From assembly GCF_964213995.1 (NCBI RefSeq), contig NW_027590121.1:1426001-1490000 (forward strand): a DNA stretch of 64,000 nucleotides. The letters run 5' to 3'. This stretch comes from Mustelus asterias. Its lineage: Eukaryota. The notes beneath the pieces were generated by a model. That model saw nothing but the letters and a program-made list of their open reading frames with translations. It did not search any database and had not been told where the DNA came from. The position numbers were made by a program, and so were the translations under genes. The first letter of the stretch is position 1; every line of letters begins with the position of its first letter. Shown here one piece after another: positions 1-64,000 of this stretch.

Positions 1-747
1 GGAGTTTAACCCTGATAAGTGCGAGGTGATTCATTTTGGTAGGACTAATTTAAATGTGGATTACAGGGTCAACAGCAGGGTTCTGAGGAATGTGGAGGAA
101 CAGAGAGATCTTGGGGTTCATATCCACAGATCTCTGAAGGTTGCCACTCAAGTGGATAGAGCTGTGAAGAAGGCCTATTGTGTGTTTATTAACAGGGGGT
201 TGGAGTTTAAGAGCCGTGGGGTTATGCTGCAACTGTACAGGACCTTGGTGCGACCACATTTGGAATATTGTGTGCAGTTCTGGTGACCTCACTATAAGAA
301 GGATGTGGAAGCACTGGAAAGACTGCAAAGGAGATTTACCAGGATGCTGCCTGGTTTGGAGGGTAGGTCTTATGAGGAAAGGTTGAGGGAGCTAAGGCTT
401 TTCTCTTTAGAGTGGAGGAGGTTGAGAGGCGACTTAATCGAGGTTTATAAGATGATGCAGGGGATAGATAGAGTGGACGTTCAGAGACTATTTCCTCGGG
501 TGGATGTAGCTGTTACTAGGGGGCATAACTATAAGGTTCGTAGTGGAAGATAGAGGAGGGATGTACGAGGTAGGTTCTTTACTCAGAGAGTGGTTGGGGT
601 GTGGAATGGACTGCCTGCTCTGATAGTGGAGTCAGACACTTTAGGAACTTTCAAGCGGTTATTGGATAGGCACATGGAGCACACTAGAATGATAGGGAGT
701 GGGATAGCTTGATCTTGGTTTCGGAAAAGTTTCGGCACAACATCGTG
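1..747 (+). mobile_element. CR1-type LINE, 3' end (RT C-terminus and tail), degenerate
   Basis: ORFs 26..286 and 305..553 carry the CR1 ORF2 C-terminal motifs [23 protein letters not shown] and RRLRGDLIEVYK. Nearly identical to 20311-21063. Confidence 0.93.
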
Positions 748-796
748 AAACATTTGAAAAAGGGTGGATTAAAAGTTCTCAAAATTAGTTTTTTTT

Positions 797-1082
797 AAAG
801 TTTATTTATTTGTCACAGTAAAGCTTGCATTAACACTGCAATGAAGTTACTGTGAAATTCCCCCAGTCGCCACACTCCGGTGCTTGTTCAGGTCAATGCA
901 CGGAACCAACACGTCTTTCAGACAGAGAGGAAACCAGAGCACCCGAAGGAAACCCAAGCAGACACGGGGAGAATATGCACAGACAGTGACCCAAGCCGGG
1001 AATCGAACCCGGGTCCCTGGCGCTGTGAGGCAGCAGTGCTAAAAACTGTGCCACCATGCCGTCACTGTCACTGTGCCACCAT
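797..1082 (-). mobile_element. tRNA-derived shark SINE (HE1-like)
   Basis: The reverse strand reads ggcatggtggcacag...cctcacagcgccagggacccgggttcgattcc (A/B-box-like head) and ends in an AATAAATAAACTTT tail. Several other copies occur in the window. Confidence 0.8.
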
Positions 1083-2459
1083 GGATGTCAGCGCCATTTC
1101 TTTGTTTTAATCTAATGACCACATGGTCTGGGAATCATTTCAATTTCATAATCTCTCCTTTTAAACTCTTTCCTTCAGTATCCAATTCCAGAATTTTCCT
1201 TTTCATTGTGTTAATTGCATCAGGGATAAATCTTTGGATCCGACAGGAAGTTTAACTCAAGATCAATCCAACACAGGATTGGTCAGAATCATTTCACATG
1301 TCCCAAATTTTAAATAACCATTACAAATTAAAACTCTCATTCTCACATGTGAATTGTATCGGGATTGAAATTCCTGCATGTTTAGTAAAATATCCTGGAA
1401 TCATATCTCTGGCCAGTAAATATGGTTCCAGGTTTATAACTTATGAAAAAAAGCTTTATTAACTACACTTACTTATTTAAAATCTGTTTGATTTAAATCA
1501 CAGACAGAAAACCTGAAAGCTTGAAGCATTCAACCCACAAATATCATCCATACACAGGCAGAGAAACTTAGCATGTGCTTTACAACAACAATAACCAGAA
1601 TGAATTCCTTAAGCGTTCTTGTGGTTCTGCTTTTAAACTTCCAGAAATGCCTTTAATTAAAGACTCAAGATAAGGTTAATTCCCCAGAAAGATAAACCTT
1701 AACAAATGTAGCCCAAAACAATGACAAAACGCATTAACAAACATCCACATAAAACAAATGAAACATGCAGGTTCTCACAGCTCGTAAATTTCAAACAATG
1801 AATCGTCAGCGTTCTCTCTCTCTCTCTCAGCTATAGCTTCTTAAAGTGACAGAGCACTACAAGCTCACAACTCCTTGAATAAGATACAAGATCCTCCATT
1901 CTAACTTAACCTTTTCAAGCTAACTTCCAAGACCTGGTTCATAGGCAAAATCGCAAACAAGTTACCAGCGGAAAAATCTTTGTTCTTTACCTGAGGTTGA
2001 GGTGACAACACGATAAAATTCTCAGTTATTCCAAATTCCTCCAGGCTATGCGTAAATTTCCACATTTAACTGGATCCTATAAATCCTCAATTATAAACTA
2101 AAATAGACAGATTAGTTTCTGGGTGATTTAAAAACAAATCAAATGTCTGCTGAAAGGATTAACTTTTCTACAGAACCTAAAGGGGTGGGGAGTGAGCGGG
2201 AAAAACTTGGCACACAATTACGTCACTTTATACAAGTTTAAAAAACTTCTCTATCAACCAAACAAACTTGATTTTAAACTTCATCTATTAATTTTTTATT
2301 ATTTTCCTCAACCTAATTATTTTCATTTGATCAGTTTTTGTTAGGGATGGGTAACTTCTGTTCTTTATAAACTGGTTCACTCATTTTGTTAATTCTACAT
2401 GGGCTCGGGAATCAGAACCCAGACTTTATCATCCTGACCATTTTAGTCCTTTTGCCACC

Positions 2460-3063
2460 AGAGGGGAACAATGGGTGGGGGCGGGGCTCCCGGGTCCGAT
2501 CGCCCGCCAGGGCCTGCGCACTGGAACCCGGAGACGTCACCGCGGAGCAGGGTGATTCCGATTGGCTGATTCAGGCAGGCCTCCATTGTGATGTCACAAT
2601 GCGGAAGTTGTCCAATGAGCTTCAGAGTGAAACTTCCTCCTCTGGACAACATCTGGGAGGAAATCAATGTTTCTCCCTTTCCATTTCTTTTCTCATTCTG
2701 GGGGAAATTGGGGACGTGCAGCAACTGAAGGGAATGAAGTGAATTCGGTCTGTATATTCCACACATTTAACTCCAGTAATGTAGACATTTATCTGTCTGG
2801 CCGCCTGCAGGGAAATTTTCAGCTCTCTGTGTCCAGGGCAGGAAGCAGTGAGCATGGATCTGTCAAATCAGCCTCAATCAGCACCTTCAGGAGAATTGGG
2901 AGGGTGAATATTAGATACAGCAGAGTGAGAATGGAGGGAGAGTGTGTGGGAGGGAGATTCACAGCTTTGGGGAATGAGAGAGGAAAGAATGTTCCATAGA
3001 AATTAGAATAGTCTGTTCTCAATTTCTCTCCTGTGCTGACAGTGATGACTTTTGTAAATTCCT
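2460..3063 (+). repeat. Duplicated ZNF promoter/exon-1/intron module, truncated before the finger exon
   Basis: Near-identical to 10851-11455 (GC box, CCAAT, tgtgatgtcaca palindrome, ggaagt, donor gaa|gtgaat). It stops at the acceptor and has no finger exon. Confidence 0.8.
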
Positions 3064-3694
3064 TGATTTCTTTAAAACAGAAATTAAACATTCCCATTTG
3101 GTTTCAGGTATTAACATATTCTGTTAGTTTGTTCTTTATTGTCAATGTCAGGCTGGGGTTGTTCCTCTTGGAGCAAAGGAGGTTGAGGGGAGATTTGATA
3201 GAGGTGGACAAGATTCTGACAGGTTTAGATAAGGTGGACAAAGAAAAGCTGTTCCCATTAGCTGACGGGACAAGGACGAGGGGGGTCACAGATTTATGGT
3301 TTTGGGTCAGAGAGGAAGGGGGGACGTGAGGAAGAATATTTTGATGCAGCGAATGGTTATGACCTGGAACTCGCTGCCTACAAGGGTGAAGGACAATAAA
3401 CAATTACAAAGGAAATTGGTTGGACATTTGGGGCGTTTCAAACAGAAATGCTGACTAAATATCTCTGAACTTCCTAACACTGTCACTCTGTGATCCTTGA
3501 GAAATCTGAAACCAGGTATTCGCAACAAGACTCAAAGAGCATCAGCCCACTGGAGGCAAAGTCGTGAGACCGACCAGTCCAGCAGAAAGAAACCCTCCGA
3601 CCCTCCCCAATGACCAACTATGAGAATGAACAAAATGCAGTCCTGGATGGAATTGAGAGCAGAAACAATAACAGCAGAATCCAAACCCCTGGAA

Positions 3695-5041
3695 TCACTC
3701 ATGAACCTTTTGGTGTCTCAGCAGGTGGGATGAAACTCTGAATCCCTTCCCACACTGAGAGCAGGTGAATGGCCTCTCCCCAGTGTGAATGCGCTGGTGT
3801 GTCCGCAGGTCAGATAATTGACTGAACCCCTTCCCACACTGAGAGCAGGTGAATGGTTTCTCCCCAGTGTGAACTCGCTGGTGTCTCCGCAGGGTGGATA
3901 AATCAGTGAATCCCTTGCCACACTGAGAGCAGGTGAACGGTCTCTCCCCAGTGTGAATTCGCTGGTGCGTCTGGAGGTTAGATAATTGACTGAACCCCTT
4001 CCCACACTGAGAGCAGGTGAAAGGCCACTCCCCAGTGTGAACTCGCTGGTGTCTCCGCAGGGTGGATAAATCAGTGAATCCCTTCCCACACTGAGAGCAG
4101 GTGAATGGTCTCTCCCCAGTGTGAATTCGCTGGTGCGTCTGCAGGTTAGATAATTGACTGAATCCCTTCCCACACTGAGAGCAGGTGAATGGCCACTCCC
4201 CAGTGTGAACTCGCTGATGTGCCTGCAGGCTGGATAACTGACAGAATCCCTTCTCACACTGAGAGCAGGTGAATGGCCTTTCCCCAGTGTGAACTCGCTG
4301 GTGTGTCTGCAGGTTAGATAATTGACTGAATCCCTTCCCACACTGAGAGCAGGTGAATGGCCTCTCCCCAGTGTGAACTCGCTGGTGTCTCCGCAGGGTG
4401 AATAAATCAGTGAATCCCTTCTCACACTGAGAGCAGGTGAACGGTCTCTCCCCAGTGTGAACACGCAGGTGCGTCTGCAGCTTAGATAATTGACTGAATC
4501 CCTTCTCACACTGAGAGCAGGTGAACGGCCTCTCCCCAGTGTGAACTCGCTGGTGTCTCTGCAGGGTGGATAAATCAGTGAATCCTTTCTCACACTGAGA
4601 GCAGGTGAATGGTCTCTCCCCAGTGTGAACTCGCTCGTGTCTCTGCAGGTTAGCTAATTGACTGAACCCCTTCTCACACTCAGAGCAGGTGAACGGCCTC
4701 TCCCCAGTGTGAACTCGCTGGTGATTCCGCAGGCTGGATAAATCAGTGAATCCCTTCTCACACTGAGAGCAGGTGAACGGTCTCTCCCCAGTATGAACTC
4801 GCTGGTGTGCCTGCAGGCTGGATAACTGAGTGAATCCCTTCCCACACTGAGAGCAGGTGAATGGTCTCTCCCCAGTATGAACTCGCTGGTGTGCCTGCAG
4901 GTGAGATAACCGAGTGAATCCCTCCCCACACTGAGAGCAAGTAAATGGTCTCTCCCCAGTGTGGCTGCGCCGATGAGCTTCCAGCTCATGTGGGTATCTG
5001 TATCCCTTCCCACAGTCTGCACATTTCCATGGTTTCTCCAT
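3695..5041 (-). CDS. C2H2 zinc-finger protein, 16 tandem fingers (no KRAB seen)
   Basis: Uninterrupted ORF with 16 CxxC-x12-HxxxH fingers and HTGE(R/K)PF linkers. Likely start is MEKPWKC at 5041, in a terminal exon whose acceptor (ttttacag|G) is at 5365. Confidence 0.92.
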
Positions 5042-6074
5042 GGTGCAGGTGTCCTTGCCTCTCTCTTCAGTTGAAGACTCGTCCACACACAGAACAGTCC
5101 CCCCACCCCCGCTGTGAATGGTGTGATATTTATTCAGGCTGTGTAACTGGTTCAAGCTCAGTGCACTGGAACACTCTCACTCCTGTGTGGCAATGTGTTG
5201 GCGCTTTTACAGTCACATTAATGTTTGAAATCTTTTCAAGTCATCAGGCCGGACAACCATTTCTCCTCGATTCAAAGGCCAATGATATTCAGGTCCCAAG
5301 GAATGTGACTGTCAGATCTAGATGTGACGTTTGAGATTTCAGCCTGTGATTCCTCTTTCAATATCCTGTAAAACAAGTTTAGAGAAGTCATCAGTGTCAG
5401 TGCAGGATAGAAATTCAGAACACACAATTCTAGTTTCGATGGAACATTCTTTCCTCTCTCCAGACTCGAAACATTGGCTCTTTTCTCTCTCCATCTGGTG
5501 GATAGCGTGGGAAATGATGCTGTGGTAGATCAGCCAATTCTCAATGAATGGTTGAGGCAATTCGATGGGCTGAATGGCCAACTGCAGCTCCTGTTTCTTA
5601 TGATTTGTGTGTGGTGGACAGGAAGCAGTGAGCATGGATCCGTCAATCAGCCTCAATCAGCACCTTCAGGAGAATTGGGAGGGTGGATATTAGATACAGC
5701 AGAGTGAGAATGGAGGGAGAGTGTGTGGAATGGAGATTTACAGCTTTTGGGGAATGAGAGAGGAAAGAATGTTCATTAGAATCATAGAGTTCTTACACCT
5801 TATCAACCGTCCCTGAGCTTTCACAATGAATCTCTCTTCTCAGGACACTCTTATCTCTGACTTGTCTGTGCTGCTCGCAGTCTCACAAAGCAGCTGCCTG
5901 TGTGTTGATACAAGGGGCCCTGCGAGGCAAGTTTAATGCTCCATGACTGTGTCTTTAATGACTGAATAACTATAGGAATATGGTCAAGTCAGCTAAATCA
6001 CATGATGCTTTATATTTCGGTTAGTAACGGTCCATTTTGTTAACATAGCACATTTGGATATATAAATACATATA

Positions 6075-6253
6075 AAAGCAAAATATTGCGGATGCTGGAA
6101 TCTTAAACCAAAACAGAAAATGCTGGAAAATGTCAGCAGGTCTGACAGCATCTGTGGAGAGAGAATAGAGCCAACATTTAAAGTCTGGATGACCCTTCAT
6201 CAGAGTTCTGACAAAGGGTCATCCAGACTCGAAACGTTGGCCTATTCTCTCTC
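6075..6253. mobile_element. Short palindromic repeat (probably Penelope-derived) with two degenerate hammerhead-like cores
   Basis: Head-to-head copies centred near 6205. Plus strand: ctgacaa-agggtc-atcca-gactc-gaaacgttggc. Minus strand: ctgatga-agggtc-atcca-gactt-taaatgttggc. Related pieces at ~10370-10515, ~24320-24350, ~29860-29975 and ~52950-53045. Confidence 0.5.
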
Positions 6254-6852
6254 TATAAATATATATAGGACAGCTGCCTCAGCCTTGGCCCACTCTAACA
6301 CATGCACGAAGCAGGGCTGACTATGTGGAAATGCTCAGATTATAGTTTCCTGCCTTCTCTGTAACAGTTTGTTTTTCGACTTGCAGACCTTCAAAGGAGT
6401 CAGTGTCTGCTATTTCAGCACGAACAGGCTAATCTTCACCTACGTAGGCCCCAGAACATTCTGCTTTTCGGCCTTCACCAGAGGGTGAGCAAGACCAGAT
6501 TTCTCCATAACAAATACCAAAGGCGAGATATGGGGATATGCTATGCAAATAAAAGATGAGCAGAAGTCAATTTTGAATGTGAAAGAGTGAAAAGCTAGGA
6601 TTTAATTGGCGAATATGTCCGTCAATGAAGGATTAGAAACATTCCTGGTTTCTGATTTGCTGTAATTGACTATTATTGCCAAGTTATTTTTCTGTAACAT
6701 CAGAACCACTTGCGGGACAGCTGCACAGGGTTTCTCATTGTGCACAAGTTATTAAAGGCCCCACATTGGATTGTGCGTGGTGTCCAGTGCTGTTTGTACT
6801 CAAGTCGACTAAGAATGCCTAAAGTTGCTGTGACCCAGGATCTCTGACAACT

Positions 6853-7100
6853 CTCCCTAACCAGACCTTGACTATCCAAAGGTTGGTCAGAATCCTCTCC
6901 AGTAACTTACCCGCCACTGTTGTCAGGCTCACCGGCCTGTAATTACCAGGCTTCTCTTTGCAACCCTTCTTAAACAATGGAACAACATTAGCCAATCTCT
7001 CGTCTTCCAGAACTTTGTCAGTGGAAAGGGATGAAGCAAATACCTCTGCAAGACCCTCTGCAATTTCTTCCCCAAACTCCCACAAGATCCAAGGATGTAC
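6853..7100 (-). mobile_element. CR1-type LINE RT fragment
   Basis: ANVVPLFKKGCKEKPGNYRPVSLT motif in ORF 6819..7187. Confidence 0.88.
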
Positions 7101-7519
7101 TTGATTTGATTTATTGTTGTCACACGTATTAGTATACAGTGAAAAGAATTGTTTCTTGTGGCTATACTGACAAAGCATACAGTTCATAGAGAAGGAAAGG
7201 AGAGAGTGCAGAATGTAGTGTTACAGTCATAGCTAAGGTGGACAGAAAGATCAACTTAGAGCGAGGTAGGTCCATTCAAAAGTCTGCTGGCAACAGGGAA
7301 GAAGCTGTTCTTGAGTTGGTTGGTACGTGAGCTCAGACTTTTGTATCGTTCCCTCAAAGGAAAAAGGTGGAAGAGAGAATCTCCGGGGTGCGAGGGTTGA
7401 TTATGCTGGCTGCTTTTCCGAGGCAGCCGGATGTGTACACAGAGTCAATGGATGGGAGGCAGGTTTGGGTGATGGACTGGGCTTCATTCACAATCCTTTG
7501 AGAAACACTTTGTTGAGAA

Positions 7520-9180
7520 AAGCATGGATATTAAGGAACTCGAGGAAATAAATCGTGATGACTTGAGGAGTGCACATATAACAGAGAAGGTGGTGCTGGA
7601 CGTTTTAAAGCGCATCAAGGTAGATAAATCCCCGGGAACTGATGAAGTGTATCCCAGGACATCGTGGAAGGCTAGGGAGGAAATTATGGGTCCCCTAGCA
7701 GAGATATTTGAATCATCAATAGTCACAGGTGAGGTGCCTGAAGATTGGAGGGTGGCAAATGTTGTGCCTTTGTTTAAAAAGGGCTGCAGGTAAAAGTCTG
7801 GGAACGAGAGGCCGGTGAGCCTCACATCTGTAGGGGGTAAGTTGTTAGAAGGTATTTTGAGAGTCAGGATCTGCAGGAATTTAGAGATGCAAGGACTGAT
7901 TAGGGGCAGTCAGCAAGGCTTTGAGAGTGGAAAATCATGTCTCACAAATTTGATTGAGTTTTTTGAAGAGGTAACTAAGAAGGTAAATGAGGGCAGTGCA
8001 GTTGATGTTGTCTACATGGATTTTAGCAAGGCCTTTGACAAGGTACCATATGGTAGGTTGTTGCATAAGGTTAAATCTCACGGGATCCAGGGTAAGGTAG
8101 CCAAATGGATACAAAATTGGCTTGGTGACAGAAGACAGAGGATAGTTGTGGAGGGTTGTTTTTCAAACTGGAGGTCTGTTATTTGTCATTTATATTAATG
8201 ATTTGGATGAGAATTTAGGAATGATTTGGATGAGAATTTAGTAGGCATGGTTAGTAAGTTTATAGATGACACCAAGATTGGTAGCATAGTGATCAGTGAG
8301 GAAGGTTATTGAGGATTGCGATGGGATCCTGATCAATTGGGCCAGTGGGCTGACGAATGGCAGATGGAGTTTAATTTAGACAAATGCGAAGTGATGCATT
8401 TTGGTAGATTGAACCAGGGCAGGACTTACTCAGTTAATGGTTGGGCATTGGGGAGAGATACAGAACAAAGAGATCTAGAGGTACAGGTTCATAGCTCCTT
8501 GAAAGTGGAGTCACAGGTGGACAGAGTGGTGAAGAAGGCATTCGGCATGCTTGGTTTCATTGGTCAGAACAGTGAATACAGGAGTTGGGACGTCTTGTTG
8601 AAGTTGTAAAAGACATTGGTAATGCCACACTTGGAATACTGTGTACAGTTCTGGTCACCCTATTATAGAAAGGATATTATTAAACTAGAAAGAGTGCAGA
8701 AAAGATTTACTAGGATGCTACCATGACTTGATGGTTTGAGTTATAAGGAGAGGCTGGATAGACTGGGAATTTTTTCCTCTGGAGTGTAGGAGGCTTAGGA
8801 GTGAACTTATAGAGGTCTGTAAAATAATGAGGGGCATAGATCTGCTGGTCAATATCTTTTCCCAAAGGTAGGGGAGTTTAAAACTAAAGGGCATATGTTT
8901 AAGGTGAGAGGGAAGAGATATAAAAGGGTCCAGAGGGGCAATTTCTTTCACACAGAGTGTTGTGAGTGTCTGGAATAAGCTGCCAGAGGTAGTAGTAGAG
9001 GCGGGTACAATTTTGTCTTTTAAAAAGCATTTAGACAGTTACATGGGTAAGATGGGTATAGAGGGATATGCGCCAAACACGGGCAATTGGGACTAGCTTC
9101 GGGGTTAAAAAAAGGGGCAGCATGGACAAGCTGGGCCAAAGGGCTTGCTTCCATGCTGTAAACCTGTATGACTCTATGAC
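7520..9180 (+). mobile_element. CR1-type LINE, 5'-truncated, degenerate
   Basis: KSPGTDEVYPR, DFSKAFDKVP and WQMEFNLDKC motifs, broken by stops and frameshifts. Tail ctgtatgactctatgact. Confidence 0.92.
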
Positions 9181-9182
9181 TT

Positions 9183-9331
9183 TGTAGTTTCCTATGGTCT
9201 TGGGCAGAGCTGGAGCTATACCAAGCTGTGATACAACCAGAAAGAATGCTCTCAATGGCGCATCTGTAAAAGTTGGTGAGAGTCGTAGAAGAAATGCCAA
9301 ATTTCCTTCGTCTCCTGAGAAATAGAGGCAT
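9183..9331 (-). mobile_element. Rex1/Babar-like LINE fragment
   Basis: FLRRRRKFGISSTTLTNFYRCAIESILSGCITAWY is typical of the Rex1-clade RT C-terminus. Region 7100-7490 looks like the 3' tail of a related element. Confidence 0.65.
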
Positions 9332-9334
9332 TGA

Positions 9335-10230
9335 TCAGGCCCAGAAGATTTATCCACCTTAACGCACTTCAGGGCTGCAATACCTCCTCCCTCGTAATAT
9401 GCGTGTGGCCCGAGACATCACCACTTGTTTCCCTTATTGCTTTAGCACCCATCATGTTTCCCTCAGTAAACACCAAGGAGAAATATCCATTAAAAATCTC
9501 ACCCATCTCCTGTGGCTCCATGCTCAGATGGCCATGCTGATTTTTAAGGGGACCTATTCTCTCTCTCTCGAGCCACCGTTTTACTCTCAGTATAGTTACA
9601 GAACCTCTTGGGATTTTCTTCAACCTTACCTGCCAGATCGATATCATACCCTCTTTTTGCCCTTCTGATTTCTTCTCAAGTGTTCCCTTACACGTTTTAT
9701 AGTCATAGAGGTTTACAGCATGGAAACAGGCCCTTCGGCCCAACTTCTCCATGCCACCCTTTTTTTAATGACTCAGCAAATCCCAATTGCCTGCGTGTCA
9801 CCCATATCCCTCGATAGTCATCTTACTCATGTCACTGTCTAAATGCTTTTTAAAAGACAAGTGTACCAGTCTCTACTATTACCTGTGGCAGCTTGTTCCA
9901 GACATTGAGGGATTTACTTGTCCCCGATTGCCTAAACCCAATGTATGCTTCCTTCTTTTACTTGGCCAGAGCCTCAATATCCCTTGTCAGCCAGGGATCC
10001 CTATATTTATCATTCTTTCCCTTCACTCTAACAGGAATATACTACTCTTGGACTCTTTATCACACTTTTAAAAGTCTCACATTTGCCAGTCATTCCTTTC
10101 CCTTCAAACAAACTCACCGAATCGAAATCTGCTGGATCCTACCTAATGCCGACAAAATTGGCCCTCCTCCAGTTTAGGGTTTGAACCTGTGGACACGCCT
10201 TATCTTTTTCCAGAACTATTTAAAAACTAA
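9335..10230 (-). mobile_element. Fragmented CR1-type LINE pieces
   Basis: IGPLKNQHGHLSMEPQEMGEIFNGYFSLVFT in ORF 9369..9752, with a nested CR1 3' tail at ~9700-9905. Confidence 0.75.
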
Positions 10231-10529
10231 TGGTGTTTTGCTCAGAGTCTGCAGCCTCCCTGGATTCACTTCCTTTTCTTTCCCTTCAGTTGCTGCAAGT
10301 CCCCAATTTCCCCCAGAATGAGAAAAGAAATGGAAAGGGGGGACAAAAGAAAGTGTTTTACTCACAGGATAAAAGCAAATTACTGCGGATGCTGGAATCT
10401 GAAACCAAAAGAGAAAATGCTGGAAAATCTCAAAGCTTGGACTCGAAAGGTCAGGTCTTTTCTCTCCTTACTGATGCTGCCAGACCTGCTGAGATTTTCC
10501 AGCATTTTCTCGTTTGGTATTTTACTCAC

Positions 10530-11130
10530 AGATGTTGGAGAGGGGAGGAAGTTTCAGTCTGTCTGAAGCTCAATCTTCATTCACACAAAGCCTGCGCTCT
10601 GATTGCTGGAGGACCAGAGTCCTTCCGGTCCTCCAACTCTTTCCATTGGTCAACACTTCAAGCATAAAGGTCGGGGGGGTGGGCACTCCCCGGAACATGC
10701 GCAGCTTCCCCTCTCCCTTGCACAGTCCAGTTTTTTGGGTGGGGGGGGGGGGGGGGGGGGGGGGGGGGGGCGATCACCGAGCAGCTTCTCGCTCTGGCTC
10801 GAGCCGCCAACCGGTTGCCTGGAAACCTTGGCTCGAGTCGGTGGAGGGGGAGGGGAACAATGGGTGGGGGCGGGGCTCCCGGGTCCGCGCGCCCGGGCCT
10901 GCGCACTGGAACCCGGAGACGTCACCGCGGAGCACAGTGATTCCTATTGGCTGATTCAGGCATGCTCCATTGTGATGTCACAATACGGAAGTTGTCCAAT
11001 GAGCTTCAGAGTGAAATTTCCTCCTCTGGGCAACATCTGGGAGGAAATCAATGTTTTCCCCTTTCCATTTCTTTTCTCATTCTGGGGGAAATTGGGGACT
11101 TGCAGCAACTGAAGGGAAGGGAAAGGAAGT
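10530..11130. promoter_or_regulatory. Putative bidirectional CpG promoter and non-coding first exons of head-to-head ZNF genes
   Basis: CpG-rich, with NRF1-like acatgcgca (~10696), GC box (~10867), CCAAT and ETS ggaagt. There is a minus-strand donor (catct|gtgagt, ~10530) and a plus-strand donor (ggaa|gtgaat, ~11128). Confidence 0.55.
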
Positions 11131-11460
11131 GAATCCAGTCTGTATATTCCACACATTGTTCGGCCGGTCAGGTAGACATGTTCCTGTTTGGCAGCCTGCA
11201 TGGAGATTTCCAGCTCTCTGTGTCCAGAACAGGAAGCAGTGAGCATGGATCTGTCAATCAGCCTCAATCAGCACCTTCAGGAGAATTGGGAGGATGAATA
11301 TTAGATACAGCAGAGTGAGAATGGAGGGAGAGTGTGTGGGATGGAGATTTACAGCTTTTGGAGAATGAGAGAGGAAAGAATGCTCCATAGAAACTGGAAC
11401 TGTCTGTTCTGAATTTCTGTCCTGTACTGACACTGATGAATTTTGTAAATTCCTTTTGCA

Positions 11461-12030
11461 GGATATCAGAAGGCGAAAATTTAAAGACGAATATCAAACC
11501 AAACTTCACATCGAAATCTAACATCGTCACTCAGTTCATTGGGACCTGAATATCATCAACCTTTGAATCTAGAATGGAAATGTTTCTCTGCTTCAGGAGA
11601 TTTTGAACATGTGTGACTGGAAAAGCACCGAGACACACACACTGAAACATGCACACACCTGAGTGACTGTGGAAAGAACTTTAACCAGTTAAACAGCCTG
11701 AAAATACATTGCAGCAGAGAGACCGCACCCATGTTATGTTGTAACTGAACTGATTGTCAAGCCTGGAGAGTCACAAGGACACCCGCACCATGGAGAAATT
11801 GTGTAAATGTGGGAACTGTGGGAAAGGATTCAGGTACCCATCTGCACTGGAAACTCATCGGTGCAGTCACACTGGGGAGAGACCATTCGCCTGCCCTGTG
11901 TGTGGGAAGGGATTCAGTCAGTTATCCCATTTACAAACACACCAGGGAGTTCACACTGGGGAGAGGGCATTCACCTGCTCTGTGTGTGGGAAAGGATTCA
12001 CTCAGTTATCCAACCTGCTGAAACACAAGA
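11461..12030 (+). pseudogene. Truncated C2H2 zinc-finger gene (about 3 fingers)
   Basis: Acceptor ttttgcag|G at 11460/11461, then [17 protein letters not shown]... with about 3 fingers. Similarity breaks off abruptly after LLKHK. Confidence 0.8.
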
Positions 12031-12758
12031 TGTCAGAAGCACTGGAATCAGAGAAAAATTGCAATCTTCAAATATTCAAACTCCCTGCAAAAGGAGATTA
12101 CAAGAGTCATGTGTCAATTGTGGCTTGAAATTAAGAAATACACATTTTTTGGGGGCTTGAGATTGCTGTAAAAATCCTCTTTTTCTAACCATCTGTAAAA
12201 GGAGATTCCAAAACCACAGAATCTCTGCAATGCAGAAGGAGGCCTTTTAGCCGATCGAGTCTGCACCAAGTTTCTAACAGAGCACCTTTACTCAGGCCCT
12301 ATCCCTGTAACCTGATGTACGTACATCACTAATCCTTTCCTTCCCCCTCATCTTGGGACACAAAGGGACAATTTAGCATAGTCGATCAACCCACTCTTTG
12401 GAGTGTGGGAGGAAACCAGAGCACCCAGAGGAAACCCACACAGACAGAGGGAGAATGTGCAAACTCATACAGACAATCACCCGAGGCTGGAATTGAACCG
12501 GGTCTCTGGCGCTATGAGACAGAAGTGCTAACCACTGTGTCACCTCCAACAGTCATTTGTCAGTCCCGAATATAAATCCATAACATTCTCCTCTCCTGTT
12601 TTCTAGCATAAGATTACTTAAGATGGAATATACTTACATTGGAAGCAATTCAGACAAGGTTCACGAGCTGATTTCGGGCATGAAGGGGTCTGTTTTATGA
12701 GGAAAGGTTCGGCAGGGTACATCTATGCTCATTGGATTTTAGATAAATGAGATGTGAT

Positions 12759-13226
12759 TGTTGGAGTGAAATTAAGACTGTGACCTTTGAAAGTTAATGC
12801 GTGCGTGACGACAGGGACCGGCTGCACCCAGCACTTATCCTGTGGTTAACAAAGATCATTCTGTTGCTGACTAAATAACGAACTAACCTTTGAGCTACAT
12901 CCTGTTATTGTATAAAAAATACGGAACAGACAAAAAAAACCAGACCGCGAGGTCCAGATGGTCCGTTTAGCTTCAGATAAAGTGGAACCGAAACAAGAAG
13001 TTGTGGGTTTTTGCAAACGGCTGTTTTTGAAGGAATGTGATTGGAGGTCAGTTGTTGCTAGGGGAGCCCAATTGGCTAAATACATGTAATCACCCAAAGT
13101 TAACGACGAAGTAACCGCTAATGTCTGTATGATTAAAGTGTATAAAAGACGGCGAGCCGCCGCTCCAAATTGAGAAGGTGAAAGGCAGCATCCATGAACC
13201 CGGCCTGTCAGTCAATGACTCAAACA
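12759..13226 (+). mobile_element. Possible solo LTR
   Basis: TGTTGGAGT...ACTCAAACA inverted termini and an internal TATAAAA near 13141. No clear TSD. Confidence 0.4.
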
Positions 13227-13249
13227 TTGTCTCTCCTGGTCACCCAAAT

Positions 13250-13620
13250 CCTGAAGCTCCGCCCACTGGCCGCGCATGCGCTCTGCTCCCCGCTAAACAA
13301 AGATGGCGGCCGCGGCACTGGGCCTGATCCCGGATAAAATCCCCGCAGCTGCAAACCCGGGACCGGAAGGCTCTTATTCAGGCCTTGCGGCCTACAGCAG
13401 ATGTTTGTGAAGCCTCTGTTCCCTCCCCACCCCAACTCCCGGCTCCATTCCTCCCTCCGCCCCACCGACTCTCACCCCTTGACATAAGCATCTCCACACT
13501 CGCAGGGCTCCGAGCAAAGTGACTATGCGCATGCCCCAGATACAACGCTGCGTCTGCGTACTGGGCTCCTGTAGCGTGAATAGGGCACTTTCACACCCGC
13601 AACGGATGCTGGGTAATAAC
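13250..13620. promoter_or_regulatory. CpG-island promoter with NRF1 and YY1 motifs
   Basis: CGCGCATGCGC (~13271), AAGATGGCGGC (~13300), TGCGCATG (~13526) and a minus-strand splice donor gtgaga near 13476. Confidence 0.6.
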
Positions 13621-15838
13621 CGCCATTGAAACTACATACAGTTAATTCAAAATAACATTGTTAGCATTTGAGGTAAATTAATGAAATATTGAGAATTGGC
13701 GATCTGCTGTGCTCCATTTCTTAAAGTTCTGCTGCAGGACCATGCAATGGTTTCAAAGCTTTTATAACGTTTCCCCTCTCACTCCTTTTATGGCACTGAT
13801 TCTGGCTGGGTTCAATCGCACAGTCACTGGTACTTCTCTCTGTCCCTGATACTGAATATTCACTCTTTTCGAGAATGATACAGCACAAATAGAAACCATT
13901 TGGCCCATTGTGTCTCTGCTGGCTCTCTAGGAGATCTATCCAATTAATTCCACAGCCCAGCTGGTCGAGTCAGAACAATGCATATCTGCTGTAGTAATCT
14001 GAGACCTTAATGGAAAAGGGTTTCCACAGTTAAGCATATCAGGTGCCTGGTAGAATTTAGTTGAATGTTTCTGCAGATCCCATATACTGCAGTGACATTA
14101 TCCTAAAGGGCCAAGGGAGTATTCCAGTGTGTTAACCAGAATCATCCAGGGCACAACCTCAGGCGAAAGAGGGCACAACCTCAGGCGAAAGGGACGATCC
14201 TTTAAACAGAGATTAGGAGGAATTTCTTCAGTCAGAGATTGGTGAATCTGTGGAACTCTTTGCCACAGAAGGCTGTGGAGGCCAGGTCATTGAGTGTCTT
14301 TAAGACAGAGATAGATTGGTTCTTGATTAATGAAGGGATCAGGGGTTATGGGGAAAAGGCAGGAGAATGGGGATGAGAAAAATATCAGCCATGCCTAAAT
14401 GGCGGAGCAGACTCAATGGGCCGAGTGGCCTAATTCTGCTCCTATGTCTAATAGTTTTATGGTTAAGAGTGGATGAATGTTAGAATTACAAAGAACAGGC
14501 ATTCATATCCTGAATTTTCATAATTATCATTTGTCTGGTATGTTTCAGTATGAAAGAATCCCATGTACTTATCAGGTGAGAGGTCGTGTCCAAATGACCT
14601 GAGAAAGACAAATCACTGTTAGATTGCACTGGGGTTTATGTGATCAGGTTTTGGTTTTATGAACAAGGTCTGTATCAGACTGGAGCTGTGTCTTTGATTC
14701 TCCACAACAGTTGGAGTATCCTTACTAAATATCCACCACAACCACAACAGTCCGGAAGACTGAGGTTATTGTGATCACAGCCCTTCAAATTGGATGCACA
14801 AATTCTTTCCCACACGGAGCAGGTGAATGGTCTTTTCCCTATGTGTGTACATTGAGGCAGTGGCATAGTGATATTGTCACTGGAGCAGTAACCCAGAGAC
14901 CCAGGGCAATGTTCTGACCATGAAACCATTGCTGATTGCTCACTAACATCCTCTGGGGAAGGAAATCTGCAGTCCCTCTCCCCACCCTATACCCGTAATC
15001 CCATACATTTACCATGGCCATTCCACCTAGCACATCTTTGGAGTGTGGAAGAAACCGGAGCACACGGAGGAAATCCACACAGACACAGAAAGAATGTGCA
15101 AACTCCACACAGGTTGAAATTGAACTCAGGTGTCTGGATCTGTGAGGCAGCAGTGCGAACCGCCATGCCACCGTGCTGCCCAAATAGGAGACCAAAAGTC
15201 TCCTTGGGAGACACCAAGTTCAAAGACTTTGGAGAGGAAAGGGAGGCTGGAGATGGGGCCATAATTTGCAAGCAAAGTGGGATCAAAGGGTTTTTTTTCA
15301 GAAAGGGTGATGTTTGTGTATTTAAAAGTGAGAGGAACAAAACCAGAAGAGAGAGAGAGAATCATTAACAATATCAGCCAATATGGGGAAGTTGGATGGT
15401 CGGCAATTTAGTGGAAATAGAGTCAGGGCAAAACAGGAAAGAAACTGTTGAAAGATGTGGGTTCGGGGCTCAGACAGGGAAAGGCTTTAGACACATTAGT
15501 TTGGCTCAGTGGGAGGGTGGAAGAGAGGGAAGCAGCAGGGGCAGCTGAATGGGTTGGCTCAATCCGAGTGACAAAGAAGCTCCATGACTTCATCATACTT
15601 TTTGTTGGGGGTCAGGATGGAGGAGACAGGGGAGAGGGAGAGCCATTCGAAAGGAATGGACTTGAGTCAGAGATAAAAAAAGTTTCAACAGATTGTTTAA
15701 CATAAAAGCAGATTGATTTGACTTTCATCCAGGACATTAGTATTTATATGTGGGCTCAAATTTATTTACATCAGAGGCGAATGACCACAATCAACATGTA
15801 TGTGATTTGTGATAAACAGCAGAATCAAACTCCAGCAG

Positions 15839-17041
15839 TCACTTGTCAACTCGCTGATGGCTCAACAGGTTGTATTTCTGAGTGAATCCCTTTCCACATT
15901 TGGAGCAGGTGAACGGCCTCTCCCCAGTGTGAATTCGCTGGTGGACAGTGAGTTGGGATGGTCGCCTGAACCCAGTCCCGCAGTGAGTGCACTTGAACGG
16001 TCTCTCATCAGTGTGACCACGTTGGTGAGACATCAGATCGCTGCAGCTTTTATAGCATTTCCCGCAGTCTGGACATTTAAAAGGTCTCTCCTCACTGTGA
16101 ACACGTTGATGGGACACTAGATTGCTGGAACTTTTACAGCACTTCCCGCAATCTGGACATTTAAACGGTCTCTCATCGGTGTGAACTTGCTGATGTGCCA
16201 TGAGGTGTGATGTCCGAGTGAATCCCTTCCCACAGTCGGTGCAGGTGAACGGCCGCTCCCCAGTGTGAATTCGCTGGTGTTCAGTGAGTTGAGATGACCA
16301 CCTGAACCCAGTCCCGCAGTGAGAGCACCTGAACGGTCTCTCATCAGTGTGAACACGTTGATGGAACATTAGTTCTCTGGAACCTCTATAACACTTCTCG
16401 CAGTCTGGGCATTTAAATGGTCTCTCCTCAGTGTGAACACGTTGATGGAACATCACTTCCTTTAAACTTTTATAGCACTTGCCACATTCTGGACATTTAA
16501 ATGGTCTTTCCTCTGTGTGAACTCGCTGGTGTGTCTGCAGTGTAGATGACTGAGTGAATCCCTTCCCACACTCGGAGCAGGTGAACGGCCTCTCTCCCTT
16601 GTGAACCCGCTGGTGTCTCAGCAGGTTGAATGACTGCGTGAATCGCATCCCACATTCAGAGCAGGTGAATGGCTTCTCCCCAGTGTGAGTGCGCTGGTGT
16701 GTCAGCAGGTTAGATGATTGAGTGAATCCCTTTCCACACTCGGAGCACATAAATGGCCTCTCTCCAGTGTGAACTCGCTGGTGTGTCAGCAGGGTGGATG
16801 ACTGAGTGAATCCTCTCCCACACTCAGAGCAGGTGAACAGCCTCTCCCCAGTGTTACTGTATTGGTGAATTTCCAGCTCAGACAGGTCTCTGAATCCTTC
16901 CCCACATTTCCACGGTTTCTCCTCAGTGTGACTGCACTTGTGTCTTGACAGGCCAGATGATTGTCTGAATCCTTGTCCACACACAGAACACGTGTACAGT
17001 TTTGCCCCATTGTGAACCGTGGTTTTTCCTTCCCTGCTCAA
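15839..17041 (-). CDS. C2H2 zinc-finger protein, ~12 intact plus 2 degenerate fingers; start codon doubtful (possible pseudogene)
   Basis: Open 400-codon finger array with exon acceptor at 17143. In-frame TAA and TGA lie just upstream of the ORF, and the ORF has no ATG until the fourth finger. Confidence 0.75.
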
Positions 17042-17744
17042 GGTTCAGTTATATTCAGGTTACAATAAATTGGGCGACTCAGTCAGATCCTGATGTGATG
17101 TTTGGTCTGAGTTTCCTGACGCAAATCCTCCCCTTCTAAAACTCTGTGAAATTGATTTAAAACAGTGAAAAGGGAGTGAGAGAGATCCCACAAAAACACA
17201 AAGGCAGGTTGTGAAATTGAGCTGAATGAATCTGGTCATTTGTGGGGCCGGCACTAGAAAAAGTTACCATGGAAACTGCTGGATTGTCATAAAACCTCAA
17301 CTGGTTCACTAATGCCTTTCAGGGAAGATAATCTGCCATCCAGTCTGGGACTACACAAGGCTCTGGCCTCAATGGATGGAGAGAGAGGTGGGGGCAAAGG
17401 AGGGACTTAATGTATCTACAACTCAACCAGTGGTTTGAACCTTAAAACCGTTAACCTGCACACCGAGAAGGATCAGGGTAAGAGGTGTATGTGAACACCA
17501 TCATCTCCAAATTCCCTCCAACTTTACACACCATCCTCCCTTGTCTGACACCCAGGATTGGATGAGCAGTAATTGCCTTCGTTAAATATTGGAAGATGAA
17601 GGCTATCATCTTCAGCCCTGCAACAAATTCCACTTCCGAACCACTGACTCCATCTGTCCCCATTGCGACTGTCTGAGGCTGAACCGGAGTATTCACAGTC
17701 TCAGTAACATGTTTCACTTCAAACTGAGCTTCCAAACATATCCT

Positions 17745-18540
17745 CATAGAATCTACAGCACGGAGACAGGCCCTTCGGCCCAAACTGGTCCATGCCCACC
17801 AGAAATGCCCATGTAAGCTAACTCCATTTGGCCCATATCCTTCTAAACCTTTCCTATCCATGTATCTGTCCAAATGCCTTTTAAATGTTGACAATGTCCC
17901 TGCCTCAACCACTTCCTCCGGCAGCTCATTCCACATACGTACCACCCTCTGTGTAAAAAAGCTGCTCCTCAGGTTCCCATTAATTCTTTCTCCTCTTAAC
18001 TTAAACTTATGCCCTCTAATTCTTAATTCCCCAACCCTGGGAAAAAGACTGAGTGCATTCAACCTATCCATGCCTCTCATGATCTTACACACCTCTATAA
18101 GATCACCCCTCAGTCTCCTACGCTCCAAAGAAAAAAGTCCTAACTCATCCAATCTCTCCCTATAACTTGAGTCCTGGCAACATCCTTGTAAATCTCTTCT
18201 GCACTCTCTCCAGTTTAATAACATCTTTCCAAATCAAGGTGACCAAAACTGAACACAATATTCCAGGTGCAGCCTCACCAAAGTCCTGTACAACTGCAAC
18301 ATAACTTCCCAACTCCTATACTCAATGCCCTGACTGATAAAGGCCAGCATGTCAAAAGCCTTCTTCACTGCCCTATCTATGTGTGACTCCACCTTAAGAG
18401 AACCGTGCACCTGGACTCCAAGGTCCCTCTGTTCCACGATACTCCCTGAGGTCCGACCATTCACTGTGAAAGTTCTACCTTGGTTTGACTTTCCATGATG
18501 CAACACCTCACACTGATCTGTATTTAACTCTATTTGCCAC
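17745..18540 (-). mobile_element. CR1-type LINE 3' end
   Basis: ORFs 18234..18548 and 17451..18224 carry CR1 C-terminal motifs. Confidence 0.9.
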
Positions 18541-18619
18541 ATCACCACCTACACTACCTATTTCCACCTCAGTGACATCGCCCCACTTTGTCCTGGCCTC
18601 AGCTCACCTGCTGCTGAAA

Positions 18620-21090
18620 CCAGGTGGAGGAAGAAATTGCTAAGCAGATTATGGATAGGTGTGGGGGGCACAGGGTAGTTGTCATGGGGGACTTTAACTT
18701 TCCAAATATTGATTGGTACCTTTGTAGGTCGAATAGTTCGGATGGGGCAGTTTTTGTGCAGTGTGTGCAGGAGGGTTTCCTGACACAATATGTGGATAGG
18801 CCGACAAGAGATGGGGTCACAGTGGATTTGGTACTGGGAAATGAACCGGGCCAAGTGTTAGATTTGGTTGTGGGAGAGCACTTTGGAGATAGTGACCACA
18901 ATTCGGTGTCTTTTGTTATTGCAATGGAGAGGGATAGGGCCGTACGGCAGGGCAAGGTTTATAATTGGGGGAAGAGGTAATTATGATGCGATTAGGCAAG
19001 AATTAGGGGGCATAAGATGGGAACAGAAACTGTCAGGGAAAGGCACTAATGAAAAGTGGAATTTTTTCAAGGAACAAATACTGTGTGTCCTTGATAGGTA
19101 TGTCCCTGTCAGGCAGGGAGGAAATGGCCGAGTGAGGGAACCATGGTTCACAAAAGAGGTGGGAAGCTTATGAGGAAACAAGGTTCAGATGGCTCGATTG
19201 AGGGTTACAAGTTAGCAAGGAATGAGCTGAAAAAGGGGCTTAGGAGAGCTAGGAGGGGACATGAGAAGTCCTTGGCGGGTCGGATCAAGGAAAACCCCAA
19301 GGCTTTTTACTCTTATGTGAGGAATAAACGAATGACCAGGGTGAGGTTAGGGCCGGTCAAGGACAGTAGTGGGAACTTGTGTATGGAGTCAGTAGAGATA
19401 GGAGAGGTGATGAATGAATACTTTTCTTCAGTGTTCACCAAGGAGAGGGGTCATGTTTTTGAGGAAGAGAAGGCGTTACAGGCTAATAGGCTGGAGGAAG
19501 TAGATGTTCGGCGGGAGGATGTACTAGCAGTTTTGAATAAACTGAAGGTCGATAAGTCTCCTGGGCCTGATGAAATATATCCTAGGATTCTTTGGGAGGC
19601 AAGGGATGAGATTGCAGAGCCTTTGGCTTTGATCTTTGGGTCCTCACGGTCCACGGGGATGGTGCCAGAGGACTGGAGAGTGGCGAGTGTTGTTCCTCTG
19701 TTTAAGAAAGGGAATAGAAATGACCCTGGTAATTATAGGCCGGTTAGTCTTACTTCGGTGGTTGGTAAGTTGATGGAAAAGGTCCTTAGGGATGGGATTT
19801 ATGACCATTTAGAAAGATGTGGATTAATCAGCGGATAGTCAGCACGGATTCGTGAAGGGCAAGTCGTGCCTCACAAATTTGATAGAATTTTTTGAGGAGG
19901 TAACTAAGTGTGTTGATGAAGGTAGGGCAGTTGATGTCATATACATGGATTTTAGTAAGGCGTTTGATAAGGTCCCCCATGGTCAGCTTATGATGAAAGT
20001 AAGGAGGTTGGGATAGAGGGAAAGTTGGCCGATTGGATAGGTAACTGGCTATCTGATCGAAGACAGAGGGTGGTGGTGAATGGAAAATTTTAGGACTGGA
20101 GGCAGGTTGCTAGCGGAGTGCCACAAGGATCAGTGCTTGGTCCTCTGCTATTTGTGATTTTTATTAATGACCTAGAGGAGGGGGCTGAAGGGTGGATCAG
20201 TAAATTTGCTGATGACACCAAGATTGGTGGAGTAGTGGATGAGGTGGAGGGCTGTTGTAGACTGCAAAGAGACATAGATAGGATGCAAAGCTGGGCTGAA
20301 AAATGGCAGATGGAGTTTAACCCTGATAAATGTGAGGTGATTCATTTTGGTAGGACAGATTTAAATGTGGATTCCAGGGTCAAAGGTAGGGTTCTGAAGA
20401 CTGTGGAGGAACAGAGAGATCTTGGGGTCCATATCCACAGATCTCTGAAGGTTGCCACTCAAATGGATAGAGCTGTGAAGAAGGCCTATAGTGTGTTAGC
20501 TTTTATTAACAGGGGGTTGGAGTTTAAGAGCCGTGGGGTTATGCTGCAACTGTACAGGACCTTGGTGAGACCACATTTGGAATATTGTGTGCAGTTCTGA
20601 TCACCTCACTATAAGAAGGATGTGGAAGCGCTGGAAAGAGTGCAGAGGAGATTTACCAGGATGCTGCCTGGTTTGAAGGGTAAGTCTTCTGAGGAAAGGT
20701 CGAGGGAGCTTGGGCTGTTCTCTCTGGAGCGGAGGAGGTTGAGGGGAGACTAAATAGAGGTTTATAAAATGATGAAGGGGACAGATAGAGTGAACGTTCA
20801 AAGACTATTTCCTCGGGTGGATGGAGGTATGACAAGGGGGCATAATTATAGGGTTCATGGTGGGAGATATAGGAAGGATATCAGAGGTAGGTTCTTTACG
20901 CAGAGAGTGGTTGGGGTGTGGAATGGACTGCCTGCAGTGATAGTGGAGTCAGACACTTTAGGAACATTTAAGCGGTTATTGGATAGGCACATGGAGCACA
21001 CCAGGATGATAGGGAGTGGGATAGCTTGATCTTGGTTTCAGATAAAGCTCGGCACAACATCGTGGGCCGAAGGGCCTGTTCTATTTTCTA
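18620..21090 (+). mobile_element. CR1-type LINE, long copy (endonuclease C-terminal half, RT and tail), degenerate
   Basis: Endonuclease motifs VMGDFNFPNIDW and SDHN; RT motifs NYRPVSLTS, PQGSVLGP and FADDTK; several frameshifts. Confidence 0.95.
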
Positions 21091-21094
21091 TGTA

Positions 21095-21825
21095 TGACTT
21101 ACTCAGTTAATGGTAGGTGTTGGGGAGAGTTATAGCACAAAAAGATCTAAGGGTACATGTTCATAGCTCCTTGAAAGTGGAGTCACAGGTGGACAGAGTG
21201 GAGAATAAGGCATTCGGCATGCTTGGTTTCATTGGTCAGAACATTGAATACAGGAGTTCGGACATCTTGTTGAAGTTGCGCAAGACATTGGTAAGGCCAC
21301 ACTTGGAATACTATGTACAGTTCTGGTCACCCTATTATAGAAAGGATATTATGAAACTAGAAAGAGTGCAGTAGAGATTTACTCGGATGCTACCGGACTT
21401 GATGGTTTGAGTTATAAGGAGAGGCTGGATAGACTGGGACTTTTTTCTCTTGGTCTGAGGAGGCTGAGGGTGATGTTATGAAGGCCTATAAAATAATGAG
21501 GGGCATAGATCAGCTAGATAGTCAATATCTTTTCCCAAAGGTAGGGGAGTCTAAAACTGGAGGGCATAGGTTTAAGGTGAGAGGGGAGAGATAGAAAAAT
21601 GTCCAAAGGGGCAATTGTTTCGCACAGAGGGTGGTGAGTGTCTGGAACAAGCTGCCAGAGGTCGTAGTAGAGGGGGTACAATTTTGTATTTTAAAAAGCA
21701 TTTAGACATGGGTACAGAGGAATATGGGCGAAATGCGGACAATTGGGACGAGCTCAGGGGTTTTAAAAAAAGGGTGGCATGGACAAGTTGGGCCGAAGGG
21801 TATGTTTCCATGCTGTAAACCTCTA
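21095..21825 (+). mobile_element. CR1-type LINE 3' end
   Basis: Same subfamily as 8420-9180. Confidence 0.88.
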
Positions 21826-22222
21826 TGCCCTGTTTGCCCTGGATCAAACTGACACCCAGGAACTCCCAAATGCTGCAGCTTGAATGTGTACTGATAAACT
21901 ATTTCTTTTATCCAATGATAATTTATTTTGGTTTTTAAGTATTTTATTAACCTTAACACCTGTTGCTATACTATTTTGATCCTTAGGAACAGAATAAATC
22001 TTCGTTACTTAGCAGATACTCACCAAAAATCTGGCTTCTTCTCCTGTCGAAGAGTAAGATCACTTCCCAAAGGCTGAGAAAGTTAGAAAGCAAAAGGGCA
22101 CCTCTTTCCCTTCCTTCCCTAACTCCCTTAATTACCCAACTCCCAGAATTATATTCTAAGCTGCACTCAAGTGATGCAGGTTCAGAGCTGTTTCTGAGCT
22201 GTAGATTCAATACAATACTCAC

Positions 22223-24047
22223 TTGCAGACATGGACATCAAGGCCTGTATGGGTCTCCAGGCCATCATGCACACATCATGATAGGGAGGATGGAGATGGT
22301 GTTGCCAGCCATGTACATGATGAACAGATTCATGGGCAGCTGTTTCAATGGGCCCAAGGCGGTGTCCCAGCAGGACTGAAAACAGAAAGTGAGCAGGGTA
22401 TCAGTAAAGGGGGCCGGTTTGGGGAGGCCATATGCTGATCTTATACCCAGGCCTGGAAGTAAGGATGACGATTAACCCTTTAACACACAGGCTGCTGTGG
22501 TTCACCAAGGTACTTCACCACCGTGGACAAACCAGGGGCGTTGTCAGCCACACACTAAAGACACATTCAAATCCAACTTACTTTCTCAACCAGGATCCGG
22601 TCTGTTTCTTGGACGCAGATGTCCGGTAGCTGTTTGTCCGAATATACGACTGGGTACATGGAGTCTCTCTGGCCACACTGTTGATCACGGCTCCTATGAG
22701 AAACAGAAAACACAAGTGGGTCACCCTTTCAAGACCTTCTTTAAAGAGGGAGTCTCTCTGTTGACGACCCCAACATGGTGGCAATAGTGCCAGCACGAAC
22801 TAAAGCTTGGGCAAACCTCAGACACACACTGCCGTTGTGTCCACTGAACTGCCACGGGAATGGAGGGCTGCAGAAGTGGATTTAGTGTGAATTGATAATC
22901 AGGGTGCCAATCCGCTTGCCCTCCATTTAGGGACAAAGTGACAAATCACCACATGTACCAAATTATCTGGGGGACCTGGGGTGGAGGGTGCTGCACACAG
23001 CAGTGCCGTGCAACCGTAGGTTTTTCCGGTACACGGGCTCCCAAGACTGCCCTTTCTGTGGCCTCGTGGAGTCCGTGGACCATGTCTACGTTCTGTGTTT
23101 TAGGCTGCACACCCTTTTTGGTTTCCTCAAACACCTTTTACTGATGTTTTGTTTGCACTTCAGTCCCACGCTCCTGATCTACGGGCACCTGGTGCGGAGA
23201 GGGGCGGGTCGGGATGCCGACCTCCTCGTGAACCTGCTCCTGGGCCTGGCGAGACGCGCCATCAATAGGTCCAGGCAGCGGGCGATCGACGGGGCCGTCC
23301 ATCCCGACTGTCTGCCCCTCTACCGCGGCTACATTCGCGGCCAGGTGTCTCTGGAGAGGGAGCATGCGGTGTCCACGGGCGCGGTTGACGCCTTCCGCGA
23401 CCGCTGGGCGCCGCAGGGGCTGGGGTGTATTATCGACCCCGATAATCACCTTTTGGTTTGACGTTTTAAGTTTCCTTTCGACTTTGATTTTGGTTCGAGC
23501 TGTTCCCCCCTTCCTTTTGGGGAGCCGCCCCTTTTACTTTGTCCCTAAGTTAATTTGAGTTTGTTTACTTGATTGGTGCCGAAAGAGCTACCAAATTGTA
23601 TCTTGAAAACAAACACTGCGGGACATTGAGAGAGATCCAGTTCAGCACCCGGCCCTGGAAACGAGCAATCGTTCCTCCAACCACCACCGCAGTTGGCATC
23701 TGATCAGGTGGAGGGGCTGAAACCAAGATGGCATCTCAGGGTCATGACCTGGGGAAAAGATGCCAAGTGGGGTCTGAGTGATTTCTGGGGGATTTGAGGG
23801 GCTGCTTTGTGCTGAGGAGCTCGGTGAGGGGTAAAAGAGGCGCGAAAAACCCGGGGTTGGGAAGTTTTGGGTTGGTGCCACGTCCCCGGGTCAGTGTGCG
23901 GTGGCGTCCCCTCGGGAGAGGCGGGCTGACCCGGCTTGTCGCTTACTCGAGACCCCGGCTGCCCGCGCGGCCTCCGCACCTGCTGGTGCCGCTCAGGGTC
24001 CGCTTGTGCCAGCACGCGCGGTTGTCAAGCCCCGCCCCTGCAGCCAT
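22223..24047 (-). pseudogene. EMC4: EMC4 (ER membrane complex subunit 4) partial pseudogene, exons 1-3
   Basis: Exon 1 is 24047-23980 (MAAGAGLDNRACWHKRTLSGTS, phase 2; alternative donor at 23947). Exon 2 is 22693-22582 ([28 protein letters not shown]). Exon 3 is 22375-22223 ([49 protein letters not shown]) with a 1-nt deletion near 22273. All introns are GT-AG. No exon 4 or 5 was found. Confidence 0.9.
22950..23585 (+). mobile_element. Tx1/L1-clade LINE 3' end, inside EMC4 intron 1
   Basis: ORF 22988..23461 has the C-terminal zinc motif CPFCGLVESVDHVYVLC and ends in FRDRW, followed by a T-rich tail. Confidence 0.75.
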
Positions 24048-24300
24048 GACAACGCCGCCGACAGTTAATCGTCCCCCCTTTCAAATCTGATTCCGATCAA
24101 GAGAAGAAGCCGCGTATTTCCGTCAACAAAACACTCCCGCTCCAATGCGCATGTGCAAGCCCAACCGCCTAAGCGTTCTGCGGGCACCGCCCAAAGCCCC
24201 GCCCCCACATCGTCGTCATCTTTTTTAGGGGCACATCTGTTCCGACACTTCACCTTCTGTCCAAATGGAGCACGTTTGCCCCGCACAAAGATGGACATCA
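23800..24300 (-). promoter_or_regulatory. CpG-island promoter of the EMC4 copy
   Basis: High CpG content, GC boxes (ccccgcccc) and NRF1-like TGCGCATGTGC near 24146, around the ATG at 24047. Confidence 0.65.
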
Positions 24301-24814
24301 CTTAATGTCAGAGATATTTGCAATATTGAGTCCAGATGACCCTTTATCAAAGCAAAAAGAAATAGCAAGTGGGAGGTATTTATACTGCAGGGTGAGGGAA
24401 TGAAAGATGAGCCATAGCCACAGAAACCAGGGGAAAAGACTGCTAATGGCTGTCCACATTCTCTCTGTGGACAACCATTATAGCACCAGGGACTCATGTT
24501 CGTTTCTCGGCTTGGGTGACTGTCTGTGCGGAGTCTGCACGTTCTCCAGGTGCTCCTGGAGAACATGCTCCTCTTTTTCTTCTCATGAAAATCCAGTATT
24601 TCCGAATGCCCTGAATGAATTTTGAGGCCCAGGTCAGAGCGAATAAATAAAAGCAAAAAACTGTGGATGCTGGAATCTGAAACAAAAACTGAAAATGAAC
24701 CACTGTGGTAAATGCATCATTGTCAATCTATTTTACTCGGTATTTGTTTCATTATTCAACATTTAACATCAATACATTTATTTATTATGCATCTCCTCAT
24801 TCTGAATTGAATAT

Positions 24815-25915
24815 TCAGAGAGTTCATAAAAGAGAGCTAGGCGATGATAGGGATCTAGATGAGTATACAGCTTGTAGGAAGGGACTTAAGAAAGAAATTA
24901 GGAGAGCAAGAAGCGGTCACGAGAAGGCCTTGGCAGGTAAGATTAAGGAGAACCCTGAGGCGTTCTATAAATATGTGAAGAGTAAAAGGATGAGATGTGA
25001 AGGAATAGGACCTATAAAATATGAAGGTGAGAAAGTCTGTACAGAACTGGAAGAAATAGCAGAGGTGCTTAATGAATATTTTACCTCGGTATTCACGGTG
25101 GAAAAAGACATGGGTGGTTGTACTACAGGACTGAGGTGGACTGAAAAGATTGAGTATGAGGACATTAAGAAAGAGGATGTGTTGGAAATTTTGAATAGCA
25201 TCAAGATAGATAAGTTGCTGGGACCGGGTGGGATGTACCCCAGGTTACTGTGGGAGGCGAGGGAAGAGACTGCAGAGCCTCTGGCGATGATCTTTGCATC
25301 ATCGATGGAGACGGGAGAGGTTCTGGAGGATTGGAGGATTGCGGATGTGGTTCCTATATTGAAGAAAGGGAATAGGGATAGCCCAGGAAATTACCGACTG
25401 GTGAGTCTAACCTCAGTGGTTGGTAAGTTGATGGAGAAAATCCTGAGGGACAGGATTTATGAACATTTAGAGAAGTTTAGGATGCTCAAACATAGTCAGC
25501 ACGGCTTTGTCAAAGGCAAATCGTGCCTTACGAGCCTGGTGGAGTTCTTTGAAAATGTGACTGAACACATTGACGAAGGAAAGGCGGTAGATGTGGTTTA
25601 CATGGACTTCAGCAAGGCATTCGATAAGGTCCCCCATGCAAGACTTCTCGAGAAAGTGAGAGGGCATGGGATCCAAGGGGCTGTTGCCTTGTGGATTCAG
25701 ATCTGGCTTGCCTGCAGAAGGCAGAGAGTGGTTGTAGATGGGACTTTTTCCGAATGGAGGTCGGTCACCAGTGGATTGCCCCAGGGATCTGTTCTGGGAC
25801 CCTTGATGTTTGTCATTTTCATAAATGACTGGATGAGGAAGTGGAGGGATGGGTTGGTAAGTTTGCCGACGACACGAAAGTTGATGGTGTTGTGGATAGT
25901 TTGGAGGGATGTCTG
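24815..25915 (+). mobile_element. CR1-type LINE RT fragment
   Basis: ORF 24705..25979 carries QHGFVKGKSCLT, DFSKAFDKVPH and PQGSVLGP, and is truncated shortly after the FADD region. Confidence 0.93.
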
Positions 25916-26989
25916 CCTGGGTATTGACAATACCAGAATAAATAATAAGCATCGTCGGTATAGGTGCAGATTAAAGTGACATCTTCTCCCTCTGTCTGTG
26001 TGAGTGAGGATTCCCGCTGAGTAACAGAATCTCCATCGTTCAGATCGAGAACACAAGGTTAACAAACAAAAGTCATTGATTAAAAGTTCACTTGAAGCGA
26101 GGGTGAAAAATCAGTGTAACATAAAAGAAGGTATTAAATTCTAACACATTCACTCCAACTGATCTATCTCCCCTTTCACAATCCCTCAGAGAATCCTCCC
26201 TCCTGCCTCATCTCAAATACCTCTATCCCTTTCTACCTCAGCGGGTTCTCTAGTTTGCCCTCAAATGCATCGTTACTCCTCTCCTCAACAGTTCATTGTG
26301 TCAGTGTGAGTCACTTCTACAGAACTCTTTCAAAAAAAGTTTCTCTGTAATTCCCAGTTGATCTTTTTGTTTCACTTAGATTTATGGGACACAGATATGT
26401 AATTCTCCCCAGATGGAATCATCCTCTCCCCGTCCAGCACACTAAATCTCTTTGATTTGCTTTATTATTATTTAAATTGATTTGATCATCATTGTCCAGA
26501 AATCAGTCAGATTACCTGATTGTCTTCTCGTCCAGAGAGAGAGTAATCATAATTTTTATAATGCTTTCTGATAGCTCTCATCTTCCAACCCTGGTACCAT
26601 CTCTTTAAATCGCCTTTGCTGTGCGCTTTTAGAACCTGTTCTCCAAAAGACCAAAGCCACAAAGATTCATTTGTGCTCTAAGGCAGGTCTAATACTTGTT
26701 TAACACGAAAGTCCTGCTTTTCAAACTTATTCCTCCATAAATTAAACTCCCTTTTACTCTTTTTCAAGTTTCAAACTTCTTACCGACAATGAATGTCACC
26801 CAGAAAACAGCGAGAAGGGAGCTCCGCATCGCTGCTGCTGCTCCTGGATTCCCGAGACTTGTGTCTCCGAAAGTTGCAGAATATCGAACGAGATAAAGCT
26901 GAGAGCAGTGGATGTCACATCCTACAGAATCAATGGGAGGAAGAGCTGAGATCACTGGATCGAGAATTAAGAGAATATTAGATAACACC

Positions 26990-27497
26990 TGTGGTGAACC
27001 ATCGTTGGTTCCCACTAGGTAGTACTGAGCCAGGGTCTTGCCAGTACTACGAGTCTGTATATATGTTGCTGTTGGGGTTAGGGATGGGTTGTTCTACTTG
27101 TTCCATACTCTCTGTATCGTTTTCCTTTTTTTTAACGACGAGAGTTTAATTAATAGTAAATAAAATTGATGCGCGATATTACTCACGAGGCTTGAGATGC
27201 TCAAGGAAATAAAGGCTTTTATTTACTATTACAACGAAGCTACCATATATAGTACACGATCCCAGACTGAGGGGTCCCAAACAGAGCAGTGACCTTTATA
27301 CCTCTCCCAGGAGGCGGAGCCCGACTGGGATGTACCATAATAACTATAATACAGGTGTAACAGCCCAACCCTAACCCCAACAGTAACAAATAGAACAACC
27401 CATCCCTAACCCCAACAGCAACATATATACAGACTCGTAGTACTGGCCAGACCCTGGCTCAGTACTACCTAGTGGGAACCAACGATGGTTCACCACA
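26990..27497. mobile_element. 508-bp element with 113-bp terminal inverted repeats, TG...CA ends and 5-bp TSD ACACC
   Basis: 26990-27102 is the reverse complement of 27385-27497 with 2 mismatches. ACACC occurs at 26985-26989 and 27498-27502. Confidence 0.9.
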
Positions 27498-27652
27498 ACA
27501 CCATCTGCTTATTGGCTTATTGCTGACAGAGTCTTCAGGTGGTATCCAATCATCCCGTCGGCTCTACCCTAAATAGAAATGACTGTCTTCTTGAACCCGG
27601 GTCAAACCATTCGCGCAGGAGGAAACTTAATGGAGTTGTAAATACTCGCTGA

Positions 27653-27691
27653 GGTTTTTGTACGGGGTTTTAGCTTTAATCTAACGCTGTG
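27653..27691 (-). other. 23-RSS
   Basis: CACAGCG, 23-nt spacer, ACAAAAACC. Confidence 0.95.
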
Positions 27692-28225
27692 CCTCACTGC
27701 ACAGTAATAGACCGCCCCGTCCTGCACTCTGAGGGTGCTTATATTGAGGTAACCGTTCTGTTTAGACGCGTCAGAAGCCGCCAGATATCGTCCTGAAACT
27801 TCATCTTCCTTCACTGTTAATGCTTTGGTAATAATCCATGTCGCTGGTTGTGTCGGTTTCTGCTGATACCATTGCATGCTGTACATACCCTTGTCTGTAT
27901 ATTCACAACCCAACTGCACTGAATCCCCTTCTGATGCGGTTATTGGCAGCGATGACTGCTACTGGATCTGCGCACAGTCCGCCTGTGAAGGTAGAGGAAT
28001 GAAATATCAAGAGTTAATGTTTGTATCTGCGATTGTTTCCGCAGCACCCGCCCCTCCCCCCCCCCCCACCCCCACCTCCCCCACCCCACCTCCCCCACCC
28101 CCATTCACCCCTCACATCGATAATTGTGATGGTTAATTATATTACCATCTAATGTGTTTATCTGGCTTGATGTACGTTACCCAGTGCTTACCGTGCAAGA
28201 GCGCCGTCAGGAAGATCAGAAACAT
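27692..28225 (-). pseudogene. TCR alpha/delta-type V segment with a frameshift at the start of FR1
   Basis: Leader exon 28225-28192 (MFLIFLTALLH|G) and V exon 27982-27692. The leader frame reads GLCADPV, but the V frame (QSSLP...LGCEY...WYQQ...DGAVYYCAVR) is offset near 27960 (GTA G CAG). Confidence 0.85.
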
Positions 28226-28494
28226 GTCTGAGTGAATCTATCTCACTGAATGGGAACGGAGTGAGTCAGAGATTGAGAAGGAGAGAGGGAACCCGGGCTC
28301 TGTTCAGCTCATTGCAGTGAGTGTGTTTGTGAGAGTGTCAGTGTGCGTGGCTCAGTGTGAGTTTATGTGTCTGTGTTTGTGGGTGTTGGGGGGAGGGGGG
28401 GGGGGGGCTGTGTCTATTGTGACCTCACAAGCCTACCATCCATGCAGGTGTCAGTGATAATATCACGTGAGTTTCTGGCGCCCAGGCGAGAATG

Positions 28495-28513
28495 TGGCGC
28501 CCTCTGGTGGCGG
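28495..28513 (-). promoter_or_regulatory. CTCF motif in the V promoter region
   Basis: Minus strand CCGCCACCAGAGGGCGCCA, close to the vertebrate CTCF consensus. A CRE-like TGACCTCA lies at 28420-28427. Confidence 0.65.
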
Positions 28514-29147
28514 GTTCTGCGCGCTGGAATTAGGCTGTTGACTGGATTCCTCACTACAATACAGAACAAGACACACATGCTGCCGAAAAATCTAAATTAC
28601 GGCTCTTTAGACACGGTCTTTGTGACTGTTGATATTTATTTGGGAAAATGATGCTAAATCTGTGAAAATCATGGCTGGAGTTCGCTGTTCAAATCCTGGG
28701 ACGACAAAATCGGGAGATCGCCCATCCTTTGGACAAATTGGTTATAAATCAGAATAGTGTCAGGGATTAATAGACTAATTTGGTTTCTTTGGTTTATAAC
28801 AAGGAAGGTACGAAAAGTAACTTTATTGACCTGTTCAGAATGTTGCCCTTTTCAGAGAGTAAAATGTGGTATTATAACTCAATTTTAAAGTCACCTGTTC
28901 TTCTGTTTTAACTGCTGCGGACCGCGGCTGAGTGACAGAGTCTCCATGAGCCACATCTGGAAAAGTTTGCCTTTTCCAGAAGAGGTAGATTCATGAAAAA
29001 TGATTCTACACCCGAGGTGCAGTCTCAGATTTGAAAAAGGGAATAAATAAAAACGCGGAAGAATTTATCGTCGGAAATTGTCGAACACAAACATGAGTCT
29101 TGAAGATTCATAGGTGGGAAAAAGCTGCATTTTGTAGTTCCATATCT

Positions 29148-29166
29148 CTGCCACCAGAGGGCAGGA
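29148..29166 (+). promoter_or_regulatory. CTCF motif
   Basis: CTGCCACCAGAGGGCAGGA, preceded by TGTAGTTCC, which resembles the upstream CTCF module. Confidence 0.6.
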
Positions 29167-29601
29167 CGATACCATGTTGCGTTCAGGCTCGGGGCTATTT
29201 GCAGTCTCCAGTCGTGGCCAGTAACATTATTGAGAAAATGTAATTAAAAGAGCAAATGTCGGAACAGAAATATTTTAGCATTGATAGCAAACTTATATTG
29301 TTTCACGAGATATATTATGAGTTTTCAAAGTTGCTATTACTGTTGGTATACTGCAAATATTCTCGTTCGTTCAGCTTGGCACTCGGCATTCTTTGTGTAG
29401 CCTGACGGGTACTATGTGTACTTCATAGACAAAAGCGCCCAGTCGAGTTAGCAATATTGGGCGGATATTTTGCTGGAGCTTTAAATCCACAAATGCTGAT
29501 GTGGTGGATTATTTCAACAATGTCGGCTTTCACCAGAGATGGCTAAACTGCTTTGGCGAAAGAGAAATGAGCTATATTTTGCTTACGCTTGCTTTTGGGT
29601 A

Positions 29602-29692
29602 GGTTGGTTGGTCGAAGAGCATGATTATTGCTTCGGGTATTTTAGTCGATGAGACATGCGAGAGATCCCGGGTTCAAATCCTAAACGAGCCC
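29602..29692 (+). pseudogene. tRNA-Pro(CGG) pseudogene with a 19-nt intron
   Basis: Aligns to vertebrate tRNA-Pro (GGCTCGTTGGTC...GGGTTCAAATCCCGGACGAGCCC). The insertion 29638-29656 follows anticodon CGG plus G37. Several stem mismatches. Confidence 0.8.
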
Positions 29693-30250
29693 TTTAATTG
29701 CCTCCTTTTGACCAAGTCAGGTATTGTGATTTGTTTCGGGTGCAAACGGCGGGATTGCTTTCCGCTGGCCAACTCCGAAAAAGGATCATAGAGGCACAAA
29801 GTTTTACAGAACGGAAAGGGGCCCTTCGGCCCATCGTGTCCGGGTTGGCCATCTGACATCTGGACTGGAAACGTTAACTCTGTTTCTCGCTCCGCAGATA
29901 CTGCCAGAACTACTGAAATAACCCAGCATTTTCTGTTTTTATTTCAGATTTACAGAATCTGCAGTATACTGCATTATATACAAGCACATATATAAAGCCT
30001 AACAGAAGGCAGCATACTATATAACTATCTATCTAGATAGATCACTATGGGAGGAAACCGGAGCACCGGGAGGAAACTACAGGGAGAAAGTGCAAACTCC
30101 ACACATACTGTGACCCGAGGTCAAGAATTGAACCTGGGACCCTGGCGCTGTGAGGCAGCAGTGCTAACCCAAAATGCATCTTCCCAGAAACAGCCAGGGT
30201 CTATAAGAAATGCATTTGCCAGCGTTGGACACCTAACCGTTTGATATCTG

Positions 30251-30323
30251 CACTCCAGATGGGACTCGAGTCCACAACCCGTGGTTTATAAAGCCAGTAT
30301 CTTACCCATTACGGCAATGGGGT
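30251..30323 (-). pseudogene. Decayed tRNA-Arg(CCT)-derived pseudogene (anticodon now TAT)
   Basis: The 73-nt reverse strand aligns without gaps to vertebrate tRNA-Arg-CCT, with many substitutions including in the B box. Confidence 0.7.
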
Positions 30324-30699
30324 TGCATTCGTGCTATTGCTGCAGCTTGTAAAAGCTGCAAATCTTCATCATCACAGATAGTGACTAAGCCAGGAATCGA
30401 AACAACGTACTTGGCATGCTGAGGCAGCAGATCTAACCATTGTGGCGTCCTCTCCCACAAAATTCTATGAGATTCTGTAAATTGCAGATTTTGTTTATTT
30501 CTTTGCGGTGCAGATGAAGGGATTGGTTCTCATGGGGTTTAGTTTGAGAACCTGAGCACAAACTGCGGGGAATCTATCAGCACAACACACTCGATAGACA
30601 ATCAAGATACATTCAACAGGGTTGGCTATGCAACTGGACATTCATTTTATCCCCATTCACCTCTTCAGCTGACCCCATGACTGCGGGTTCGGGGAACTG

Positions 30700-31190
30700 G
30701 CTGGATGTTTCTTTTTGTTCATGTGGGTGTCGCTTGGTTAGATCAGCATGGACTGCCCATCAGTAATTACCCTTGAGAATGTGGTGATGACCTGTCTTCT
30801 TGAAACGTTGCAGTGTATTTGTGTAGGTACACCCACAGTGCTGTTAGGGAGAGAATTCCAGGGATTTATCCCAATGACAGTGAAGGAACGGTGATATATT
30901 TCCAAATCAGAATGCTGAGTGACTTGAGGTGCGGGGGCGGGGGGGGGGGGGGGGGGGGTATGCAGTGGATCGGGGGAGTGGGGGCAAACCTGCCAGTGGT
31001 AGTGGTCTTGGGTTTTGAAGGTGCTGTCTAATGTGCGTTTGGTGAATCCCTGCATCCTCCAGACAAGTGGAAAGTATTCTATCTCACTCCTGATTTGTGC
31101 CTTGTAGATCGTGGTCTGTTTTTTGGGAGTCAGGAGGTGAGTTATTCGCCGCAGGTTTCCCAGCCTCTGACCTGCTCTTGTCGCCACCTC
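30700..31190 (-). mobile_element. Old CR1/L2-type LINE 3' fragment
   Basis: RAGQRLGNLRRITHLLTP...TIYKAQIRSEIEYFPLVW and PWNSLPNSTV in ORF 30738..31265. Confidence 0.65.
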
Positions 31191-31587
31191 GAACTGATAA
31201 AATGTCTCCTGAGTCACAATAAGCGCATCTTCTTTCCTGTTCATTTTGTTGTGAATTTTCAGCACTTCTCTTTTTCCCTGAATGTATTTTTAGGCATAAC
31301 TAAGAGCCAATGTCTTTGATTGTAAGATATTCTACTCGGGTAATGTTCGGCAGTGGGTTCACAGAGGGAGTAGTTAGGGGTTGAGTCGTGTTACTGTCGC
31401 TGGAAATTAAACGCAGAGAAGCAGGCTGAATTCCAACACAGCAGATTGACTGAATTCAAGGGCCATTAGGGATGGCAGTAAATAAAATATTAATTAAGCA
31501 ACCTTTCCTCACTTAAACGTATTGGTTTCTGCCCGGCTTTGAACCGTCTGGCCAATATGTAGCAAATGTTGCAAATTCCCCGTATGT

Positions 31588-31660
31588 GGGCCAGTGGCGC
31601 AATGGATAACGCGTCTGACTACGGATCAGAAGATTCCAGGTTCGACTCCTGGCTGGCTCG
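31588..31660 (+). tRNA. tRNA-Arg(ACG), intact
   Basis: GGGCCAGTGGCGCAATGGATAACGCGTCTGACTACGGATCAGAAGATTCCAGGTTCGACTCCTGGCTGGCTCG, the canonical vertebrate sequence. A T4 terminator follows near 31669. Confidence 0.97.
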
Positions 31661-33059
31661 GTGTAAACTTTTAAAATAGTTCGTAAACTCCATTTCAGTT
31701 TCGATGAAAAAATGTATTTTCAGTAACTTTAAACCAATTCAGACAAATGTTTACTCAATCCAGTCACCTTCGATGAAGAAATTTATCTTAGGTCATTAAT
31801 TTTCAAAAGAAAGTTGGCCATTTTAAGTAAGATTCCACTGATAAACTTTCATTGAGTATGTTTAAATTATTTTCTTTAAATTACGAATTTTCGTGAAATT
31901 ATTTGGAAAAAGTATTTTAAGCTATCTTTTAAAAAGTTGGGAATTTCTAGATGAACAACGTGGAAATCTTACATTTTTCTGAATGGTGAAAATAGTTTCT
32001 AATAAGTTGATGAAAATTTGTAAAACTCTGCGGAGGAATTTGATTTAAATATGTTTCGTAGAAAGAAGTTCACAAAATACTCAAGTTCCATCGAAATGTT
32101 TTTTCAAAAGTTGAGAAATTCTACTTAAATTCCATTGAGGAATTTCTTTGAAGTAAGTTTAGGTTAGAAAAGTTCAAATTAGCGAGAAGGTTGTGGTTTA
32201 TGACCCTGAGATTATTCTCCATTTGAGTGAAGAAGATTGAGGAGTGATTTAATCGAGGTGGACTAAATTAGGACAAGTTTTGAGGGGGAAGAGGCAAATT
32301 TTAAGATTTTTGGCAAGGTGGGCGCAGAGAAGATTTGGAGGGAACATTTTTCCACAGCGAGCGCTGAGAACCAGAAACTCACTGCCTACGATAGTGTTAG
32401 ATGCAGTTAATTTAGGTAAAATAAATTCTGAGGCCGGAGATGGATTTCCTGAGAAAGGAGATGTTTCCAGGAACATTCTGAGGCAAGTATAAAGTTTATT
32501 TACTCGTCACAAGTAGGCTTACATTCATACTGAAATTAAGTTACTGTGAAATTCCCCGAGTCACCACACTCCAACGCCTGTTCAGAATCTCCTCGATGAT
32601 ATTGAATCGGGAAGATCAACCTGTGGAACCAAACCCCTTCCCCCGCCACCGCCCCCACCCGCTGCTGTGATGTTTGATAAGAACCCCGCTGATGTTAAAT
32701 ACGAGGCATCCCGAAATCAGAAAAGGTTATTTGAAACATTGGCTCTCAGTTGTGTATGTTTTCAATTTGATATAATATGAAAAGAGATGTGCAAAATATT
32801 GAAACTATCGAATTGGAACTTCCGACATTGTTACAACAACATTAACTTACTTGGTTTGGTTTGACCTAAAAAAAAAGAGGACAACAACATTAACTATTTC
32901 CCCTCACTGCCACCAGCTCCCACGCTGTGTAGGTTAAGGGGTGACCATTGCAGTGAATTCTCGTCTCTCTAAAAAAACAACTTGACTGATTCGCTGAAGC
33001 TGCTTTGACGTAATGAGTTGGAGAGCAAAGAGTCTGTGAGCTGATTGGATGAATTGGCC

Positions 33060-33172
33060 ATGATGTGGAGTTGCCTGCGTTGGACTGGGGTAGACACAAT
33101 AAGTAGTCTCACAACACCAGGTTAAATTTAGTAACACGAGCTTCTGGAGCGCTGCGCCTTCATCAGGTGACG
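33060..33172 (-). mobile_element. Penelope-like terminal fragment with mutated hammerhead core
   Basis: Matches 61917-62045 in reverse. Core CTGATGA is present but GAAA is changed to AGAA. Confidence 0.7.
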
Positions 33173-33189
33173 GATGAATTGGAGAACAG

Positions 33190-34155
33190 GAGACAAAGAA
33201 CAACAAAGAACAAAGAACAATACAGCACAGGAACAGGCCCTTCGGCCCTCCAAGCCCGCGCCGCTCCCTGGTCCAAACTAGACCATTCTTTTGTATCCCT
33301 TCATTCCCACTCCGTTCATGTGGCTATCGAGATAAGTCTTAAACGTTCCCAGTGTGTCCACCTCCACCACCTTGCCCGGCAGCGCATTCCAGGTCCCCAC
33401 CATCCTCTGTGTCAAATACGTCCTTCTGATATCCGTGTTAAACCTCCCCCCCCTTCACCTTGAACCTATGACCCCTCGTGAACGTCACCACCGACCTTGG
33501 AAAAAGCTTCCCACCGTTCACTCTATCTATGCCTTTCATAATTTTATACACCTCTATTAGGTCACCCCTCATCCTCCGTCTTTCCAGTGAGAACAACCCC
33601 AGTTTACCCAATCTCTCCTCATAACTAAGCCCTTCCATACCAGGCAACATCCTGGTAAACCTCCTCTGCACTCTCTCTAAAGCCTCAACGTCCTAATGGT
33701 AGTGTGGCGACCTGAACTGGGTGCAGTATTCCAAATGCGGCCGAACCAACGTTCTATACAACTGCAACATCAGACCCCAACTTTTATACTCTATGCCTCG
33801 TCCTATTAAGGCAAGCATGCCATATGCCTTATTCACTACCTTCTCCACCTGTGACGTCACCTTCAAGGATCTGTGGACTTGCACACCCAAGTCCCTCTTC
33901 GTATCTACACCCTTTCTGGTTCTGCCATTTATCGTATAGCTCCCCCCCTACGTTAGTTCTACCAAAATGCATCAATTCGCATTTATCTCGATTGAACTCC
34001 ATCTGCCATTTCTTTGCCCAAATTTCCAGCCTATCTACATCCTTCTGTAGCCTCTGACAATGTTCCTCACTATCTGCAAGTCCAGCCGTTTTCGTGTCGT
34101 CCGCAAACTTACTGATCACCCCAGTTACACCTTCTTCCAGATCGTTTATATAACC
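33190..34155 (-). mobile_element. CR1-type LINE 3' end with (TTCTTTG)n tail
   Basis: ORFs 33829..34176, 33693..33890 and 33438..33671. Same subfamily as the copies at 47928, 54292 and 56035. Confidence 0.92.
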
Positions 34156-34296
34156 GTGGAGCTGATTAGACGTCACCAGTTGATTCTTTCAGGAATGAAC
34201 CAATCGCTGGAGAGACCGGATATATATGAATATCTTCACAGAAACAATTACAGATTCACCCATTCTGTTTAATTCCGCAATAAACTTGCTGCAAAG

Positions 34297-34809
34297 ATGT
34301 AGGGTCTCGTTTTGTATTAAGTTCTCACTGTTTCAGCTCTCTTACTTGGTCAGCCAACAATTTACACAATCTTCCTCTTGCAAGCAACTTCGACATTAAT
34401 TTAATTTCACTTTGTTGCTAATTACAATGTGATCCGTTCCCTAATGCTATTATTTACAATCAAATGATAATGACATCTTAACGCTTGATGTTTCTAAATT
34501 TCTGCAGGTGTCATTGCTGCAGACTCGATCTCACAGGAGCCGGTGATAGCGATGAAGTTTAAAGGAGACTCGGTGCCCATTAAGTTCAACTGCTCAGCAA
34601 CTGGTGCATATTATATTCAATTTTACCGCCAGGACAGGGAGAAAGCTCCCACCTTCTTGATCCACACTCCCAATTATGGAGGTATTTCCAGTGCCGAGGA
34701 CGTGGGGCTCCGATTTTCTGTATCCATCGACAGGTCCAAAAGCAAGGGGAAGCTCACCACCCGTGAGCTGTGGCTGTCTGATAGCGCGGTGTATTGCTGG
34801 GGACTGAGA
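34297..34809 (+). pseudogene. TCR alpha/delta-type V pseudogene
   Basis: Leader 34297-34348 has two stops (M*GLVLY*VLTVSALLL|G). V exon from 34508 reads ADSISQEP...KFNC...FYRQ...SDSAVYCW, with both canonical Cys lost. RSS 34810-34848 is AACAGTG, 23 nt, ATAAATAAA (CAC broken). Confidence 0.85.
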
Positions 34810-35936
34810 AACAGTGACAGAAACCAGAGGGAGCCTCGTATAAATAAAACTGCCGCAGAGTGACAGGGTGAATGGAGCAGCGAATGGTAAAATTCTTTAT
34901 ACGCAGCATGATTCACTCTGTGGTCCCTGTATACATTTTCAGTATTGCTGATATTGACAACAGGAGAGTCGATGGCTTTATGGTATTCGCGCGAGGTTAT
35001 TCAGAAACTCAGCTAATGTTGTGCGGACCCGATTCAATGAAAACAATATATATAATTAAGAATCTACTGATGACCATGAAACCATTGTCGGAAAAAACAA
35101 TCTTGTTCAATAATGTACTTAAGGGAAGGAAACCTGCCGTCCTTACCTGGTCCGGCCTACGTGTGACTCCAGAGGCACAGCAATGTGGTTGGCTCTCAAC
35201 TCGTGATGGGGAATAAATGCTGGCCAACCAGTGGCACCCATGTCAGACACACAGAAAAAGGAAATCACTGGAATCTCTGTTGAAACTGTCCTGATAATAA
35301 GGCTAATGGACATATTGAGGAAAAGCAATGATATAATTATTTAGCCTTCCTTAACTTCCGTGTCACAATAAGAAAATAAGCAGTTTTTTGTAGAATGTCA
35401 ATTATTGAGCATGTTCAAAAAATTCAGTAGCTTCATGGAGCATCATCACATCAAGGGTTATGCAGATAGCGCTGGAAAGTGGCGTTCAGGCTGATCAGCC
35501 CCGATCTAACTGAATGGCGACACCAAATCGAAGGACCGAATGGCCGACTGCTGCTCCCATGTTCTTTTACCCCATTTTTCGATATTCCTCCCCAAGTCAA
35601 TCGCTAAATCTGGAAGTTCTCGCTGTAGGATAGTGACTTTACTGTTAGTTTGTTTACTGTCCGTTATCTCACCACTTGGGTGTCACACAGCACCACTGGG
35701 GACAGTTGAAATACTGTGTACAGTTCTGGTCACTGTACTAAATTAGAAAGAGTGCAGAAATTATCTACTAGGATGTACGCTTTACAATGAACGCTTTAAA
35801 AATTTGAAGTTCAAGATAAGTTAGTAAATTGAAAGTGACGGTTTTCTTCTTGAATTGACTGACATGGGCTTTCAGTCGAAACACAGTGCAGTTGAACATT
35901 GCAGATAGGCCGGTTTGCTGGAGTGTGCAGTCTTCT

Positions 35937-36009
35937 GTTTCTGTGGTGCTGTGGTTATCACGTTTGCCTCACACGCGAAAAGTCAACGGTTCGAAACCGG
36001 CCAGAAGTA
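35937..36009 (+). pseudogene. tRNA-Val(CAC) pseudogene
   Basis: Aligns to GTTTCCGTAGTGTAGTGGTTATCACG...CACACGCGAAAGGTCCCCGGTTCGAAACCGGGCGGAAACA, with acceptor- and T-stem mismatches. Confidence 0.8.
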
Positions 36010-36976
36010 CTGTTGGATTTATCTCGTTGAGCGTGAGCTAAATCTGCAGAATTGAAGTTCATTGCTCTATATTATGTGAATCTCCATGTTACGTCAACTG
36101 AAATGTTTTTCGGAAAATCAGAATTGCTGTATTTTAGGATGCAAAAGCAGGAAATAAATGTATGTACTGCTTATACACATATTCGCAACTCGTTCAATCC
36201 ACAACAGAATTTAATGGCTTCAGAGATGCAGACTAACATAGTTAATTACCATCTGAAACATGTCTATTAGTATTGTGTGCTCATAAAGACAGACACAAGT
36301 GAAACTGTAACTGAACTAGAGGAAATGGCGCACATTTCCCAGCAGCATCTTTTTAAAATTGTTCTTCATGATAAAGGAATGGGAAAAACCACTCAGACAG
36401 ATGAGGAGATCGGGAATCAGTGGGGACCTCCTAGAGATGAACGAGATTTAGGCGCCAGAATGTTTCACACGCGGAATAAAGAGGCATCAAGTAGAACGAA
36501 TAGATCATTCTTAAATCTCTTCCCTTGAAATGAATTGGATTTTGTTTGAAAGATGAGTGTGGTCATTCTCAAATAAGCACCATGGGATGAGTATTATCCA
36601 GTGACTCGATTTATTTTGTTTGTTAGTCATGTTTGCAATTGAATGTTGTATATTTCAGAGAGGTTCAATTCAGAATGAGGGCATCTGTGTTAAATAAAAG
36701 TATTGAAATTAAATGTTGAATAACTACAAATGCAGGATATAACTGGTTGAACGTATTCTACGAAGATGAGATGATTGAGCAGAAATCATTGCTCCCTTTG
36801 ACATTTGACAGACGAACGCTTTTTAAGTTTTGAAGTTCAAGATAAATTGAGATATCAGGTTGAAAGTAACGGATTTGTTCTTGTATTGGTCCTTCAATCT
36901 TACCGTCTGAACCGGCAGCAACACAGTGGAGTGAAATATTGTAGTCAAGCCAATTAGCGAGTCGGTGCTGTCTCTT

Positions 36977-37049
36977 GTCCCTGTAGCATAGTGGTTATCA
37001 CGTTCGCCTAACACGTGAAAGGTCCCCGATCTGAAAACGGGCAGAAACA
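36977..37049 (+). pseudogene. tRNA-Val(AAC) pseudogene
   Basis: Same alignment as above; B box damaged (gatctgaaa). Confidence 0.8.
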
Positions 37050-37490
37050 TTCATTAGCTTTTCTCATGAAGGGTGAGTGAAATCTGAATGATTTCAGTTG
37101 GTTGCTGAACATTATCCGAATCTCGATGTTAAAGCCACGTTATCTTTGCTCTGACCTCGGCCTCAAATGCTTTCTGTAAAATAAGAAATGCTGATTTTTT
37201 TGACGCATTGAGAGGAAAGAAAGGTTTCGTTTTGACACTCTGCACATGTTAGCATTTCGTTCAGTCTCCAGTAGAATTTAATGGGTTTATAGGCGCAGAC
37301 GAACATAGTTAATTACCATCTGAAACATGTCTAATAGTAGTGTGTGCTCAAAAAGACAGACACAAGTGATATTGTAAATGAACTACAGGAAATAGCACAC
37401 ATTTCCCAGAAGAATCTTTTTTAAATCAAAATAAATAAATAACAAAGAATTAGGAATAACCACTCAGACAGATGAGGAAATCGAGACTCA

Positions 37491-38521
37491 CTGGTGACAA
37501 GTGGTGTCCCGCAGGGTTCAGTGTTGGGGCCACAGCTGTTCTCTTTATATATTAACGATCTAGATGACGGGACTGGGAGCATTCTGGCCAAGTTTGCCGA
37601 TGATACAAAGATAGGTGGAGGGGCAGGTAGTATTGAGGAGGTGGCGAGGCTGCAGAAAGATTTAGACAGTTTAGGAGAGTGGTCCAAGAAGTGGCTGATG
37701 AAATTCAACGTGGGCAAGTGCGAGGTTGTACACTTTGGAAAAAAGAATAGAGGCATGGACTATTTTCTAAACGGTGACAAAATTCATAATGCTAAAGTGC
37801 AAAGGGACTTGGGAGTCCTAGTCCAGGATTCTCTAAAGGTAAACTTGCAGGTTGAGTCCGTAATTAAGAAAGCAAATGTAATGTTGTCATTTATCTCAAG
37901 AGGCTTGGAATACAAAAGCAGGGATGTACTTCTGAGGCTTTATAAAGCACTGGTTAGGCCCCATTTGGAGTACTGTGAGCAATTTTGGGCCCCACACCTC
38001 AGGAAGGACATACTGGCACTGGAGTGGGTCCAGCGGAGATTCACACGGATGATCCCAGGAATGGTAGGCCTGACATACGATGAACGTCTGAGGATCGTGG
38101 GATTATATTCATTGGAGTTTAGGAGGTTGAGGGGAGATCTGATAGAAACTTACAAGATAATGAACGGCTTAGATAGGATGGACGTAGGGAAGTTGTTTCC
38201 ATTAACAGGGGAGACTAGGACGCGGGGGCACAGCCTTAGAATAAAAGGGAGTCACTTTAGAACAGAGATGAGGAGAAATTTCTTCAGCCAGAGAGTGGTG
38301 GGTCTGTGGAATTCATTGCCACAGAGGGCTGTGGAGGCCGAGACGTTGAGCGTCTTCAAGACAGAAATTGATAAATTCTTGATTTCTCGAGGAATTAAGG
38401 GCTATGGGGAGAGAGCGGGTAAATGGAGTTGAAATCAACCATGATTGAATGGTGGAGTGGACTCGATGGGCCGAATGGCCTTACTTCCGCTCCTATGTCT
38501 TATGGTCTTATGGTCTTATGG
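37491..38521 (+). mobile_element. Young 5'-truncated CR1-type LINE
   Basis: Uninterrupted 312-aa RT C-terminal ORF 37494..38432 and a (GTCTTATG)n tail, inserted in repeat unit 2. Confidence 0.95.
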
Positions 38522-39273
38522 ATTTACGGGACTTTCCTACAGATGGCCGGAATTTATGCACCTGAATGTTTCACACTCATAATAACAAGCCTCAAGTATA
38601 ACTAACAGATAATTCTTCTATCTCTTCCATTTAAATATAGATAACTTTGTTTAAAAACTGACTGTGGTGAATCTCAAAGAAACACTATGGGATCTGTATT
38701 ACCCGGTGACTCGATTCCATCTGTTGGTCAGTTATGTTTGCAATTCAATGATGTTCAATTTCAGAGCTATTCAATTCATAATGAAGACATATGTGTTAAA
38801 TAATGTATTGATATTAAATATTAGAAACAAAGATCGAAACATAGAAAACTACAGCACAAAACAGGCCCTTCGGCCCCACAAGTTGTGCCGAACATATCCC
38901 TACCTTTTAGGCCGACCTATAACCCTCCATCCCATTAAGTCCCATATACTCATCCAGAAGTCTCTTAAAAGACCCAAACAAAATACCCTATTTAATAACG
39001 AAAAAATACTGAGTACAATTGGTTGAAATTATTCGAAGGAAGATGAGAATGATGCATTAATGATTGAGCAGAAATCATTGCTTCCTTAGCCATTTGCCGG
39101 GCGAACGTTTTATAATTTTGAAGGACAAGGTAAGTTGCGACATCAGGTAGAAAGTAATGGATGTCTTCTTGGATTAAGTGACATGGGCTCTCAATCTAAA
39201 CATCAGAACCTGCAGCATGACAGTGGAGCTGAATATTGTAATCAGGCCATTTGACGACGCTGTGCTGTCCTTT

Positions 39274-39346
39274 GTTTCTGTAGTGTCGTGGTTATCAATT
39301 TCGCTCAACACGCGAAATGTCTCCGCTTCGATGCCAGGTAGAAACA
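39274..39346 (+). pseudogene. tRNA-Val(AAC) pseudogene
   Basis: Same alignment as above with many stem mismatches. Confidence 0.75.
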
Positions 39347-39849
39347 TTCTCATGTAGGGTGAGGGAAGTCTGTCTGATTTCAGTTTGTTGCTGAACATTA
39401 TCCGTAATCTCAGTGTTACAGCCATGTTATCTTTGCTCTGACATCGGCCTCAAATGCTTCCCCCAAAATCACAAATGCTGACGCTCCTATTTTGGCACCG
39501 TTCACAGGTTAGCATCTCGTTCAGCCTGCAACACAATTTAATGGGTTTATAGGTGCAGACTAACATAGTTAATCACCATCTGAAACATGTCTAACAGTAT
39601 TGTGTGCTCAAAAGACGGACACAAGTGAAACTGTAACTGAAGTAGAGGAAATGGCACACATTGCCCAGAAGCATCTTTTTATTTGCATATATATTTATTT
39701 TTGCAATCTTTTAAGTTAAGAGCTACAACGAAAGGTGAGGAATTTTCTTGTGCAATTCTTTTCTAATAACAAGTAACGAAAGCGATAATTGGGTCGCAGC
39801 ATTTTAACACGAGTGCTGAGTGTTCAGACACAGCTTCTCTGCTTCCTCC

Positions 39850-39868
39850 TGCACCATCTGACGGCGCC
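39850..39868 (-). promoter_or_regulatory. Possible CTCF motif
   Basis: Minus strand GGCGCCGTCAGATGGTGCA. Confidence 0.4.
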
Positions 39869-40899
39869 ATTGCTCTGTGCCGGGCTTGGGTTTGGCAATT
39901 ACCCCACCCCTTCCCTCTTCACACCACTTGTTCCAAAAGGCAAATATTCGGGCAGCTTCATTGCACGTTGCTGAAGGTGCAAAAGAAGAACGAAAATTAA
40001 ATTCAACGAGAGAAACTGAGAGAGGAAACAGGACTGAAATTGAGGAGCAAAGGGAGATGGTACAGACACAAATAATAAAAGGAAGAATGAATATTATAGA
40101 GGAAACAATCATGTGGTGATTCTCAAAAAATGTCAGCCGTTTTGTTTAAGTTTTAGTTTATTTGTTTTGTGATGCATATTCCCTAATTATGGGCGATTAT
40201 GGCCAGATTAGCATTACTCGTCCATCGCTATCTTGACCCACCATCGTGTAAATGGTGACGGTGCTGTTCTGGAGATATTTTCAGGATTTTGAGCGAGAGA
40301 CAACAAGAGGAACGGCGCTTGTGCCGGAGTTAGAATTGAGTGCGGCTTATGGAATCGCTGGATAACATAGGCAGGAAGTAGGGCCTTTGGGAAAGTGTGT
40401 CTGTGCTTCCAGTTTGCAGCGCTGTACAATAAAGTCAGCTACATCTCCATTGCCTATGGAGCTGCACTTTTTCATTTTCAAACATATATTGAATCACATT
40501 TTATTTAATCTTCCTCTACCACGCTTCTGGGCAGTGTTTTCAAGATGATCACAACTCGATTTGAAAATTATGGCAAATCCAAGCCCCCCTCCAGAAACTT
40601 TTGATCAATCACCTATAATTCGTAAGCCCTCATCGGCATTCCTGATGACAGTGGAAATAATTTCCTAATATCTACATCCAGAGATAAACTCTCATAAATC
40701 TGGTCACTTCCATGACAATTCCTCTTAACAGCCTTCTTTCCAAGGAAATCAATTCAGTTTATCTGCTCACTCTGCGACACCTTGGCACAATTGTGACAGA
40801 TAATAAGAATGGGTATCCTGAATGAGCAATTTTACTCTACAAGTGTCGCACGGTGGTCGATGCCATCAAATAACTCTCCTGTTATGTCGTGTTTTGTCA

Positions 40900-41240
40900 G
40901 GTTTCTTGTGTGGGCTCGTGTGGTTGTGAAGCATTGTGATCCTCAATCCGCAGATATAGAGGGCGCTGTCTTTCGTCTCCACTGCAGAAATTGCAAAGGG
41001 AAAATCTGATATTGACTGAACCGACGAGCATCGAATTTTCTTTTGAAAAACTCGGCATCACAGCGTCTGAAGTTATCCGATACAATATAAAATAGAGTGG
41101 CTGTTTCGGTTACAGCAAGTACCCATAGCGACCCGGTTCAACAGAACTGGAGTTATGATTACAGTTCAATTCCAGATTAGCTCCCGCAGTAGCCTTCAAT
41201 TCATGTTGCCCCTATGTGACCGAACTCTCTTAGATTTGAC
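40900..41240 (-). pseudogene. Heavily decayed TCR V pseudogene with RSS (not evident from the ORF track)
   Basis: Reverse strand reads ESSVT*GQHELKATAGANLELNCNHNSSSVEPGRYGYLL*PKQPLYFILYR, then after frameshifts ISAVETKDSALYICGLR. It is followed by CACAATG (40938-40932), 22 nt, ACAAGAAAC. The acceptor is mutated (cactg). Confidence 0.8.
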
Positions 41241-41749
41241 CAGTGAGATAATATATTAAACATCAGGTGACCTTATTGATTACTTGCATTCCCTCCAACA
41301 TAAGGAACACCAATCAAAATCTAAATATGACACATCGGATAAAGAAAAACGTCCCGATATTTACATATTACAAGGGGCAGAATGACAGAATGTTCACATG
41401 TTCCAGAATATAAATAAGAATGGACATCAGGAAGAGCTCAACAGGCATCATCTCTAAACTGCTGTCAAGGTATTACAGCAGCTCACGTGAATGTTTTCTT
41501 CACCACGTGCAGAAATTGAAGTTGTTTTTATTCCTTGGGACACGATCAACCAATTGATGCCCTGAAAGTTGCTCAGCTACAAACAGCAGATATGTTCACG
41601 TGAGAGTGAGCAAAAAACAAACACAGTTACCGTCAGTCCAGTTGAACAGCAAAGAACGCTTTAAGTGCGTGTTTACGTCACGGTCTAGTACAGGACTCGT
41701 GACACACAACCCAGTGCTTTATAAATAGCTACATGACCCTGCTGCATTT

Positions 41750-43380
41750 CAACGAAATGCACGGTGCCTTGCGGCAATAACTAAGACAGGCCGTGTGTAA
41801 TATGAACTGTAACAAGGGATAATATATTTTAAGCAGAGCCGTATTCTTATTGAGACATTGCATTATGATATAAGCATGGATGTTGTACACTGCAGCAAAA
41901 ACTGACACAGAGATTAGTGGAATGTAAACGAAGACATAGTTTAGCTTTGGTGTAATTGACACAGCCAAAGACGAAGTTTAAACACTGACAGGACATTTTC
42001 GAATAGAAAAAGATATATTTATCAGTGCGGCAATAGCTAATAGATAGACCAGTGCGACATAAAACTGGAACTGGTCTATCACCATAATAACTGAGTCAGG
42101 GGTTCGCCTAATATGATGAAAAACACTTTCGGTTTGAACATAAACAAAGGGATTGTCTTGTCTGCAGTAAGTGAGTCAGATTCTATCACAACATGAGCAA
42201 GAACGTGCTTTGAAACAGGACACAAAAAAACAGCATGGTCATGGTGCAGTATAACAGATAGAGAGACATGGTGCAATGATAACAAAGCCAGATCATCCCA
42301 AGCAATAAATCTCGAGGTAAGGCCTGGTATAATACAAATGAAAACATGCTCTACTGTCGCACAAGCAGAGGCAAGGCCTAGCCTTTCATAAACTGAAGCA
42401 TATTCGAATGCAGTAATATATAAGGTATGATAATTCAAACAGAGGCAACCCGGCTACAGCAATGAGTGAAACAGGGTGAGTGTAAATATAAAAAGTTGAA
42501 TACTGTAATTTCCTATACCGAACAGTACCTGGTATAATGTAAACAGGTTGGTGTATTATGAGCCTGGTGTAACTGTACCTGGACAGGGTCACAAGTATGA
42601 TAAACAGTTGCTCGATGTGGACCACTAATAAACAATACATGGACAAGAGTAATACATGAAAAGTCACGTTCGAGAATAATATAAACAAGAGCAGCGTCTA
42701 CTATCATGTCAACCTCGATGTCGCTGAGTGCTTGAATAAGCGAATCAGGCCCTTCTGCCATTATGCTGAAGCACAAATCAATGCATTAATATCTAAGATC
42801 GGGCTGACAGTAATGTCAACAGAGATATGCCCAACTGCAGCAATATCTGACGCCGACTCTTCCCTCACGCAAGCAAAAACGTTGTCGTGGAAAAAAATGA
42901 AAGAGGGAATATCGGACTTTACTTGGAGACATATTTCAGAGTAGAAATGAATTAGGTAGACGCTGAGGCAAGCACGGCTTGAGACACAGTCCAGGTCAAT
43001 AAAAAAAACTGATATGCAATCAAGTTCAGCAATTACTGATTCCAGATCGAGTGTAACACAAAGAACAGACTTGATCAAGTAAAAATGAAATGGGAAGTGA
43101 TATTTTGTAGTTTGCAACGAACAGATAGCGAATGAGATTTACAAAGAACTATAATCAATTACAGTAATAAATGAAGCAGGCCCTGCTGTGATATGAGCAG
43201 AAGCTGAAGCTCTTACTGTGACAAGAGAGAGTTCAGCGCAATATCAAGAGAAACATGGTCTAGTGTAAAGCAAATAGAGACATTGGCAAGTGTAGTAAAA
43301 ACAGGGAGAGGATCTCCATTAAAATAATTACATGCTGCAGTGTATTTTTAACGAAAAGATCTCCTGTAATAGAAGATAAT
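41750..43380. repeat. Highly degenerate ~27-28-bp tandem repeat
   Basis: Recurrent unit approximately CCTGGTGTAATATAAACAGAGACAGGG, e.g. catggtgcagtataacagatagagaga followed by catggtgcaatgataacaaagccagat. Confidence 0.5.
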
Positions 43381-43644
43381 GTCTGGTTCCACTGACAGCT
43401 GGTGGACGCAAAATTCAATGACATCAGATTGCAGACGCCATAAAATTAGCTGGTGTCTTTGATTAGCCTGAGGAGGACGCTAAGAGTGTGGAAATGAGGA
43501 GAGACAGATGAAATGCATGAACAGGATATTTTGAATTGTGAGAGATGGGAACGTAGTTGCTAATGTACAGGCACAGCAAGCAATTGGGAGATCAAATTGT
43601 ATGTTCGACTTTAATAAAAGCAATAGATTGATTGACTTTTTTAA

Positions 43645-43925
43645 TTTCTTAGTTTCATAAGTAGGCTTACATTAACACTGCAATGAAGTTTCTGTGAAAT
43701 TCCCTGGTCGCCACATTCCGGCGCCTGTTCGGCTACACTGAGGGAGAATTTAGCAAGGCCAATGCACCTAACTAGCACATCGTTCACTGTGGAAGGAAAC
43801 TGGAGCAAGCGTAGGAAACCCACGGAGACATGACGAGAACGTGCACACTCCACTCAGACAGTGACCCAAACCGGGAATCAAATCCCCGGCACTGTGAGGC
43901 AGCAATGTCTAGCACTGTGCCATAA
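43645..43925 (-). mobile_element. tRNA-derived shark SINE
   Basis: Homologous to 797-1082. Confidence 0.75.
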
Positions 43926-43962
43926 CGTTGTCCGATAGAAAGATAGATAGACAGGTAGAGAG

Positions 43963-44096
43963 NNNNNNNNNNNNNNNNNNNNNNNNNNNNNNNNNNNNNN
44001 NNNNNNNNNNNNNNNNNNNNNNNNNNNNNNNNNNNNNNNNNNNNNNNNNNNNNNNNNNNNNNNNNNNNNNNNNNNNNNNNNNNNNNNNNNNNNNNN
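43963..44096. other. Assembly gap or masked run (N)
   Basis: Run of N following a (GATA)-like microsatellite. Confidence 0.95.
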
Positions 44097-44649
44097 TGGT
44101 TCTCCTGATCAGCTTCAAAGCAGCTTCTGTCGACTTTCAGAGATGGTAGACTTGGGCGAAGGTTGAAAGTATTTTTAGGTGGTGACAGCGAATCTATCGA
44201 TCTTACTGTCGGACACTGTAGAAGATTACAGCACATTGAGAATCAATGAAGAAAGATACAATGAGCCTGTTCAATCCCTGACTCGACATGCAGACTGAGG
44301 AGACAAGTCCACGGGCTTGAAAAGTGACAGCAACACAGCCAATATTCCTTAAATATGTTATTGAAATGTGTAAAGTACACAGTCCGTGTAGTTTGATAGA
44401 ACAATATATTATTTCGGTTTGTTAAGAAGTTGCGAACACATTTCTTCCAGAATGTCCAGCATAATCGGCCCTGCTCGAAGCAGAAGCAGTTTGTATTATT
44501 ATCCCGTGCCATACTTGCGGTGGGATGTTTTGGCAGGTACCACATAGAGGAAGATTTACGCTATCGCTCTTTCTCTGCTTTTATGGGACAGTAAGAAGTT
44601 TAACAACACCAGGTTAAAGTCCAACAGGTTTATTTTGTAGCAAAAGCCA

Positions 44650-44686
44650 CACAAGCTTTCGGAGCTGCAAGCCCCTTCTTCAGGTG
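44650..44686 (-). ncRNA. Minimal type-I hammerhead ribozyme motif in a Penelope fragment (44590-44715)
   Basis: cac-CTGAAGA-a-ggggc-ttgca-gctcc-GAAA-gc-TT-gtg. Confidence 0.6.
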
Positions 44687-45139
44687 AGTGGGAATTCTGT
44701 TCACAAACAGAGCACTTTATGGGACAGTGCAGAGTGGACTTAATTTTGAATCTACACCGGATATTCATTGTTATTATTGGACGCAAATTGAAATTATTTG
44801 GAAACCATTTGTATTCCTACGTTTCTTTATTTGGTTTCGTGTCCGGAGAACAAACTTTCTGATAAATAATGGCCATTCCAATCTCCATCTGCTTAAACAA
44901 TTATTCCAGCATCACAACATCGACGACACAGGAAAAGCAGTTCCGTGGCTGGCAAACTCTCTCGGACATCCTGTGAAAGTTATATTTCTGTTGACGTTTC
45001 TATATTGAAAGCCATGCACTCAATTACATATGTGGAAAATAGATTGCAGCTGATACAAAACAATAAACAATTCTTAATGTTAGCAAATATAGACCATTTG
45101 CTTCTTCATCACTTCATATTATTGCATAGCCATGCCTTT

Positions 45140-45479
45140 NNNNNNNNNNNNNNNNNNNNNNNNNNNNNNNNNNNNNNNNNNNNNNNNNNNNNNNNNNNNN
45201 NNNNNNNNNNNNNNNNNNNNNNNNNNNNNNNNNNNNNNNNNNNNNNNNNNNNNNNNNNNNNNNNNNNNNNNNNNNNNNNNNNNNNNNNNNNNNNNNNNNN
45301 NNNNNNNNNNNNNNNNNATANNNNNNNNNNNNNNNNNNNNNNNNNNNNNNNNNNNNNNNNNNNNNNNNNNNNNNNNNNNNNNNNNNNNNNNNNNNNNNNN
45401 NNNNNNNNNNNNNNNNNNNNNNNNNNNNNNNNNNNNNNNNNNNNNNNNNNNNNNNNNNNNNNNNNNNNNNNNNNNNNNN
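45140..45479. other. Assembly gap or masked run (N)
   Basis: Run of N. Confidence 0.95.
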
Positions 45480-46016
45480 AGAAACCCCTGGATTGAGCGC
45501 ACTCCATACCTAAGGATGTGCTAAAGTGCACTGAAACAAATTGAAAACTCTTCTGCTGTAATGGAGGAATCGAGGCCGCAAATGTGTGAACAGCAAGATT
45601 CCATAAAAATGGAGATACATAATAAATACAGTTTTTAGCGGTGTTATAAGAGGGAAAGCTATTGACTCAGGGCCCTGGAGAGAACGTCCCTTATTCTTTT
45701 TGGAAACAACGACAGTGGTATATTTTACATTCTATCTGAGATGGAGGACACATGGAGTTCTTCAGAATCTCAGCCAGAAAGACTGTCCCTCTGATAGCTC
45801 AGTATTGCAACAGGAAACTGTCGACGCTCGATGACTGGTTTTAAATTTACCTAGCCTGGCAAATGGAAATCAGGAGTTTCTGATTCGAGAGGAAGACAGG
45901 GCGAGAGAGGAAGAAAGATAGATCGAGAAAAAGGGAAAGGCAGGCGGGTGGGAGACAAGCAAGAGAGAGCCGGAGAAAGGAAAGGGCGGAAGCGAGCCTC
46001 CCCTGTGCAAATGAAA

Positions 46017-49000
46017 TCAAGCGAGGTCGTTTTTCTGTTTATGTTGCTGCTTAAAGCAACCAGTGACCATGGTGACTGGCCACATCAGCACCTTCATCAT
46101 CTCCGCTCGAAACTTGGTCTGGGCCACTGCATAGATGAAGACGTTGTTGCAGGAACTGAGCAGCTGGAGCATGTTGGTCGTCTCCTGAATGATATACTGT
46201 GAGTCATTGAAATCGAGGCTGTTGAAGTAGCCCTCACCTGTAATCTGCACGTAGAGAAAATGTCCGACATAAGGAGCCCACAAGAGGAGGAAGCTGAGCG
46301 AGATGGCAAAGAGCAGGACAATGGATCGCTTACGGTTGGCCATCTCCGGGTCTTCCTGACTGTCGGAGCCCCGGAGCCTCCTGCGGGCTCTGCTGGCCGC
46401 TAAGATGTGTTTTATTGTGAGGGCGTTGAGCAGCAGAATGAGTATGAATGGGAGGAAAGGGGTTAGGATGTGATCCAACCAGTCAAAGGCCTGCCAGAAG
46501 GGCGAGGTACTGAAGCTGGCTTTGATATCACAGAACCAGGCCACCTCGTCCCGGATGAACAAGGGCTGGAAGGTGAAGTAGAAAGGAATATTCTTGATGC
46601 AGCTCAGGGCACAGACTATTCCTATAACTAGCAATGCTGTTTTCTCTGTGCAGTATCTTGTCTTCAGGCTCTGACAGCTGATGGCCACAAAACGGTCGAT
46701 GGTAAAGCCCACTGTCAGCCAGACTGATCCATCCAGTGTGACAAAAGCCAGAATCATGGTGAGAGCACATGCAGTGTGGGTGAAAAGCACACTTTCACCA
46801 AAATAGATGCGCCCAGTCCGATTCAGGATGACGCCGGTGATGATGACAAGGAAATCGGTCACCGCTATTGCCACCAGATAGTAGGTGATACACCGGGAGA
46901 GTCCACACCGTCCATGGCATAAGGTTATGATCGCCACAAAATTCGCTGTTAGAGATCATGAAACAGTGATATCACCGAGCGGCTACCCAAACATTAGCAA
47001 TTTACTCATGTAATATATTACTGTATTCTTTCTGATCCGTTTCTTTGTTACGTCCAGGCTACTAAATTTTCCAAAACCTTTCATAATTGTTCAATATCTA
47101 ACACGGGATTAAAAATTACTGACACATGAGACACTGCTACGGGTCCCACTCCGAACTGTGCTTTCTGGTCACTGAGTCAGTCCCCAGAGCTCGCTATCGA
47201 ATTTAAACTCATGCAGATCAAGAAGAAATCAGATATTGCTCTTGGGGCTAACGGGATCAAGGGGTATGGGGGTAGACGGGATTAGGATATTGAATTTGAT
47301 GACCAGCCATGACAATAATGAATGGCGGGGCAGGGTCGCAGGGCCGAATGGTCTGCTGCTGCTTCTATTTTCTAAGTTTCTATGTTAGAACATTTGCTGC
47401 CAATGGTTTTAATCACAGTAAGATCCAACAATCCATCAATCCCATTCACGTGATTTCCATTGATACTCCTTCTGGCACCGTCTCCCTTTCAATCGTCTCA
47501 TTGTTTCAATTTTCAAACAACTCCACTGCGTCGCCATCCCGGCGCTGTGATATCCTGGGTACGATGGGTTTAGAGGGATATGGACCAAATGCGGGCAATT
47601 GGGATTAGTTTAGGGCTTTTAAAAAAAAGAGCGGCATGGACAAGTTGGGGCGAAGGGCCTGTTTCCATGCTGTAAACCTCTATGACTCTATGACTCGTGT
47701 CTGAGATCGCAGCATACCTCCATTTCTAGCATCATGTGTTTGCCCTGATTTAATCCCTATATCAATGGTGGTTATGTATTAACCATGTATTATGCACCGT
47801 TAATTGAAATACTATGTTGACAATGAGGACTGCTCAGTTGGGGGAACTCACTACACGACAATTATTACATACTTCCAGCGATCAGAATGTTAATTCGTGT
47901 ATCACTGAATGTATTCAGGTTGTATTCACATGGCAGGTTGGTTAAGAAGGTTAAGGCTCATGGGATACAAGGAGAAGTGGCTAGATGGGTGGAGAACTGG
48001 TTTGGCCATAGGAGACAGAGGGTAGTGGTCGAAGGGTCTTTTTCCAGCTGGAGGTCTGTGACCAGTGGTGTTCCGCAAGACTCTGTACTGGGACCTCTGC
48101 TATTTGTGATATATATATAAATGATTTGGAAGAAGGTGTAACTGGTGTAATCAGCAAGTTTGCGGATGACACGAAGATGGCTGGACTTGCGGATAGCGAA
48201 GAGCATTGTCGGGCAATACAGCAGGATATAGATAGGCTGGAAAATTGGGCGGAGAGGTGGCAGATGGAGTTTAATCCGGATAAATGTGAAGTGATGCATT
48301 TTGGAAGAAATAATGTAGGGAGGAGTTATACAATAAATGGCAGAGTCATCAGGAGTATAGAAACACAGAGGTACCCAGGTGTGCAAGTCCACAAATCCTT
48401 GAAGGTGGCAACACAGGTGGAGAAGGTGGTGAAGAAGGCATATGGTATGCTTGCCTTTATAGGACGGGGTATAGAGTATAAAAGCTGGAGTCTGATGATG
48501 CAGCTGTATAGAACGCTGGTTAGGCCACATTTGGAGTACTGCATCCAGTTCTGGTCGCCGCACTACCAGAAGGACGTGGAGGCGTTAGAGAGAGTGCAGA
48601 GAAGGTTTACCAGGATGTTGCCTGGTATGGAGGGTCTTAGCTATGAGGAGAGATTGGGTAGACTGGGGTTGTTCTCCCTGGAAAGACGGAAAATGAGGGG
48701 AGATCTAATAGAGGTGTACAATATTATGAAGGGGATAGATAGGGTGAACGGTGGGAAGCTTTTTCCCAGATCAGAAGTGACGTTCACGAGGGGTCACGGG
48801 CTCAAGGTGAGAGGGGCGAAGTATAACTCAGATATTAGAGGGATGTTTTTTACACAGAGGGTGGTGGGGGCCTGGAATGCGCTGCCAAGTAGGGTGGTGG
48901 AGGCAGGCACGCTGACATCGTTTAAGACTTACCTGGATAGTCACATGAGCAGCCTGGGAATGGAGGGGTACAAACGATTGGTCTAGTTGGACCGAGGAGC

Positions 49001-49651
49001 GGCACAGGCTTGGAGGGCCGAAGGGCCTGTTTCCTGTGCTGTACTGTTCTTTGTTCTTTGTATTTTATATCAGAATTCATTAATCTGATTGTTCTGTGGT
49101 AACTCATTTTCCAATATTGCAATAAGATCAGTGCACGAACATACAAGTTACAACATTATAATAATGTTGTAACTTGTCATCCGCAACTAATAATCCACAT
49201 AACACGAGAAGCAGTAGATTGCATTTTTTAAAAAAAATAGAAAACCCAAATTTCAACAATATGACAAATCAATGCTCATACAACATTAATTGTGTTACAA
49301 TCCATGTGTCAACGATCTAATAAACGGTATTTATATGAATGTGCAGCATAATGAATAAAATACTATCTTATAATGCCCCGTATAACAAGTTGAATTAATG
49401 CACCAAAATTTACCACACCACGATATAATACCACATAAGGCAGCTATAGATATGGGGATTCGGTTGAAGCCCCTCACACGCAGGCAGGACTAAATATTGG
49501 AAAGCTAATGTTGATTCTGAAAAGAAAACAATCCTGCAAATTCTCAAAAGAAAAATAACGCTATTGGGATTCATTACTTACCAGGGACACCAATAACAGC
49601 AAGGATTGGATAGAACATAGCAAAGAAGGGTCCATTCGCTGGTGCATGCAT
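46017..49651 (-). CDS. Two-exon class A GPCR, GPR139/GPR142-like, 332 aa, intact
   Basis: Exon 1 is 49651-49582 (MHAPANGPFFAMFYPILAVIGVP, phase 1, G|gtaagt). Exon 2 is 46945-46017 (aacag|CG). It has 7 hydrophobic segments and the motifs YLVAIAVTD, FTIDRFVAI, LLWAP and NVFIY. Total 999 nt, in frame. Confidence 0.9.
47928..49060 (+). mobile_element. CR1-type LINE 3' end in the GPCR intron (antisense to the gene)
   Basis: ORF 48126..48986 with FADDTK and CR1 C-terminal motifs. Confidence 0.93.
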
Positions 49652-49892
49652 TGTCTACCAGGAGCTGATGGATTCTCAAGCCGTATTCCTTAGATCTGCG
49701 ACACACTCAAACCCTCCCTCATTTATTCTAAATGAAAGGCCCCAGAGGAATAATAATGTTGCAACATACATCTGAGTTCCCTTCGCTAAACAAACAGATT
49801 AACTCACAGTTTCATGACTTCCATTTTGTAATATTCACAAGTTTGATGATCACATTATATTGGTGGGTGAATTGTTGGCTGAGAATGGCGAT

Positions 49893-50325
49893 GGGCGGCA
49901 TGGTGGCACAGTTGCACGACTATACAATGGCACGACTGCTCACAGTTCCCGGGATCCGGGCTCGATTCCAGCCTTGGGTCACTGTCTATGTGGAGTTTGC
50001 ACATTCTCCCCGTGTCTTTGCGGATTTCCTCTGGGTGCTCTGGTTTCCTCCCATAATGTGGAGATGCCGGCGTTGGACTGGGGTAAGCACAGTAAGAAGT
50101 CTATTTTGGACTTTAACCTGGTGTTGTGAGACTTCTTACTGTTCCTCCCATAATCCAGAGGTGTGCAGGTTAGGTCGGTTGCCCATGTTAAGTTATCCCT
50201 TAGTATCCCAAGGTTAGGTTTGGGGGATTGGCAGGGTAAATACGTGGGGTTACGGGGTAAGTTTGAGTATGTCGGTGCGGACTCGATAGGCCGAATGTCC
50301 TCCTACTGCACTGTAGGGATTCGAC
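49893..50325 (+). mobile_element. Shark SINE interrupted by a Penelope-end fragment (~50056-50142)
   Basis: SINE head ggcggcatggtggcacag, with ttcctcccataat duplicated on both sides of the insert. Confidence 0.65.
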
Positions 50326-50699
50326 GATCGAGCCACTCAGCTTAGCTATGTCCAGAAAACCTGTTTTTTTGTCTTTCAGAAGGAAATGCTGACAATAGAT
50401 ATTTCTATCTCTGCCAGCCTCCCAATCTTGCTTTTGAGTGTCAGACTATTTCATGTGTTTAGTTTATTGGTAAGCCTTTCAGTGATTAACGCTTCAATTT
50501 CATCTGCATATTTAAATAATTCAGATCTGAATTATTTCAACAAAAATAGCGAACCTGGAAGAATATTTAAGCTGGAGATTATCACGCGCAATACTGAGTC
50601 ATATAGAAACTGTATGTGTTCTGCTAAACTCCAAGTGCAGGAAGAACCTCCAGATACTCGGGTTCAGAGTTTCTGATGCAGTAACAGATCAGTTGACAA

Positions 50700-51720
50700 A
50701 TGATCTGGTACAAGATAAGCAGAGACATCGTCAGGTGAAATAGGAACTGCGGCATTGCATGGAAATATAACAACATGTTCAGTGGCAACCATCAACAGCA
50801 GCAGGGGAAATATAATTAAAAAGAGATATATTCTCGTACAATAACAATTAATGAGGCTGAGTTCAAATAAATTCAGACATGTGTCGAAAGTATGATTTAG
50901 CGTCTATTTTAATAGGAACATGGTCATGGACTGGTACAGTGAAACTGGACTAGGGCCTGGTGCAACTCAAAGAATGACAAGTTAACTAAAACTAAAATCC
51001 TGGACATGGCTTGGAACAGTGTAGTAGCAACAGAGGCAAGGTCAATCAAATGTGAAATTGAATGTCATCTAGTGAAGTAAAAAATGAGACAGGACCTAGA
51101 CAGCGTAATATAAACAGAGACCGTGTCTCGCTTAAGCAACATGAGACAGGATCAAGTGTAACATAAATAAAGACAGTATCCAATGTAATATAAATAGTGG
51201 CAAAGTCAAGTCTGAATAATGAACGATGACATGATCAAGAGTACTCTGTGACAGCGTCTGGTACAATTGAAATAGATCGTGTAATGGCAACACAGAAAGG
51301 GCCAACAAGGCTAAACAGAGAGAGGAGCAAGTTCGTTAACAGTTGGGAAACCGTCAATTGTCATCCAGGTATAGATTGAAACTTGTGTATAAATTACAAC
51401 GCGTTCTTCAATGTATTATTTAACGAACCAAGAACTTGAATAATGATAAATAGGGCCTTCTGAAACGGTAAGGGAGACTGAGTCTCGTGTAATAATCAAC
51501 AGGCCAGCGACCAGTAGAATAATACTCAAGGACCGGAACACTAAGACATGCAAAAATTAATGTGATGATCACTGAGACAAGGACGAATGAAATAACAATC
51601 AGAGTTTGGTCAAACACTAAGAGACAAAGCTTAGTGTCATAATCAAGGAGTGGCGTGCACATTAATAATCAAGGCATTGGTGAAACACCAACAGAGTTTC
51701 AAAATCCGTTGTAAGATTCA
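50700..51720. repeat. Second block of the degenerate ~27-28-bp repeat
   Basis: Examples: cagcgtaatataaacagagaccgtgt and gtgtaacataaataaagacagtatcc. Confidence 0.45.
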
Positions 51721-53381
51721 GCATACGATTTGGTTTCTGAGAAAAGGGTGGCAAAAAAGAGTTAGGTTTTCTGGTAAGTTCTGTGCTGAGCTGTAAATTG
51801 TTCGACAGCAAAAGGAATTATTAAAAATGTGAGACTATCAGTTATTTTACCTCGTGTTGAAACAATGACCAACTTTGAATGGATCAGGTTCACACTAGGA
51901 TTATGTAAGGAAAATAAATCTATTGTAAGGAACGGACAAGATAATGAGAGTTATATATTTGGGTGGACAGTAGGACATTGCAGATTTCCTGCTGTGCTGG
52001 GTGGTCTAAAAGAAGTAGGGTCGGCCAATCTTGTCTGACATACTGTTGGTCATATTTTTTATGCAGCAAAATTAGCCATAGTTTGTGCGAAGTACTGGGA
52101 TTGCGAAGTCCACTTTTGGTCTTTATTGCAGTTTGTTTGGCAGCCTAAAATATTGAACAGAACTTTCCCATTCCCTTTGTCGTTACCTGGAGCCTCGAAC
52201 CGCAGCCACAGAGTGTATCGGTCAGAGAGAGTTTTTGTGAGTGAATGTCAACAAACAACGAACAGTTTTCAAAAGTTTATAAGAGTGATTTTAAATCGAT
52301 CCCCTTTCACAGAGCTCCCACCATATTCATTGTCCTTCCGAGAGACTGTCCATTGTCTGTCACTGTGCCCGGTAATTCTGAAAATGACAGAACTGGAAAC
52401 TAAGCATTACTGAATGAAAACATAGCTTTAAATGCAAAGAACAGAAGGTGATGACGGAGGAATGGCTTGCTTAAATCAAAAACGATCGCTCTTTGTGTAT
52501 CGTGTATGTCTGCTTGGATATTGTCAGTGGGAGTTATCATATTGCAACCCGATCCTCGGTTACTGGACTGAAGAAAGCTGTCGATCTGAGTCGCCTCTTC
52601 AGATGAGACATTTCACCGACGGCCAGCCATCCTGACCAGGGTGTTGCTACAGAATTCCATGAACTTCTGAAATAAGAGCGGAAATTAGAAAACCAAAGAA
52701 ATCACCCGCACTGAACTCCCCATTCCTTCGTTGAGGAGAGAGGGTTGTGGCTGCTCCACTGAACAGAACAATATCGTCCCCCATTCCCTCCTCAACAGAC
52801 TGAGGTGAGAGGGGATTTCAAATCCATGTCACACATCCAATGCAGAGACAGATAATTGACAGCTCCCTCTTTCTACTTGAGCGTTATTCACACAGCACAC
52901 CACCAGAAACCATAGATCCGGGCCGCCCATCAATGACCTCCTGCAGCAATAACAGAAAATGCTGGAACATCTCAGCAGACCTCACAGAATCTGTGGGGAG
53001 AGAATAGAGCCAACGCTTCCTGTCTGGATTACCGTTCGTCAGAGCTCATGGTCACTGCTCTCTGCCAATCAACGTTAGGTCACATAAAGAGGGACATACC
53101 CAAACTGTGGATCGCAACACCCAGCTGTGTCGCGGGAGTCCATTCTGGGGTTGGGAACTCCGGGGCCGCAATAGCTGACGAGCTTTGATTGAATGTTCAC
53201 AGCTTTCTGTCGCCTTTAAATCTTTCAGTCTGTTTTTTTTAACGTTGGGCATGATCTAATTTACCGCCGGTCGGGTCCGAAGAATTTCAGTGCAATTCTG
53301 AGATCCAGCTTCCCAGTGTCGTCCAGCTCTGCAGTCTCCATCTCCCCGTCATGTGAGCCATCAGCTCCAGGCAGCAGAGCG

Positions 53382-53854
53382 ATGGAAATCTTCTTTGTTT
53401 TCACCCTGTGTGTCTGTTAACCCCGTGAGTACCGACCAAACTTACCCACATTGTGTGGATTGAATATAAAACTGCCCCAGTCCACCCCAATTACAGACAC
53501 TGTCTGGGGTTTTAGTCCCGTTGTGTGGTTCGGCTCTGATGGTCCATTAAACTCTGTGATTAATTTCCAGGGTCATTCAGTCAGTCAGTGACACAGAGCC
53601 CAGCAGCAGTGACCAGGAAGGAATATCAGTCTCTCACCGTCACCTGTGTTTTCTATGGCGGTTATTACTATTTGGAAAATGGTGATTTCTTCAGACAAAC
53701 CCAGACTGGAACAGAGCGGGAGAGGATCACCAGCGGAGGGAGATTTGTTGTGTCGGTGAATAAAGCAGAAAAGACATTTTCACTGGAAATTCGGGACTTG
53801 AGAGTTGAAGACACCGCCACCTATTACTGTGAAGCTCATTACAAATACGAAACA
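53382..53854 (+). pseudogene. NAR-TCR-type (VNAR-like) V segment with a stop codon in the leader
   Basis: Leader 53382-53424 reads MEIFFVFTLCVC*P (TAA at 53418-53420). V exon from 53571 is open: QSVTQSP...TC...FFRQ...ERITSGGRFVVSVNKAEKTFSLEIRDLRVEDTATYYC. There are 60 residues between the Cys and no CDR2, as in VNAR. Confidence 0.85.
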
Positions 53855-53892
53855 CACAGTGGTCGGCCTCGACTTCCCGCGGTACAAAAACT
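53855..53892 (+). other. 22-bp-spacer RSS
   Basis: CACAGTG, 22 nt, ACAAAAACT. Confidence 0.93.
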
Positions 53893-54160
53893 CTCACTGC
53901 AAAGTTTCACATAAACACATTAAAAATCGGACCTATTCTTTCTGAAACACTCAGTTTCACCTCACATGCTCTGTTCCATAATCTCGTTTATAATGAGACG
54001 GGATTATTACAGTTTGCACTTTGAGTTTTATAAATACGGAGCGCGGGTGGTGATATCTTTTCCGGGATTGATGTTGTTGAATGGAGATTGGGAATGACTG
54101 ACCCCAGTTCCAACCCATCTCAAAATATAGGGTCCTGTTCCCTCAGGTTCCCTCAGATGG

Positions 54161-54201
54161 TACCATCTGACGAAGGAGCAGTGCTCCGAAAGCTTGTGGT
54201 A
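54161..54201 (+). ncRNA. Minimal type-I hammerhead ribozyme motif in a Penelope terminal fragment (54161-54292)
   Basis: taccat-CTGACGA-a-ggagc-agt-gctcc-GAAA-gc-TT-gtggta: 6-bp stem I, 5-bp stem II and palindromic AGCT in place of stem III. Confidence 0.7.
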
Positions 54202-54291
54202 TTTGTTACCAAATAAACCTGTTGGACTTTAACCTGGTGTTGTGAGACTTCTTACCGTGTTCCCCCAGTCCAACGCCGGCATCTCCACATC

Positions 54292-55287
54292 ATGACTAGT
54301 GGTGTTCCGCAGGGCTCTGCTCTGGGACCTCTGCTGTTTCTGATATATATAAATGATTTGGAGGAAGGTGTAGCTGGTGTGATCAGTAAGTTTGTGGACG
54401 ACACAAAGATTGCTGGAGTTGCGGATAGTGATGAACATGATCAGAGAATGCAGCAGGATATAGATAGGCTGGAACATTGGGCGGAGAAATGGCAGATGGA
54501 ATTTAATTCAGATAAATGCGAAGTGATGCATTTCGGTAGATCTAATGTAAGGGGGAGCTATGCAATAAATGGCAGAGCCATCAGGAGTATAGACACACAG
54601 AGGGACCTGGGTGCACAAGTCCACAGATCCTTTAAGATGGCAGCACAGGTGGAGAGGGTGGTCAAGAAGGCATATGGCATGCTTGCCTTTATTGGACGGG
54701 GCATAGAATATAAAAGTTGGCATATGATGTTGCGGCTGTATAGAACGTTGCTTAGGCCAAATTTGGAATACTGCATCCAGTTCTGGTCGCCACACTACCA
54801 AAAGGACGTGGAGGCTTTGGAGAGAGTACAGAGGAGGTTTACCAAGATGTTGCCTGGTATTATCTATGAGGAGAGATTGGGTAAACTGGGGATGTTCTCC
54901 CTGGAAAGACGGAGGATGAGGGGCGACCGAATAGAGGTGTATAAAATTATGAAGGGCATAGATAGAGTGAACAGTGGGAAATTTTTTCCCAGGTCGGAGG
55001 TGACGAACACAAGGGGGTCACAGGTTCAAGGTGAGGGGGGCAAGGTTCAACACAGATGTCAGGGGGACGTATTTTACACAGAGGGTGGTGGGGGCCTGGA
55101 ATGCACTCCCAAGCAAGGTGATTGAGGCGGACACGCTGGGATCGTTTAAGACTAGATAGCCACATGAACAGACTGGGAATAGAGGGATACAAACGAATGG
55201 TCTAGTTGGGCACATGAGTGGCGCAGGCTTGGAGGGCCGAAGGGCCTGTTCCTGTGCTGTATTGTTCTTTGTTCTTTGTTCTTTGTT
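54292..55287 (+). mobile_element. CR1-type LINE 3' end
   Basis: ORF 54292..55125 and a (TTCTTTG)n tail. Confidence 0.93.
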
Positions 55288-55289
55288 CA

Positions 55290-56030
55290 ATGTGGTCATG
55301 GCTGATCCAGGACTTCAGTGCCATATTCCTCCTTTTCCAAAAACCCTTGGTGTCATTAAAATCTAAAAAAAACAATCGATTTCCTTCTAGAATATATTCA
55401 GTGACTTCGCCTCCACAGCCTTCTGTGGCAGCTGATTTCCAAAGGTACATTACCCTTGCAGTGAAGAAAATTTCTCTCATCTCAGTCCTAAATATCCCAT
55501 TTCCTGACACTGCACCCCCTGGATCTAGACGTCCCAACCGTGGAAAACATCCTTCCCGCATCTAAACTGTCCAGCTCTCATAGAATGTTATACGGTTCAA
55601 TCAGATCTTCTCTCATCCTTCTAGATTCTAGTGATTACAAGCCCAGTCCAACCAATCTCTCATAGCTCAGTCCCACCAACCCCGGTATCAGCCTAGTGAA
55701 GGTTCACTGTACTCCCTCGATGGCAAGTATGTCCGTGCTTACCCAATGAGACCAAAACTGCATTCAATAATCCAGGTGTGAACTCAACAAGGTCCTGTAG
55801 TAAGACATCCCTACTTCTGAATTTAAATCCTTTTGCAATGAAGGCCAACACCTCATTTGCCTTTCCAATTGCTTGCTGCACCAGCTTTTCTACCTTCACT
55901 GATTGGTGTTGAAGATCCCTTTGTACATCCACTCCTCCCAATATATCATCGTTTAAATGATACTTTTCCTTTATTTTTTCATACTGAGCTTTATAACTTC
56001 ACATTTAGCTACATTGTTCTATATCCGCCA
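55290..56030 (-). mobile_element. Older CR1-type LINE 3' end
   Basis: ORFs 55693..55941 and 55202..55561 carry decayed CR1 motifs. Confidence 0.8.
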
Positions 56031-56034
56031 TATG

Positions 56035-56803
56035 GAATTGGCAGATGGAATTTAATCCAGATAAATGCGAAGTGATCCATTTTGGAAGAACTAATGTAGG
56101 GGGGAATTATACAATAAATGGCAGAGCCATCAAGGGTATAAAAACACAGAGGGACCTAGGTGTGCAAGTCCACAAATCCTTGAAGGTGGCAGCACAGGTG
56201 GAGAAGGTGGTGAAGAAGGCATATGGTATGCTTGCCTTTATAGGTCGGGGTATAGAGTATAAAAGCTGGAGTCTGATGTTGCAGCTGTATAGAACACTGG
56301 TTAGGCCACATTTGGAGCACTGCATCCAGTTCTGGTCGCCCCACTCCCAGAAGGACGTGGGGGCTTTAGAGAGAGTGCAGAGAAGGTTTATCAGGGTGTT
56401 GCCTGAGGAGAGATTGGGTAAACTGGGCTTGTTCTCCCTGGAAAGACGGAGAATGAGGGGAGACCTAATAGAGGTGTACAAAATTATGAAGGGTATAGAT
56501 AGGGTGAACAGTGGGAAGCTTTTTCCCAGGTCGGAGGTGATGATCATGAGGGTTCACGGGCTCAAGGTGAGAGGGGCGAGGTATAACTCAGATATCAGAG
56601 GGATGTTTTTTACACAGAGAATGGTGGGGGCCTGGATTGCGCTGCCAAGTAGACATGCTGGCATCGTTTAAGACTTATCTGGTTAGTCACATGAGCAGTC
56701 TGGGAATGGAGGGATACAAACGAATGGTCTAGTTGGACCAATGAGCGGCACAGGCTTGGAGGGCCGAAGGGCCTGTTTCCAGTGCTGTACTGTTCTTTGT
56801 TCT
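56035..56803 (+). mobile_element. CR1-type LINE 3' end
   Basis: ORF 56045..56671. Confidence 0.92.
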
Positions 56804-57102
56804 AAAGTTTATTTATTAGTCACAAGTAAGGCTTACATTACCCTACAATGAAGGTACTGTGAAAATCCCCTGGTCGCTACACTCCACTGCCTGTTCGGGT
56901 ACACAGGGAAAATTTAGCATAGTCAATGCATCGAACCAGCACGTCTTTCAAACTGTGGGAAGAAACTGGAGCACCCGGAGGAAACCCATGCAGATACGGG
57001 GAGAACGTGCAAACTCCACACAGACAGTGACCCAAGCTGGGGTTCGAACCTGGGTCCCTGACACTGTGAAGCAGCAGTGCTAACCACTGTGCCACTGTGC
57101 TG
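56804..57102 (-). mobile_element. tRNA-derived shark SINE
   Basis: Homologous to 797-1082. Confidence 0.8.
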
Positions 57103-57264
57103 TGACAGGATTGTTGTCGGTGCAAGCTCCTGAGTCTAGTTACTATGTTTCTATATCGATGTTTCTATGCACTATGGAGGATCCATGATGTGGAGATGCC
57201 GGCGTTGTACAGGGGTAGGCAAAGTTAGAAGTCTCACAGCACTAAGTCAGTCAAACGGGTGACA

Positions 57265-57299
57265 TATCTGATGAAGGAACAGCGTTCCGAAAGCTCGTG
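57265..57299 (+). ncRNA. Hammerhead ribozyme motif in an inverted Penelope-end pair (57187-57352)
   Basis: CTGATGA-a-ggaac-agc-gttcc-GAAA-gc-TC-gtg; stem I is weak. Confidence 0.5.
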
Positions 57300-57389
57300 A
57301 TTCCAAATATATCTGCTGGTTTTTAACCCGGTGTTGTGAGAATTCTTACTGTGGAAGATGCCAGTGGTGTTGACCCTAACAGAACACAT

Positions 57390-58385
57390 AATCTCAGTCT
57401 TAAATTAGCGCTCGTTTATTCTGAGAGTATGCCCTCTGTCCCTACACTCTCCCACGAGGGGAAACATCCTCTCAGCATTTACACTCTCAAGCCCCTCAAT
57501 AATCCCATATGTTTCACTAACATCACATCCCATTTTTCTAAATTCCAGTGAGTAGAGACACAACCTGTTTAATATTTCCTCATAAGACAATCCCTCCGTA
57601 CCGGGGATCAGCCTTGTGAACCTTCTCTGAACTACCTCCAATGAAATAATATATGTCCTCAAATAAAGAGACGAAAGCTGCTTACGGAACTCCAGATGTG
57701 GTCTCACCAGTACCTTGTACAGTTGCAGCAAGACTTCCCTATTCTTACAATCCAACATCTCATTAGCCTTCCTGATTACCTGCTGCATATGTCTGCTCAT
57801 TTTCTGTATTTCATGTACAAGTACCCCTAAGTCCCTTTGTGCGGCACCTTTACACAGCTTCCCTATTTGCATAATACTCTGTTCTTTTGTTCTCCCTTCC
57901 AAAATGAACATTTTCATTTTTCCCCACATTAAACTCCCTTTTCGAACTTACCGCCGAATTAAAAAACTTATCAATATCTCTCTCAACTATTTATTTCCCT
58001 GTCGTAACTTGCCTTTCCACCTATGTTTGTGTCTGCAGCTTTTGCTACAGTATATATGCTCCCTCCCTCCAAGTCACTAACATTTATTGTATGCAGTTGT
58101 CCGCCAGGCACTAATTCCTCTGGAACCCCACCAGTACACGTCGCAAAACTGAAAACCCTTTATCCCAAATTGCTGTTTCTTGCCCATCAGCCAATTCCCT
58201 TCTATTCCAATATACTACCATGAACACCATGGGCTCTTATGTGATGAGTTAACATTTTGTGAGGTACCTTGTCGAACGTCTTCTGGAAGTCCAAACTGAA
58301 CACATATACTGATTCCCCTCTATCCACTCTGGATGAGACTTCCTCGAAGAACTCTAATACATTAGTTAGACATGATTTCTCTTTT
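57390..58385 (-). mobile_element. Older CR1-type LINE fragment
   Basis: KSCLTNVLEFFEEV...DFQKTFDKVPH and LYKVLVRPHLE motifs. Confidence 0.85.
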
Positions 58386-59222
58386 CTTTCCAATAAATTA
58401 TGCCATTTCAATTCCTACCTTGTTACTTACAATGAAACGAATCTTCTTAAAAGGACATCGGTGATTGTGTTGTTTCCGATCACTGACAGCCCCATTGTGA
58501 CATCTTTCAGGAGCTCATCCCTATTGGCTTTGGCGATGTTCACAAGTGACTTTCTAATTGGCATGCTTGGATTGGCGCAGTCTGTTCAATCAGATTTCGA
58601 ATGGGTGTGTGTGTGTGTGGGGGGGGGGGGGGGAGGGAGGGGGGAGGGGGGGGGGGAGGGGGGGGGGAAGGAGGGAGGTGGGGAGGGGGGAGTGGGTGGT
58701 CACTCCTGTTTGATAATTGACATTCCAAAACAAGGAAAATAAATGTTAGAAATAAATCCTGTCTCTGTGGATTATCTGGATTATCTGGAGATGGAAGATG
58801 TTTCGGAGAACTTTTCCAAGGAAGCATTGGTAGGCCGAATGGCCTCAGCCGGTGCTCCAGGATTCTATGATTCTCGTTGCTTCATGCCCCAACCGCTCGA
58901 TTTGTCGGTAGAAACCTGAATAGTGAGCAGGTGCTGAATGGTCAGAGACTTTTGTGGATTCAACCGTCGCTATTTCCGCTCCATTCACTCCGAGTGCAGC
59001 TGAGAGTCACCGCAAACGTCACTCAATATTGAGTCTGCCGTATCCCCGCCCATTGCTTCCGTTTGCTGCTCTCACTCTGACCTGATTGTGTGATTGGACA
59101 GATTGCTGCCGCTGCTCCATTCCACTCATTGGTTGGATCAGCAGTGCAGTGAGCGGAGATCTGTATGGTTGTCTCTCACAGAGGATTTCCATCACGGCAG
59201 AGTTACAGACCCAGGAAGGATC

Positions 59223-59851
59223 ATGGGGAACCGTCCTGCTTCGATTCTCATCATTATTTCAGTTCTTAGTAAGTAACTCCTGGGGCAAAGGGTGTCAAAG
59301 GATATGGGGGGAAGGTGAGAACAGGTTATGGAATTGGATAATCAGCCGTAATCATAATGAATGGCCGAACAGGCTCTAAGTGCCGAATGGCAAACCCTGC
59401 TCCTATTCCCCAAGTTCTATATATTTCCTTCCCTGTAATGCCGGATATCATTGCTGGTAAAATATGAGTGATGGTTAAATGACAATTTGGTTTATAAATA
59501 TTAGGCTGCAGCTGATTGTTTTTACCTTTACTATAATTTTACATTAGACTGGAGTCACCAAGACACAGTGGAGCAGCCGGTTGGCGAAAAAACAGTTCAA
59601 GAGGAAAGTAATGTCACAATAACCTGCAAATTTAAGACAAGTGATTCCAACCCTTATGTGTACTGGTACAGCCAGAGTCCCGGGCAGTCTCCACAGTATA
59701 TGCTTCACATTCTGGGTGTGAAAATGTATAGACACGCCGACATTAGCGACCGCTTTTCAGCTACACTAAATAAAACTGCCAAGATCACCGAGCTGACGAT
59801 CGGCAACACATTCATGGCTGACAGTGCGGTATATTTCTGTTCCTTGGAGTC
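59223..59851 (+). CDS. TCR alpha/delta-type V segment, potentially functional
   Basis: Leader 59223-59268 (MGNRPASILIIISVL|N) splices in frame to the V exon from 59548 (WSHQDTVEQP...TC...YWYSQ...DSAVYFCSLE). Canonical Cys/Trp/Cys are intact. CCAAT boxes lie upstream. Confidence 0.9.
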
Positions 59852-59889
59852 CACACTGCTACAGATATAGCGAGACCCATACAAGAACA
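59852..59889 (+). other. 22-bp-spacer RSS
   Basis: CACACTG, 22 nt, ACAAGAACA. Confidence 0.8.
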
Positions 59890-59916
59890 CCACAATACAT
59901 GTACCGAACTTAACAT

Positions 59917-59935
59917 CGTCTCCCTCTGGCGGCCA
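59917..59935 (-). promoter_or_regulatory. CTCF motif just downstream of the RSS
   Basis: Minus strand TGGCCGCCAGAGGGAGACG. Confidence 0.5.
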
Positions 59936-59936
59936 T

Positions 59937-62045
59937 AATGTGGAGATGCCAGCGTTGGACTGGGGTAAGCACCCGAAGAAGTCTCACAACAACGCGTTAA
60001 AGTCCAACAGGTTTATTTGTTAGCACAAGCTTTTGCAGTGTCTCTCCTTCCTCAGGTGAGCGAGGAGTTGTGTTCACAAACAGGGCATACAGGGATACAG
60101 ACCCAATTTACAAGATAATGTTTGGAATGCGAGTCTTTACAGGTAATCAAGTCTTAAAGGTGCAGACATTGTGAGTGGAGAGAGGGTTAAGCACAGGTTA
60201 AACAGGTGTGTATTGTCTCCAGCCAGGACAGTTATTGAGATTTTGCAAAACTAGGCAAGTCGTGGGGGGTTACAGAAAGTGTGACATAAACCCACGATCC
60301 CGGTTGAGGCCGTCCGCATGTGTGCGGAACTTGGCTATCAGTTTCTGCTGGGCGATTCGGCGTTGCCGTGTGTCGTGAAGGCTGCCTTGGAAAACGATTA
60401 CCCGAAGATCAGAGGCTGATCCCCATGGTAACAGAATGGTCATTGAAAGTGGCAATGCAGTTAAAGGTACAGACAATGTGAGTGGAGGGAGCATTAAGCA
60501 CAGGTTAAAGAGATGTGTATTGTCTCCAGACAGGACAGCTCGTGAGATTTTGCACAGGTTCGAACAAGACTTTTTCACCGCACAGGACCTTCAACCGATG
60601 CTATACACTAGATACATCGATGACATTTTCTTCCTTTGGACTCATGGTGAACAATCACTGAAACAACTATATGATGACATCAACAAGTTCCATCCCACCA
60701 TCAGACTCACCATGGACTACTCTCCGGAATCGGTTGCATTCTTGAACACACGCATCTCCATTAAGGACGGCCACCTCAGCAACTCACTGTACTGCAAGCC
60801 CACGGATAACCTCATGATGCTCCACTTCTCCAGCTTCCACCCTAAACACGTTAAAGAAGCCATCCCCTTCGGAAAAGCCCTCCGTAAACACAGGATCTGC
60901 TCGGATGAGGAGGATCGCAAAACAGACACCTCCAGACGCTGAAAGATACCCTCATAAGAACAGGATATGGCGCTCGACTCATCAATCGACAGTTCCGGCG
61001 CGCCACAGCGAAAAACTGTACCGACCTCCTCAGAAGACAAACACGGGACATGGTGGACAGAGTACCCTTCGTCGTCCAGTACTTCCCCGGAGCCGAGAAG
61101 CTACAACATCTCCTCCGGAGCCTTCAACATGTCATTGATGACGATGAACATCTCACCAAGGCCATCCCCACACCCACACATCTTGCCTTCAAACAACCAC
61201 ACAACCTCAAACAGACCATTGTCCGCAGCAAACTACCCAGCCTTCAGGAGATCAGTGACCACGGCACCACACAACCCTGCCACAGCAACCTCTGCAAGAC
61301 GTGCCGGATCATCGACACAGATGCCATCATCTCACGCGAGAACACCATCCACCAGGTACACGGTACATACTCTTGCAACTCGGCCAACGCTGTCCACCTG
61401 TTATGCTGCAGGAAAGGATGTCCCGAGGCATGGTACATTGGGGAAACCATGCAGACACTATGACAACGGATGAATCAACACCACTCGATAATCACCAGGC
61501 AAGACTGTTCTCTTCCTGTTGGGGAGCATTTCAGCGGTCACGGGCATTCAACCTCTGGTCTCCCGGTAAGCGTTCTCCAAGGCGGCCTTCACGACACACG
61601 ACAGCACAGAGTCGCTGAGCAGAGACTGATAGCCAGGTTCCGCACACATGAGGACGGCCTAAATCGGGATATTGGGTTCATGTCACACTATCTGTAACCC
61701 CCCCCCCCCCCCCACAACTTGCCTGGATGTGCAAAATCTCACTAAATGTCCTGTCTGGAGACAATACACATCTCTTTAACCTGTGCTTAATGCTTCCTCC
61801 GCTCACATTGTCTGTCCCTTTAAGACTTGATTAGCTGTAAAGACTCCCATTCCAATCATTATTCATGTAAATTGCGTTTGTCTCTTTGTGCCCTGTTTGT
61901 GATCAGAACTCCCACTCACCTGATGAAGGAGCAGCGCTCCGAAAGCCTGTGGCTTTTGCTACCAAATAAACCTGTTGGACTTTAACCTGGTGTTGTTAAA
62001 CTTCTTACTGTGTTTACCCCAGTCCAGCGCCGGCATCTACACATC
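59937..62045 (+). mobile_element. Penelope-like retroelement (RT C-terminus and GIY-YIG endonuclease) with inverted terminal copies
   Basis: YTRYIDDIFFLW (RT) and CHSNLCKTC...WYIGET (GIY-YIG region). The plus-strand body is ~60553-62045; 59937-60420 and ~60440-60555 are inverted copies of 3'-end sequence. Mutated hammerhead cores lie at 61917-61951 (+) and 60024-60058 (-). Confidence 0.9.
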
Positions 62046-63607
62046 TTGTCTAGGTCACAAGAGGAACAGATTGCAAAATCATGAGACATATCTTTATGGC
62101 GCAATGCATGCAGTTAACCTCCAAATCTACTTCAGAGCAGCGGTAATGAAAGCTCTTAGATGTAGAGATCATGTAGCCAAATATTACTGTTATATCATCT
62201 TCCAGGGCCGTTAACTGAGAATGCCCCAGCAATTCCTAGAACCAAACATTTGATGTGTCAAAGTCTGCTGTAGTTATGAATACTTGGAATGCTCCATCAT
62301 AATTTCAACACAGACTCACCTCGTTAAAAAGGCTGTATTATCCGACAGTACCACGCACCACTTCCTGAATCAGTCGCTAATCAGCCATGCTAAACTCTCC
62401 CTCAGTGTACCCGAACAGGCGCCGGAATATGGCGACGAGGGGATTTCCACAGTAACTTCACTGCAGTGTTAATATAAGCTTACTTGCTACACTGATGAAT
62501 AGACTGAAGCACTGAACTTCTGATCTAACCAATGACAGAAATCGACCAGCGGCAGCAATGTCTCGAAAAGCACAATGGTGTTAGAGTGAACGCAGCAACC
62601 GGAAGCTGTGACCGGGGTCACCGCAGACTCAAAGCTGATGGAAGTGCGGAGTTCTCAGCTGCAGTCGCAGGTGATGGAGAGGAAACAGCGACAGCTGAAC
62701 CTGCAGCAGTCTGTGACTACCCTGCATCTGCTGACTGCTCAAGTGACTGAGAAAAAATAGTGTCGGACGGGCGCGAATGGATCATAAACAATTGACTCTC
62801 CCTGTGGCTCAATGAAAGACATTTCCCAATTGTTCTTCTCACCCCTCATTCCACGTGTTATTTTCCGTTCTCAAGGTCTGACAATGCCTTTTTGAAATTT
62901 ACTATTGAATGCTCTTCCCTTATAGTTTGCGGCGCTCTACTCCAGATGGTAACAAATAGCAATGCAATGAATAACATTTTTCGATCCCTGTCCACTTTTC
63001 TGTGAAAATGGGATGACTTGGTCGTTTATTTATCGACCAGGTGCATTGCTGTCTTTGTTCGTTCAAATGAACAGCGAACCGGTCTGAGAGATTTTGGGAC
63101 CTATCTCAATGTCTGGCCCTCTACCACTTCATTAAATATCCCATAACTTACCCGGAATACTGCGCTGTCTAGATAGGTACAGAAAGCTTTCAGATATGGA
63201 GTGACTGTCCCTTAGCACTCCTGACTGGTCTTTCAGAGCGTTCAACTCCGATGGAGTCTGGGAAACTCAATGTCTGTCACTCGTCCCTGCAGCCGAACTT
63301 AGAATGTGTCACAGACTGGAATGGGATTTATCACAGGAAATAGACAAGGATCCTTTTAATATTGATTCACCGAATACCACGATTATTCCAATTTGGAAGC
63401 ACCATGGAACATGCGCTGCCCGGATGACATTTCCACAGAAAATAACCCAATTTAAATGTATTTTATCCGTTCTTTTTTGATTTTAAAGAGTAAACCCAAA
63501 TCGGCAACAGATCTCACTGATCGGGTGACTGTGGCGCGTATCCAAGGGAGAGAGTGATTAAAAGCCCAGCTCTCTGCACAGGCTCCACTTTCTGGATGAT
63601 CGCGGCA

Positions 63608-63646
63608 GGTTTTTGTACGGCCCTGTATGGTATTTGCTACATTGTG
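63608..63646 (-). other. 23-RSS
   Basis: CACAATG, 23 nt, ACAAAAACC. Confidence 0.95.
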
Positions 63647-63919
63647 CCTCCATTGCACAGAAATAGGTGGCGGTGTCTGTCAGCCGAGCTTCACTAACAT
63701 TCATAACGCTGTGGTTCTCTGAGAAAGTATGCCGAGCCGTGATCCTGCCCTGATCGCTGGTGCCGCTCACCAGGTGCTGCACGGTTCTGTCTAGATTTTG
63801 TCTGTACCATTGAAGGACCTTTCCAGCTCCTGTGGTTGAACAGTTCAACGATGCAGTGGCTCCCTCGGTAACAACCACTGACTCCGGAGACTGTGATAGC
63901 TCTTTACTGCCAGCGGCAT
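63647..63919 (-). CDS. TCR alpha-like V exon, open frame (leader outside the window)
   Basis: Acceptor ttcccag|AT, then KELSQSPESVVVTEGATASLNC...LQWYRQ...DTATYFCAME. Confidence 0.88.
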
Positions 63920-64000
63920 CTGGGAAGAATATGTACATTTGCAGTAATAGCATATCGTACTATAATGTAGCACAATAAAGTACAATTGTATTCACAATTC

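What the first reader, a model, noticed from the sequence alone, without database searches (positions are those of the whole stretch)
53382..59222. Orphan NAR-TCR (VNAR-like) V with no visible D-J-supporting-V cassette and a possible lost interdomain cysteine
Seen: CDR2-less VNAR-type domain (60 aa between Cys, FFRQ in place of WYR), strong RSS, a long Tyr-rich germline CDR3 start (CEAHYKYET) and Tyr-rich CDR1. There is a TAA in the leader, and TAT (Tyr) at 53624-53626 in FR1 is one transition from Cys. Established: NAR-TCR is a doubly rearranging TCR delta chain; its NAR V rearranges to its own D and J, splices to a leaderless supporting V delta, and has an extra FR1 Cys. Here the next 5 kb is mostly LINE/SINE with no D or J that I can find, and the next V has its own leader. 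Inference: either a decayed cassette, or a NAR V that became a free-standing V able to join TCR delta D/J directly as a single-V chain before its leader mutated.
Basis: partly seen in the sequence, partly recalled or inferred. Interest (0 to 1): 0.7.

Follow-up and report, generated by a model that had tools for sequence, protein, structure and literature searches.

The report
Stranded shark NAR-TCR V gene segment
This is the antibody-like tip segment of a shark two-domain T-cell receptor gene that has lost the rest of its gene cassette and the cysteine predicted to tie it to its partner domain; this copy carries a stop codon and is likely a decaying relic, although two near-identical copies keep an open frame and could in principle be used on their own.

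Summary
The V at 53571-53854 groups with NAR-TCR Vs and keeps a canonical 22-spacer RSS, but has no D, J or supporting V. All 62 other NAR-TCR Vs examined in this genome keep a J. Codon 53624 is the FR1 cysteine position: Cys in 59 of those 62 and in 62 of 65 database homologs, Tyr here.

New here: about 250 bases of the V-D spacer survive, then break into repeats fused to the flank of an ordinary V-delta. Three 97.7-99% identical copies exist. Only this one has the leader stop, which short-read contigs of two samples do not show.

Decay is favoured (0.7): the copies differ by 6 replacement and 2 silent changes (neutral expectation 5.8:2.2), a conserved TATA-like box is lost, the Tyr recurs in two broken paralogs, and no D/J-delta or C-delta was found on the three contigs. 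Free-standing use stays open (0.2): a paralog's V-RSS is joined to a D-delta RSS elsewhere in the assembly. Expression could not be tested. The scan earlier noted the multiplied delta clusters and pre-joined V-D cassettes on other DNA, but not this orphan.

The parts
53352..53358 (+). Position of a conserved AT-rich (TATA-like) box 30 bases before the ATG; reads TGTGAGC here
   Evidence: TATAAAC or a close AT-rich variant in nearly all other NAR-TCR Vs read. TGTGA occurs only in the 3 orphan copies and in 2 copies of one broken family (L048, L049). Its role as a promoter element is inferred.
53382..53424 (+). Leader exon, MEIFFVFTLCVC*P, with an in-frame TAA at 53418-53420
   Evidence: Sister copies read GTA (Val) and paralogs TTA (Leu) at this codon. 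No contig of runs X1-X3 shows A at 53419.
53425..53570 (+). Leader intron, GT...AG intact
53571..53854 (+). NAR-TCR-type V exon, open, lacking CDR2
   Evidence: Nested in the NAR-TCR V clade in DNA and protein trees.
53624..53626 (+). TAT (Tyr) at the a-b loop cysteine position of NAR-TCR V
   Evidence: TGT in 59 of 62 other NAR-TCR Vs of this genome, TAT in 2 broken ones, 1 not covered. Cys in 62 of 65 database homologs.
53855..53892 (+). RSS, CACAGTG-22-ACAAAAACT; same 22-base spacer as unjoined paralogs
53893..54146 (+). Relic of the V-D spacer, ending roughly 100-130 bases short of where paralogs carry the D's 5' RSS
   Evidence: 71-75% identical to the spacers of cassette-bearing paralogs
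54137..54169 (.). Breakpoint: 10-base tandem duplication (54137-54156), then a 16-base palindrome (54154-54169) running into a truncated repeat; no heptamer
   Evidence: Bridged by contigs in runs X1 and X2 (one sample) and X3 (a second sample).
54164..57125 (.). Repeat fill: short high-copy repeat (54164-54299) and two LINE-type reverse-transcriptase fragments (54293-55279, 56035-56803)
   Evidence: The SINE and LINE labels are recalled from motif and copy number; no repeat library was searched.
57126..59222 (+). Upstream flank of an ordinary V-delta-type family, fused behind the stranded V
   Evidence: 89-94% identical to the flanks of V paralogs on C112, C138, C71 and C131, which have no NAR V in the 10-20 kb fetched upstream
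59223..59889 (+). Next V: own leader (59223-59268), exon 59548-59851, RSS CACACTG-22-ACAAGAACA; a conventional TCR V, not a supporting V
   Evidence: No CDR1 Cys; falls outside the supporting-V clade. Frameshifted by a 19-base deletion in the C325 copy.

Best explanation
This NAR-TCR V segment has lost its D, J and supporting V and its FR1 cysteine, and it is likely a decaying relic of a cassette broken by a germline deletion or rearrangement that was probably not made by RAG. Steps: (1, shown) the cassette ends inside the V-D spacer, and repeats join it to the flank of an unrelated V-delta. (2, inferred) The break was repaired by ordinary end-joining or template switching, since it has a small duplication and a palindrome and no heptamer. 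(3, inferred) This V lineage worked in a full cassette for most of its history, which is why its framework still looks selected; no intact parent cassette was found in the assembly. (4, shown) The stranded block was then copied at least twice. (5, inferred) Without a J and a splice partner it can no longer make a two-V NAR-TCR chain, so selection relaxed: Cys to Tyr, loss of the TATA-like box, neutral drift among copies and, in this copy, a leader stop.
For: Only the 3 orphan copies lack a J; all 62 other NAR-TCR Vs keep one within 9 kb. The spacer relic and breakpoint are mapped and bridged in two samples. Among the three copies the exon has 8 substitutions in 282 bases (2.8%) against 211 in about 9,700 bases of the aligned block (2.2%, summed by hand from the bins). 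Six are replacements and 2 silent, over 206 and 76 sites. TAT at this codon also occurs in two frameshifted paralogs. The TATA-like box is altered. No C-delta match on C89, C128 or C325 among 19 matches, no D/J-delta match, and J-alpha matches only on C546 and C71 (40 of 72 candidates scored). Several neighbouring V segments in the window are broken.
Against: Framework dN/dS against 17 intact-looking paralogs is 0.30 (this copy), 0.46 and 0.49 (sisters). That is close to 0.37 between intact groups and at or below the range for 9 broken or cassette-damaged copies, 0.40-0.84. Reading frame, splice sites and RSS are intact in all three copies, and the leader is open in two. Only 6 framework or CDR3-edge residues differ from all 17 paralogs, and 3 of them are conservative. 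Eight substitutions give little statistical power. The contigs are unplaced, so distance to D/J is unknown.
Confidence: 0.7

Rival explanations
1. The open copies (C128, C325) are working free-standing V segments. Their 22-RSS would join a 12-RSS D-delta or a J directly, giving a single-V TCR chain with a NAR-type tip. Loss of the now unpaired cysteine would then have been favoured, and only the window copy is dead.
For: Open leader, exon, splice sites and RSS in 2 of 3 copies. Framework dN/dS is like that of intact paralogs. The 12/23 rule allows the join (established). On C110 (L068:7691) a paralog's V 22-RSS is fused heptamer to heptamer with a 12-RSS that matches the D-delta 5' RSS and flank at 41 of 42 bases, so this pairing has happened at least once (one place in the genome). 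Sharks put Ig V segments on TCR-delta D-J-C (PMC3457774 and PMC5931798, passages).
Against: Neutral-looking drift among copies, altered TATA-like box, and no D/J-delta or C-delta on these contigs. Tyr is just the transition from TGT and recurs in pseudogenes, whereas IgNAR-type Vs mostly have Gly there. FR2 keeps the charged NAR-type sequence (RQTQTGTERER), so pairing with V-gamma would likely be poor (inference, not modelled). No contig of four other shark runs shows the Tyr codon.
Confidence: 0.2
2. The picture is partly an assembly product: the three copies are uncollapsed haplotypes or mis-joins, and the missing cassette or the stop is an error.
For: All three copies lie on unplaced contigs, none on the 20-Mb contig C71. 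The TAA is absent from the contigs of runs X1-X3. The assembly holds many duplicated and rearranged pieces of this locus.
Against: Short-read contigs of two samples bridge V, RSS, spacer and repeat (53801-54189 in X1, 53799-54192 in X3), and X1 carries A at 53625. The three copies share the junction, differ at 1-2% of sites spread evenly, and have different flanks beyond a 33-51 kb shared block. The window copy has 46 private substitutions over 9.7 kb, so it looks like a distinct haplotype or paralog rather than a one-base slip.
Confidence: 0.07
3. The stranded V is an intermediate of the kind proposed for the origin of IgNAR: a NAR V freed from its TCR cassette that joins by inversion to the D of a nearby IgH cluster.
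For: A V-D-D-J IgH cluster with open constant exons lies on the opposite strand on C89; its D 12-RSS is 33 kb from the orphan's RSS and in the same orientation. PMC12227049 (section 6) proposes a transfer of NARTCR V to an IgW cluster.
Against: The copy next to the complete cluster is the one with the stop. On C128 only the constant exons were found nearby, and on C325 none. The cluster keeps CH1 and so would need a light chain, which a NAR V is not known to bind (established, recalled). The four-C-exon layout suggests IgM rather than IgW (recalled).
Confidence: 0.03

Closest known systems
NAR-TCR, the doubly rearranging TCR-delta of cartilaginous fish (Criscitiello 2006, not held; features read in passages of PMC1845163)
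   Same: Leader plus CDR2-less V lacking the Trp of WYRK; 77-89% DNA identity in leader and exon to intact cassettes of this genome; same 22-spacer RSS; relic of the V-D spacer.
   Different: No D, J or leaderless supporting V; a-b loop Cys replaced by Tyr; TATA-like box altered; stop in this copy's leader; no C-delta found on its contig.
IgNAR V (VNAR)
   Same: Single-domain, CDR2-less fold family; best PDB matches; also lacks the a-b loop Cys.
   Different: Groups with NAR-TCR V, not with the two IgNAR-type Vs on C71; FFRQ rather than WYRK/WFRK; no D-D-D-J-C cluster.
Ig-type V segments used directly on shark TCR-delta (IgM/IgW trans-rearrangements, TAILV)
   Same: Precedent for a non-TCR V joining D-delta-J-delta as a single-V chain (PMC3457774, PMC5931798 passages; TAILV mostly recalled).
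   Different: Those are VH-type domains with CDR2 and a pairing face, and are shown as transcripts. This V is NAR-type and has no transcript evidence.
V pseudogenes and relics in segmentally duplicated antigen-receptor loci (birth and death)
   Same: Copy-specific stop, drift among recent copies, broken neighbours.
   Different: The exon, splice sites and RSS are still intact in all three copies, and it is the only J-less NAR V lineage among those examined.

Membership tests
NAR-TCR V segment | V domain of the IgNAR type, without CDR2 | tested here: met
   60 residues between the cysteines; best PDB hits are VNARs
NAR-TCR V segment | Falls in the NAR-TCR V clade, apart from IgNAR V and conventional TCR V | tested here: met
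   DNA tree 100/100; protein tree 93/80 for NAR-TCR V and 100/99 for NAR-TCR plus IgNAR. The comparison Vs are labelled by anatomy, not by curated names.
NAR-TCR V segment | Lacks the Trp of the WYRK motif (PMC1845163) | tested here: met
   FFRQ
NAR-TCR V segment | Cys in the a-b loop (PMC1845163) | tested here: not met
   Tyr; Cys in 59 of 62 paralogs and 62 of 65 homologs
NAR-TCR V segment | Open leader peptide | tested here: not met
   TAA in this copy; open in the C128 and C325 copies
NAR-TCR cassette | Own D and J behind the V | tested here: not met
NAR-TCR cassette | Leaderless supporting V-delta with a CDR1 Cys downstream | tested here: not met
   The next V has a leader, no CDR1 Cys, and groups elsewhere
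NAR-TCR cassette | Linked D-delta, J-delta and C-delta | tested here: not met
   None found on C89, C128 or C325; the contigs are unplaced, so linkage beyond their ends is open
IgNAR V | IgNAR clade and V-D-D-D-J-C cluster | tested here: not met
Functional free-standing TCR V | RSS able to pair with a 12-RSS | tested here: met
   Canonical heptamer, nonamer with 1 mismatch, 22-base spacer; a paralog's RSS of this type is found joined to a D-delta RSS
Functional free-standing TCR V | Purifying selection since the cassette was lost | tested here: inconclusive
   Neutral among copies (6:2) but few changes; pairwise framework dN/dS 0.30-0.49 mixes the periods before and after the loss
Functional free-standing TCR V | Found rearranged and in frame in T-cell transcripts | not testable with these tools
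   Needs repertoire reads from lymphoid tissue
Functional free-standing TCR V | Pairs with V-gamma or V-beta | not tested
   No model was built; a V-J joined domain would be needed

The most novel reading that the evidence does not exclude
Two open copies of a NAR-TCR V that shed its cassette and its interdomain cysteine act as free-standing segments and give single-V T-cell receptor chains with a VNAR-like tip. This would be a third use of the mobile NAR V and a living model of the step by which it moved between TCR and Ig genes.
Probability: 0.2. Interest if true: 0.65.

Novelty: new variant of a known kind. Interest (0 to 1): 0.3.

Why it matters
As a relic it is a clean, mapped example of how a NAR-TCR cassette dies, and it shows that the a-b loop cysteine is lost when the partner domain is gone, which fits the proposed interdomain disulfide. 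If the open copies are used, a NAR V could serve without a supporting V. That bears on the open question of how the NAR V moved between TCR-delta and IgNAR, and one PCR on thymus cDNA would test it.

Tried and rejected
Search for sequencing runs: no RNA holder listed, so expression is untested. Contigs of four other shark runs laid at 82% likeness showed only Cys-type codons at 53625 and no cover of the junction; contigs show presence, not absence, so this is weak. Protein searches found nothing above 86% identity to the orphan among near-length (5 hits) or longer (65 hits) proteins, and no NAR V joined straight to a TCR J-C; the named ones are mostly automatic gene models. RAG-made break: rejected, no heptamer at the junction. 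Deletion to the repeat that follows J in cassette L016: rejected, the sequence behind that repeat does not match the window. Next V as a supporting V that gained a leader: rejected. A divergent C-delta near the orphan: a second query found the same 19 places. The first J-alpha search was swamped by a repeat and was repeated with a short probe. Somatic tandem mutation as the source of GT/TA at 53418-9: not needed, since paralogs read TTA, one step from both TAA and GTA. No branch-specific dN/dS was computed, so the timing of relaxed selection rests on pairwise values. The primary papers (Criscitiello 2006 and 2010, Deiss 2019, Ott 2021) are not held. Seven literature searches listed nothing on a cassette-less NAR-TCR V, but those unheld papers and unread supplements could describe one.
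Full report
Observation. The window holds a leader exon at 53382-53424 with an in-frame TAA, an intact intron, an open V exon at 53571-53854 and an RSS CACAGTG-22-ACAAAAACT. The domain has 60 residues between its cysteines and FFRQ in place of WYRQ, and its best solved relatives are VNARs. Named proteins from Mustelus asterias are identical to paralogs read from this genome (for example P0008 and the V of L003), so the window is likely from that smooth-hound shark.

Family. A search of the genome gave 82 matches (150 of 818 candidates scored). I fetched loci holding 65 NAR-TCR-type V exons, counting the window, and 2 IgNAR-type ones; five matched places were not covered. Intact paralogs show the cassette: V with a 22-RSS, a 12/12 D about 430 bases on, a J with a 23-RSS and a DGSGT motif, then a leaderless V with a CDR1 cysteine 2.4-6 kb downstream. 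PMC1845163 (passages read) gives the marks of NAR-TCR V as a leader, a Cys in the a-b loop and no Trp in WYRK, and of the partner V as no leader and a CDR1 Cys, with a putative interdomain disulfide. The window's V nests among these NAR-TCR Vs in DNA and protein trees, apart from IgNAR and conventional Vs.

The cysteine. Codon 53624 aligns with the Cys of TRKEC. It is TGT in 59 of the 62 other NAR-TCR Vs, TAT in 2 (both frameshifted, L013 minus and L063 plus) and not covered in 1. It is Cys in 62 of 65 longer database homologs; the other three are one Phe and two that do not align there. In VNAR structures the aligned residue is mostly Gly.

The missing cassette. No D, J, D-J spacer or supporting-V probe matched the window or the next 50 kb of contig, while each probe hit 15-24 other loci. 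RSS and J-motif scans of 53893-59222 were empty. All 62 other Vs keep a J within 9 kb, including broken ones. Homology to the paralogs' V-D spacer runs to about 54146 and stops. At the break lie a 10-base tandem duplication and a 16-base palindrome, then a truncated high-copy repeat, with no heptamer. From 57126 on, the DNA is 89-94% identical to the flank of ordinary V paralogs that have no NAR V upstream. The next V has its own leader and no CDR1 Cys. The locus is therefore a fusion of a cassette's 5' end to an unrelated V unit. Short-read contigs from two samples bridge the junction.

Three copies. C325 (L001) and C128 (L002) carry the same arrangement: Tyr, no D or J, same junction. They share a 33-51 kb block with the window at about 96-99.8% identity and differ in their flanks; C128 and C325 go on matching each other beyond it. 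That suggests at least two loci. Both have an open leader with GTA at codon 13. Paralogs read TTA, one step from either GTA or TAA. In runs X1, X2 and X3 all contig depth at 53419 reads T, so the stop is not shown there, though contigs drop rare variants.

Selection. Against 17 intact-looking paralogs the framework dN/dS is 0.30, 0.46 and 0.49 for the three copies, 0.37 between intact groups and 0.40-0.84 for 9 broken or cassette-damaged copies (pairs are not independent and gene conversion is likely). This speaks against long decay. But the orphan's spacer is as far from the cassettes (71-75%) as cassette groups are from one another, and no closer spacer exists in the assembly. The lineage is thus old, while the fusion partner's 94% match to its paralogs suggests a later break (inference). 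Since the copies split, the exon has 6 replacement and 2 silent changes over 206 and 76 sites, at 2.8% against 2.2% for the whole aligned block. That is neutral, on small numbers. The upstream 139 bases differ from intact paralogs by 20-21%, against 12% among them, and a conserved TATAAAC-type box reads TGTGAGC.

Access to D and J. The assembly has 19 C-delta exon matches on 17 contigs, none on C89, C128 or C325. D/J-delta matches follow the same clusters, and J-alpha arrays lie on C546 and C71. The contigs are unplaced, and V segments can act over long distances (established), so this lowers but does not remove the chance of use. In favour of use, L068 holds a perfect signal joint between a paralog's V 22-RSS and a 12-RSS matching the D-delta 5' RSS at 41 of 42 bases, found once in the genome. 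Whether it is germline or somatic is unknown. An IgH V-D-D-J cluster with open constant exons lies 33 kb from the orphan's RSS on C89, which echoes the NARTCR-to-IgW transfer proposed in PMC12227049 (section 6 read); here it is a side reading.

Literature and earlier notes. Seen as passages: PMC1845163, PMC3457774, PMC6795676, PMC5931798, PMC3964593 and PMC5278385; PMC12227049 as passages and section 6. No supplements were read. The primary NAR-TCR papers are not held. Searches listed no description of a cassette-less NAR-TCR V, which is weak given those gaps. Earlier scan notes cover the multiplied delta clusters and pre-joined V-D cassettes in this genome, not this orphan.

Verdict. A real, well-defined stranded NAR-TCR V. 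It works like a NAR-TCR V by descent but fails membership of the NAR-TCR cassette on D, J, supporting V and cysteine. Most likely a relic (0.7). Free-standing use by the open sisters is possible and cheap to test (0.2). Interest 0.3.

Noticed in passing
L068:7691-7704 (G000:C110:113.7 kb): Heptamer-to-heptamer signal joint between a NAR V 22-RSS and a D-delta-type 12-RSS, next to an inverted V-RSS/D/J-RSS segment whose J-RSS is fused to the V coding end (hybrid-type joint); one copy in the genome.
   Followed up: partly
L014:1766-7529 (G000:C122): A 5.8-kb inversion in a NAR-TCR cassette, 99.5% identical to L015, with a coding joint between the supporting V and the cassette's D and a perfect 12/23 signal joint at 7523-7536. 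A RAG product, germline or somatic.
   Followed up: partly
G000 C71:7.14, 11.04, 12.27 Mb and 16 other contigs: 19 C-delta exon matches (82-100% identical), those examined with their own D-J set behind a NAR-TCR cassette: a cluster-type TCR-delta layout. Already noted by the scan.
   Followed up: partly
L006-L009, L013, L018, L020, L037, L040, L061-L065, L072-L075: NAR Vs ending in a 12-RSS with no separate D, that is, pre-joined V-D. Already noted by the scan.
   Followed up: no
L003:6640-6700, L033-L036: Supporting Vs already joined to a D-delta, followed by a 23-RSS and J-delta segments.
   Followed up: no
L004-L020, behind supporting Vs: Tandem 61-base units, each carrying a 23-RSS, repeated up to five times after the supporting V.
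   Followed up: no
L006, L009, L013, L061-L064: Head-to-head pairs of NAR-TCR cassettes 8-11 kb apart, one intact-looking and one broken.
   Followed up: no
window 27691-27990 (-), 25897-26031 (-), 34522-34812 (+), 40938-41250 (-), about 22330-22674 (+), 63646-63915 (-): Other TCR V segments or relics. The 27.7-kb V has an in-frame TAG near its start, the 41-kb and 22.6-kb ones are decayed, the 26-kb one is a fragment, the 34.5-kb one lacks key residues, and the 63.6-kb V is open here but interrupted on C325.
   Followed up: partly
L028-L030 (G000:C89:1497.9-1513.6 kb, minus strand): IgH cluster with V, two Ds, J and open constant exons, likely IgM (label recalled), about 8-24 kb beyond the window's end.
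   Followed up: partly
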